From Hypanus sabinus (taxonomy: Eukaryota), in contig NC_082706.1 in assembly GCF_030144855.1 (NCBI RefSeq), forward strand, positions 115,382,001-115,446,000: a DNA stretch of 64,000 nt, written 5' to 3'. Each line of letters begins with the position of its first letter. Position 1 is the stretch's first letter. Under the pieces are notes generated by a model, which did not search any database, was not told the DNA's origin, and saw nothing but the letters and a program-made list of their open reading frames with translations. Below, piece by piece: positions 1 to 64,000 of this stretch. Made by a program: the position numbers and the translations under genes.

Positions 1-1279
1 CCAAGTAGTTACAATTTTTTTTTTAAATGTGGTATGACTCTCAGTCTTTGGATGCTTTCAAGATCAAATATTAAAGGTCAAATAATATGGTTTTAAATTA
101 TTTATTGCAATTTGTTCAATCGGTGTCTGGGGAGAATTTTTTTGAATTAATATTGGAACATGTTTATAATGATATGCCTTCTGCAATTCTCAGTTGACAA
201 AAGGTGCTCATATTTCTGGAAGGGAAATTCCAACTTGTAACCAGACTTCACCCAAAAATTCAATAATTCCTGCCCCATACTCTGAGTGCAGGATGTAGTT
301 TTATTAATTGTGAACAATATTTGGAGGCTAAGAATGGAAACAGGAACAAGCTGACTAGTTCATGCAGTTCAGCATGTTCTTCCACTTTTCTATCATGGCT
401 CCCACTTCAACATAACTTGTAGCATGTAACCTCCATCTGTACACAGTTCTATTCAAAATGGCCAATCAGATGGGGAAGTATTTGTTAAAGGGTGTGTTGT
501 TCCTTTTTGTTTTGAGATCTTTCCAGACAACCTTGGTGATTTCTGCAATCATTAGTGCACATCAACTAGGACAGAGGCATTGCAATCAGTGTCTATATTT
601 GTCAGCAATGTTTGCTATTGCAATACGCCTTTCTTCATCTTCATTGACTTTATATAATCTAATTAATATTGACTGGAAAATCAGATGATTGTGCTTTCTG
701 CTACTCGTGCATTTCTTGTTTACAAATTTAGTAAAGTTATGTGTTAGAAGGCACATGACCTCTTGTACATTAAAAAGCTGAAGGGATATTGCAAGCTTCC
801 CAAGTTTGAATGTCTTTGCAATTCAGGTGACCTCATCTACCCAATAATTTGTTGTCATCATTTGAGAAGATCTTCAGTTAGAAGTAAATCCTGGCATAAA
901 GAGAATCTCAGAACATGAGCACTGCTCTTCATTTCCTGACATAAGCAAAGGAGGTGTGTGTATATTGGAGTGTAGCAATCAGACAACAACCTTTCAATTA
1001 AAACAAAGAGCATGTAGGAGGGTAATTCTATTTACAGCTTCAGCCTTGTTCTGCATAATTAATTAGAATGCTTATGCACTGTAGTGAATTTGGATTGTGT
1101 CCTCTCATCATTTGACTGATGAGAAAACACAAATAAGGAAAGATTAAAGGTAGAGCAGAGAGACAAGGGTGAACTTATTACTGAGGATTTCAGTGTGTCT
1201 GATCAGAGTATCGTCACAGTACAACAAAATTGAGTGTTTTGGGGTGTCAGATCCTGTTGGAGCTTTCCATTTTCAATCA

Positions 1280-1893
1280 GAGTATGTCGATTGTGGATTT
1301 CAGGAAGGAGAGTCTGAGGGAACACACACCAGTCCTCTTTGAGGGGTCAGCTGTGGAAAGGGCATCCGCTTCTCAGAGGATCTAACCTGGGCCCATCATG
1401 AAGAAGGCATGCCAGCAGCTTTATTTCATTAAGAGTTTGAGGAGACTTGGTGTGTCACCAAAGACTCTCGCAAACTTCTGCAGATGTACCAGGAAGAAAA
1501 TTCAGACATTCACCGCCTGGATTGGAAGCTGCAATGCACAATAGCAAAGGAGATTTCGCGGTCACAAACCTCCCCACCCTCAAAGACTTCTTCAACAGGC
1601 AGCACATCAAGAAGGCAGGATCTGTCGTTAAGGTCCCTCACCATCTGGGCTGTGTCCTCCTCTCATTACTACCATTAGGGACGAGTTACAGCAGCCTGAA
1701 GATCCACACTCAATATTTTAGGAAGTGCTTCTTCCCTTTTGCCATCAGATTTCTGAACTATCCATGAATACTACCTCAGTATTCCTCTTTTGCAATATTT
1801 ATTTATTTATTATAACTTATAGTAATTGTATATGTCTTGCATTGCATTTCTGCTACAAAACAAACATTTTCAGTGATAATAAACCAAATTCTG
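1280..1893 (+). mobile_element. Rex1/Babar-like LINE, decayed 3' fragment
   Basis: Degenerate RT C-terminal coding sequence (IVDFRK..EHTPV at the start; HPG..L.SLLP.G..Y.SLK.HT..FR..FFP.AIR.LN-like in ORF 1447-1767), then AT-rich 3' UTR ending GATAATAAACCAAATTCTGA. Confidence 0.75.
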
Positions 1894-1909
1894 AAATCAT
1901 TCTCTCAGG

Positions 1910-2320
1910 TAACATACCAAATGCTGAAGGAGTGAAATGTGCAGTCGATGTTTCAGGCCAAGACCCGACATCATGTCTGGAAAAAGAGGGCAGCAGCCAT
2001 AATAAAAAGGTAGGGAGAGGGGGAGGACAACAAGCTGGCAGGTGATAGGTCAGTCCAGCTGAGCAGGAGAAGCTAGGTAGGTGGGAAAGGGGCAATGAAA
2101 GAGAATGGTGTGAGAAGTTAGCAGGTGATGGGTGGAAGAGGCAAAGGGCAGAAAAAGGAACTTGGTAAGAGAAGAGTGGAGCATGGGATAAAGAGATGGA
2201 GGTGGGAAATTTTGGCAGCTCATGAGGGCAGAAAAGAAGGCTGAGTGGGCCACAGGAATGAGGGAAAACAAAGTGGCGATGAAGGGAAAACAGAGGGACT
2301 AGAAGTTCGTGAAATCGATA
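1910..2320 (-). mobile_element. Penelope-like element pseudo-LTR remnant
   Basis: Similar to the repeat at 2396-2700; degenerate hammerhead-like segment near 1945-1975 followed by a purine-rich tract. Confidence 0.55.
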
Positions 2321-2363
2321 TAGGTTGATTTGCTTATTAACATCTTCAGATTGGACAATTGAA

Positions 2364-3322
2364 ATGACAAACACGAGAGAATCTGCAGATGCTGGAAATC
2401 CAAGCAATGTACACAAAATGCTGGAGGAACTCAGCTGGCCAGGCAGCATCTATGGAAAAAAGTACAGTCAACATTTTAGGCCAAAACCCTTCGGCAGGAC
2501 TGGAGAAAAAAAAGCTGAGAGTAGATTTAAAAGGTGGAGGAAGTGAGAGGGAAACACAAGGTGATAGGTGAAAGTGGGAGGGCGAGGGATGAAGTAAAAA
2601 GATGGAAAGTTGATTGGTGTAAGAGATACAGGACTGGAGAAGGAGGAATCGGACAGGGGAGGATTGAAGACCATGAAAGAAAGAAAAGGGGGGAGGAGCC
2701 ATGGGAGATCCCATTTTATTGGTCTCACTGATATACAGGAGGCCTACGCTCTTTCCGCCAGAAAAGGTGGGATCTCCCAGTGGCCACCCATTTTAATTCC
2801 ACTTCACATTCCCATTCTGATATGCCAATCCATGGCCTCCTCTACTGTTGCGATGAGGCCGCACTCAGGTTGGGAGGAGCAGCACCTTGCATTCCGTCTG
2901 GGTAGCCTCCAACCTGATGACGTGAGCATCGATTTCTTGAAATTCTGGTAATGCCCCCCACCCTCTCCTTCGCCATTCCCCATCCCCTTTTCCTTCTCTC
3001 ACCTTATCTCCTTACCCCTCTGATGCTCCTCCCCCCTTTTCTTTCTTCCATGGCTTTCTATCCCCACCTATCAGACTCCCCTTCTCCGACCCTGTATCTC
3101 TTTCACCGAACAACTTCCCAGCTACTTACTTCATTTCTCCCCCTCCCGGCTTCACCTATCACCCTCGTGTTTCTCTCTCCTCTCCTCTCACCTTTCAAAT
3201 CTACTCCTCATCTTGTTTTCTTCAGTCCCGCCAAAGGGTTTTGGCCTGAAACTTTCACTGTACTTTTTTTCCATGGATGCTGCCTGGCCTGCTGAGTTCC
3301 TCCAGCATTTTGTGTGTGTTGC
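2364..3322 (+). mobile_element. Penelope-like element (PLE) with inverted pseudo-LTRs and GIY-YIG C-terminal remnant
   Basis: About 300-bp inverted repeats (about 2400-2700 vs 3025-3326); centre encodes EEQHLAFRLGSLQPDDVSIDF, typical PLE endonuclease C-terminus; flanked by direct repeat TTGGACAATTGAA at 2351-2363 and 3323-3335. Confidence 0.85.
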
Positions 3323-3835
3323 TTGGACAATTGAAGTGCTGTTTTAATACACTGTAAATTTGACATTAGGTTCACAACTTTCCTTTGCTACTTGAAATTT
3401 GACTGTTATGATAACACAGAAAGACAGCCCCAACTTAGGAGGATAATTAAAGCTCATAGAAATGCTGCAATAAATATTCAGTTTCTTTATTATCTACTGG
3501 AGGGAAAAAGTTAGAAAGCAGCATGTTTGATTTACGTACAAGCTTGTTATGGAGGAAAGCCTGCAGAGGAAACATGCAGTAGTGGAAATTACAGAACAAG
3601 ACATGGGAAGAAGAGAGATTCTGGGGAGTGAGACTGTTTGGAGGTAAGATGATGAGAGCTGAGAAAAGAGTTGCAGAGGGGTTGTGGGGTTTAAGGGGTA
3701 TTAATGGTTGTGGGGAACCATGTGAAGATAAGGGGGCATCTTAAAGGTCAAGGCAGCTAGACCAGTCATGAAATGGGCTAAAGGGAATCTTACTAGGCCA
3801 GAGGACCATGTATTCTAGCCTACACGATCAATAAG

Positions 3836-4055
3836 AATATAAGACCCAAAGATATAGGAGCAGTATTGGACAATTCAACCCATCAAGTCTGTTCTGCCAT
3901 TCAATTATGATTGAATTTTTTAACCCATTCTCCCGCTTTCTCCTTACCAATCAAAATTCTATAAATCTCCTCCTTGGAAATGATAGTCCTCTGTGACAAT
4001 TAATTTCACAGATTCGCCACCACTCTCTGGCAGAAGAACTTCCTCTTCATCTCAC
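3836..4055 (-). mobile_element. older CR1 LINE 3' end fragment
   Basis: CR1-type 3' terminal sequence similar to 4056-4330 but more decayed. Confidence 0.65.
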
Positions 4056-4975
4056 AAGAACATAAGAACATAAGAAATAGGAGCAGGAGTAGGCCATCCG
4101 GCCCATTGAGCCTGCCCCACCATTCAGTAAGATCATGACTGATCTGTCTGTAAACTCAGCTCCATCTATATGCCTTTTTCCCATAACCCTTAATTCCCCT
4201 ACTATGTAAAAATCTATCTAACTGTATCTTAAATATATTTAGTGAAGAAGCCTCAACTGCTTCCCTGGGCAGAGAATTCCACAGATACATCACTCTCTGG
4301 GAAAAGCAGTTTCTCCTCATCTCTGTCATAAGTCTTCTCCCCTGAATCTTGAGGCAATGTCCTCCAGTTCTAGTCTCTCCTACCAATGGAAACAACTTTC
4401 TTACTTCTATCTTATCTATCCCTTTCAAAATTTTGTATGTTTCTGTAAGATCCCCTCTCATTCTTCTGAACTCCAGAGAGTATAGTCCCAGGCAACTCAA
4501 TCTGTCCTCATAGGTTAACCCCTTCATCCTCAGAATCAACCTGGTGAACCTCCTCCATACTACCTCCAAAGCCAGTATATCCTTCTTTAATTACAGAGAC
4601 CAGAACTGCACACAGTACTCCAGGTGCAGCCTCACCGGTACCCTGTATGGTTGCAGCATGACCTCCCTGCTCTTGAATTCAATCCCTCTAGCAATGAAGG
4701 CCAACATTCCACTTGCCTTCTTAAAAACCTGTTGTACCTGCAAGCCAACGTTTTGCGATTCATGCACAAGCACTCCCAAGTCCCTCTGCACAACAGCATG
4801 CTGCAATCTTTCACCATTTAAACAATAATCTGCTCTTCTATTATTCCTTCCAAAGTGGATGATCTCGCATTTACCAACATTATATTCCATTTGTATCTAT
4901 ATCCCTCTGCAGACTCTCCACATCCTCTGTGCAATTTGCTTTTCCTCTCAGTTTAGTGTCATCAGCAAATTTTGC
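4056..4975 (-). mobile_element. CR1 LINE, 5'-truncated (RT C-terminus + 3' UTR)
   Basis: ORFs 4591-4890 and 4156-4569 contain CR1 motifs KCEIIHFG, RDLGVLV, HLEYCVQFWS, LGLYSLEFRRMRGDL, LWNSLP; AAGAACAT tandem tail at about 4057-4075. Confidence 0.92.
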
Positions 4976-5145
4976 TACGCTACGCTCTTACGTTTAGATC
5001 ACTTGGATTCTGAATTACAATTACATACTTCCGGTCAAAATGGTATCAAACTATGTTCTTTGTTGGGATTGTGGCTCAGATCTAGCTTATTTTTAAATTC
5101 ATAGGATGGCTTAAGGGACAGAGAGGAAAATTAGGAGTCAAGTTA

Positions 5146-5650
5146 GGGTTTAGGGACAGGGATGTGCGGGAGTCAGAGGTCACATTAGGGTTCAGGGACA
5201 GGGATGTGCAGGAGTCAGAGGTCACATTAGGGTTCAGGGACAGGGATGTGCAGGAGTCAGAGGTCACATTACAGTTCAGGGACAGGGATGTGCAGGAGTC
5301 AGAGGTCACATTAGGGTTCAGGGACAGGGATGAGCAGGAGTCAGAGGTCACATTAGGGTTCAGGGAAAGGGATGTGCAGGAGTCAGAGGTCACATTACAG
5401 TTCAGGGACAGGGATGAGCAGGAGTCAGAGGTCACATTAGGGTTCAGGGACAGGGATGAGCAGGAGTCAGAGGTCACATTAGGGTTTAGGGACAGGGATG
5501 TGCGGGAGTCAGAGGTCACATTACAGTTCAGGGACAGGGATGTGCAGGAGTCAGAGGTCACATTAGCGTTCAGGGACGGATATGCGGGAGTCAGAGGTCA
5601 CATTAGCGTTTAGGGACAGGGATGTGTGGGAGTCAGAGGTCACATTAGGG
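5146..5650. repeat. 42-bp minisatellite, about 12 copies
   Basis: Unit AGGGTTCAGGGACAGGGATGTGCAGGAGTCAGAGGTCACATT; produces 14-aa periodic ORFs on both strands. Confidence 0.95.
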
Positions 5651-6059
5651 TCTGAGGTCAGGGATGTGGAGGAATTAGAAGTCAGGCCTCCATGCTCGAA
5701 GGCCAGCGACATGTATGTTTGATGAAGAGCATCTGTGGATGTTGGATTGGCAAGCACTGTAGATGATGACAAGAAAGATGTAGATTGGTGGGTTTGGGTT
5801 TGGAAGCCCAAGAGATCAGGGTGCACAGGAGTCCGGAGTTCAGGGTCCTGGGGTCACCACTGAAGACCAAGGGTCAATTGGAAGACTGAAAGTCCAGGAC
5901 CAATGGCTGAAGCCTTGGGTCTATGAGTCTGAAGTCTATTGGGAAAGTCAAAGGTCCATTATCCGTGAGCCTACTGGATACTGGAGCCAAAGGTCTGTCC
6001 TGGTTGTGGAGGACTGTTTGTGTAGGTGGATAGATGTGTGGGAAGGAGGAAAGGGGCTT

Positions 6060-7430
6060 GAGTTCCTGCCCAAATCCCTTAGCCTTGCTTTTATTCTTAT
6101 AGGAACATACAGATTCTGTATTCTCAATAGTTCACTTTTGAAAACCTCCTACCTATTATGCACACCTTTGCTGGAAAACAGCCTATCCTAATTCACACAT
6201 GCTAGATCCCCATCTCTGCCTTAAATGCACCCAATGTCTTGGCCTCCACAGATTTACCACCCTTTGACTAAAGTAATTTCTCCACATCACTGTTTTAAAT
6301 AGATGTCCTTCAATCCTGAAGTTGTGCCCTCTTGTCCTAGATTCCCCTAGCATGGCTCTAATCTGTTCAGGCCTTTTAACATTTGGAATGATTCTATGAG
6401 ATGTTCCCTCATTCTCCTGAACTGCAGGGAATACAGCCCAAGAGCTGCCAGATGTTCCTCATATGGTAATCCTTTCATTCCTGGAATCATTCTCATGAAT
6501 CTTCTCTGAACCCTCTCCAATGTCAAGTAAGGAGCCCAAAACTGCACAGAATACTCCAAGTGTGGTCTCAGGAGTGCCTTATAGAGCCTCAACATCACAT
6601 CCCTCCCCTTATATTCTATACCTTTAGAAATGAATGCCAACATTGCATTCACCTTCTTCACCACCAACTCAACCTGGAGGTTAATCTTTACGGTATCCTG
6701 CACAAAGAATCCCAAGTCCCTTTGCATCTCTGCATTTTGAATTCTCTCCCCATCTAAATAATAGTCTGCCCATTTATTTCTTCTGCCAAAGTGCATGATC
6801 ATACACTTTCCAACATTATATTTCATTTGCCACTTCTTTGCCTATTTCCCTACACTATCAAAGTCTCTTTGCAGGCTGTCTGTTTCCTCGACACTACCCG
6901 CTCCTCCACCTATCTTTGTATCATCAGCAAATTTAGCCACGAATCCATTAATCCCATTGACATACATAGTAAAAACAGTGGTCCCAACACCAACCCCTGT
7001 GGAACTCCACTGGTAACTGACAGGCAGCCTTTATTCCCACTCTCTCTTTTCTGCTGATCAGCCAATGCTCCACTGATTTTAGTAACTCCCCTGTCATTCC
7101 ATGCTCTCTTACTTCGCCAAGCAGCGTCATGTGCGACACCATGTCAAAGGCCATCTGAAAATCCAAGTACACCACATCTACTGCATCTCCTTTGTCACCC
7201 TGCTTGTAATTTCCTCAAAAAATTGCAGTGGTCAGGCAGGATTTTCCTTTCAGGAAATCATGTTGGCTTTGGCTGATCTTGTCATGTGCCTCCAGGTATT
7301 CCATAATCTCATCCCTAACAATTGATTCCAACAACTTCCCAACCACTGATGTCAGGCTAACAGATCTATGGTTTCCTTTCTGCTGCCTCCCACCCTACTT
7401 AAATAGCAGAGTAACATTTGCAATTTTCCA
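6060..7430 (-). mobile_element. CR1 LINE ORF2 fragments
   Basis: ORFs 6948-7175 (VYLDFQMAFD) and 6347-6826 (KALLRPHLEYSVQFWAPY, LERVQRRF, LGLYSL). Confidence 0.88.
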
Positions 7431-7459
7431 CTTGCTCCCCTACCACTCTGACTCCCACC

Positions 7460-8075
7460 ATCTGCAACCCTGATCTCCCACTGGTAAATCCTACCACAAG
7501 AATATCAATTCCCCTTCAGTTTAGGTGCAAACGGTCCTGTTTGTGTAGGTCCCACCCACCCTGGAAGAGAGCCCAATGATCCAAGAATCAGAAGCTTTCC
7601 TTCCTGCATCATCTCCTTAGCTACATGTCAAGCTGCACCAGCTTTCTATTTCTTGCCGCACTAGCATGTGGCATGGGTATCAATCCTGAGATCACCACCT
7701 TGGGGTCCTGCTTTTCAGCTTAACTCCTAAATCCTTGAACTCACTTTACAGGACCTCAGCACCCTTCCATGCTACTTATGTGGACAATGACTTCTGACTG
7801 CTCAGCTCCTCTTAAGTGTGGACTAAACCTGAGAGTTCTCTGACTCTAGCACTTGGGAGGCAAATGTACCATCCAGAAGCCTCATTATCATTAGTGGAAT
7901 CTCTGGTCTGTTTCCCAAACCAGTGAATCCTCTATTACTAACACACTCCTCTTGTCCCCCCCTTCTGAGTCACAAAGCCAGACTCAGTGCCAGTGACCTG
8001 GCCACTGTGACTTTCCCCTGGTAGGTCATTTCACAATCCGCCACAACAGTATCCGAAACAGTATACTTGCTATTG
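7460..8075 (-). mobile_element. CR1 ORF1 (SGNH esterase) remnant
   Basis: Minus strand reads VVISGLIPMPHAS..RNRKL...FLDHWALF...DLHKQDRLHLN with stops, matching the CR1 ORF1 esterase also seen near 50925-51225. Confidence 0.75.
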
Positions 8076-8195
8076 TCATTGGCAAACTTCCTTCGCTAAT
8101 CAGTAGTGATACTGACTCCCACCCCACTGCAAGGCTGTCAAAATCACTCCCATGGAGACTACCAAAAGAAGGTCCGGGTCCAGGTTAAGTAAGTC

Positions 8196-8330
8196 CATAA
8201 GACCAAAAAACCATAAAACATAGGAGTGGAATTAGGCCATCTGGCCCATTGAGTCTGCTCTACCTTTCAATCATGGCTGGACTGTTATTTTTCTCCTTCT
8301 CAACCCCAGTTCCCGGAAATCTCCCAGTAA
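8196..8330 (-). mobile_element. CR1 3' tail fragment
   Basis: CCATAAGACC..ATAGGAGTGGAATTAGGCCATCTGGCCCATTGAGTCTGCTC..TCAATCATGGCTG. Confidence 0.7.
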
Positions 8331-9109
8331 ATAAGACCATGACAGGTTTGATTTTGCCGTTTCTTTCTGTTATGTTGCTAGATTCAAGATCCTGGAATAC
8401 CATTTTAAATATCATTTAAAACTGCTCACCTGGAATATCATTTTAAATATTGGAGGTTAAACCGATGAAACATGGAGATGTGGGGTGTAATTCAATAAAA
8501 GGAGGACCTCTTGCTTGCAGTGTTCATGCTGGCAGATAGAGACCAAACCATCCTTTTCCCGTTTCTGAGGCCTCAGTTAATAAAGTACAGTATAGGATTC
8601 AGTCAAGAAATTGGTAATTGGTTTACAATTGTTACCTGTACCTAGATACAATAAAAATCTTTTATTTGCACGCCATCAGAAAAATTATTCTATACAAAAG
8701 TACACCGTGATAAAATACAATGAAAAGAAAGAATGTAGAATATAGAGCCCCAGTTACAGTGAAAGTGCAGTGCAGGTAGAGTGTGGAATGGTTTTGGGCT
8801 TGCTGACCGTGAAGGTTCTAAACTCAAAGAAAGATTTTAAACCCCATCAGATGTAAGTAGTCATGGGTATTCTTAGTAAAGGGGGTTAATACTGTAACTA
8901 CTCAATCTTCAAAACTTAGTTAATTCCCTGCTTATTCTCCATGGCCAGTTTTAGCTGCCAATACCCACTATTTTAGCAGGAGAAGATACTTCTCACAAAC
9001 CGTTCATTTATTTACAGTGATAAACTTTTGAAACCACACATTCTCTAAACACATTTAAAACTCACTGAATTTTGAACATCTGTTTTAAATGTCTATTTAT
9101 AAATGGCAC

Positions 9110-9673
9110 ATCATCAGAAAGCTTGGCAAACCTCTACAGATGTGTGGTGGAAAGTGTGCTTACTAGCTGCATTATTGCCTGGAATGCACACACCAATCAC
9201 TCTGAGTGGAAAATCCTACAAAAAGTAGTGGATTCGGCCTAGTAAATCATGGATAAACCCCTCCCAACCATTAAGCACATGAAACTATCAAAGATCCTCA
9301 CCACCAGGGCATGGTCTATACCTGCTATTGCCATCAGGCAGACGGAACAGGAACCTCAGGGCTCGTAGCAGCAGGTTCAAGAACAGCTACTGCTCCTCAA
9401 CCATCAGGCTCTTGAACAAAAGGCGATAACTACACTCATTTAAGGACTCATTTACCTTGTTTTTTCATGCTTGTTATTTAATGCTATTTATTCATTATCT
9501 GCATTTGCACAGTTTGTTTACACTTCATAGTTCCTGATGTTTACAGCTTATAGATCCTATTTACAGTTACTGTTCTATAGATTTGCTAAGTATGCCCTCA
9601 AAAAAAGAACTTCAGGTTTGTATATGGTGTCATGTCTGTACACTGATGATAACTTTTACTTTGAACTTTGAAC
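9110..9673 (+). mobile_element. Rex1/Babar-like LINE 3' fragment
   Basis: Decayed LYRCVVES, LQKVVD, KDPHHPGH, RFKNSY..STIRLLN motifs; TTGAAC-repeat tail. Confidence 0.8.
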
Positions 9674-10489
9674 AAACCGCTTCTAAAATGCAAAGCATTT
9701 CTTAAACTCAAAGAATTTCCAAAACAGGAGTACAGTTTCTATAAACTAAAAAGACATACCATATCACAGAGACTCTAGACAGAGGAATGGTTCCTATTCT
9801 CCTCCATCTTTCTATCACTCTTCTTGACATTCTTCAACCATTCCTAATAAGTCTGAACTGCTCTCTACATTTATACCCCCTTTCTACCACTCAGGTGACT
9901 TCACATGCATATGTTATTTCCTCAGATTACACCAATGGTCTAAAAGCATTTTGGAGACATAATTCTTCAGCTATCTACCATCAATACTGTAAATCTGTGA
10001 AACTAACTTCCTTGAGCATGTAAAACCTTTCTACTGGAAACACATCATAGTTATTGATATGCTAAATAATATTATCCATCTGTTCTGGAAGCTTCATTGA
10101 ACCAAACAACTTAAGAGTCAGCTTGTCTGATTGAAACAACCTGAATTAAACAACCCATTGTCTCATACTCCATGGTGAGCAGTAATAAAGCAGGTGTAGC
10201 GGACTTAATCTTACTTCTTCCAGACAGAATGCCTACTATCCACAAATCTTGTTTGCAAAGCAGGACTTTATAGATAATACTTGCTGTTCTACCTTTAGAG
10301 GTGCTGTTTGCTTTGTATGCAGTTTGTTTTCTGTTTTCTACAGTCATCACTTCCTATTCCTGTTTGTAGGCTGTTCTTTTACATCATTTCCTGTGCAGGT
10401 TAATTTGAATTTCAACTTGGAGCAAACACAGTTGAAAGAAAAAGAATCTAGTGCTTTTCTGGTATATATGATGAATAAACTCTTTTTGG

Positions 10490-10935
10490 GCTTCCGGCCA
10501 GGTACAGGTATCAATTAAAACTGACATTTCAATGACAAGCTCTGGCATCTTCTTCATGGATGATGCCTGGCTATGTCTAGTCCAGTGGTATTTATACCCC
10601 CATAGTCCGACCCTCCTGATTGGCTAGTCCTTAGTCAATCAGATTTCTGCACTCCCAGCTTGTTTACAATTAAATTCCATTTCTAACTGAGAGTGAAACG
10701 TCCACCTTTGTTAAAATCCTTTTCCTCTGATTTTATTTCAATTACTTCCTTTACCAGGCAGTCCCAAAAGCCATTGGCACAGCACAATAGTTTTGTGCCA
10801 TCAAAGTCAATTCTAAATACCATTGCAAATGCAATGTTCTGTTACCACTGAGTTCCCCAGATACCCCAACTGAATACACCTCCTGTGCTCCTTGATGCAG
10901 GTTTCCACTGTGCATCCTATCTGGCCAATACACAG
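10490..10935 (-). mobile_element. Penelope-like element (Poseidon-type) GIY-YIG endonuclease remnant plus pseudo-LTR
   Basis: Minus strand: CIGQIGCTVETCIKEHRRCI..NSVVTEHC..RIDFDGTKLL...WDCLVKEVIEI...FNKGG (consensus YIGQTGR..RIKEH..SAVAEH..IDF..RL.KEAIEI..NFNRDGG); degenerate hammerhead ATGAAGA..GAAATGTC near 10522-10557. Confidence 0.8.
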
Positions 10936-10954
10936 AGAATCCTGTAAATGCCAG

Positions 10955-11258
10955 CTGCTAAGTCCCATGTCATCTTTGACTCACAGCTTATGCATGGTGG
11001 AACCCTGTGCCTTCCAAATTGCTTCCAGAAATTGCCGCTCTGCTGTCATCCCTGCCGGTATTCTTTTCCAATCAATTCTGGCCAACTCCTCTCTCAGGCT
11101 TCTATAATTCTCTTTACTCCACTGTAATACGGATACATATCACTATTGCTTCTGCTTCCCAAATTTCAGGGTGAATTTGAAAATGATTACTGCCCCTCAG
11201 GGTTCTTTTACCTTAAGCTTTCTAATCAATTCTGGTTCATTGCACCACACCCAATCCA
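10955..11258 (-). mobile_element. CR1 endonuclease-region fragment (one half, split by the Rex1-like LINE)
   Basis: Minus strand LDWVWCNEPELIRKLKVKEP.G.S.H-like APE endonuclease C-terminal motif; continues at 18980. Confidence 0.7.
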
Positions 11259-12249
11259 AGATTCAATATTCAAAAACTTTATTGTCATTCCAACCATACA
11301 TCAGCTCTGCAGGGCAGAATGAGACAGCGTTTCCCAGGGGCAAGCGCAAACATAACATAACAAACGCAACAAATAGGAAACACAACAATAAATAGTAAAA
11401 CACAACAGCCACATGTCGGTTAAAATCAAGTTATAAGTGTCCAGTGCAAGTTAAAAGTGTCCAAAGCAGAGTCAGGTAGAGCAGCTATTTAGCAGTCTGA
11501 CTGCCTGTGGGAGGAAGCTGTTTAGTAGCCTTGTGGTTTTTGTTTTTATGCTCCTGTAACAATTTGCCTGATTGCAGAAGAACATACAGTTCATGGAGAG
11601 GGTGTGAGGGGTCTTTAATGATGTACCGTGTCTTCTGGAGGCATCGACTCTGAAAGAGGTCTTGGACAGAAGGTAGGGAGACCCCAATAACCTTCTCTGC
11701 TCCCCTAACCACCCTCTGCAAGGCTTTTTTGTCGGCAGCACTGCAGCTGGTGTACCAGGCTGTGATGCAAAAGGTCAGCACACTCTTAACCACAGCTCTG
11801 TAGAATGTAGTTAAGATGTTAGTGAGGAGTGATGCTTGTTTAAGTTTCTTCAGAAAGTGCAATCTCTGCTGGGCCAGTTTCACAATCCCAGTGGTGTTCC
11901 TGGACCTGGTGAGATTGTCTGAGATCTGCACCCCAAGGAACTTGATGTTTTCCACTCTCTCCACTGTGGAGCCGCTGATGCTGAGGGGTGTGTGCTCAGG
12001 CTGAGACTGTCTGAAATCGACGATCATCTCCTTGGTTTTGGTGACATTAAGCATCAAGTTGTTGTCACTGCACCAGCTCTCTAGTTGTTTGACCTCCTCC
12101 CTGTACATTGTTTCATCATTTTTGCTGATGAGCCCCACCTCTGTGATATCATCAGCAAATTTAATGATCAGGTTCCCCTTGAATCTGGCTGCACAGTCAT
12201 GTGTTAGCTGTGTAAACAGCAGTGGGCTGAGCACACAGCCTTTTTTTTT

Positions 12250-12575
12250 AAAGATTAAAGATGAGCTTTATTTGTCACATGTACATTGAAACACAGTAAA
12301 ATGCATCATTTGTGTCAAAGACCAGCGCAGTCTGAGCATGTGCTGGGGGAAGCCCACAAGTGTCACCACACTTCCAGCACCAACACAGCATGTCCACAGT
12401 TTACTAACCCTAAGCCTGTATGTCTTTTGAATGTGGAAGGAAACCAGAGCACCTGGAGGAAACCCACACGGTCGCAGGACAAACCCGCAAACTCCTTACA
12501 GACAGAGGCAGAATCAAACACAGGACGGCAACGCTGGAATGGTTTTGTGTTAACCGCTACGCTGCCACACTGCCC
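12250..12575 (-). mobile_element. tRNA-derived V-SINE
   Basis: Minus-strand 5' GGGCAGTGTGGCAGCGTAGCGGTTA (A-box-like), V-domain core GGGTTTCCTCCAGGTGCTCTGGTTTCC, AATAAA and ATCTTT-type tail. Confidence 0.8.
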
Positions 12576-12747
12576 ACATAATTACACAATGGTGCTGCCA
12601 AGACACGGTGACATTTGTGGGCATCAGGGAAAACTACCATGAAATATACTTTCTCAGGACTCCGATCACTGTAATCCACAACTGTAGTTCCCTTTTGGAG
12701 CAGTGCTTTTAAACCAGCTGGACAACCTAACGTTTTTTGTAGTATCC

Positions 12748-13799
12748 TTTTTTTTTTGAAAACTTTTTTTATTACGTTTTTAAATGATTACAGAGTAAAG
12801 TATGGAAAAAAAATGTTTATAACCCTTCCCCCTCCCCTTAACCTCTCCCCCCTAACTTCCCTATAAAAAAACAAAATACCCCCCTACTAATTTTTGATTT
12901 TGATCATCTTCAGATCTTGGCCTTAAGGCTCTGTGCACCCTTTCAATCTCAATTGAAGTTTCTTCTCCCATTTCCAATTTTTTAGGGATCCATTTTTGAA
13001 AAAAGTTTATTGGGTATCTTCGGTATCTTCTTTAAGTCCAACAATTTTAATATTATTGTGTCTACTAAAATTTTCAAGCTTATCAATTTTTTCCACAAGT
13101 TGTTTTCTTTCTGATGTCCAGGCATTATTATCATCTTCCATTTCCTTCATTCTTCCACCCATATCTTCCATTTTAATTTCCAAATCTGTAATTTTCTTTT
13201 CCATTTTTTCCTGTTTCTTTGTCATTTTATCAAACATACTATTTTTTCTTAATTATTTTTGGTTACTTTTAATGCTTTTAATTTTTCTAATTTATGCATT
13301 ATTTGCCTCAAAGTCTGTTTTGTATCTTCAGAGGAACTTTCATCTCCATCTTCGTCTGATTTTTCCAGAGAATCTGACTCTCTCTCAGATTCACTTTCAC
13401 TTTCGGTTTCAGTCGCAGCTGAGATTTGTAGTTCTGGTTGCTCTCATTTGCGCATGCTCGTTCCTTTACGCTTGCGCAATTCTCGTTGATCTTGTCCTTT
13501 AGAAATGGCCGATGCTGCCGCAGTTTCCTGTTCTGTTTCGCCGGTGATGTATTGTACCTGAGTCCGCGGTTCTTCGGTAGAAGTAGGCCTTGATTCTGTT
13601 CCAACTTGAACTGTCTTCACGGTAGTACTTTTCTTCGTCCTCTGTTTATGAAGCATAGCTTAAAACAATCGGAGTAGTTTATAAGTAACCTTAAGAAAGT
13701 ATTGACTAACTTTTCTTCACTTAAACATTAATTTATTGATTTTTTACGGGAGAGCTGGGTTCCAGCGTCTCGATCCTACGTCATCATGTGACGTCCCCC
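12748..13799 (-). mobile_element. internally deleted L1 (5' UTR + partial ORF1 + short 3' UTR + polyA; no ORF2)
   Basis: ORF1p coiled coil followed by LENFSRHNNIKIVGLKE and, after a frameshift, IEIERVHRAL; AATAAA then A-tract at 12748-12757 (T on plus); 5' end GGGGGACGTCACATGATGACG abuts TSD. Confidence 0.85.
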
Positions 13800-14136
13800 G
13801 AGCACACAGCCTTGTGGGGATCCAGTGCTCAGTGTGATGGAGTCCGAGATGTTCCTGCCAACACGGACTGACTGTGGTCTCTCTGTCAAGAAATCCAGAA
13901 TCCAGCGACACATGGCAGTGTTAAGGCCAAGCAACGACAGTTTCTCCACTAGTCTCTGCGGGATGATGGTATTGAATGATGAACTGAAATCAATGTACAG
14001 GATTCTGACATAAGTGCCTTTATTATCCAAGTGACAGAGAACTGTGTGCAGTGTGGTGGATATTGCGTCCTCTATAGAGCGGTTGGGACGATAAGCAATC
14101 TGTAGAGGATCCAGCGATGAGGGGAGGCTGGCTGTG

Positions 14137-14353
14137 TGATGCACCATCAATAACTCTCTCTGAGACGTAAAGGCCAGATATCGGCTTTTATTGACGGGAA
14201 GAAGGAACAAGCAGTGAGTGACCATCATACTACATCCTGGAGACTGAGCGGCCGGGGTCAGGCCTCAATCGCCTTTATACCGGGGTCTGTGGGAGGAGCC
14301 ACAGGAGCAGTCAGCAGGGGGCGTGTCCAGGCAGGTATATGTAGTTCACCACA
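14137..14353 (-). repeat. 3' LTR (217 bp)
   Basis: About 11 substitutions + 1 indel versus 18350-18567 by eye; preceded on the sense strand by PPT AAAGGGGGGGTGAA (14354-14367). Confidence 0.95.
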
Positions 14354-14414
14354 TTCACCCCCCCTTTGTTTTAAAAAGAGAGTCCCCAAGTGGCGAAGTT
14401 TCTTACAAGTATAT

Positions 14415-17400
14415 TTACAGGTTAAGTCTATCAGGTGGTCGAATCTGTCGCTGCGATCTACGTAGCACCGGCTGTGATTGCACAGGAGCCGGTGGTGATT
14501 GCACCAGAGACGGAGATTGTGCTGGTTCCGGCCTAACTGGAGGTGTCAGCCCACTAGGCGTCAGTGATCCCTCACGCGTGTGTGAGGTGCCTGGTATATA
14601 CGCGTACGAGATGCCTGGTATAGGAGTGTTGTGAGGGGTCTGTGTAGGGCTTGGTGTGCGTGGTGTCACCTCGGGTACAGGGTTCATAGTTACCGTGGAG
14701 TGTTCGGGGTAGTGTTCTGCTGCTCCTGCAGGCACCAGGTCACGGACGGAGACCATATCCTCCCGCCCATCAGGTAAGACCACGTAGGCATACTGGGGGT
14801 TCGCATGTAGAAGGTGAACCCTCTCGACCAGCGGGGAGTATTTATTGCTCCTCACATGTTTCTGGAGCAGCACTGGCCCTGGGGACATCAGCCAAGCTGG
14901 TAGGGTGGTCCCAGTGGCAGACTTCCTGGGAAAAGAGAATAGGCGCTTGTGAGGGGTGGCATTGGTGGACGTACATAGCAGGGAGCGGAGAGAGTGGAGT
15001 GCCTCGGGGAGGACCTCCTGCCATCAAGAGACTGGCAACCCTTTTGACTTAAGGGCTAAAAGTGTGGTCTTCCACACTGTGGCATTCTCCCTCTCCACCT
15101 GTCCATTTTCCCGGGGATTATAACTCGTGGTCTGACTAGTAGCAATGCCCCTAGCCAGCAGGTACTGGCGCAGCTCGTCACTCATAAAGGATGACTCTCT
15201 ACCACTGTGGATATAGCAGGGATATCCGAACAGAGTGAAGAGCTGGCGCAGGGCTTTTATGACGAACGTGGTAGTGGTGTCGGGGCAGGGGATGGCAAAG
15301 GGGAACCGCGAGTACTCGTTGATAATATTGAGAAAATAGACATTGCGGTCGGTGGAGGGAAGGGGGCCCTTAAAGTCAACACTCAGTCGCTCAAAGGGGC
15401 GGGTGGCCTTGACAAGTTGCACCTTTTCAGGATGGTAGAAGTGCGGTTTGCACTCAGCGCAGTCTTGGCAGTCCCTGGTCATCGTCCTGATGTCCTCCAG
15501 GGAGTACGGCAGGTTCCGGGTTTTCACGAAATGGTAAAATCGCGTGACCCCCGGGTGGCAAAGATGTGCATGGAGGGCGTATAGCTGGTCAAGCTGTGCG
15601 CTAGCACATGTTCCCCGGGATAGGGCATCAGGGGGCTCATTGAGCCTTCCAGGCCGGTACAGGATATCATAGTTGTAGGTGGAGAGTTCTATTCTCCACC
15701 GCAGAATTTTATCATTTTTGATTTTGCCCCGCTGTTGGTTGCTGAACATGAACGCAACTGAGCACTGGTCGGTCAACAAGGTGAACCTTTTGCCGGCGAG
15801 ATAGTGCCTCCTGTGCCTAATAGCCTCCACTATGGCCTGGGCTTCTTTCTCCACCGCGGAGTGCCGAATTTCAGAGCCTTGAAGGGTACGAGAAAAGAAT
15901 GCTACTGGCCTGCCTGCCTGATTAAGGGTAGCAGCCAGCGCGAAATCGGAGGCGTCACTCTCTACTTGGAAGGGAATGGTCTCGTCCACCGCATGCATCG
16001 TTGCTTTGGCAATGTCCCCTTTAATGCAGCTGAAGGCCACGCAGGCCTCAGCAGAGAGGGGAAAAGTGGTAGACTTGACCGGGGGCGTGCCTTGTCTGCG
16101 TAATGGGGGACCCATTGGGCGTAATAGGAAAAGAAGCCCAGGCACCGTCTGAGGGCTTTGAGGGTGGTGGGAAGAGAGAGTTCTAACAGGGGGCGCATCC
16201 AGTCGGGATCAGGGCCAATGACCCCGTTTTCCACGACATACCCAAGGATAGCGAGTCGGGTGGTTCCGAACACACACTTGTCCCTGTTATAAGTAAGGTT
16301 CAGGGCTTCGGCCACTTGGAAAAATCGTTGGAGGTTGGTGTTGTGATCCGACCAGTCGTGACCACAGATGGTGATGTTATCCAGATAGGGAAATGTGGCC
16401 TTCAGTTGGCACTGGTCCACCATCCGGTCCATTTCCCTCTGGAAGACCGAGACACCATTTGTGACACCAAATGGGATGCGCAAGAAGTGATAGAGCCTGC
16501 TGCCCGCCTCGAAGGCGGTGTAGGGGCGGTCCTCTGGGTGGATGGGGAGCTGGTGATAAGCGGATTTCAGATCTATTGTCGAGTACACCTTGTACTGAGC
16601 TATCTGGTTGACCATATCTGCGATGCGGGGTAGGGGGTACGCGTCAAGCTGCGTGAACCTATTGATGGTTTGACTATAGTCCACAACCATCCTATTTTTC
16701 TGCCCGGTCCAAACAACAACCACCTGGGACCGCCAAGGGCTTGTGCTTGGCTCAATGATCCCCTCCCTGAGCAGCCGCTGCACCTCTGACTGAATGAAGG
16801 CCCTGTCCCCCGTGCTGTACCTTCTGCTTTTAGTTGCCACAGGTTTACAGTCGGGGGTCAGGTTGGCAAACAGCGGTGGGGGAGGGATCTTGAGGGTGGA
16901 GAGGCTGCAAGTGGTGTCAGTAGCGCAGCTGTCGGCATGGTGTTGGGTGGGATGTGTGGTTCGGTGTGTGTGTGTGTGTGGTCAGTAGCTGGGTATATGA
17001 CGAAGTCCCACAGAACTGAGGATTCCTGACAGTGAGTGGTGGGAGGGGCCCGTCAAATGCCATAGTCACACTTTCGAGGTGGCTCTGGAAGTCCAGCCCC
17101 AATAGCACAGGTGCGCACAGTTGAGGCATGATCAGTAGCGCAAAGTTCTGATATTCTGTGCCCTGCACCACCAATGTTGCTACACAACCCACCCGGATGT
17201 CTGTGGAATGCGACCCAGAAGCCATGGTGACCCTCTGGCATACCGGCTGTGTCACGAGTCCGCAGCGTTGCACTGTGTCCGGGTCAATAAAACTCTCAGT
17301 GCTGCCCGTGTCAAACAGGCAGCTAGTCCTGTGCCCCTCCACCAGGATGTCCATCATTGACCTTGCAAGCTGGTGTGGGGCGCTTTGGTCAAGGGTTATG

Positions 17401-17420
17401 GAAGCCAGAGTTGAACTGCC
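14415..17420 (-). pseudogene. pol: Gypsy pol (protease, RT, RNase H, integrase), disrupted
   Basis: LFDTGSTESF (PR); YPLPRI, DLKSAYHQ, IPFG, YLDN (RT); ESDASD, EKEA, LTDQ, PPDALSR (RNase H); H..CHPG..C..C, VDFKG, NGQVER (IN; second catalytic D appears mutated in HSGRE); ends RRSQRQIRPPDRLNL; several frameshifts and a stop. Confidence 0.95.
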
Positions 17421-17559
17421 ATCTTGGTGCCCAGTAAGCACCGGTGGGTAGGGGGCGGGGCACGTTGGCGCTGACAAAGATGGCCGCCCCCATGCCTCGC
17501 ACAAGGTGGGCAGGCAAGATGGCGGCCCCCATGCCTCACACGCAGCGCTACCCGACGCC

Positions 17560-18323
17560 GCTTGTGGTTTAGACTTACAGACCTTGGCAAAATGGCCCTT
17601 CTTCCTGTAGCTGGAGCAGGTCGCTTCTTGGGCAGGGCAGCGTTTTCAGGGGTGCTTTTCGAGTCCGCAGAAGTAACACTGCGCGGGCTTCCGACTGGCC
17701 GCAGCTGTGGTCGGGTTCGGGGAGTTTGTGGAATCGCGACTGGCAGCAGCGTTGGTGAATTCGCTTGCGGGAACCAGTGGGGGAATCGTGCGGCTGGACA
17801 GCGTCAGCGTTGTGCAGAGCAGCCTCCAGCGTGTCAGCCATCTCGATCGCCGAGCGTAAGGTAAGATCGCCATTTTCCAGCAGCCGCTGACACACATACA
17901 CTGACCTGATTCCTGTGACAAAGGCATCTCGTACCAAGAGTTCCGCATGCTGTTCCGCCGTGAGAGTTTTGCCGTCACAAGTCCTGACGAGTGTCTGTCG
18001 GGCTCGGAGAAACTGGGCGCTCGACTCTGCAGGCCGCTGTCGTCGGGTAGCTAAGCGATGTCTTGTGTAGACGGTGTTCACCGGCCACAGGTACTGTCTT
18101 TTGAGGGCATCCAGTGCCCCTTCGTAGGTCGACAGGCCCCTGATAAGTGAGTAAACTTTTGGGGTGACCCTCGAGAGGAGAATTGGTGCATAACAGCGGG
18201 GTCAGTTGCATGAACCTCCTCCAAGTATGATTGGAAGCATGCAAGCCAGAGTTCAAAGGCAAGAGCTGCTTCAGGGTCTTGAGGGTCCAAATCCAATCTT
18301 TCCAGACGTAAAACGCTTTCCAT
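17560..18323 (-). pseudogene. gag: Gypsy gag, disrupted, with two zinc knuckles
   Basis: ATG at 18323; RHRLATRRQ, LVRDAFVTGI; CYFCGLEKHP*KRCP and degenerate CSSYRKKGHFAKVC. Confidence 0.9.
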
Positions 18324-18349
18324 GTTTTAAAACTTCCAGTCAATAAAAT

Positions 18350-18567
18350 TGATGCACCAGCAATAACTCTCTCTGAGATGTAAAGGCGAGATATCGGCTT
18401 TTATTGACTGGAAGAAGGAACAAGCAGTGAGTGACCACCATACTACATCCTGGAGACTGAGAGCCCGGGCTCAGGCCTCAATCGCCTTTATACCGGGGTC
18501 TGTGGGAGGAGCCCCAGGAGCAGTCAGCAGAGGGGCGTGTCCCGACAGGTATATGTAGTTCACCACA
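18350..18567 (-). repeat. 5' LTR (218 bp)
   Basis: Sense strand has TATAAA (18492-18487), Inr-like TCAGT (18460-18456), AATAAA (18405-18400). Confidence 0.95.
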
Positions 18568-18979
18568 CTGTGATAATGAGGCTTGACCAACCGATCAAAA
18601 CATTTCATCACTATGGGGGTCAGGCTGACGGGACGGTAATCATTCAGACAGGCTACAACTGATTTCTTTGCTACAGGGATGATTGTGGAGGTTTTGAAGC
18701 ATCTGGGGACAATGGGGTGACTAAGGGAGATGTTGAAAATGTCTGTCAGGACATCTGCTAATACATCAGCACATTCCTTGAGCACACGTCCAGGGATGTT
18801 GTCGGGACCTCCCGCTTTTCGTGGGTTGACCCTGGCGAGGATCCTCCGTGTGTGCTCTGAATCAATGATTGGAGCCGGCTGGTCAGATGGTAAGAAGGGA
18901 CTGGCTCTCCCCCTTGCTTTGATGCTTCGAAGTGTGCAAAGAAATTGTTGAGCCTGTCTGGAAGGGAGGCGTCGCTCAG

Positions 18980-19360
18980 TCCAGAAGCACTGATTCTCGA
19001 GTGGGCTCAACCATGAGCTGCTATAAAAAAAACATCTTGTAGGTACTCTAGAAATTCCCCCACCCCTGTAATCCAGCACCAACCTGATGTTCCCAATATA
19101 CCTGCCTATGGAAGTCCCCCATGACTACTGTAACATTGCTCTTTTGGCATGAGTTTTCTATTTCCCACTGTAATTTGTAGACTTACTACTGTTCTGTGAT
19201 CTGTATGCAACTCCCAACAGGGTCTTTTAACCCTTGCAGTTCCTTAGCTCTATCCACAATGATTCAACACCTTTACAATGATTTGATTTCATTTTCTACC
19301 AACAGAGCAATGGCGCCACCTCTGCTTTCTTGCTTATCCTTTCAATTCAAAGTGTATTTA
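18980..19360 (-). mobile_element. CR1 endonuclease-region fragment (other half)
   Basis: Minus strand VMGDFH...EFLE....FF..LMVEPT-like; joins 10955-11258 when the Rex1-like insert is removed. Confidence 0.68.
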
Positions 19361-19959
19361 ATCTAATACATGTTTTACTTAACTTTCTTCAGTTTCAAAA
19401 AGTTTTCTCATTAAAAACCTTGAAGAAAGCTTCCCTCTCGGATACTTTTTTCAGAAGGTATTTAACTCCCTGTCTAGCTTTGTACGCAACACACTGAGTG
19501 CAATTGATTTGTTTTGACTTCAAGGTGTTTAGTGTTTGTCATTTACATTTCATGAACTGAAGACTGACTTCACTTTACAACCTGAAGTCAAACAACTGTT
19601 AGTTGAAAGTTTACTTGCTATCTGTTTGTGATCTTACATGTAGCAGATGTTGTGTTTAGAAAGCAAGCTTTTAGCACCAGCTAGGAAGTGAATATCCATT
19701 ACAAGTGCATGGGCCACAGTGAGTTAGAATGGGACATTAAGAGTTCATCTTTAAACGGTACATTCAGGAGTCTATAACAGTACAATGGAAGCTCTCTTAG
19801 CACCTAGTGGTATGTATTTCCCAGCTTCTGCACTGTTTCATCTCCAGTGAATTTAAAATGCACTCTTCTCTTTATGAGAAGAATTTTCTTCAATGCTCTT
19901 CTGTAGGTTCATGGATGACTCAGAAACCTGAATGCAGAAGGGAAGAGGCTCGCCTTAAA

Positions 19960-20420
19960 ATTCTGCATGTGGGTCATTAGGCTCTTGCACCTCCTCGCTG
20001 ATGGTAGTAATGGATTGTCCCGGACAGTGAAGTTCCTTCATAATGGATGCTGCCTTCTTGAGCCACCACCTTTTGGAGATGTCCTTGACGGTGGGGAGTC
20101 TTGTAGGGTTGATAGAGCTAGCTGCTGTACAACCCTCTGCAGCCTGTGCATTGGAGCCTCCATGCCAAACGACAATGGAACCAGTCAAAAAGCTCTCCAT
20201 GGTACGCCTCTAGAAATTTGATGACATACAACTCTCCTCAAACTCCCAATAAAGTAAAGTAAGTAAATGGTGTACATTCTTCGTATTTGCATCAATATGT
20301 TGGGCCCAGGATAGATCCTCTGAGATACTGATGTACAGGAACTTGAAGCTGTTCACTCTTTCCACCACTGGCCCCTCAATGAGGAATTGTGCGTATTCTC
20401 CTGACTTCCCTTTACTGAAG
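19960..20420 (-). mobile_element. Rex1/Babar-like LINE fragment
   Basis: ESFLTGSIVVWHG, KKAASIMK motifs; SFKFL upstream. Confidence 0.7.
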
Positions 20421-20662
20421 TGACTTTACACAGAAGCATATTCCCAGGTTCGGTAAGTGAGACAGAAAACACTGATTACAAGTAAGTACATTAACCGCTT
20501 ATTGACTGACAAGCAGTAAACCACTCAATCAAGTCAAACAAGTACTCATCTATGCCACCCTAACAAAACCAATGACACTAAACATTCAGTAACACTTCAA
20601 ACTCAACAGGCACTTTGTAAGTGTCTCCAAGTTACACAACTACAAAACGAAACTTTCAAAAA

Positions 20663-21214
20663 NNNNNNNNNNNNNNNNNNNNNNNNNNNNNNNNNNNNNN
20701 NNNNNNNNNNNNNNNNNNNNNNNNNNNNNNNNNNNNNNNNNNNNNNNNNNNNNNNNNNNNNNNNNNNNNNNNNNNNNNNNNNNNNNNNNNNNNNNNNNNN
20801 NNNNNNNNNNNNNNNNNNNNNNNNNNNNNNNNNNNNNNNNNNNNNNNNNNNNNNNNNNNNNNNNNNNNNNNNNNNNNNNNNNNNNNNNNNNNNNNNNNNN
20901 NNNNNNNNNNNNNNNNNNNNNNNNNNNNNNNNNNNNNNNNNNNNNNNNNNNNNNNNNNNNNNNNNNNNNNNNNNNNNNNNNNNNNNNNNNNNNNNNNNNN
21001 NNNNNNNNNNNNNNNNNNNNNNNNNNNNNNNNNNNNNNNNNNNNNNNNNNNNNNNNNNNNNNNNNNNNNNNNNNNNNNNNNNNNNNNNNNNNNNNNNNNN
21101 NNNNNNNNNNNNNNNNNNNNNNNNNNNNNNNNNNNNNNNNNNNNNNNNNNNNNNNNNNNNNNNNNNNNNNNNNNNNNNNNNNNNNNNNNNNNNNNNNNNN
21201 NNNNNNNNNNNNNN
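20663..21214. other. assembly gap (552 N)
   Basis: Run of N. Confidence 1.
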
Positions 21215-21389
21215 AGCAGACTTTCCCAATGGTTCTTCAGCATTGGTTACAGCCTCAATGTGAAGATGAGCCCCTTCTTTCATTCTTTCGCATGTACCCC
21301 TGATGTCCCCAGAACCGGAAGCCTACCAATGGAGAAGAACTGCTACATCCTTCAAACAGCTGGCACGATGGAAGCAGCTTTTGATGAGC

Positions 21390-21645
21390 AAGTAAGCCAA
21401 CCTTTCACATTACTAGTCCATAATCAATTCCCTACTTTTGCTGATGTTGAGTTGTTGCAGCAACTCCACTCAACCAACCAACTTAGCTCATCCCTGTACA
21501 CCTTCTCTTTGCATTTGAGATTTTGCCAACAACTGCGGTGTTTTCTGCAAGTTTATAGACTACTTTTGATTTGTGTCTAGCCAGTGTCATGTGTGTAGAG
21601 AGAGTAGAGCAGTGGGTTAAGCATGCATCCTTGAAGTGCACCTGG
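21390..21645 (-). mobile_element. Rex1/Babar-like RT fragment
   Basis: Decayed QGCMLNPLLYSLYTHD and LVEWSC..LN.SK motifs on the minus strand. Confidence 0.65.
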
Positions 21646-22914
21646 AAATATCTTCTTAAATCTTTTCTTTACCACTTGTGTGATCACTTTCTTCTGAGAA
21701 TATTTTAAGAGCACAACAACAATGTTTAACTTGTGCACATCTATTCAATTCTTAAGGCAAGGAAGGAATGTATACCAAATGCCATCTTACTTTCTTTTCT
21801 ATCTATCCTATTATGCTCATAGATATATAGACAAGCAGGATTCTTCCATTCTACTTTTCCAAGTATCCTACCAATTATTGTATTGTTTACCATTCATCAA
21901 GTTTATCACCTAATGCTTACTTATAATAAGGTTTTAGGTAATGCACTTGAAGGAAGAAATAATCAATTTTCCCGCTATCACAGCCAGACCATTAATAAAT
22001 TCCTAGTCTACAACCTTCTTCCTCCAACCCTGCAAGAATTTCTGTTTCAATTTCTTCATCCAGAAGTGGATATCACAAAACTGAAGTGTAAATGAAAATA
22101 ATCCATTTCAAGTAATCACAGGAACAGCCATTGATCATTATCCTTTGTGCCTGGGTCCAGTTTGGATTGTTTGCGTCATTTTAGCTTTACTGTTCAATCC
22201 ACTGTGACACACAGTTAGCCTCAGCTGGCCTCCTTATTATGGACACAGAAAGCTCGAGCAAATTGGCTGAAATTTGAGTTAGTAACTCCATGTTGACTGC
22301 CCTTGATTATCAGAAGCTGTCCAACATCCTACATCTTGACAGATGAAAGAACATGCTGTAGTCACCTCATGAATAGCGTGAGACATGTTGCCAACATGTG
22401 AGAGGCTGACACATCAGAGTTAATCATTCAGGTTCATGTCATTTTTATCACCTTTCCAAAGATGTCACTCCAAAGGAGAGCAACCTTTTCCTCAGATATT
22501 ACCTGACTTGCAGAAATATTATCCATTCTGTTAAAAATTGAGGTTTTTACAACCTACTGTATTTGGTTTGGATTTAAAAAAAAAATTCCCTTGCTATTTT
22601 TTGCTTGTGCTTTACCTTATCCATCTATATTTCTTTTGTAATTTTACCCTTGCACTCTTTATGCTCCAGAGCTTCTATAGGCTGAGGTCTCGGTAACCAA
22701 CCTAGACTTCCCTTTATAACCTATTCCTCCCCGACACCATGTGTGTCATCACAATTCCAGCTTAACTTGAAACTGAAATGATTTAGTATTAGCGAGTGTG
22801 AGCTAAAGGAGACCGGCAGACACGTGGGGCTCATTGGCGACATTCCTGCATTTTGCTGGAGCCCTACTCCCAGTTCATGCACATCAGGAAATTGTATTCA
22901 CCCAATGCAAAGGA

Positions 22915-23060
22915 CAGGGAGGAGGAGGAGGGGCTGGGGTAGGGAGGGAGGGGATGAGGGAGAGTAAGGGGGAGGGGGAGAGGGAGGGAGGGAGATAGAG
23001 AGAGAGTGTGTGTGTGTGTGTGTGGGTATGTGTTTGAGACAGAGAGAGAGCGAGAGAGAG
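22915..23060. repeat. compound G-rich / (GA)n / (GT)n microsatellite tract
   Basis: GGA and GGGA runs, (GT)n at about 23006-23023, (GA)n to 23060. Confidence 0.85.
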
Positions 23061-24093
23061 ATTTTTATGAAATTGGGGCCAAAGGCCAAAACGACAAAGA
23101 AGACATTCTGGCTAAATCAGAGCAAAAGATGAAAAGACTGACAATCACAAGGAGAACATTGAAGTAAAAAAAATCCATTCAAATTAAAAGAAGCAAAAGA
23201 TTGGCCTATGAGTTGTTGATAGAAGGCCAATTATTATTGTTCTTTGTAAGGTGAATTCCCAGTCCTGTCAGCACTACCAGTGGAGGCCTGGTCATAGCCA
23301 CAGCATTCGAGTGCGCATTTAAGAAAGTCACCTTGAAGATGCAATGAACGACTTTTAGCAGCTGGTTACAACACAGCATAAGCAAAGCACAACACAAGAT
23401 AAATAAGCTCTGTCAAACTTAAATACAAGACAATTCATAACTCTGTGGGTAGGCTAAGAGTGCGAGAGGAATGCTCCAAAGCAGGATCTCTTGTCTTTAA
23501 AATCTTATGTGACACAAATTTGTCAATGACTTGTTTTAAAAAATGTCACACCAAATACCAGCTGGTTTAAATTTGAAACTTTTACTTAACAAGGTGTCCC
23601 TGCATGAAACAGACTGACAATGACATGTTAACCAGAAAATATGGTGCAGAGACTGACAGCAATAACTGAAGGTAACAGAATATGCTCTTCTTGAAATAGT
23701 TGGTGGGGAAAAAAACTCAAAACCTCAGTAAATATTCTGGTTGCAAGATATCTTGAAAGTTTTGTTTTGGTGATGCAGTAAACAGAATACATCAAATTCA
23801 TGAAAAGATATTCCATTTGCAAGCAATCCTATTTTAGAACATAGAATAACAGGCACTGTACAGGCTCTTCAGCCCACCATGTTGTGCTGACCATTTAGCC
23901 TACTGAAAGATTAACCTAACAAGAAGAAGCAGATTTCATCAATTGAAAGATAAAGGATTGCAGTATTCGATGCAAGACATTAACCAAGTAAGAACAATTA
24001 AGTGATGTTTTGCCTGTTTTGTGAAAAAAATGTGTTTTGAAATCAGGGACACCACTGGAATAATAAGGCCACTGCCCTGCCCAGGACCAGGTA

Positions 24094-26212
24094 GAACTGC
24101 AGAGAGACGTGGAACTGAACAGAGACGTGGAACTGAACAGAGACGTGGAACTGCAGAGAGACGTGGAACTGCAGAGAGACGTGGAACTGCAGAGAGACGT
24201 GGAACTGCAGAGAGACGTGGAACTGCAGAGAGATGTGGAACTGCAGAGAGATGTGAAACTGCAGGGAGACATGGAACTGCAGAGAGACCTGGAACTGCAG
24301 AGAGACGTGGAACTGCGGAGAGACGTGGAACTGCAGAGAGATGTGGAACTGCAGGGAGACGTGGAACTGCAGAGAGATGTGGAACTGCAGAGAGACATGG
24401 AACTGCAGGGAGACGTGGAACTGCAGAGAGATGTGGAACTGCAGAGAGACATGGAACTGCAGGGAGACGTGGAACTGAACAGAGACGTGGAACTGCAGGG
24501 AGACGTGGAACTGCAGAGAGACATGGAACTGCAGGGAGACGTGGAACTGCAGGGAGACGTGGAACTGCAGGGAGACGTGGAACTGAACAGAGACGTGGAA
24601 CTGCAGAGAGACGTGGAACTGAACAGAGACGTGGAACTGCAGAGAGACATGGAACTGCAGGGAGACGTGGAACTGCAGGGAGACGTGGAACTGAACAGAG
24701 ACGTGGAACTGCAGAGAGACGTGGAACTGAACAGAGACGTGGAACTGCAGGGAGACGTGGAACTGCAGAGAGACATGGAACTGCAGGGAGACGTGGAACT
24801 GCAGGGAGACGTGGAACTGCAGGGAGACGTGGAACTGAACAGAGATGTGGAACTGCAGGGAGACGTGGAACTGCAGGGTGACGTGGAACTGCAGAGAGAT
24901 GTGGAACTGCAGAGAGACGTGGAACTGAACAGAGACGTGGAACTGCAGGGAGACGTGGAACTGAACAGAGACGTGGAATTGCAGGGAGACGTGGAACTGC
25001 AGGGTGACGTGGAACTGCAGAGAGACGTGGAACTGAACAGAGATGTGGAACTGCAGGGAGACGTGGAACTGCAGGGAGACATGGAACTGAACAGAGATGT
25101 GGAACTGCAGGGAGACGTGGAACTGCAGGGTGACGTGGAACTGCAGAGAGACGTGGAACTGAACAGAGATGTGGAACTGCAGGGAGACGTGGAACTGCAG
25201 GGTGACGTGGAACTGCAGAGAGACATGGAACTGTAGGGAGACGTGGAACTGCAGGGTGACGTGGAACTGCAGAGAGACGTGGAACTGAACAGAGATGTGG
25301 AACTGCAGGGAGACGTGGAACTGCAGGGTGACGTGGAACTGCAGAGAGACATGGAACTGTAGGGAGACGTGGAACTGCAGAGAGATGTGGAACTGCAGAG
25401 ACATGGAACTGCAGGGAGACGTGGAACTGCAGGGAGACGTGGAACTGAACAGAGACGTGGAACTGCAGGGAGACGTGGAACTGCAGAGAGACGTGGAACT
25501 GAACAGAGACGTGGAATTGCAGGGAGACGTGGAACTGCAGGGTGACGTGGAACTGCAGAGAGACGTGGAACTGAACAGAGACGTGGAATTGCAGGGAGAC
25601 GTGGAACTGCAGGGTGACGTGGAACTGCAGAGAGATGTGGAACTGCAGAGACATGGAACTGCAGGGAGACGTGGAACTGCAGGGAGACGTGGAACTGAAC
25701 AGAGACGTGGAACTGCAGGGAGACGTGGAACTGCAGAGAGACGTGGAACTGAACAGAGACGTGGAATTGCAGGGAGACGTGGAACTGCAGGGAGACGTGG
25801 AACTGCAGAGAGACGTGGAACTGAACAGAGACGTGGAATTGCAGGGAGACGTGGAACTGCAGGGTGACGTGGAACTGCAGAGAGATGGAACTGCAGGGAG
25901 ACGTGGAACTGAACAGCGACGTGGAACTGCAGGGAGACGTGGAACTGCAGAGAGATGTGGAACTGCAGAGAGACATGGAACTGAACAGAGATGTGGAACT
26001 GCAGGGAGACGTGGAACTGCAGAGAGACGTGGAACTGCAGGGAGACGTGGAACTGCAGGGTGACGTGGAACTGCAGAGAGACGTGGAACTGCAGGGAGAC
26101 GTGGAACTGCAGGGTGACGTGGAACTGCAGAGAGACGTGGAACTGAACAGAGACGTGGAACTGCAGGGAGACATGGAACTGAACAGAGACGTGGAACTGC
26201 ACAGAGACGTGG
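24094..26212. repeat. 18-bp minisatellite, about 117 copies, inside a Rex1-like LINE remnant
   Basis: Unit GGAACTGCAGAGAGACGT with variants CAGGGAGAC, AACAGAGAC, CAGGGTGAC; three 16-bp units shift phase near 25398, 25648 and 25884. Confidence 0.98.
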
Positions 26213-26379
26213 GTACAGCTCAGCACTTCACAAAGTACAGCCTCCCCTCCGCAGACTCTGTCTACACTTCTAGGTGTCTCAGTAAAGCAGCCAAAATAAT
26301 GAAAGCTAATCATAGGCAGCTTCAGTGATCTCTGGCAAACTTTGTTCACCCTTGGGATTTGTGTAAACAGTCCTCAGGA

Positions 26380-28215
26380 CAGGTGCCAAGAAACATCAAA
26401 GCTAGCAAGTTGGCAGGGAATTAGTGTTGAAGAGGATAATCTGGGTGTTCCCAAATCAGAAAGCATGGATACATGAGAAGGAAGGTCTCTCCTTATTGAA
26501 GTGGTGTTCAAATGAGGTGACTCTGACCTGTACAAAAACAAATCAAGATATGACTTCCATAAAACCATCAGAGATGTCCAGAGAGAATGCAAGTTCAAAA
26601 TCGAGACCCTGACCAGACAACAGTTGTGGCAGGGCTTACAGACTACAGAACAAAACTTGGGTAGCATCGCCAACAACAGCTCAACCCTTTCCACAGGTTT
26701 TAACATATTCTATACATGTTTTGAACAGAAGGAGATTGGAATTTCACCATGCACCCCAACAGCCCCCATTGCACCTTTGCAGATGTAAGATTATTTTTCT
26801 GGAGAGTGAAGCAGTTGAAAGTATCTGGCCCAGGTAGTGTCGCAGGTCATGCTCTTAGATCCTGTGCAGGTCAACTGGCGGGGATATTTGCAGATATTTT
26901 TAATTTCTCTCTACTTCAATTGAAGGTCCCATCGAAGACCACTATCACTCCAGTATCTAAGAAAACAAGGTAAGGTGCCAATAACTGCTGCCTGGTAGCT
27001 CTGAAATCCACCACCATGAAGTGCTTCAAGAAGCTGATCAAAGCATGCATTAACTCCATTCTCCCAGACAATCTCGACCTTCTGCCATTCTGAAACAGCT
27101 CTATGCTGGACACCATCTCCCTAGCCCTATGACTCTCACTGGAGTATCTGGACTATAAAGACACCTATTTCAGGCTATTGTTTATTGATGACTTCTCTGC
27201 CTTCAGTACTATAATTCTAAGCAAACTGTTCTCCAAACTCCTGGGCCTGAGCTCAACACGTCACTTCGTAACCGATCTGACTAACAGATCGCAATCAGTA
27301 AGGGCAGGCAGCAATACCTCTGCCGTTATTCTCGATACTGGTGTCCCCCAGCCCCGACTTCACTCCTTGTACACTCATAACAATGTGGCCAGATTCTGCA
27401 CTGATTCCATCTACAAGTTTGCCCTCGTGGCCTGAATCTCAAGTAGCAATGAGCCAGAGCAACATGCTGTCATAAAAACAACCTTTCCCTCAATGTCAGC
27501 AAAATAAAAGAGTTGCTTGTTGAAATCGGGTTGCCATGGTAGAGTGGTTGTTAGCATGACACTATTACAGCATGGGACGTCCCAGAATTCAGAGTTCAGT
27601 TCCAGTGTTGTCTGTAATGGAGTTAGTACTTTCTCTCCGTGACAGTGTGGCTTTCCTCTGGGTGCTCCAGTTTCCTCCCACAGTCCAAAGACATACCAGT
27701 TAGTAAATTCACTGGTCATTATAAATTGTCCCGTGATTCGGCTACTGTTCAATAGGTGGGTTGCTAGGCGTGTGCTTGTTAGGCTGGATGGGCCTGTTAC
27801 TGGCCATACCTCTAAGTAAAATAAAATAAACAAACAAATAAATAAGGAAATGGGGGAGGGGCGCATTCACATGCTCCTATTTACAGCAATGGTGCTGAGG
27901 TCGAAAGGACTGATAAGAGATTGCACTACCTAGATAGGAACATCAGCAAGAGCCTGTCCTGGTCCAAACAAGTAGACACCACAGCATCCCTGCATCCTCA
28001 GTAGGCTAAAGAAATATGGCACATCCCTGTGGACCCTTATCAATTTTTATTGATGCATCCGGATTCATCACAGTTTGTTATGGTAACCACTCTGCCCATG
28101 ATTGCAGGAAACTGCAGAGAGTTGTGGACACAGCTCAGCACATCACATCACATCATGCAGTCTCATCTCTAGGTCTACGCTTCTTGCTGCCTCAGTAAAG
28201 CATCAACGTCACCAA
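26380..28215 (+). mobile_element. Rex1/Babar-like LINE, decayed ORF
   Basis: QLAGIFADIFNFSL, VALKSTTMKCF, LFIDDFSAFSTI, LHSLYTHN..IYKFA, RKLQRVVDTAQHIT. Confidence 0.85.
27528..27845 (+). mobile_element. V-SINE inserted in the LINE
   Basis: tRNA-like head, core TTTCCTCTGGGTGCTCCAGTTTCCTCCCACAGTCCAAAGAC, A-rich (AAAT)n tail. Confidence 0.8.
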
Positions 28216-28385
28216 AGTGTAAGGACAATTGACCTACTGTGCCAGCAAGCATCGCTGCTGATGTTGCAGGAGTGACCTCTCTCTCCCATGCTGGAGACAG
28301 AGAGAGAGAGAGCCTCTCTGAGACACCAAAGTACTGGGTTATGGACTGTGGATCAAGGTTTCTTTGGGGGCTTTTGCTGTGCTTG

Positions 28386-28961
28386 TGTAACACGCTGTAA
28401 GGCTTCACTGCTAATGTAGTGGCCTTTTTGTAATGTTTCACTGCTAAGGCAATGGTTTCTCTGTGGCAGCAATGCTTGGGTTATGACTAGAGATAATGAG
28501 GCTTTGGAATGTGTACTATCCAAAGAGAAGCATATTGTTCTTTCTTGTGGGTCTGGGAGCAGGAGTTTTGTGGTCTTTTGTCAGTGAGAGATGAAGAGAG
28601 GAGACACATATGGAAAGAGTTGGTAGACCGCCAGATGGAGTGGACTTGGAGCGAGGGTCCGGCGGTCAGCAATGCTCGGATGATGTGGATGGGGAACGAA
28701 TGGGTGAATCCATGAGCTCCAATGTACACACTAGACTGTTTCATTAAAATGGGTCCTTTGTTTACTAACCCTATAGTCAGATTAAGATTTATAAATTTCA
28801 GTAATTAAATTGCACATGGTGTACTGTCTGATATTTTGCTGTTTGGATTTGTAACTGGGCAACACATCTTGCAGCATCCACACAAACGAGATTTCTCAGT
28901 TTGGCTGGACCAGAAGCTGTCTTCCCCTAGATACACGCATGCTGGCCGAACCTGAGGGTTA
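28386..28961. mobile_element. probable solo LTR inserted in a LINE-type 3' UTR
   Basis: Begins TGTAAC, ends GGGTTA (expected GTTACA, end obscured by a GT run); the flanks resume as one repeat ending about 29165; no clear TSD. Confidence 0.45.
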
Positions 28962-29989
28962 GTGTGTGTGTGTGTGTGTGCGCGCGCTGGGGGAAGGGAG
29001 AGGAAGGGGGTTCGGTGCTTCTGCGGAGGGTGGGGGGAGGGAAATTCGGGGCTTTAATACTCTATCATTCATTCTATGGGGTCTCTTGTTTTGTGGATGT
29101 CTGTGAGGAGTATGAATTTCAGGTTATATACTGTATATATTCTCTGATATTAAATGAACCGAAATGAGGCGATGAGCACATGGGCACTAATTGTGAGGAA
29201 ATGCTTCAGTGTTTTATGTCAATGTCATGTTGTCAGAATAAAACCTAATGAAGGTTAGTGACTTGTTTTCTTTACACGGATCCTGCCTGACCTGTTGCTT
29301 TTTTGTTTTCATTTACAATTTCCCACGTCGGCAGTATTTTGATTCCTGGACACAGGTGACTAGACCAGGAAAGTGGGTGGCTCACTTGTGATGGATTGGC
29401 ACCATGGAGTTGGTGAGTAGTGGAGGTGGTTGGAGGGAGTGGGTTGATATGTTTGCATGGAAAGGACATCAGTGAGATCTAGAAGATGGATTCAACATCA
29501 GGATTGCAGAACAGTGGGAGAGGAGGACAGGACATTGTGGAAGTGGCAAAAAATGTCAGTGAAGTAGAAGATTGCATGGAGGGTGGGGGTATAACAGAAT
29601 GTTCAAAAGGCATCAAATTGCAGAGCTTTGAAGTTCTGATCACTAAGTAGGTTAACAACTTTGCTATCTTTAACCCAACTGTCCCACAAGTAGCACTGGA
29701 AAAATTCACTACAGCCACTCCAATTCTTCAGCTACCTATTCCCTGAAAATCAAAGGTAGAATAGGGACAAAATTTGAGGGACACAACTTTACTGAAATAT
29801 TTGAATTGGTGACTAGCCCCTTGCCATCAGTTAGTTTGCCTATTTCTCATTCCATCTTGTTTTAAAACGGGTTTTACTTCCTACTGAGCAAAATATTGCT
29901 CATATTTGGGAATTTAAGTGCCCCATTGCCTCAAGGTGAGAGCACTTCAGCTGAATACCCACTAGAGGGAGGCCACGCACCATAAGGTA

Positions 29990-30095
29990 CTCAAAGTAAA
30001 ATCAGCAGAAGATGAAAGTCGTGGCAAGACAGGCACCATCTGTGAGAGGAAATGTTACGGTGAGTGTTTCACTTTGAGACCTTTCATCAGAATAA
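29990..30095 (-). mobile_element. PLE pseudo-LTR remnant with degenerate hammerhead
   Basis: Minus strand CTGATGAAAGGTCTCAAAGTGAAACAC. Confidence 0.55.
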
Positions 30096-30822
30096 GAAAC
30101 GTGTATGTCTGTGACATAATATGCTTATGTAACAACAATGACATTTAAAAATAAAGTTTAAGGATTTTCCACTTAATCCCCAAAGAAACATTCTGAAAAG
30201 ATTACCTGTACTCTGATGATCAAATCACCATTTATTAGGAAACTGTGGTCTGATCCTTATTGCATGCCTGTGGTCCCTTGTTAGCAGCAGAGTGTAAGCA
30301 TTAATGTGTCAATATAAACCTGCTCTGATTTTAACATTTCTGGAAAGTAACTTATCATTTTATCAAACAATGTTAAATGGTATTTTCCCCTCATGTATGT
30401 GATGCTGCTGTTAAGTTCAGCTGGTCTGGGGGTGGGGGTGTGTTTACAGGTGGAAGCTGATTATCTCCTCTTTCCTTTGCTCATGATGGTTACTAGCTGC
30501 TTTCGGGCAGTTGGCTGAGATACCAGGAGGAGGTTCTGTGTTCTCTAAGGCAGTGACATCTCAGTTTATCTGATAGTTCATTGTTCTGGGCCAGAATATT
30601 GAGAACAATAGCATCTAAGCTCTAACATCTAGTGTCTTTGATGAAGAGAAATACCAGAGGGATCAAATTCCTGAAGGAATACTGACACAAACAAAAATTG
30701 TAGTTGATTCGCATAAGGAGATTTAAAGTGAAACAACCAAAAGCCTGGTTAGGCTTTAAAGAAAACTCACAAAATGCTGGTGGAACACAACAGGCCAGGC
30801 AGCATTTATAAGGAGAAGCACT

Positions 30823-30856
30823 GTCGACGTTTCGGGCCGAGACCCTTCGTCAGGAC
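30823..30856 (-). ncRNA. minimal hammerhead ribozyme motif in a PLE-derived repeat (30765-30868)
   Basis: GTC-CTGACGA-AGGG-TCTCGG-CCC-GAAA-CGTC-GAC: intact CUGANGA/GAAA/GUC core, GGG/CCC stem II, GTC/GAC stem I. Confidence 0.8.
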
Positions 30857-31389
30857 TAACTGAAAAGTTACTATCTTCGGCAAAGCAACTGAGACTCCAC
30901 TCTATTCTTGCGCCAAGCCAGGTCTTTGCAGCATCTCCCTTCCCTTTACATGTCCTTCAGTCTTTCTTCCCAACTCTCTCTCACCCACTTCCTTTTTATC
31001 TCTCCATCCTCCCCTTTCTTATCCTTTCTCCCTCCTCACTTCCCCTTCCCATTCTCTTTCAGGGGTGTGTGTGTAGAATTCCATCTAAAACAGGTTGCTG
31101 AGTTCCCTTTGAGTTCCTGTTACCGTCGCACACTGATCACAATCAATAAATGTTAGTCACATTAACCTTTACCTGAAATGCCTCTCACGGGTGTTGCCTG
31201 ACTTGCTGGGTACATTGGATCTTTTCTGTTAATAAAGCAAACCTCGAGTATCTGCATAAATTCATCTTTAAAAAATAAATGAAGTGTATTTCTGCAGACC
31301 ATCTTTCAAGAGTGTTTCAGAATCAGTGAAGTACTTTAAAGTGTAAGCATGCTTTTTTCATACAACAATTTCCTAAGGACCATTAATCT

Positions 31390-31830
31390 AATAGAATCAG
31401 AGTTATACAATGTGGAATCAGGGTATTCCGGATTATCTACGTGAGCTGATCTCATTTCCCCATGTCTGACTGATATCTCTTCAAACCGTTCCCATCCATG
31501 TCCTCATCTAAATGTCTTTTAACTGTTAATTGTACTTGTCTCTACCACTTCTTCTGCAGTTTGTTCCATATTCCCAACACACTCAGCATGAAAATGTTGC
31601 CTCTCAGATGCCTTTTAAATTTTTCTTAGCTCACCTTAAATTTATGTCCTCTAATTTTAGACTCCTCTATCCAGGGAAAAAAACGTGACCATTTATTTAT
31701 GCTCTTCATGATTTTATGAAACTTAATAAAGCCAGTAAAATGAAGCCCCAGCCTGTCCCATATCTCCATACTGTTCAAGCCCGCCAGTCTCTGCAAAATG
31801 CTTGTGAATCTTCTTTGCGCGCTTCCGCTC
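31390..31830 (-). mobile_element. decayed CR1 3' end
   Basis: ESKIRGHKFKV motif in ORF 31626-31850 plus CR1-like tail. Confidence 0.7.
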
Positions 31831-32519
31831 CCCCCTGTCAAAGCAGCCACCTGTTTTTATTTTGCTTCCTCTTGAGTGACTGAGTTGACAATGTAAGACA
31901 CAACTTCACAAACTTTGATTAAATAACTTTATTAACTCCTAACTAAAAGAACAAATAAATTAGTAGCTCAGGTAATTTTGTTTAACTTCTACTTACCTTC
32001 TAACTACAGCTACAAATCTAGTCTATTTGAACTGAAAGAACAAATCTCAGACTTCTTTCTTTGATCCATCACTAATAAATCATGCTCAAATTTGTATGCA
32101 ATTAACAGTAATACTTCTCAGCAATAAATAATTAGCACTGTTGTTTGTATATCCTTAACCACTCAGTGGTTAGCTGCTGGGGCATCCCAGCACTTCAACG
32201 AGACATGAAGAGGCATTAAGGTCACCAGGGACTGGTCACAATCCAGCTCATGGAGAAGATTCCAAAATCCCTTGAAATAAACTTATTATTATAGTGTTCA
32301 GGTCCCTTTTATCCCACCTACAAATAAATAATAATTCTCTATAACGCAAGGTCCCTGATAAACAATTTACTGAAAATCACCTCAGACAGATCTACCTGCA
32401 TAACCCAAACCTAACACTAAACTTAGGTCAGCCATTTTGTCAGCATATTCAACCATTTTACCGCTTTGCAACTGGGAAATCGTTAATTCTGGCCAGGCAG
32501 CATCTATAGGAGAAGTACT

Positions 32520-32550
32520 GTCGACGTTTCGGGCCGAAACCCTTCGTCAG
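32520..32550 (-). ncRNA. minimal hammerhead motif in a truncated PLE repeat (32490-32550)
   Basis: CTGACGAAGGGTTTCGGCCCGAAACGTCGAC; 5' arm of stem I missing. Confidence 0.7.
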
Positions 32551-32744
32551 CACTCGGTAAAGACAAACATGAACAGAAAACTTCTTGCTCATAAAGTTCA
32601 TTGAGAGTTAATGAATTGAGAGGTAAATATTAGTTAGTACACTGAAGTCAACCTCCCTACTCTTCAGGAGGTACCAAAAGATATTTTACATGAAGAAGGG
32701 CAGAAAGATCTCTGGTTTAATATTTGATGTGAAATCTGGAACCT

Positions 32745-33070
32745 CTGGTAGAGATGTATAGGACCAGGCCTTTCAGCCTGTGATGCTGTGTCAAACCACT
32801 TAAACTAAAATGATGCTTAAGTACGTTACTCTCTTCGGTCTGTACATGGACCATATCCCTCCATTCTCTTCATGTGTCTATGTAACAGCCTCTTAAACCC
32901 CTAAATCTCCTTCCACCACCAACCCTGGCAGGACATTTCAGGCTCAGTGTAAAAAACTTTCCCTTCACATCGGCTCTAAACTTTTCCCCACAACTTAAAA
33001 TTGCATGCCCTCTAGTATGCGACATTACGATTCTGGGAAAATTATACTGGCTGTACACTCCATCCATACA
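32745..33070 (-). mobile_element. decayed CR1 3' end
   Basis: SHTRGHA..GEKFRADVKGKFFT in ORF 32870-33067. Confidence 0.7.
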
Positions 33071-33749
33071 GTATGTAACAATTGTTTACTGTTTATAGAA
33101 TAAATATAGAGCAGTTTTATGTTTAACAAAAAGCCAATTTTCAGGTACCTGTCGGGTGGCTGGTATATTAATTATGCAGCAGCTCCCTTTCTTGTCAATC
33201 TACACCATAAATCCTCCAGGGTTTTTTGAAAGAGATGAGGTATGTTATGTCTAAGAGATTTCTTTCTTAAGAAGAAATTGGAAAACAATAAGAGCTTCCT
33301 CTTTCTGAAAAACGAGAAAATAAAGCCAGAGAGACCTCTGCCTTTTACTGACAGAACACACTGCAGATTTTAGCTTTTTCTCTGATGGGACCCAGTGAAA
33401 TCTGAGAGGAACGGCATCTCACTGAAAATGATCCAGGTTCCGAGGCTCGGCTTCCTGATGAAGTATGGGTTCACAGCTGGTGGCATTTTATACTGGATGA
33501 GATGTTAAACCAAGGTCTATTCGCTCTCTCAGGTGGGCGTGCAAGTTCTCATTAGGAAGCACAGCAGGGATCTTATCTCCAGTGCCTTCAAAATTATTTT
33601 CCACGTCAAAGCCAGCATTTATTTTCCTTGAACCAAATGTTATTCTAAGCCATACAGGACAGTGCTTGAGCGTCAGCCACTACATCCCCCGATGGGCTTG
33701 ACTGAGTCAGAACAGCTGATGTTCTGCTGGGAGTGGATCAGATGGGTTT

Positions 33750-34648
33750 TACAGCACTCTACTGGTTTTATATTCACTGGGGTGGCACTCTACAACACAC
33801 ACAAAATGCTGGTGGAACACAGCAGGCCAGGCAGCATCTATAGGGAGAAGTTCCCCCCTTATCAGCAGGATTTATAGTGAGGTTGGGATTGTTACAGCAC
33901 TCTGCTGGTTTTATATTCACTGGGGTGGCACTCTACAACACACACAAAATGCTGGTGGAACACAGCAGGCCAGGCAGCATCTATAGGGAGAAGCTCCCCC
34001 CTTATCAGCAGGATTTATAGTGAGGTTGGGATTGTTACAGCACTCTGCTGGTTTTATATTCACTGGGGTGGCACTCTACAACACACACAAAATGCTGGTG
34101 GAACACAGCAGGCCAGGCAGCATCTATAGGGAGAAGCTCCCCCCTTATCAGCAGGATTTATAGTGAGGTTGGGATTGTTACAGCACTCTGCTGGTTTTAT
34201 ATTCACTGGGGTGGCACTCTACAACACACACAAAATGCTGGTGGAACACAGCAGGCCAGGCAGCATCTATAGGGAGAAGCTCCCCCCTTATCAGCAGGAT
34301 TTATAGTGAGGTTGGGATTGTTACAGCACTCTGCTGGTTTTATATTCACTGGGGTGGCACTCTACAACACACACAAAATGCTGGTGGAACACAGCAGGCC
34401 AGGCAGCATCTATAGGGAGAAGCTCCCCCCTTATCAGCAGGATTTATAGTGAGGTTGGGATTGTTACAGCACTCTGCTGGTTTTATATTCACTGGGGTGG
34501 CACTCTACAACACACACAAAATGCTGGTGGAACACAGCAGGCCAGGCAGCATCTATAGGGAGAAGTTCCCCCCTTATCAGCAGGATTTATAGTGAGGTTG
34601 GGATTGTTACAGCACTCTGCTGGTTTTATATTCACTGGGGTGGCACAG
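33750..34648. repeat. 143-bp tandem repeat, 6 near-identical copies, PLE-junction derived
   Basis: TACAACAC recurs at 33791, 33934, 34077, 34220, 34363, 34506; unit = flank + pseudo-LTR piece + RT piece (NPNLTINPADKGG on minus strand). Confidence 0.97.
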
Positions 34649-34666
34649 TGATGCAGATTGTAGAGC

Positions 34667-34834
34667 ATTCTACTACACACACAAAATGCTGGTGGAACAC
34701 AGCAGGCCAGGCAGCATCTATAGGGAGAAGCGCTGTCGACGTTTCGGGCCGAGACCCTTCATCAGGTCAGTACGCCAGACAACAACAGCTCCCTCCTTAC
34801 CAGCAGGTTTTATAGTGAGGTTGGGATTGTAACA
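34667..34834 (-). mobile_element. short PLE insertion with hammerhead core (34738-34765) and RT fragment
   Basis: CTGATGAAGGGTCTCGGCCCGAAACGTC; NPNLTIKPAGKEGAVVVWRTDL matches PLE RT motif IKPADKGGAVVV; about 55-bp direct repeat on both sides. Confidence 0.85.
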
Positions 34835-35769
34835 ACACTCTGCTGGTTTTATATTCACTGGGGTGGCACAGTGATGCAGATTGTAGAGCTGTTGCCTCAT
34901 TCTCCAGTGAGCCAGTTCACCCTGACCTCCAAGAACAGTCTGACAGATCAGACTCAATGGGGCAAATGGCCTCTTTCTGCCCTTACGTCTTATTGTTTTC
35001 AGCTGCCAAAGTGTGCTTCGAAATCAAGTCTCTGGGTTAATAGTCTGAGCCTCAAGGTATTAGTCCAGTAAGCTAACTATTACACTAACTTGGTTCAAAC
35101 AAATCAACCGACAGTTTATATGGTGCCTTTGCTGTGCGCCGATTTGCAGCTACATTGCCTGCATTGCAGCAGCCACCCTACTTCAACTAAGCTACTTACA
35201 GATAGTCTACAGGTTCTCCCCTGCAGGGTGGCAGGTTAATTGCACACTGCCAACTGCCCCTAGGTGAGCGATGGAATCTGAGAATGTTTAATATCAGGAT
35301 TATACCTGAAGTTTACGAAGGTTAAAGGTTAAGCATGTTGCTTCCTCTGTTCAGGTATCTCACTTAAGTCGGATCTTCATTTGTCCACTTCACAAGAAAC
35401 AACGGAAACCTTTCAGTTCCGGTGGCAGCTACCTACTGCTGTCTACCACTGAAACCTATTTCCACACTGTTTCCTTTAACTTAGTACAAACTTCTTCTGT
35501 AAATACTTGTTCTATTCCACTGCTGAGATTCATCTAATCCCTGCTTACATCTAATTCCCACTGAAGAAATCCTCAGTTTGTTTCCAGCTTACATCATTAT
35601 CCACTCAGGCATGGGAGCATTACCACATTTTTGTTTCAGAGACCTTGTTGCATTTAGTTTACAGCACTGACTAAACTTTAAAAAACTTAATTGGCTATAA
35701 AGTAATTTGGAAAATCTTAAGGACATGAAAACTGATGTTTATCTTCTTTCTCTCCATAGGGGAACATAC

Positions 35770-36285
35770 CTGGTTAATGACCCATTTAAATTTTTTAACT
35801 ATTATTGTTATTCACCTATTCGAGCATTCATCTGGACCTGTCAATGATCTCTTTAAAATGTTAATTGTACCTGCTAATACACTACAGATATAGCAACTTT
35901 AAATTGTAAATAACCTATTTATGTGTGCCTACCTATGTTGTAATTCACTGCACACGTTGATGTTCTGTGCGCCTGTGCTCTTCCTGCTCTAAATTACTGG
36001 GCCTGTCAATGGGCCATTCAACTGCCAGTGGTCCATTTAACTGTGGCTGCCAATGATTTACTTAACTGCTCTTCCTCACGATCTATTTATTGAGGCCATC
36101 GGTGGGCCATATCAATGGTACTTGTCAGAGTTTATTTAACTGTGCCTGTCAGTGATCCACTTAACTCTGCTTGTTAATGTTGTATGCACTCTTGTATGTG
36201 CGTCATTTAATCATGTTTGTTCATAATCTATTTAATCGTGCATGTTTATGATCTATTCTACTGTATTTGTCAATAATCTTATTTG
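35770..36285. repeat. ancient degenerate 25-bp tandem repeat
   Basis: Approximate consensus TTTAACTGTGCCTGTCAATGATCCA; in-phase copies near 36036, 36061, 36135, 36160, 36206, 36231. Confidence 0.6.
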
Positions 36286-36649
36286 CTTCTCCAGAAGTCC
36301 TCGAGATGTACTGTCCACAACTTAGTGATGCCTGAGATGCAGGCTGCAGTTAAATCTGAGCCACAAGCATCTTTGATCCATGCTGTGCTGAGCTACTGTT
36401 CAAGCACTCTTTCTTCCTGCCTGAGCCAGCTATCTGAAGTTCCCCTGCGGCTCTGGAAGATGCTGCCCCGATCACTCGACTTGATCAGTCAGGGAGAAGC
36501 TTTTCTGGATAATGATCTCAGGAGGAAGACTACACCATCATACTCTCTTGTTTTTCATTACTTTCATCTACACTATCAATCAATGTTCTACGCTGACATC
36601 CCATAAGAAACAAAGACCATATTCTTAAAGGTATTATGAAAGTTAACGA

Positions 36650-37310
36650 GAAGTACCAGAACAGAGGAATGAGGCAGAAGAGAGCTAAAAAAATAAATGG
36701 GGAGCACGAGAAAGAGGTAGTAAGAGAGAGAGGTAGAGATGGACAGCAAGTGAAAGGGGTACTGAAAAGAAGAACGTGTGAAAAAGAGAGAGAATTGTAG
36801 TGAAAGAGAGGGGAATGAAACTGAAGAAGACAATAAGGGAGGTTTAGTGGAGAAGACAGTGATGAAGAGGCTTAGAGGAGAATAATGAGTGGGCAATGGA
36901 AAATAAAGTGGGGAGAGTAGGGGAAAAGCTATGAGATGATATCGCCGGATATGAATTAAAGTGTGATTTGATGTACAGCAGGGAGGGACTTTTGTATACT
37001 GTGGAGATAAAAGGAGCATTGTGGATGCAACAGTGGAGGTGAATGAGGAGGGGACAAGGGGTGAGAAAATGAAAGGGAAATAAAGGACAATGTTGAGTGG
37101 ACTAAGAGAGAATTGAGAGGATATCGAGCAAAAATGTTGAAGAGACCAGTGGGGGGAGGGGTCACCAATGAGTGTCTGCAGAGGATACAGTAGAGGAAAA
37201 TTAGGAGGGACAAAGTGGGAATGTGGAGGACACATTGCTGAGGAGGAAGAACAAGAGAAAATGAAGAAAGACTTGGAAAGAATAAGGAGTTAATTAGAGG
37301 AGAAAGGGTC
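36650..37310 (+). repeat. purine-rich low-complexity tract
   Basis: Strong A/G bias on the plus strand over about 650 bp. Confidence 0.7.
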
Positions 37311-37387
37311 AAATAATGTACATTCAAATCTTTTTGTTTATTCTGAATGGGTCTCAGCTTCAGAGTACTGGCCTTTACGATTTCAGG

Positions 37388-37573
37388 AAGACGAGAAAAT
37401 CTGCAGATGCTGGAAGTCCAAAGTAACACACAGAAAATGCTGGAAGAACTCGGCAGGCCAGGGAAAGAGTAAAAAAGGACCTAATGAAGGGTCTTGGCTC
37501 AAAACTTCGACAGTTTACTCTTCTATAGATGCTGCCTGGCCTGCTGAGCTCCTCCAGCATTTTGTGTGCACTG
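37388..37573. mobile_element. short fold-back PLE insertion
   Basis: Inverted pseudo-LTR ends; degenerate hammerhead CTAATGAAGGGTCTTGGCTCAAAACTTC; flanking repeat CTTTAC(G/A)ATTTCAGG at 37373-37387 and 37574-37588. Confidence 0.8.
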
Positions 37574-38149
37574 CTTTACAATTTCAGGTTGGGGTTTAAA
37601 TGCTTGGATTATTACAGCAACTGGCCACCAGCTTCTCTGTTTTCAATGAATGACTTATGTAAACATTCTGGCCCTGCTCCCATGACGAGTTCTAGACTCT
37701 CCTCCCCTTGTAGCCACTTGGTAAGTACTCATTTACCTTTGTCAGTGATATACTCAAACACCTCAGTACTGCTGACAATGATCTAAATATAACCTGTATC
37801 TGTTAAATATCTGTCAATGACTCACTTCAGCATTCACCACACCACTCGATAGTGAATACATGCTCTCCACTGTACATGTTAATAATCTATTTAGATATTC
37901 ATTTCCACCTGCCTTGCACTATTTGGATGCTCACTTGCACTTGACATGATTCATTTCACCATGGACTTGAATTCATCAAAGCTTCAGTTGAACACACACC
38001 TGTAGGGGCATATACATAGGGAAAATATTCTGTATATTGGATATATGAAATTTTAAAAGAAACATTAAATGTTAATTTTCCAGCACCCTGGACAATAGTT
38101 GTGATGAAAAATGCAGAGTTAATATTTCATATTGAATAGCAGTGGCTCA

Positions 38150-38610
38150 ACCAAACCGATCCTCATTTGCGTCATTGTCAACAAATTAAAAGAGTTTGTT
38201 ATTGATTTCAGGAAGGAGGAGGGTGTAAGTGCCCATATTCCTGTCCTCATCTGAGAGCTTCACATTCCTAGGAGTCAATGTCACCAATAGCTTGTCAAGC
38301 ATGCTTAACAATGCTTCTGAAGAAATATGGCATGTCTCTGTCAACCCTTACCAATTTTTATCAATGCACTAGAGAAAACATTCTGGAATAGCAACAGCTC
38401 AGCTGTGGCCACAAGAAACTGTAGAGATTTGTGAGCATAGTTCATCACATCACAGAAACCAGAAATCTTGATACTTCTCAAAGCCTCAGTAAAGCAGCCA
38501 GCATAGTAAAACCCCCCCACCCACCCTAGACACTCTCTGTTCTCCTCACTTCAACTGGGAAGAAGACAAGGCCTGAAAACACTGCCATCAGGCTTTTGGG
38601 CAGTCACTGT
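38150..38610 (+). mobile_element. Rex1/Babar-like LINE fragment
   Basis: KEFVIDFRK, SFTFLGVN, KAASIVK motifs. Confidence 0.65.
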
Positions 38611-39559
38611 GATGGATATACACTTTCCAGGGCACAAGATGCTTATTGCTGACCTCAGCTTTCTAGCATAGCATCCTGACATTTCCGAAGGGTCAGTGTT
38701 GTGTGTGATGAAGCCAAACTTCCAGCCAATATTCCTTGCTCAGCATCTTGTTGTAAACAAGGAAACAATTAAGTCTTGTTGGTCCATGTTCAATCATTGC
38801 GAGCTCTCACTTAAGAGAGAAGTGGCGTGAAATTTAAGAAGAGCTCGGGGTCTTTCAGGACTCTTCAGTGGGTTTCGTCATAGTGGTCTATTTGGTACTT
38901 GACAAAGGCCAATTAAAAAGAATTTAGATGTAAGCAGAGTGGTCAATGGGGCAGTGGCCATTGTATGAATGGATTACTGTTAGAGTTGTTAAGATTTGGC
39001 TCAAGAGGCTTAGGCTGTAATGGATATTCAATTCTTGGCCAGTAGGCATCTTTCACATTCTTGGTTATTTGCTAAGCTTTCTTCCTAAACACTGCATTTG
39101 CTGTTTGTAAGAACACAAACAAATAAACTTCCAACTAACAGTTTGACTTTTGGCTGAAAAGGGAAGTCAGTCTTCAGTTTTTGAAATGTAAACGGCAAGC
39201 ACTAATCACTTTGAAGTTAAAGCAAGTATTGTCTAAAGACCAGCTTTGCAAACAAGTCCTGTGGATAGTAGATGTTCAGCCTGGAAGAAGTAAGGTTTAG
39301 AATTATTATACCTGCTTTATTACTGCTGAACTTGTCCATGATGATTGGGTAGTTACAGTATTATCCCCCTTTACTGAAAGTATTCATGACTATTTATATC
39401 AGATAGGGCTTAAAATATTTTAGAGCTTTCATGCTCAGCAAACTCAATACAGCCAAAAGGTGAGAAGGGGCAAAGGCTGTAGTAAATTATTAGGAAGTTT
39501 TCTTCTTTCTTTGTCTATCAGTACACAGCTAATCTGGTGAGAATGGTCCAGAGTTAGTG

Positions 39560-40290
39560 GTACGTTTTTTGTGTGAGTTGTAGGAACTCCGAGAGACCAA
39601 CAGTCTACTAACAACTACGTTTGCATGAAGTGCATTCAGCTGCAGCTCCTTAAAGACCATGTTATGGAGCTGGAGCTACAGCTCGATGGTAGAATGCGGA
39701 GCTGGTAAGTAGTGCTATAGGAAGTTAGTCACCCCTACGTTGCAGGAGGCAGGTAGTTGGGTGACTGTCAGGAGAGGAAAAGGGAATAGGCAGCCAGTGC
39801 AGAGTACCCCTGTGGCCATTCCCCTCAACAATAAGTTTACCACTTTGGATACGGTTGAGAGGGAGAGCCTGGCAGGGGAAAACCTCAGTGACTAGGTCTC
39901 TGGCTCTGTCGCTCAGAAGGTAGTTCAAAAGATTGTGCAGCCATTAGTAGTGATCATTTAAGAATCACTAGGTTCTGAAATGGTTCAGGAGGACAGGAAA
40001 TTTGCAAATGTCATTCCACTCTTTAAGAAGGGAGGGAGGCAAAAGAAAGGAAATTGCAGGAGTTTTAGCCAGAGGATGGAGAAGTTCTTTGCCACAGGCA
40101 GCTGTGGAGGCCGGGTCAGTGGGTGTATTTAAGGCAGAGATTGATAAGTTCTTAATTATTTAGGGCGTAGAAGGTTACAGGGAGAAGCAGGAGAATGGAG
40201 TTGAGAGGATCAGCCAAGATGAAATGGCAAAGCAGGCTCACTGGGTCACATGGCCTAATTCTGTTCCTATGCATTATGGTCTTGTGGTAT
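39560..40290 (+). mobile_element. CR1 fragments (ORF1 N-part, ORF2 piece, 3' tail)
   Basis: CMKCIQLQLL..ELELQLD, IPLNNKFTTL, FANVIPLFKKG, tail GGCCTAATTCTGTTCCTAT..TTATGGTCT. Confidence 0.75.
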
Positions 40291-40499
40291 AATTCATTCC
40301 TTAATCTTTGGTTTCTGCAATAGGCAAGTCACTCATCTGCAGCTCATTGGTATGATAATTTTGTTCATAAGAATTGTAACTATGGAAATCCTTTGTAGTT
40401 TATAAATCTTTTGTAATTTGGAACTCTTTTATAAATCAGAAAATCCTCCGTCAGTGTTAAATGTGTATTGAAAACTATTTGCCTAAATTGAAACTCACC

Positions 40500-40755
40500 A
40501 ATTCGCAGCTCTTTACTTCAGTCCCACCCTCTCTCCCGGTTTCACCTATCACCTACCACCTTGTTCTTCTTCATCCCCTCCACCAACCTTCTTACTCTGA
40601 CTTCCCCCTTCCTTTCCAGTCCCGATGGAGGGTCTCGGCTCAAGACCTCGACTGTTCACCCTTCTTCATAGATGCTACCTGACCCGCTGAGTTCCTCCAG
40701 CATTTTGCATTTGTTGCTCTGGATCTCCAGCATTTGTTGGTTTTCTCGTGTTTGT
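40500..40755 (+). mobile_element. PLE pseudo-LTR with decayed hammerhead
   Basis: CAGTC-CCGATGGAGGGTCTCGGCTCAAGACCTC-GACTG then GCTGAGTTCCTCCAGCATTTTG. Confidence 0.75.
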
Positions 40756-41099
40756 GTATCATTAACACTAAACTAAGCTGTGCTTAAGATGTTGACAGCT
40801 AGATCTCACTGCAGAGAATAGACAGGGAAGTAAGATAGTCTTTGACGAGTAGATTATAACAGTTTAACCTGCCTATAGTGAGGTTTCCCATAGATCCCTG
40901 TATTGGATTGATATTTGGTAAATGTGTTTTTAAACATAGTAAGATTATTCCTGACTCCAATAACTACATGTACAGCAAGTCCACCAAATGAGTGAGCTGT
41001 TCATTTTTCAGAGTAGCTAGCCGGGATGTCGCAAGAGCTGGCCAGTGGTTCAGTGAAGGTGAGTTGGGCCATCTAGCTGGGATTGTCAAGAAGGGCCAC

Positions 41100-41375
41100 T
41101 GGGCAGAGATTTTGAGTCATGCTGTCCGACAGAACAATTCGAGTTGGGCCGTCAGGCAGAGGGATTCGAGTCAGGCTGTCGGGCCTGGAGATTTGTGTTG
41201 GGGTGTCGGGCCTGGAGATTCATGTTGGGGTGTCGGGCCTGGAGATTCACGTTGGGCTGTCGGGTCTGGGAATTGGAGTCAGGCTGTCAGGCCTGGAGAT
41301 TCATGTCGGGGTGTCAGGCACAGCGATTTGAGTTGGGCTTTTGGACAGAGGGATTTGTGTCAGGCTGTCAGGCCG
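41100..41375. repeat. 27-bp degenerate minisatellite (about 10 copies) inside an unclassified repeat ending in (ATTTG)n near 41909
   Basis: Unit approximately GGGCCTGGAGATTCATGTTGGGGTGTC; 9-aa periodic ORFs. Confidence 0.8.
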
Positions 41376-44145
41376 CAGATTGGGTTCGGAAGAGCTGACC
41401 TGGGTGCAGACCGTGCTGCTGTGTGCTACTGGGAGGCACTGGAGTTGGTGCGAAGGTGATGTGTAGTGGAACCATGAGTGACTGTCCTGGGCGTTTCTTT
41501 TATGATCACATGACCCTGTTGGGCATTGATTTTTGCAGGCCTGCTTCCCTTGTTTGGTGGTGCGACATGTGGTGAGGCAGCAGTGTCGCCTCAGTTGTGG
41601 CGAAGACTAAGCCTCAATCCTCGGGCTTGCTTTGAAGCATGGCATCTGGGTTCGGTTGGCAGTGGCCTCTCCTGTTGGTGCTGCTCTCTAGTGTTGGATT
41701 GGTGGAATTACAGGCTGGACTGCCAAGACCCATTGATTTGCAGGACTTGAAATAAAAATGTGTTTGCTTACGTGACTATATTCTATTTTTCTTCGTTTCT
41801 CATTATTTTGAATGTGTGTGTATATCTTGGCACTGGAGGAATGATATCTTATTCATTTGTATCGATGTATGGTTTGAATGACAATTAAACTCGATTTGAT
41901 TTGATTTGAGTTTTGGGCTTTGTGGACTGTGAACCCAATACCTTCACTCTTCTACCCCTCTGTTATAAGAGTACTGACTGTTTCTCTAGCTAAAATGGAC
42001 TCTTAACTTCACAATCATTAGAAGTTCTGTGCGGAATCTGTAAATAAATAATAAATCATGAGCCTGAACCTTACTGTTTACCTGCTCTGCATTGTCTCTG
42101 TAGCTGTTACAGTTTATTCTACACCGTTATTTTGTTTTACCTTGTGTCAAGCTCAATCTGACTGTGCGCACAGTATACAAAACAAGCCTTTCACTGTATC
42201 TTGGTATAAGTGAAATTAATAAACCAGTTCCAATTTACTTACTGAACACAAGTTCAAGATCAAATTTATTGTTATCTGATTGTACATATTTACAACCAAA
42301 CGAAACAATGTTCCTCCAGACCAAGGTGCACCCAAAAGACATATATCACACACAGCCTTGCAGCTTCCATACTACACAATGATGCAACCAGACAGGGCAC
42401 TCTTGGTGGTGCTCCAGTAGAAAGTTGTTAGAACAGGGTAAATTCTATGAAAAGCTGACGTTTGTAGTTCCCTATAGTCCCTGGCAAACACACTTATGAT
42501 CCTTCATTTTCAACAAATCTCTCAGGAATAATGATTTGTATTGCAAATGAGACATTTTGCATTATTCCTCCCAAAATATTTTAAGAAGGAAACTTCATCT
42601 TGTATCATTGTTGCTGCTTTCTCAGAAGTGCCTTTATAAGACCCAACAAAGTATTCTAGTGGAGGTTACCTCTTGATCTGTTGCGAGGAAAAGTACAGGT
42701 AATACAGTCTCCAAAGAATTCAGAAGTTCATTTGGTGAGAAATGAAAAAAGGTGATATTATTTTGTATCTGCTTGTTTCTGTTCTTGTATGATTTGTCTC
42801 AGAATGTTTTGCTCATTCATTACATTTATTCAAATTTGAGATTAGTAGACTTTAGGACAGGAAGGGAATCAGGTGATGGGGGGTTGTTCATCAGAACAAA
42901 ACCCAGTTGGAAGGTCAGCCATGAGTTAAATAATTTCAAAGAGACAGGAAAGACCAGACCCTGCTCCTAATCCTTATGTTATATTATAATGTTCTGCTGC
43001 TTCTCTTCTTTCTTTCTCTTTCAGGGACCTCATTTAGTTTTAATCATTGTGACCTTTTGTGCTCTGGAATGGCCTATCCTTGTGTGCCAGCTTTGAGTGA
43101 GATGTCGGGATTGCAGAATCCCTCTCTTAATGTTACACAGGAACGTTTCTTTCTATGTCTATTAGAATTTTTTTGTGTCTTTTTTTCCCCAATCTCACGA
43201 AGTTCCAACATGCAATTTGCAATTTACCAAGTTGTTCTAATTTTACTTTAAAGAATGGGAGCTGCTGCTGTTGTCAATAGCATAGATTCTTTGGCACCAA
43301 TTTAAATTGCACTGGTGAAGCCTAGCAACTACTTACAGGTGCCAAACAAAACAAAGAATAGAATTAATTACTTTGTTAACACTTTTTCTTGTAAAATTTA
43401 TGGTAAATGATGCCCACAAACATGAAGAGGAGAGCAAATGTAAGACTGAGTTGAGGGTCAAAGCGTGTGGGTGCACGGTCGAGTTAATAGAGGCAAGGTC
43501 GAGGTGAGGTCGAAGCATGTTCAAGGCAAAGTTGGACACGTGGAGCGGAGCAAAGTTGGGGTGGAGTAGAGGCAGTTTTGAGGCCTGTCCACCTAAATCG
43601 AGAATGAGGTTTGATTAATCCAAGTGCCGGGCCGATTTGGAAAGGTTGGCTGAAACGTGCTGGTGGGGTCTGGGCCCTGAGGGTATTGACGTGACAGGGC
43701 CCAGATCCTAGTCCTAGTGCAAGGAATGACCAGATGTTGGCTGGTTTAAAAGCCAGGCCAGATGGATTGAAAAGGCCGGGTGTTGTGATGAGAGACAAGC
43801 ATCAGGCTAGTTCTGCTCACAGATCCGCATTGTTTTTGTCAGCTCTGAGCTGAACTAAGGAAGAGTCTGTGGCCCACTCTGGCTGCTCCAGGCTTCATAT
43901 CTATTGACTCACTTTTGTTCTGAATGCTATTTGGTTACTTTTATTGTTTGTATAATTTGTTTATTTTTTTCTCTCTTCACATTGTGTCTTTATTGGTCTT
44001 TTTTTTAATGGGCTCTTTTGGGTTTCTTTGTTTTGTGGCTACCCGCAAGGAGACAAATCTCAAGGTTGTATAATGTATACATACAGTACCTGGAACTTCA
44101 AGCTTTGAAACTTGCTGTGTGCAATTTTATTAAGACCAGGAATAG

Positions 44146-45307
44146 TGTTACATACTCACAGTTTGAAAACGGGACAGTGGGATGATGTAATAGTTTTGTG
44201 AGTGGGATGATGTAATGGTCTTGTGAGTGGGATGATGTAATAGTTTTGTGAGTGGGATGATGTAATGGTCTTGTGAGTGGGATGATGTAATAGTTTTGTG
44301 AGTGGGATGATGTAATGGTCTTGTGAGTGGGATGATGTAATAGTTTTGTGAGTGGGATGATGTAATGGTCTTGTGAGTGGGATGATGTAATAGTTTTGTG
44401 AGTGGGATGATGTAATGGTCTTGTGAGTGGGATGATGTAATAGTTTTGTGAGTGGGATGATGTAATAGTTTTGTGAGCGGGATGATGTAATGGTCTTGTG
44501 AGTGGGATGATGTAATAGTTTTGTGAGTGGGATGATGTAATGGTCTTGTGAGTGGGATGATGTAATAGTTTTGTGAGTGGGATGATGTAATAGTCTCATG
44601 ACCGTGGGGTGATGCTGTGCCACGTGATGGCATGTTCCAAACGGTATTTAAACCAAAGCCCGCGACTGTGACGCAGTTCTCATTTTTTAATTTTTGATGC
44701 AATGTAGTTGTTGCTGGTCAGAGGTGTGGAGGCACCATCGGTTTTGTTTGTTACACGGTTATTTTTTCCCCCTTACAGTCCAATATCAGAGAGGCATTAC
44801 TGGTGTTATCTGAGTTCAAAGGATTGGATAAAGTTAATGTTGTTCAGCGATTTGGGGAATGATAGACATTTGTGACTTCATTCAGGAATTATGGCAAGCA
44901 CATTTGAGTTAAACCCCTGCAAGGGGGGGAAGTGACCACCCTCCAGTCAAAAGTTCAGTTCCTTTTATTTCCTCGTGATTTCTTCGGACAAGGAATCTCT
45001 TGGCTGTGGGATCAACAGACACGTCGTTACTTCGAAGGAATCATTGTTTCGGGGAAGTCTCTCCTTAATGACCATAAATCACATGGACTTCTGAATTTAT
45101 CACTTTAAGTCTGTGCTTGGATGAGAACTTGTTAAGAACAGATTCTACGTTTGACTGTTTGTTAGAGATTACTGCCTAACTGTTAACTTCCGGTTAAGTT
45201 AAGTCATTTGTTTACTTTTCTAAGTTTTGAGCAGAGGTTGATAAATCTCGGGATTTGTTTATAAACCCTGTCTCAGTTTCATATTGATTGCTGCTGCATT
45301 CGTAACA
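44146..45307. mobile_element. solo LTR with internal minisatellite
   Basis: TGTTAC...GTAACA termini, 4-bp TSD ATAG (44142-44145, 45308-45311). Confidence 0.8.
44176..44593. repeat. 25-bp minisatellite, 16 copies plus a partial, alternating A/B variants
   Basis: A=AGTGGGATGATGTAATAGTTTTGTG, B=AGTGGGATGATGTAATGGTCTTGTG. Confidence 0.97.
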
Positions 45308-45514
45308 ATAGGATTGTACAATTGTTAAAATAACAAGAAGAGTATTGTGCAAAGTCTTAGCTTGGAGTGATTACAATGGTGATACTAATTCTTAACTTTT
45401 GGTGGATTTTTATGTAGTGGTTTGTTTGGCCAATATTGAGCTGATAAATTTAAGTGCTTAATTATGCTATGTTGTTCACACAATCCTTTTACATTTTAAT
45501 CAAAATAAATTGAA

Positions 45515-46075
45515 ATTTCAATGTAAATTTATTATCAAAGTACATATATATCACCATATACAACCCAGAGATTCACCTTCTTGCACAGTAAATCCAAAAA
45601 ACACAATCGACTCAATGGAAGAGTCCACCAAAAGGACAAACAGCCAACGTGCAAAAGACAACAAACTGTGCAAGTACAAATAAAATAAATAATAATAAAT
45701 AAATAAGCCATAAATATTGAGAACATGAGATGAAAAGTCTTTGAAAGTGAATCCACAGGTTGTTGGAACAGTTCAGTGAAGGGGTGAGTGAGGATGAGTG
45801 AAGTTAACGCCTCTGGTCCAAGAGCCTGATGGTTGAGGAGAAACAGCTGCTCCCGAACCTGGCAGTGTGGGTCCTGAGGCTCCTGTACCTCCTTCCTGAT
45901 GGTGGCAGTTAGGAGAAAGCATGGCCTGGTGGTGGGGGTCCCTGATGACAGATGCTGCTCGGTGTAGATATGCTCAATGGCGGGGAGGGCCCTTCCCATG
46001 ATGGACTGGGGTATATCCGCTATTTTTTTAGGATTTTCCATTTAAGGGCATTGGTGTTTCCATACCAGGCTGCCA
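45515..46075 (-). mobile_element. Rex1/Babar-like LINE 3' end
   Basis: QSIMGRALPAIEHIY in ORF 45535-46041 and typical 3' UTR. Confidence 0.8.
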
Positions 46076-46229
46076 GTTTTTACAGTTGATTAACACTGGG
46101 CTATCAATGATGACCTTATATCAAATCTTGACTAGACCAGCCTGCACCGCATGCTATTATGAAAAGGATATTGAGGCAACAGAGAGAGGACAAGGATGAT
46201 CTACACTGATGGTGTCACTTTGCTTTCGG

Positions 46230-46870
46230 GAAGAGACGGTTGAGGGTAGCCTCTCAGTCAGAGCTTTCCTCTACAGACAACATATCGTTTGCAGTTGCAA
46301 TGGTTAAGGAAAAGGTCACCTACATATTTGTAGATTTGCTAAGAGAATGTGGGACAGATGCAAGGGCCCGTGACCCTCTTTGTCTACAACTGCTGTTTAA
46401 CAGGAATCTGATCTATGAGTTGTTTCTATGGACAGAAACTGAGACAGACATTGCTATGCTGGAAGGTGATCAACTTGATGATCACTTGGGCTTCACAAAG
46501 CCTGTGGCCTCCAAGCAGAGTGAGATGTCCACAAGGGAATGCTGCAGACTGGCACCATCTAGGCTGCAGGACTACGTGTTGAGAGATGCACTAAAACTTG
46601 GTGCCAACAACACTCATGGTGTGCGAGAAAGGAGCACAGTCCAGGTTTCTTCTGCCAGTAAACATGAAGGAGCAGGGAAACAATGAAAGCTCTTTTCGTT
46701 ATCACCTCAGGGGACCAAGTGAAGGGTAACGGTGCTACGTTTGCTTGCAATTTTCTTTCATGTTTGCACTACTGAATACATCAACCGGAAAGTAAAGGAT
46801 TTTTTTTTGCATTTTTTTTCTTCCTTTGAATATACTTTAAAATGAATGATGGTCTATTTTTGAAATAAAA
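46230..46870 (+). mobile_element. Tx1/L1-clade LINE ORF2 C-terminal remnant
   Basis: ECCRLAPSRLQDYVLRDALKLGA, decayed zinc-finger region, 3' end with AATAAA near 46863. Confidence 0.6.
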
Positions 46871-47220
46871 ATATCTTGAAAATTATGAGAAGTTTGGAAA
46901 CAGAGAGGATGTTACCATTTGTGGAAAATTCATAACCAGAAGCCATCAATATAGATGGTCATGAATAAATCAAACTAGGGGAATTCTGTGCAAGCTTCTG
47001 AACTCAGAGCTTGAAGTGAATGTGGAATTTGCTGCAACAGGGAGTGGCTGAGGAAAATAATCTAAACACATTTAACAGAAGGCTGGACAAGTTAATGAGG
47101 ATGAAGGCGATAGCAAATTACTCTTTTATATTGACCCGAGAACAAATGGAAAGTGGAGCAGAAACACTGGGATGAACAAGTTGGGGGAAATATGACATTC
47201 AGTCCTAGATAAAGCATACA
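46870..47220 (+). mobile_element. highly decayed CR1 3' end
   Basis: MLPFV..TRSH, QS..MWNLLQQGVAE..FNRRLDKLM. Confidence 0.55.
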
Positions 47221-47268
47221 GGTGATTTTCGGGACTGTACCTCTGCATGACTTCTTGATTTCAAGGTA

Positions 47269-48582
47269 CAGTCGGCCCTCCTTATCCGCGGGTTCCGCAT
47301 GCGCGGATTCAACCAACTGCGGATCGGGAAAACCCGGAAATTCTCTCTCCAGCACTTGTTATTTGAGCATGTACAGACTATTTTTTCTTGTTGTCAGGAG
47401 CGGGGGCCAGATGGACCCAAACGCAGGACGCAGACACTGAAGTACTAGGGGGAGGACAGGATGGGGATGCGATGGCATGTAAGGGTTAATGCAGGCAGAG
47501 CTGGATCCAAGAGTTCAGACGGGGCAGGCAGGCGGGAGGATCCCAGAGTTCAGAGCAGGCAGATTCCTCATGGCGGGCCACAGGGATCCCGGGCAGGGCT
47601 GCCTCCCAGGTGGGTACACGGAAGCCTGGGTCAGTCACGAACACCTGGGCAGGTGCAGGGCACAACCCTTAGGGAGCAATAGGTGGAAGGGGCAGAACCC
47701 CCGCCAGGCAGCAGCAGTCCGGCCAGATCCGCCCGACTGAGGCAATGGGTAGGAAGCTCGGAATGGAACTGAACAACCACCCAGTCACCGTCCTACGGCC
47801 CCTTATAAACACCTGCAGCCAAATTGGCCACAGGTGTGCCTCCTTGATCCAGCATGATCTTAACAGGCTCAAAGGGGCCGGGAGGGACAGCTACAAGACC
47901 TGGAGTCCAGAGCACTCCGACTGGATCGAGACCCGGAACACAGATTCCGGACCGGACCAGACCCTGACACTTGTCGTTATTTCCTAAATAATACAATATA
48001 ACAACTATTTACATACATTGTATTAGGTATTACAAGTAATCTAGAGATGATTTAAAAGCACAGGCAGTCCCCGGGCTTTGAACAAGTTCCGTACCTGAGT
48101 CCATCTTTAAGTCGGATTTGAAGTCACAACAGGTACATCCAGTATTATTTAGCATCAATTAGTCAAACATTTGTTTCAGTATATAGTATACATTTTACCT
48201 TTCTATGCATATAAAACACTGAAGAAACGTATGCATTTCAATAATGAAACCACTGCGTTGCTTAGTAATAATTGTAGCTTTCATCGGGGAGTGCCTTTCA
48301 CATTCTCCATTAAAATTGTTCTGATCGTTGACCGACTGTAGCCTGACTCTTTTCCAATAACCAATGGTGCTTCACCTCTTTCCGATTGCTTTATTACTTC
48401 CACTTTATTTTCAATCGTGATCGTGATTATTTTCATGAACAGGAACACTGCGGATTCAGAGCTGTGCCAGGTCCTAAAGTCCTCTGCACTGGTAAGGCTA
48501 AATAAGGGACTTGAGCATCCGTGTTTTTTGGTATCCATGGGGGACCCGGAACCAATCCCCCATGGATAAGGAGGGCCGACTG
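47269..48582 (-). mobile_element. Tigger/pogo-type non-autonomous DNA transposon
   Basis: TIR CAGTCGGCCCTCCTTATCC (19 bp perfect), TA TSD at 47267-47268 and 48583-48584; CENP-B-type HTH remnant ITIENKVEVIKQSERGE..IG..GYSRSTIRTIL. Confidence 0.9.
47392..47969. mobile_element. GC-rich solo LTR nested in the Tigger element
   Basis: TGTCAGG...CCTGACA termini, 5-bp TSD CTTGT (47387-47391, 47970-47974). Confidence 0.88.
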
Positions 48583-49869
48583 TAATAGCTCCCTGAGCTG
48601 GGACCTACAGAAGGGACATTGTATTGCATTGGTTGTCATATTTATCATGGGTATGCTGGAATTTTAGGTGTCGGGCATGTCTGCACACCAGTATTCGCTA
48701 CCAGTGACTAATGCTTTTCTACTTCTGTGAAGGTCAACAATTGTTTCTCGCACTAAAATAAAATATTTATGTATTCTGTTCGTTTAATAGAAAAACATAC
48801 AGATGAATTAGCAAGACTCCCTAACTAGCCTCTATCTGAAAAAAAAATGGATGAACAGACCTCTATAATACACTATTTCTTAAGGTCCAAAACACTTTTG
48901 ATCTGACCTTTAAATAGTTATGTTCAGAGATAAGATCTTCTGCGAATCAGTGCTGTACTCAATACCTAATCTGTCAGAAACTTAGATGAAGAAAATTTTA
49001 CTCGACAGAGGAGTAAAATAAATTTTCACCAAATATTTTTATTTAATAAACATTGAACATTACCTTGAAAAGGCAAAGTCACCTCACAGAATCATGAGCT
49101 CTCGATTTTCTGTAAATCTATCATGGATTCTTAAACTCAGATATTCTGGAAATGTTGTGACACTAATAGCTGACAATTGAATCTTCTTGGCCCCTTTTGA
49201 TCCAATTTTGAAAGGACTACCTTCTGGAAGATAGAAGCAGCTTAAACTGGGGTAGCTGATGGCCAATATCAGTCTTTCTATGTAGTTCTTTTTTATCAAT
49301 TTATACCAATAGTTATTAGTCTTACATTCTGAGGCAACTCACCACATATTTTTTACTTTAAGAATCGAGTAGCACCATGTATCAGTGCATTGTACTGTAT
49401 TTACATCTATTCAGCTTTTGGGCTTAAACCCAATTAAAATTGAGAGAAGTCTGCTAATTAATTATACAGTATCAGATGAATTGGGATAAATGCAGCATTA
49501 AGTCAAGAAATGAACATCTACATTATTTCAACATACTTTGCTTGTTTAAAAACAAAAAAAAACACAAAGGGGTAAGGAAGGAAATAATCCGAAGTGATAA
49601 CTGAATAAAAATGTATGTTTGGATGGAAGCTTTGACATGATAAAGCATCCCATGACCTGCACAGGAATAGTTTCAAATAAGGTCTGTGACTGAGCCAGAC
49701 AAAGAAACATTGGCTTGGAAATTTGTTTGCTTAAATCCCTAAAATCTAGTGCTAAGTAAACAAACTGCGTTTAAAGCAAATTAAATTCTGTACATAACTA
49801 ATCAGAAGTTAACACTGGTAACATTTTTCCCCACGGCATCTAGAACACCTAATAGTAGTACAATATATA

Positions 49870-50030
49870 AGAGATCACTTTAATTAGGTGCTTGGTTAGT
49901 AAAGACATCAAATGTTATGGGGAGAGGCAGGAAAATTGGGTTGGCTGGAAGGTAACTCAGCTAAGATCAAATGGCAAAACAGACTTGGGGGTGCTGAACA
50001 GTCTAATTTTGCTCCTATGTCTTATGGTCC
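49870..50030 (+). mobile_element. CR1 3' tail
   Basis: GTCTAATTTTGCTCCTATGTCTTATGGTC terminus. Confidence 0.65.
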
Positions 50031-50924
50031 TATAAGACTGGCATTGTTCACTCACATTAACGATAATGCCAGGGTGAAAATGAACATTTTCATAGGGCTA
50101 AACACATTCCATTTATGTTCATACACTGAAAGTGCCTCAGTTCTTTGCAAAACAGTCTTTAAGTTAACTGATCCCTGTCAAAACCCTCAAAAGATGTGGC
50201 CAGAAATGCCAAGAGGAATCTCTTTTCACAGATGCACTAATGAATTTTAATAATGATTTAAGAACTTTACAATATCATCACAGGGAGATCATTAACACTA
50301 TTATCTTGTCAAAATATTGGTGCAAACATATTGCTATGCCATTATGACTAAATGCTGCTCGGAGAATATTGCTTTAAGAAGTGCCTTCAAAGAAAAGAGG
50401 GATGAAGGGAAAACATTTAGGAAGATAAGACTAGGATTGCCAACAATCTAAATGTAAGGAACTTTTTGTTCCTTATTTTAGAGGACTGCAATGTGCCAAA
50501 GCAGAAGATCAGGTATGTTTCTTTCAGGTTGTGTTAGGCTTCGTTAAGTGGGTCAGAGGCTAGGGGTCATGTTTGCAGACTGGACAGAAGTATTTGGTTT
50601 CTTCAATAACTTTGTGAGGAGTAATTATATTACATTGAAAGGAGGAGGTAAGATATAGATAGGGAGCCTCCTGTGTTGCCAAGGTAGGGAAATAGATAAC
50701 CGTAAGAAAATAGATTTTGGTAAGGAGCAGTGCCTTCAGAATGCTGAATGGGATAGGGAAGGGAATAATATGTTTGGCAGAGGCTCATGCCAGAATTTTC
50801 AGAAACTGTGGATCTATTAAATATGGAGAGAGGCTGCAAGATGAGGGGCAGGTGAATTAGGCAAAGTCTAGAAATCTGAAACAAAAACAGAAAATGCTGG
50901 AAAACCTCAAAGGTCAAAGGTTAC

Positions 50925-53900
50925 CGACGGCATAGGTAGGAAAAGGGAGGAGGTCCTGAAAACAGACTACAGGGAGTTAGGAAAGAAGTTGAGAAACAGG
51001 ACCTCAAAGGTAGTAATCTTGGGATTAATGTGATTGTGAGTACTGTATAGGAATAGAATCAGGCTGAGGGATTGGAGCAGGGGACAAGGATTCAGATTTC
51101 TGGACCATTGAGACCTCTTCTAGGGCAGGTGTGACTTGTACAAAAAGGACAGGTTGCACTTGAATCCGAGGGGAACCAATATTCTGGTGGGGAGGTTTGC
51201 TAAGGCTATTGGGGAGAGTTTAAACTAGAATTGCTGGGGGGTGGGAACCGAACTGAAGTGACGGAGGAAAGGGAGTTTGGAGACAATGCAAAAGGAAGGA
51301 TAGGCAGGTGATAGAGAAGGGACATGATCAGTCCAATGGTTTGAGATGTGTCTATTTTAATGGGAGGAGTATCATGAATAAAGCGGATGAGTTTGGAGCG
51401 TGGATCAGCACTTAGAACTATGATGTTGTGGCCATTACAGAGACAGGGATGGTGCAGGGGCAGTAATGGCTACTTCAAGTGCTAGGCTTTAGATATTTCA
51501 GAAATAATAGGGAGGAAGGCAAAAGAGGTGGGGGCGTGGCACTGCTGATCAGAGATAGTGTTGGGGCTGCAGAAAAGGAGGAAGTCATGGAGGGGTTGTC
51601 TACGGAGTTCCTGTGGGTGGAATTTAGGAATAGGAAGGGGTCAATAACTCTACTGGGTGTTTTTTTATAGACCACCCAATAGTAACAGGGACATTGAGGA
51701 GCAAATAGGGAGACAGATTCTGGAAAGGAGTAATAATAACAGGGTTGTTGTGGTGGGAGATGTTAATTTCCCAAATATTGATTGGCATCTCCCTAGAGTG
51801 AGGGGTTTAGATGAGGTGGAGTTTGTTAGGTGTATTCAGGAAGGTTTCTTGACATGTTATGCAGATAAGCCTACAAGAGGAGAGGCTGTACTTGATCTGG
51901 TATTGGGAAATGAACCTGGTCAGGTGTTAGGTCACTCAGTGGGAGAGCATTTTGGAGATAGTGATCACAATTCTACCTCCATTATCATAGCATTGAAGAG
52001 GGATAGGAACAAACAAGTTAGGGAAACATTTAATTGGAGTAAGGGGAAATATGAGGCTATCAGGCAGGAACTTGGAAGCATAAATTGGAAACAGATGTTC
52101 TCAGGGAAATGCACCGAAGAAATGCAGCAAATGTTCAGGGGATATTTGCGTGGGTTTCTGAGTAGGTATGTTCCAATGAGACATGGAAAGGATGATAGGG
52201 TACAAGATCCATGATGTACAAAGGCTGTTGTAAATCTAGTCAAGAAGAAAAGCTTACAATACATTCAAAAAACTAGGTAATGATAGGAATCTAGAAGATT
52301 ATAAGGCTAGCAGGAAGGAGCTTAAGTATGAAATTAGGAGAGCCAGAAGGGGCCATGAGAAGACATTGATGGACAGGAGTAAGGAAAACCCCAAGGTATT
52401 CTATAAGTATGTGAAGAGCAAGTGTATAAGATGTGAGAGAATAGGACCAATCAAGTGTGACAGTGGGAAAGTGAGTATGGAACCAGAGGTACTTAATGAA
52501 TACTTTGCTTCGGTATTCACTATGGGAAAGGATCTTGGTGATTGTAGGATGACTTGCAGTGGATTGAAAATCTTGGGCATGTAGATATTAAGGAAGAGGA
52601 CGTGCTGGAGCTTTCGGAAAGCATCAAGTTGGATAAGTCATCGTGACCAGATGAGATGTACTCCAGGCTGCTGTGGGAAGTGAGGGAGGAGATTGCTGAG
52701 CCAATGGCAATGATCTTTGCATCATCAATGAGGATGGGAGAATTGGAGGGTTGTGGATGTTGTTCCTTTATTCAAAAAAGAGTAGAGATAGCCCAGGAAC
52801 TTATAGGCTAGTGAGTCTCACTTCAATGGTTGGTAAGTTGATGGAGAAGATCCTGAGAGGCAGGATTTATGAACATTTGGAGAGGCATAATTTGATTAGG
52901 AATAGTCAGCATGTTTTGTCAAAGGCAGATTGTGCCTTATGAGCCAGATTGAATTTTTTGAGGATATGACTAAACACATTGATGAAGGTAGAGCTGTAGA
53001 TGTAGTGTATATGGATTTCAGCAAGACATTTGATAACATACCCTATGTAAGGCTTATTGAGAAAGTAAGGAGGCATGGGATCCAAGGGAACATTGCTTTG
53101 TGGATCCAGAACTGGCTTGCCCACAGAAGGCAAAGAGTGGTTGTAAACAGGTCATATTCTGTATGGAGGGTAGTGACCAGTGGTGTGCCTCAGGGATCTG
53201 TTCTGGGACCCTTACTCTTCGTGATTTTTATAAATGACCTGGAGTGGAGGGATGGGTTAGTAAACTTGCTGATGACACAAAGGTTAGGGGTGTTGTGGAT
53301 AGCGTAGAGGGCTGTCAGAGGATACAACGGGACATTGATAGGATGCAAAATTGTGCTGAGAAGTGGCAGATGGAGTTCAACCCAGATAAGTGTGAAGTGG
53401 TTCATTTTGGTAGGTCAAATATGATGGCAGAATATAGCATTAATGGTAAGACTCTTGGCAGTGTGGAGGATCAGACGGAGCTTGGGGTCTGAGTCCACAG
53501 GACTATGCAGGTTAACTCTGTGGTTATGAAAGCATACGGTGCATTGGCCTTCATCAATCGTGGGATTGAGTTTAAGAGCCGAAAGTTAATGTTGCAGCTA
53601 TATAGGACCCCTGTCAGACCCCACTTGGGGTACTGTGCTCAGTTCTTGTTGCCTCACTGCAGGAAGGACGGGGAAACCATAGGAAGGGTGCAGAGGAGAT
53701 TTACAAGGATGCTGCCTGGATTGGGGAGAATGCCTTATGAGAATAGGTTGAGTGAACTTGGCCTTTTCTCCTTGGAGCGACGGAGGATGAGAGGTGATCT
53801 GATAGAGGTGTATAAGATAATGAGAGGCATTGATCATGTGGATAGTCAGAGGCTTTTTCCCAGGGCTGAAACGGCTATCACGAGAGGGCATAGCTTTAAG

Positions 53901-54155
53901 GTGCTTGGATGTAGGTACAGAGGAGATGTTGGGTAAGTTTTTTAACACAGGGAGTGCTGGATGTGTGGAATTGGCTGCCAGCAGCGGCAATGGAGGCAGA
54001 AAGAATAGGATCTTTTAAGAATCCCCTGGATGGCTACATGAAGCTTAAAAAAATAGAGGGCTATGGGTAAAGTCTAGGTAGTTCAAAGGTAGGGACATGT
54101 TCGGCACAGCTTTGTGGGTTGAAGGGCCTGTATTGTGCTGTAGGTTTTCTATGTT
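50925..54155 (+). mobile_element. long CR1 LINE (ORF1 esterase C-part, ORF2 EN-RT, 3' UTR), frameshifted
   Basis: KKDRLHLNPRGT (SGNH); CVYFNGRSIMNK, VAITET, YRPP, GDVNFP, SDHN (APE EN); [27 protein letters not shown] (RT); tail GGGCCTGTATTGTGCTGTAGGTTTTCTATGTT. Confidence 0.95.
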
Positions 54156-54639
54156 TAAAGGTTCCTTCTTTAGCAAAGCCTGTATCCATATACAACTCTG
54201 AAATTTGTCTTCTCTTGACCGGGCATGAAGCAAAGAAAGAACATAAGAGTCATTCAAAGAGAAACATAAACCCTCCCACACAAAAATGAAAGGCAATATG
54301 ATCATCAGCTCCCCCCCACCCCCAAAACTTCTCCGTTCACACGAAACGGAACAGGGACATCGACCTTCAAAAACTCCCTTCAAGGAGGACAGACAGCATC
54401 CGTAGAATGAAAAACAAGGGTTAATCTTTCAGGCCAAGCATCCTTTATTAGAGTCAACACTTCAGAAACAGAACCAGGTTTAATATCACTGGCAAATGTG
54501 GTGAAATCAATGACGTATTTATTTGGCCAATGGTCCCTTGCCCATTGGCCAGGTAGCAGGAAAAACTGTGAGACAACTGATTAGCTATTTAGTCAAATCT
54601 CACGGTTCATTACTCTCTCAGTGGGAAATGCAAAGTAAA

Positions 54640-55140
54640 GGGAACCATTTATTCAATTAGATAGAGTGTCAACATTCCTACAAGGGTCAAGGAGCGATTG
54701 ATGTGTAACATGTGACATTGAAAACCCAAAAGACAACCCTTATATCAGAAATAGCTAAGGCTTTTGTTCAATGAACATGTGGTTAGTCCGAGATGCCTAA
54801 TTAGTGTGATCGCCTTATTACTCATGTTAATACTTTCAAGCCAAGAAGCTTTCACTATGTGTCTACTCACCATGCTTGCCACATCGACTCAGAGCCAAGT
54901 ATCAGGATGGAGGGTTGGCAGTCAGAGATATCCCCTGCAGTCATAGCTTATGACTCTAGTAATCCATCCGCAGACATGAGAGGAAAACAAATATAATGAG
55001 GCCCATGGGAAAAGGAAATCTTAGTAGAGCAGGCCATCGGCATTTTAAAGTGACAGTTTGATAAATGAAGGAAACTTAGAGCAAAGATCCCAATAATTGT
55101 TGTAGCTTATCGCACCTGCATAAAGATGTCATATAGTATC
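54640..55140 (+). mobile_element. PIF/Harbinger transposase fossil
   Basis: VQGAIDV*HV, GFCSMN, GWRVGSQRYPLQS*LMTLVIHPQT*EENKYNEAH, LVEQAIGILK*QF, KIPIIVVA..LHK: collinear with HARBI1-type motifs GAIDCTH, KG.HS.N, GD.GYPL..WLMTP, YN.AH, VE..IG.LK.RF, ACC.LHN. Confidence 0.75.
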
Positions 55141-56409
55141 TTTTGATGCTGAATTGAATGGCAATGATGAAAGGGGAGTGGATCCTCCATGCCACATTTT
55201 GTGGAAGTTGCACAGGAGAAAGAGGAAATTCTTCAGCCTGGTGGAAACAACAACTTGTGGCTGGGTGTCTTCACTAAATTAGATTTGAAAATTCAAACAA
55301 AATTCAATTGCCAACTTGACATACGTTGTTGGCTGATTCAGAAAGACTTCCATTTTGAGAAGTTCCTTGCACTGGTTAGTTATAATGCATAACATTTGAT
55401 ACCTTTAGAGGTGTTTGCAAATTTGCAATGCAACACATAACCTAATTCAGAGGCCTAAAATTGGAGTTTCTGTAGTTCTTGCTTGGATCTATTGTAAACT
55501 AGCTATATGCCATATTTCTTCAAAATCATCTGACACTGATCGGTTTTGTTCAAGTTAATAGGAGATTAACCACGACATGTGCAACTCCAGTTGTTGCGCC
55601 TATTTCTTATCACAACCTCTGCATCTCACACCATGTGCCTTTGTTGGTCATATTGCTAACCTACAAGAGGTTCCTTGGCTGATAAGATGTCGAGGATTAG
55701 GTGGTTAAAACATTTTAAAAGTATGTATAATTGAGAGGAACTCTAATTACAATTAGTCAGCAAGGAGTCTGCAAGTGTAAGGATGGAATTTTTGTTCAGT
55801 AGACCTCCAGTGACACTATTTGTGGCACTAGAAGATTCAGTGATTGATTATAAGCTGCACAAAGTGACCACGTCAACACACCTACTGTGACTTGTCCAAT
55901 TATTTTGTTACTAAGGTAGGATGTAGAGTATGACGTGCTATGATTATTCCTAAAATAGTCACAGCTGAATATTTACTTCAATTTACAAACCTGTTGTGCC
56001 TCACAATCACTATATGATCTTTTTGATTGCAAGTGGATATTTAAAAGTATCTTAATATCCTTATTTTTTAATACTGTACTGTATATACTGATATTATGAA
56101 GTTTGTCTATTGTTTATTTAAATCTCTCACTTTCAAAGGAAAACTCAATGATTTAAGATCAGTGAGCTACCCATGTTGTGCAACCCCCAGCCTGCTGAGC
56201 CCAAATTTACCTGGTGCACGTCCTTCAGCTGTGATTTCCTCAAGGACATTGGCTCTGACTTTGGCACAGGGATCAAGCAGAGGACAGAATTTTCTTATCG
56301 AAATATTGCTACAAGTGGATTAGTCTCCATGGTTGAATTGTTCTCAAAGTTGTCAATGAAAATTTGAATGTTGGTGGATGTGTAGCATTCATAAAGACCC
56401 AAATGACAT

Positions 56410-56630
56410 TAGACCATCAGACCATAAGATATTAGAGCAGAATTTGGCCATCCGGCCCATTGAGTCTGTTCTGCCCATCATTCATGGCTGATCTATTATC
56501 CCTCTCAACCCAATTCTCCTGTCTTCCTATACCCTTTAACACCCTTACTAATCAAGAACCTATCAACTTCCACTTTAAATATGCCCAGTGACTTGGCCTC
56601 CACAGCCATCTGTGGCAATGAATTCCTCTA
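56410..56630 (-). mobile_element. CR1 3' end
   Basis: GACCATCAGACCATAAGATATTAGAGCAGAATTTGGCCATCCGGCCCATTGAGTC. Confidence 0.75.
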
Positions 56631-57479
56631 CATTTTAAAAATGCTATTCCTCCTCCTTAAAAATGTTACTGAAATTAAAATAAAGCACAAGGAAAGGAAA
56701 ATACTATAGTAGTGAACTATTTTATATTGAATAACTTACGATGCGATTTATTTCTAAGTTACCTTTCCTCTTTACAGATTTTCCTCTTTGTTGTAATGAA
56801 GGGAGGTGGTGAACATTTACCAAATTAAAAATGATGTGGGTTCAGCTTGCAAATTTCCATTATAATTGCTGGGAAATAGCAAGCTGACGGCCGGCGGGAA
56901 ATACAAAGTCTGATTCAGAGTACAGTTAGAATGACAATGGTACAACCAGCTCTCTGAAATTTAATGCATCCACTTTTGAAAATGATTATGCCAGCATTCC
57001 ATATCTCTTGACAGTTACTGTACATCAGCAAATTTCAGCAACTGTACGAAGTTCTCTGGAAAATCTGGACCAAGAAGCTAACTTGTGTTAATGTTTTCAG
57101 TGGTTCAGGGACTATGTCAGATACTTTGCAATACTGGTGATGAGCCAAAGTGGAATTAGAAATGGATGAAGGTTACCAAAGCCAGCTACCAATGGAAGTT
57201 TCCCTACTTTTTGTGAACTAGTTGAATAACATTATTAACAAACAACCTTGTTAGAAAAGTTTCAAATTATTGTAGACAGAAGATGAAGTAGTTGTACCAT
57301 AGCCTTTTCCCATTTACCATTTGTGTTCGTATGAGAGGTGAGGAGATGATCCTTATTCATCTCATACTTACAGGCCATACAAGGTGTAACTTTTAACCTC
57401 GTACAACTGTGTAAAACATTCCTACAGAATGTAATAGCCTTTGGGTTTTGATCATCACACTTCCTATCTTTGCCATCTT

Positions 57480-57810
57480 CCTGGGTGCAACTGAGCCACA
57501 TTGCCACAGCTAACAGAGCAGTTGTCTCACAACACCAGCTGAACATTGACTTTCAATCCCATGAGCAAGAGTCTTGCCATTTTCTGTGGCTGAGTAGGCT
57601 TATATTTCCCCTATATCCCAGAGATATGTGGGCTGGTAGGTTAATCGGCTACTGTAATTACCCTAGATACAGTACAGTAACAGGCTGCTCAATTACTCTC
57701 ATGTAACAATTAACCTACTAATCCATTAGTCCTTGGAATGTGGGAGGAAACGAGAGCACCCGGACAAAACCCAAGTGGTCACGGAGAGATTGTACAACCC
57801 CTTACACGTT
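57480..57810. mobile_element. two decayed V-SINE fragments in opposite orientation
   Basis: CCCAGAGATATGTGGGCTGGTAGGTTAATCGG on plus; GGGAGGAAACGAGAGCACCCGG on plus is a minus-strand core. Confidence 0.5.
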
Positions 57811-58939
57811 GATAGGAATGTGGGATAGTGTAAGTGGATGCTTTTTTTCAGTGCTGTGTGTCTCTACAAAGTTTGGACCAGTTTCTTTTTTCTCTGTTCT
57901 GAGTCATCACAAGATCAAGCAGATCATGTCTTAGTTCAGACAGAAGGACATGCATTACAATATATTATAATTAATTCCAGAGCCCTTCCACCGCCCTGAT
58001 CCACAATGGTTCAATATTTGGCTGCTACCAGCTAAAATATATTCATTTGAATAGTTTCAATGCATTAAGTAGTACAGCATCAGTGAATTTTGCTCTTCCA
58101 GAGGCAGGAGACCCATGGGAAACAGTTTTATTGCAGCCATCCTGCTCTACATAACTATTGAATCACACAGTGGAAAATGCAAATCCCAGTTAATCAAGCT
58201 AATATAAAATAATGGACAAATGTTCAAAGAATAAAAGTTACTCTTGACAATGTAGTAAAATATGTAATATACATTTAACATTTATTAAACTATTCTCATC
58301 TATTTCCACAGAAGCATTAACTATTTAGAAGCAATTTGAAATGGAGAATTTAAAATAAATTCACACTCCATTGTAAAAAGAGCAGAGGGGGAATTTGATA
58401 CAAGGATAAATTGTTCTTAGATTTACATGCAGCTGTCTGCTCATGCCTTTATTAAATGTGCTTATTTTCAGTATTGTTGGAGAAAAGCTGTCATAGCTCA
58501 ATTCTTTCATTCCAGTGAAAAGATTGTCAAAAATATCTCATCCAGCACATGATTTGAGATTTTATACCTTTCCCTGTTACTACTACATTCCTCCCATCAA
58601 CAGTGGCAGAGGCCTAAAGATGTTCTCCACAGTGATTAATATTAATTCTAGGAGCAGGGGAAGCAGCATCACCAGGCAGAGAAACAATTGACATTTCACG
58701 TGAAGATCCTTCATTGGAATTGGAAAAGTGAGAGAAAAGGAGGGTAAAGTGAAGAGAACAGAGGTACATCTGTGATAGGGAGCAGGTCCAACATATTAAT
58801 GCCTGAAAGGCAGCATTAGCAACAGAGGGAAACAATATAATTAAACAAATTAAAATCACACTACATTCCCTCTGTTGTCACCATGCCTACCGCTTTCTGC
58901 AACTTTAAACACTCCCCTCACTTTTCCAGTTCTGATTAA

Positions 58940-60265
58940 ATGCCAAAGTCACAGCAATACAGCACAGGTACAGGCCCATCAGTGCAATGGGTCCATGCAC
59001 ATCCAGTTAGTTCCAGTTTCCATTATTTGACACTTATGTTCTTAGCATCCATCCAAGCACAGTGTTGTCTTTGCACACAGGTTGAATGCCCAAGATGGTC
59101 TGGTTTTTCATTGATTCTGTTGTGATTATTATTCTATTATGAACTTCCTGAGCAAGCCCACAAGAAAATTAATTTTGTAAGTACATATAAGTACATTGAT
59201 AATAAATTTACTTTGAACTTTATCTACCTATTCAAGTCCTTCTTGAATGATACTATTGTACCTACCTCAGCCACTTCCTGTGGCATCTTGTTTCATTTCC
59301 TTACTACCTTCTATGTAAAAATGTTGCCCTCAAGTCCCTTTTGAATCTTTCCCTCACAACCTAAATTTATACTCCTTAGCCTTAGATTCCCATACCTTGG
59401 GGTATAGACTGTTACTTGTGCTTTGTAACTCCAAAAACATTAAACTAATTAAAAAGAAAAGACAGGAGTCTGAAATGTGAGTCTAACTTCGTCTATAAGT
59501 GAGAAAAGCACATGTCATGTGGCCCAATGTATGCAATTTGTATATTTTTACATAAATCCTATAATGAATTATTTAGACAAACAAGCATGCTTAATCAAAA
59601 TATATTTACAATATTACTCTGATAATATTATGAGGAATAAAGATAAAGCCTGGCCAACTTCCCCACAGTTCAGGCCCTCTGGTCTTATCAACACCTTCAA
59701 ATCTTTCCAGTTTAACCATGTCTTTCCAATAACAGTGATCAACACTGCACAATATCCCAATTGAAGCCTCACCACTGACATAGAACTGCAATCTAAGTCC
59801 AACCCCTATACTCAATGCCCTGGCTGAAGGCCAGCATGCCAAGTGCTTTTATCAACCCCCACCCCCCCCACCACCGTCTACTTGTGATGCTACTTTCAAT
59901 GCACTAAGCACCTGCACTCCTTGGACTCATGTTCCTTTGCACTCTCTAGTGCACTATCACTCATAGTACAAGTCCTGGTTTGATTTACCAAAATGAATTC
60001 ATACTGAAATACATATGCTACTTCTTGGCCATCTTCCCCAACTGATCAAGCTCTCTCCAATCAGGCCCTGTGCATTTGTATCCAAATCATTTAAGCAAAT
60101 AATAAGGTCCACAGACTGACCCCTGCAGCACACACTAGTCACCATTCTCCATTCTGAGAAACCACCTTCAATCATCACCCTCTGCCTCCTACCTCTGAGC
60201 CAGTTTTGTCCCTGCGTTCCATGGGGTATAACTTTCCAGGCCAGCATATCACGCAGAACCTTGCG
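58940..60265 (-). mobile_element. decayed CR1 interrupted by a Rex-type tail (about 59090-59222) and an AT-rich LTR-like piece (about 59417-59630)
   Basis: NWLRGRRQRVMIEG.FSEW..VTS in ORF 59999-60247; QLGYCAV in 59614-59802. Confidence 0.65.
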
Positions 60266-61029
60266 TTAGGGATCATTCAAGATTTGTGAAATCATGGATA
60301 GCATCATTATGGATGAATTAAATGAGAACCAGTCTTCAGGAAATAAAACCTGCACACGATTTATCTTCCAGCAGATACTTTGTGGCTAGTGAAACCAGTC
60401 ATTTTTGTTGGAAATTCCCCATGCATTTTCAATGGGACAGTATCAGAAAGACAATGGATGAATATTCCTGCTATTGTTAAAACCCTATCCCTGACACTTA
60501 AGGCATAGTTGAAGACAGATCTGTTTTATCACTTAACCTTCTGGTTGGCTGTGTACTCGTCCTTCAACATGTAACAAAAGGTGTATATTACAGGTGTCTG
60601 GAGTTTGTACTGAGGGTTTTGGAAACAACGCCAATATTGAATATTCCAAGGTTCTGCTAGTTAGGACATGCTACCATTGTAAACAGATAAATTTGTAAAT
60701 TTACATGACTATATTCCTAGTATTAAAGTTAAGTAGGTGATCATTGCTATGGAAACAGTAATTTATCATTTATTGTTATCTTTCTGTTGAAGAAGTATAA
60801 AATATTGAGTTGGGAGAGTCAGATTATTTTAGATTCTCCTGGACTTTCCCTTCTGAAGGTTTAGCATTAAGAATTTAATTAAGACTTTTATTTCTCCCTG
60901 TTACAGCTTCCATTTGGCCCAGTTTTACTAAGTCACAACACTTGAAGGCCTTATTAAAGTTCAATAGAAAATATTCCCTGCCCTACTCGTGTGTACTTTT
61001 TTGTTACCTTTAACATGCATATCTTTTGC

Positions 61030-61360
61030 ACCTTCCCCCTCACCTGTATTGCTTATCACATGACAGCTTCTACTCCTTCCTCGTGCCTCCTCCCCTTGTT
61101 ATTCAGGCTTCTGCTCCCTTCCCTTCCATTCTTAATGAAGGATCTTGGCCAGAAATGTCAACTCCACAATAACCTCTAACACAAGGCTCTGCATGGTAAG
61201 CTGGTCTGGAAAGTTGTTTCCCATGGAACGCAGGGAGAGTTACTTAGATGGATTCAAAACTGGCTCAGAGAGAGGTGGTTGAAGGTTGATTCTTTCTCGG
61301 AATGGAGAACAGTGATTAGTGTGTGTTATGGTGGTCACTTTTGGGGACCTCATTATTTGC
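61030..61360 (+). mobile_element. PLE pseudo-LTR remnant followed by CR1 RT fragment
   Basis: TTAATGAAGGATCTTGGCCAGAAATGTC; HG.QGELLRWIQNWL. Confidence 0.5.
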
Positions 61361-61599
61361 CACTTGCATAACTGCTTTAGTTACAGACGTCAACTAAATG
61401 TCCCCAGCAGTACCTCTTCTGACTTCTCCCACTTTGCTGTCTGTCTTGACTCCTGCAAAGTTAAACTTCCATCCGAGCTGTTGACTCTTTCTGTTGCTGC
61501 TTAACCAGCTGAACATTTCCATCATTTTATGCCTTTGTTTGATAGTAATATTAATTTAATGTTATTTCTTTATTATTAATATTATCAGTGAGGATTGGT

Positions 61600-63545
61600 A
61601 TTAAAATTTCCTCCACACTGGCAATCTGAACAGGCAGAGCTCAAGGAAGCATGCTTAGCCCACTGCTCTACTTACGCCATTTACACTCAGGACTGTGTGG
61701 CTATGCACATCTCAGACACGATTTATCAATTCACTGTCATTGGCAAAATCTCAGGAGTAAGATAGATCAGCTGGTTGAGTGGCGTCACAACAACAACTTT
61801 GCTCTCAACATCGGGAAGACAAAGGAATTGATTGTGAACTTTGGGAAAGGAAAGTCCGGAAAACACACACCAACCCTCCTTGAGGAGCCAGTGGTGGGAA
61901 AGCTGAGCAGTTGCAAGTTCCTGGCCCTCAGCGTGTCGGAGGATCTATCCTGAGCCCAGTCTGTTAGTGCAATCGTTAAGGCGGCACACTAGGAGCTATA
62001 CAGGAGATGAGGAGATTTGATTTGTCACTAAAAAACTCTGGCACGTTTCTACAAATGTAAGGAGGAGAGGATTCTGTCTGGTTACATCTCCACCTGGAAT
62101 GGAGGCTCCAATGAACTGGATCAAAAGGGTCGTAGACTCAGCAAGCTCCACCATGGGTACAACCTGCCTCATCATCAAGCTGGCATTGATCAATAGACAA
62201 TAGACAGTAGGTGCAGGAGTAGGCCATTCAGCCCTTCTAGCCAGCAACACCATTCACTGTGATCATGGCTGATCATACACAATCAGTACCCCGTTCCTGC
62301 CCTCTCTCCATATCCCTTGACCCCACTATCTACAAGACCTCTATCTAACTCTTGAATGCATCCAGAGACTTGGCCTCCACTGTCTTCTGGGACAGAGCAT
62401 TCCACATATCCACCACTCTCTGGGTGAAAAAGTTTTTCTGCATCTCTGTTCTAAATGGCCTACCCCTTATTCTTAAACTGTGGCCTCTAGTTCTTGACTC
62501 ACTCATCTGCGGGAACATACTTCCTGCCTCCAGTGTGTCTAGTCCCTTAATAATCTTATATGTTTCAATCAGATCCCCTCTCATCCTTCTAAATTCCAGT
62601 GTATACAAGCCCAGTCGCTCCAATCTTTCAACATATGACAGTCCCACCATTCCGGGAATTAATCTTGTGAACCTATGCTGCACTCCCTCAATAGCAAGAA
62701 TGTCCTTCCTCAAATTTGGAGACCAAAACTACACACAATACTCCAGGTGGGGTCTCACCAGGGCCCTGTACAGCTGCAGAAGGACCTCTTTACTCCTATA
62801 CTCAATTCCTCTTGTTATAAAGGCCAGCATGCCATTAGCTTTCTTCACTGCCTGCTGTACCTGCATGCTTACTTTCATTGACTGATGTACAAGAACACCT
62901 AGATCTCATTGTACTTCCCCTTCTCCTAACTTGACTCCATTTAGATAGTAATCTGCCTTCCTGTTCTTGCCACCAAAGTGAATAACCTCACATTTATCCA
63001 CATTAAACTGCATCTGCCATACATTTGTCCACTCACCCAACCTGTCCAAGTCACCCTGCATTCTCATAACATCTTCCTGACATTTCACACTGCCACCCAG
63101 CCTTGTGTCATCAGTAAATTTGCTAATGTTACTTTTAATCCCTTCATCTAAATCATTAATGTATATCGTAAACAGCTGCGGTCCCAGCACCGAACCTTGC
63201 GGTACCCCACTTACTGATACCTTGTGGTATCATTAAGGACAGGTGCTATCCCAGACATGCCCTCTCTTCATTTCTACCATTGCTGAGGAGGTACAGGAGC
63301 CTGAAGAGCCACAGTCAACAGTTCAGGAATAGCTTCTTCTCCACCATTAAGGTTTTAAATGGACCATGAACCCATGAATACTACCTTACTTTTTCTCTGC
63401 CTTATTTATTTACTTACCTGTCTATTGATCTATCTATTTATTTATTGTAACTTTTAGTAATTTTTATGTCTTTCACTGTACTGTTTCAACAAAAAAAATT
63501 TCATGACATACATCAGTGAAAACGAACCTGATTTTGATTCTGATT
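61600..63545 (+). mobile_element. Rex1/Babar-like LINE split by a CR1 insertion
   Basis: MLSPLLY, LNIGKTKELIVNF, KFL (61651-61953); resumes about 63225 with RYRSLKS..FRNSFF and GATTTT/GATTCT tail. Confidence 0.75.
62191..63212 (-). mobile_element. CR1 LINE, 5'-truncated
   Basis: [48 protein letters not shown]; CAATAGA tandem tail at about 62191-62206. Confidence 0.93.
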
Positions 63546-63584
63546 TTGCACTGTATGCCTCAAAGTTTCAAAGTAAATTTATTA

Positions 63585-64000
63585 TACCAGACAACAAAGA
63601 TTTTGCTTCCTGAATATTTCTGGGTGCATCATATGGATTTTGGGTTGCTGATCTAACACGGATTTTGAATCTTATATTGAGTGAGCATCATCTGATAACT
63701 GAATCTGAGTTAAATGACCTGGTCAGAGACTTGGGTTTGTCAGAGGCAAAAACAGAATTACTGAGTGTAAGGCCGCAAGGATGGAATTGGCTGTCACCAG
63801 GCACAAAAATTTCCAGGAAGTGTTTTGATACTTGAGACAGATGTTTCCCAGTATGCCAAGAGTAGGAAAGACTATTTTTGTTGGTCTACAAATCAAGCAG
63901 TTCATCAACAACAGGATATTCAAAGAACTTCTAGTGGGACCGGAGAAGATCACATGAATGTAGCTGAAAATTTTCTTGGCAATGACAGAGCAACAAACTA
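63585..64000 (+). mobile_element. Chapaev3-like (CMC superfamily) DNA transposon deletion derivative, runs off window
   Basis: HLITESELNDLVRDLGLSEAKTELLSVRPQGWNWL, then YLRQMFP, IFVGLQIKQFI, ENFLGNDRATN; family name assigned from memory of these motifs. Confidence 0.6.

What the first reader, a model, noticed from the sequence alone, without database searches (positions are those of the whole stretch)
12229..13813. Probable L1 3' transduction carrying a SINE, by an ORF2-less mini-L1
Seen: a 14-bp TSD GAGCACACAGCCTT (12229-12242, 13800-13813) splits the host RT motif QGCVL/SPLLF. On the minus strand it encloses: L1 5' end, partial ORF1, AATAAA + A-tract (12757-12748), about 170 bp of unrelated sequence, a whole V-SINE, and a second A-tract (12249-12241) downstream of the SINE's AATAAA. 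Inference: the source L1 read through its own signal, was polyadenylated at the SINE's signal, and about 500 bp of donor flank was copied here. 3' transduction is well known in mammals but little documented in fishes, as far as I know.
Basis: partly seen in the sequence, partly recalled or inferred. Interest (0 to 1): 0.72.

Follow-up and report, generated by a model that had tools for sequence, protein, structure and literature searches.

The report
Stingray L1 carrying flank and SINE
A crippled L1 jumping gene in a stingray genome was copied into another jumping gene together with about 500 bases of its old neighbourhood, including a SINE. This is a clean example of "3' transduction", a mechanism already well known in mammals.

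Summary
An exact 14-bp duplication (12229-12242 and 13800-13813) brackets a 1,557-bp insert. Removing the insert restores a 390-codon, stop-free reverse-transcriptase frame in the host LINE.

On the minus strand the insert has five parts:
- an L1 with a decayed, truncated ORF1 and no ORF2;
- the L1's own AATAAA and A10;
- a 172-bp spacer;
- a complete SINE with a conserved core;
- an A tail 17 nt after the SINE's AATAAA.

Contigs from three related organisms show that the L1, the SINE and the host LINE are high-copy, while the spacer is essentially single-copy. In each organism one contig holds spacer and SINE head contiguously at 96-97% identity. Each contig stops matching exactly at the L1 A-tract and continues into about 290 nt of unrelated DNA. 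So the flank and SINE came from a separate locus, the composite is not a high-copy family, and no part has its own duplication.

3' transduction is the best reading (about 0.72). It is not proven: the donor L1 next to the spacer was not seen. It is absent at that locus in the three relatives, and the window's own genome could not be searched. A template-switch or RNA-ligation chimera remains possible.

This is a known mechanism in a new host. The scan holds another unchecked note of an L1 3' transduction in this genome (s1-216727).

The parts
13800..13813 (-). Upstream copy of the target-site duplication (AAGGCTGTGTGCTC in element sense)
   Evidence: Exact 14-bp repeat; the only repeated 14-mer in 4 kb.
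13657..13799 (-). L1 5' UTR. It starts with GGGGG and CRE-like TGACGT motifs.
   Evidence: Sequence. High contig depth in relatives, and one contig's match ends exactly at 13799 (record 30). The ATG of the ORF1 remnant is at 13656.
12897..13659 (-). Decayed, C-terminally truncated L1 ORF1. It keeps the N-terminus, the coiled coil and the first part of the RRM, and is split over three frames with a TGA at 13446-13444.
   Evidence: tblastn to stingray ORF1 models P0001 and P0003 covers 13659-12897 in three frames. The 81-aa piece hits P0001 at E 1.5e-31. The family profile hits human LINE-1 ORF1p 2YKP at E 3e-18. Intact relatives continue past ..DDQN.
12758..12896 (-). L1 3' UTR-like segment with a G-rich tract and the L1's own AATAAA (12773-12768)
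   Evidence: Sequence. High-copy in relatives, and other copies end at 12748 or 12757 (records 21, 22).
12748..12757 (-). Internal A10, the A-tail of the L1 unit
   Evidence: In another L1 copy the similarity stops exactly at 12748 (record 21).
12576..12747 (-). 172-bp low-copy spacer, the part of the carried flank that is not a repeat
   Evidence: Depth is 67/29/50 in this bin, against thousands to hundreds of thousands in neighbouring bins. At 12629 there is one contig per organism. No other copy in the window. No poly(A) signal inside.
12250..12575 (-). Complete SINE: tRNA-like head, conserved central domain, and a tail with AATAAA (12272-12267) and TCTTT motifs
   Evidence: Hundreds of contigs share 12293-12473 and diverge on both sides. 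A second SINE at 27524-27800 shares the head and core but not the 3' half. The head is contiguous with the spacer in relatives' contigs.
12243..12249 (-). Terminal A-tail. The run has 9 As in all, and the last two are also the first two bases of the TSD.
   Evidence: It starts 17 nt after the SINE's AATAAA.
12229..12242 (-). Downstream copy of the target-site duplication
11485..12228 (-). Host LINE, C-terminal part of its RT ORF (downstream of the insertion)
   Evidence: RVT_1 profile positions 125-205, plus a match to Pfam family ALKBH8_N.
13814..14228 (-). Host LINE, N-terminal part of the retained RT ORF (upstream of the insertion)
   Evidence: RVT_1 profile positions 34-125. In frame with the downstream part.

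Best explanation
One L1-type retrotransposition event (target-primed reverse transcription) inserted a single RNA into the RT gene of a young host LINE.

The RNA started at the 5' end of a non-autonomous L1 that has no ORF2 and a broken, truncated ORF1. It ran through that L1's own AATAAA and A-tract, continued for 172 nt of unique flanking DNA and through a same-sense SINE, and was cleaved and polyadenylated about 17 nt after the SINE's AATAAA. Because the element encodes no working protein, an autonomous L1 must have supplied the proteins in trans.

Shown:
- a single insertion with one TSD;
- the L1 identity of ORF1;
- the canonical L1 3' end at the internal junction;
- a unique spacer;
- spacer and SINE contiguous at another locus.

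Inferred:
- that a donor L1 sat directly upstream of the spacer in this species' lineage;
- that transcription read through from it.
For: - Single event: there is one exact 14-bp TSD, the host frame is restored on excision, and no internal TSDs exist. Seventeen contigs of host-family copies in relatives skip the insert to within 10 nt (joint 12240->13822).
- L1 identity: the ORF1 remnant is 76-87% identical to stingray ORF1 models. The family profile hits the human and mouse L1 ORF1p structures. The sense strand is 41.7% A.
- Junction: the internal junction is the L1 family's normal end. Another copy's similarity stops at 12748 (record 21).
- Carried flank: it is unique and comes from elsewhere. 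One contig in each of three organisms (543-553 nt, depth 9-13) covers 12490/12502-12747 at 96-97% identity. Each stops fitting exactly at 12747 and runs on 285-307 nt unlike the window.
- Poly(A) signals: no AATAAA or ATTAAA lies between the L1's signal and the SINE's, and the tail begins 17 nt after the latter.
- Architecture: foreign sequence 3' of a full 5' L1 end is the transduction layout. Known L1 chimeras carry the foreign RNA 5' of an L1 3' part (bioRxiv 10.1101/2025.02.02.635956).
- General knowledge: weak L1 poly(A) signals are often bypassed, which is what produces transduction (PMC5381506 citing Pickeral 2000).
Against: - The donor was not seen. In the three related organisms the spacer-SINE locus has no L1 at the junction. 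A lineage-specific or polymorphic donor L1 must therefore be assumed.
- The contig alignments stop at 12747 without taking in any A. The presumed donor target would begin GGAT, a poor match to the A-rich start usual for L1 targets.
- The element has no working ORF, so mobilisation must have occurred in trans. In mammals this is inefficient.
- No RNA contig of the one probable RNA run covers the spacer (X15).
Confidence: 0.72

Rival explanations
1. Chimeric retrocopy made from two RNAs. Reverse transcription began on the poly(A) of a Pol II transcript that started at the spacer and ended at the SINE's signal. It then switched template onto the poly(A) end of a separate mini-L1 RNA, or the two RNAs were ligated beforehand. 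No donor L1 next to the spacer is needed.
For: - The source locus in three relatives has no L1 beside the spacer, and similarity ends sharply at 12747, as an RNA 5' end would.
- An A-tract sits at the fusion point.
- There is one TSD for the whole block.
- Template switching and RNA ligation are documented for L1 (PMC2104539 listed).
Against: - Known chimeras have the opposite polarity: foreign RNA at the 5' side and a usually 5'-truncated L1 at the 3' side. Here the L1 is complete at its 5' end and lies 5' of the foreign part.
- It needs two rare steps: trans-mobilisation of a non-L1 RNA, and then a jump precisely onto an L1 tail.
- From my own knowledge of human L1, such chimeras are far rarer than 3' transductions.
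- The spacer is absent from the probable RNA run.
Confidence: 0.12
2. The L1-spacer-SINE block is a composite element that is itself amplifying in this species, comparable to SVA or a transduction lineage. The window would then hold one copy of several rather than a one-off.
For: - The block has an L1 5' end with promoter-like motifs and a SINE 3' end with a working poly(A) signal.
- Unchecked first-reader notes report several ORF1-only L1 derivatives in this genome.
Against: - The spacer is about single-copy and not joined to L1 in three related organisms.
- There is no second copy in the 64-kb window.
- Copy number in the window's own genome is untested.
Confidence: 0.06
3. Nested independent insertions: the SINE or spacer-SINE arrived first and the L1 later, or the reverse. 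The shared TSD would then be coincidental.
For: Nested repeats are common in this window. The host LINE itself lies next to a Gypsy element.
Against: - Neither L1, SINE nor spacer-SINE has its own flanking repeat; the best shared word is 5 nt.
- Spacer and SINE are already contiguous elsewhere.
- The one 14-bp TSD sits exactly at the L1 5' end and after the SINE tail.
Confidence: 0.03

Closest known systems
L1 3' transduction in mammals (Moran 1999; Pickeral 2000, PMC310862; Goodier 2000). The first and third are cited from my own knowledge; the second is taken from the reference list seen.
   Same: - One TSD encloses the L1 plus downstream flank.
- The L1's own signal and A-tract are kept internally.
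- A second poly(A) tail follows a downstream signal.
- The carried sequence is unique and maps elsewhere.
   Different: - The host is a stingray.
- The carrier is a doubly defective, non-autonomous L1.
- The terminating signal is supplied by a SINE.
- The donor locus with its L1 was not observed.
HAL1 (half-L1), ORF1-only non-autonomous L1 families of mammals (Smit 1999; Bao and Jurka 2010, PMC2923044; summarised in PMC5753468)
   Same: An L1 derivative without ORF2 that keeps L1 ends and must use L1 proteins in trans.
   Different: - HAL1 encodes an intact ORF1p and forms families.
- Here ORF1 is cut inside the RRM, lacks the C-terminal domain (CTD) and has a stop and frameshifts.
- Family status could not be tested.
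SVA 3' transductions and other transduction by non-autonomous elements (from my own knowledge)
   Same: A non-autonomous retroelement transcribed by Pol II reads into its flank and is mobilised in trans by L1.
   Different: The element type is different, and no evidence was found of repeated rounds.
U6/L1, Alu/L1 and mRNA/L1 chimeric insertions (bioRxiv 10.1101/2025.02.02.635956; PMC2104539)
   Same: Two unrelated transcribed sequences, in the same orientation, inside one TSD with a terminal A-tail.
   Different: The polarity is reversed. Here the L1 is 5' and complete at its start, and the foreign part is at the 3' end.

Membership tests
L1 (LINE-1) element | ORF1p of the coiled-coil / RRM / CTD type | tested here: met
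   The remnant aligns to stingray ORF1 models over 13659-12897. The profile of that family hits LINE-1 ORF1p 2YKP/2YKO at E 3e-18 and mouse 2LDY at E 6e-16. Only the coiled coil and the first part of the RRM are present. Pfam on the fragments alone gave nothing.
L1 (LINE-1) element | ORF2 with endonuclease and reverse transcriptase | tested here: not met
   No ORF2 sequence lies between 12897 and the 3' UTR-like segment. It is therefore an L1 derivative, not an autonomous L1.
L1 (LINE-1) element | AATAAA plus A-tail at the 3' end, a variable-length TSD, and an A-rich sense strand | tested here: met
   AATAAA at 12773-12768 and A10; a 14-bp TSD; 41.7% A.
L1 3' transduction | One TSD pair encloses the L1 plus extra 3' sequence, with no internal TSDs | tested here: met
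L1 3' transduction | The extra sequence begins exactly at the L1's canonical 3' end or A-tract | tested here: met
   Another family copy ends at 12748, and the source-locus contigs end at 12747 (records 21, 5, 20, 28).
L1 3' transduction | The extra sequence is unique and present at a second (source) locus | tested here: met
   One contig per organism at 96-97% identity, with spacer depth far below that of the repeats. This was seen in relatives, not in the window's own genome.
L1 3' transduction | The source locus carries the progenitor L1 directly upstream of the transduced sequence | tested here: inconclusive
   In three related organisms the locus has no L1 there. The window's own genome could not be searched (all blank).
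L1 3' transduction | A second poly(A) tail placed after a poly(A) signal in the carried sequence | tested here: met
   The SINE's AATAAA is at 12272-12267 and the tail starts 17 nt later. There is no earlier signal.
HAL1-like ORF1-only L1 family | Intact ORF1 and many copies sharing the same ORF2 deletion | tested here: not met
   ORF1 is truncated at about 12897, has a TGA at 13446-13444 and uses three frames. No sibling with the same breakpoint was found, although that search was weak.
V-SINE superfamily | A conserved central domain shared by SINEs with different heads and tails | tested here: met
   824 and 609 contigs (organism A) share 12293-12473 and diverge at its two edges. The second SINE at 27524-27800 shares the core at high identity but not the 3' half.
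V-SINE superfamily | Match to the published V-domain consensus | not testable with these tools
   No SINE library is on hand, and the papers read print no consensus. The resemblance is recalled from memory only.
V-SINE superfamily | tRNA-derived head with A and B boxes | tested here: inconclusive
   ARAGORN and Rfam find nothing. Box-like motifs are visible in 12575-12510 and are shared with the second SINE.
Template-switch / ligation L1 chimera | Foreign RNA at the 5' side, L1 3' part at the 3' end | tested here: not met
   The order here is L1 then foreign. Definition taken.

The most novel reading that the evidence does not exclude
The block is more than a one-off. It joins an L1 5' end that can drive transcription to a SINE 3' end that supplies efficient polyadenylation and perhaps better recruitment of the L1 machinery. 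On this reading it is a newborn composite non-autonomous retrotransposon in a cartilaginous fish, caught at its first or first few copies. It would be an SVA-like birth, with the spacer as its diagnostic tag.
Probability: 0.06. Interest if true: 0.55.

Novelty: new member of a known kind. Interest (0 to 1): 0.3.

Why it matters
If the reading is right, it shows three things about a stingray genome:
- L1 read-through and flank shuffling work in a cartilaginous fish as they do in mammals.
- L1 proteins there can mobilise a protein-less L1 RNA in trans.
- A SINE's poly(A) signal can end a Pol II transcript.

The unique 172-bp tag would let the donor element be traced, which gives a direct handle on which L1 loci are active in this genome. 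None of this changes current understanding; it extends a textbook mechanism to another vertebrate lineage.

Tried and rejected
- Pfam on the ORF1 fragments gave only coiled-coil noise. ORF1 identity was settled through a full HMMER search and a family profile against PDB sequences.
- Rfam and ARAGORN on the insert found nothing.
- BLAST of the L1, spacer and SINE within the window found no second copy, apart from a SINE core at 27609-27696.
- All routes to the donor or source locus DNA failed:
  - our-findings search by sequence;
  - exact-protein look-ups of three window ORFs;
  - word searches with the spacer-spanning ORF and with the ORF crossing the ORF1/3'UTR breakpoint;
  - a metagenome pattern scan.
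- Metagenome contig L001 matches only 13238-13039 and says nothing about the deletion.
- A literature search for a printed V-domain sequence failed.
- Rejected readings: a high-copy composite consensus, and independent nested insertions.
- Splicing as the cause of the ORF1-3'UTR deletion could not be judged without a full-length family member.
- The joined host protein was only checked for frame and stops in a script. It was not sent to any search.

Full report
**1. Observation**

The 14-mer GAGCACACAGCCTT occurs at 12229-12242 and 13800-13813. It is the only 14-mer repeated within 11001-15000; shuffles give a mean of 0.025.

The flanks, read on the minus strand, are two halves of one non-LTR reverse-transcriptase gene. 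Pfam RVT_1 stops at profile position 125 on one side and resumes at 125 on the other. Joining them with one repeat copy gives 390 codons without a stop, reading ..SPQGCVLSPLLF... The host LINE is therefore young, and a 1,557-bp insert (12243-13799) was placed in it with a 14-bp target-site duplication (TSD). Seventeen contigs of host-family copies from three related organisms skip the insert to within 10 nt (joint 12240->13822).

**2. Anatomy of the insert (minus strand)**

- 13799-13657: a 5' UTR beginning GGGGG, with two TGACGT-like motifs.
- 13659-12897: ORF1 remnants in three frames.
- 12896-12758: a G-rich, 3' UTR-like segment with AATAAA at 12773-12768.
- 12757-12748: A10.
- 12747-12576: a 172-bp spacer.
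- 12575-12250: a SINE, with AATAAA at 12272-12267.
- 12249-12241: an A run whose last two bases are also the start of the TSD.

**3. Is it an L1?**

Pfam sees nothing in the short fragments. A full HMMER search with the 81-aa piece finds stingray proteins: P0001 from Hypanus sabinus at 84% identity and E 1.5e-31, and P0003 from Hemitrygon akajei. A profile of nine family members hits the crystal-structure sequences of human LINE-1 ORF1p (2YKP/2YKO, E 3e-18) and mouse ORF1 (2LDY) over the coiled coil, RRM and CTD.

The window's remnant aligns to these proteins from the start codon to ..DDQN at about 12897. Intact relatives continue ..PRSILIKCLRYQ.. for about 100 more residues. So the element lacks most of the RRM, the CTD and all of ORF2.

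It also carries private lesions. There is a TGA at 13446-13444 where nearly all family contigs have CGA. There is a frameshift near 13014-13019, where most contigs have 1-4 extra letters. Small deletions lie around 13239-13290. The sense strand is 41.7% A. In sum it is an L1 derivative that can encode no functional protein.

**4. Is the composite a family, or nested insertions?**

I laid contigs of three organisms (coded A, B, C) and one probable RNA run on 11400-14600 at 85% likeness or better.

- *Depth.* The host LINE, the L1 parts and the SINE have summed depths of thousands to hundreds of thousands. The spacer bin 12577-12683 has 67, 29 and 50, and 0 in the RNA run. At 12629 exactly one contig per organism covers the position.
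- *Source locus.* That contig (records 5, 20, 28; 543-553 nt; depth 9-13) matches 12490/12502-12747 with 8-10 differences (96-97% identity). It begins at a contig end inside the SINE head, stops fitting exactly at 12747, and runs on for 285-307 nt unlike anything in the stretch. So spacer and SINE are contiguous at a low-copy locus elsewhere, and in those organisms no L1 adjoins the spacer.
- *Absence of the retrocopy.* All three contigs carry C at 12629 where the window has G, and no second contig exists. The window's retrocopy is therefore absent from these organisms. The best run holds only 33% of the stretch's words, so none of them is the window's own sample.
- *L1 end.* Another L1 copy (record 21) matches 12851-12748 and then diverges. 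This places the family's normal 3' end, A-tract included, exactly at the internal junction.
- *No internal TSDs.* No direct repeat longer than 5 nt flanks the L1 alone, the SINE alone or spacer plus SINE.

The high-copy-composite reading and the independent-insertion reading are thereby rejected.

**5. Mechanism**

On the element's sense strand there is no AATAAA or ATTAAA between the L1's own signal and the SINE's. The final A-tail starts 17 nt after the SINE's signal. That is what a Pol II transcript would show if it started at the L1 5' end, bypassed the L1 signal and used the next available one. The target (AC|AAGG in sense) has the purine run after the nick that L1-type endonucleases prefer. 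The 14-bp TSD and the A-tail fit target-primed reverse transcription by an L1 supplied in trans.

This is the architecture of L1 3' transduction. Weak L1 signals that are often bypassed are described in PMC5381506, citing Pickeral 2000.

**6. What is not shown**

The decisive observation would be a donor L1 directly upstream of the spacer in the window's species. It could not be made. Exact-protein look-ups, word searches with ORFs spanning the spacer or the L1 breakpoint, a metagenome scan and the scan's own index all came back blank.

In three relatives the locus lacks the L1. That fits a lineage-specific donor, but it fits the main rival equally well. In that rival, reverse transcription starts on a spacer-SINE transcript and switches onto the poly(A) end of a mini-L1 RNA, or the two RNAs are ligated first.

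- *Against the rival.* Catalogued L1 chimeras have the foreign RNA 5' of a usually truncated L1 3' part (bioRxiv 10.1101/2025.02.02.635956). Here the polarity is the reverse. Such events are also, to my knowledge, far rarer than transductions.
- *For the rival.* The source contigs do not extend into the A-tract at all, so a donor target would have begun GGAT, which is not A-rich.

I put transduction at about 0.72, the chimera at 0.12, an amplifying composite at 0.06 and nested insertions at 0.03.

**7. The SINE**

It is complete, starting GGGCAG at 12575, and has a tRNA-like head that ARAGORN does not call. Hundreds of contigs share 12293-12473 and diverge at both edges. A second SINE at 27524-27800 shares the head and core but not the 3' half. 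This is the behaviour of a SINE with a highly conserved central domain. The V-SINE name itself rests on my memory of the V domain, because no reference consensus was available.

**8. Comparison and novelty**

The closest known thing is mammalian L1 3' transduction. The carrier resembles HAL1 in lacking ORF2 (PMC5753468), but it fails the HAL1 test of an intact ORF1.

Earlier unchecked notes from this scan report another L1 3' transduction (s1-216727) and several ORF1-only L1 derivatives in this same stingray genome. Such events may therefore be recurrent here.

I found no paper on L1 transduction in fishes, but the mechanism is general and a specialist would not be surprised. Verdict: a real, well-formed, probably single-event 3' transduction. 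It is a new member of a known kind, of modest interest.

Noticed in passing
window 12250-12277 (minus strand): The SINE tail combines AATAAA with two TCTTT motifs just before the A-tail. From memory, this layout defines the 'T+' class of L1-mobilised mammalian SINEs, whose Pol III transcripts are polyadenylated. If it is typical of this stingray SINE family, it would point to L1 as the family's partner.
   Followed up: no
window 13770-13799 (minus strand): The L1 5' end starts GGGGG, followed by two CRE-like TGACGT motifs around a CACATG core. This is a candidate internal promoter.
   Followed up: no
window 14182-14502: Contig depth in the relatives is extreme here (up to about 2 million summed). 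There are many 'goes back 35-36' joints at 14282-14317, indicating a very high-copy repeat with a variable short tandem duplication.
   Followed up: no
window 12791-13325: The probable RNA run X15 (a related organism) has contig depths of 1,700-39,000 over the L1 ORF1 and 3' UTR parts. The host LINE has 25-330 and the spacer 0. This suggests the L1 family is expressed. The RNA label is the tool's guess.
   Followed up: partly
P0001, P0003, P0024, P0029, P0030: RefSeq-type gene models in Hypanus sabinus and Hemitrygon akajei contain L1 ORF1 sequence. Their names include tRNA-specific adenosine deaminase 1 isoform X3, FAM133-like, syntaxin-binding protein 6 isoform X1 and SIN3-HDAC complex-associated factor. 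These are likely annotation artefacts or exonised L1 pieces.
   Followed up: no
window 27524-27800 (+ strand): A second SINE shares the head and the conserved central domain with the SINE in the insert but has a different 3' half, ending in an A-rich (AAATAAA)n-like tail.
   Followed up: partly
L001:13-212: A 1.1-kb contig from an ENA metagenome assembly (ERZ23499179) carries stingray-type L1 ORF1 sequence at 91.5% identity to 13238-13039. This indicates host DNA in that metagenome.
   Followed up: no
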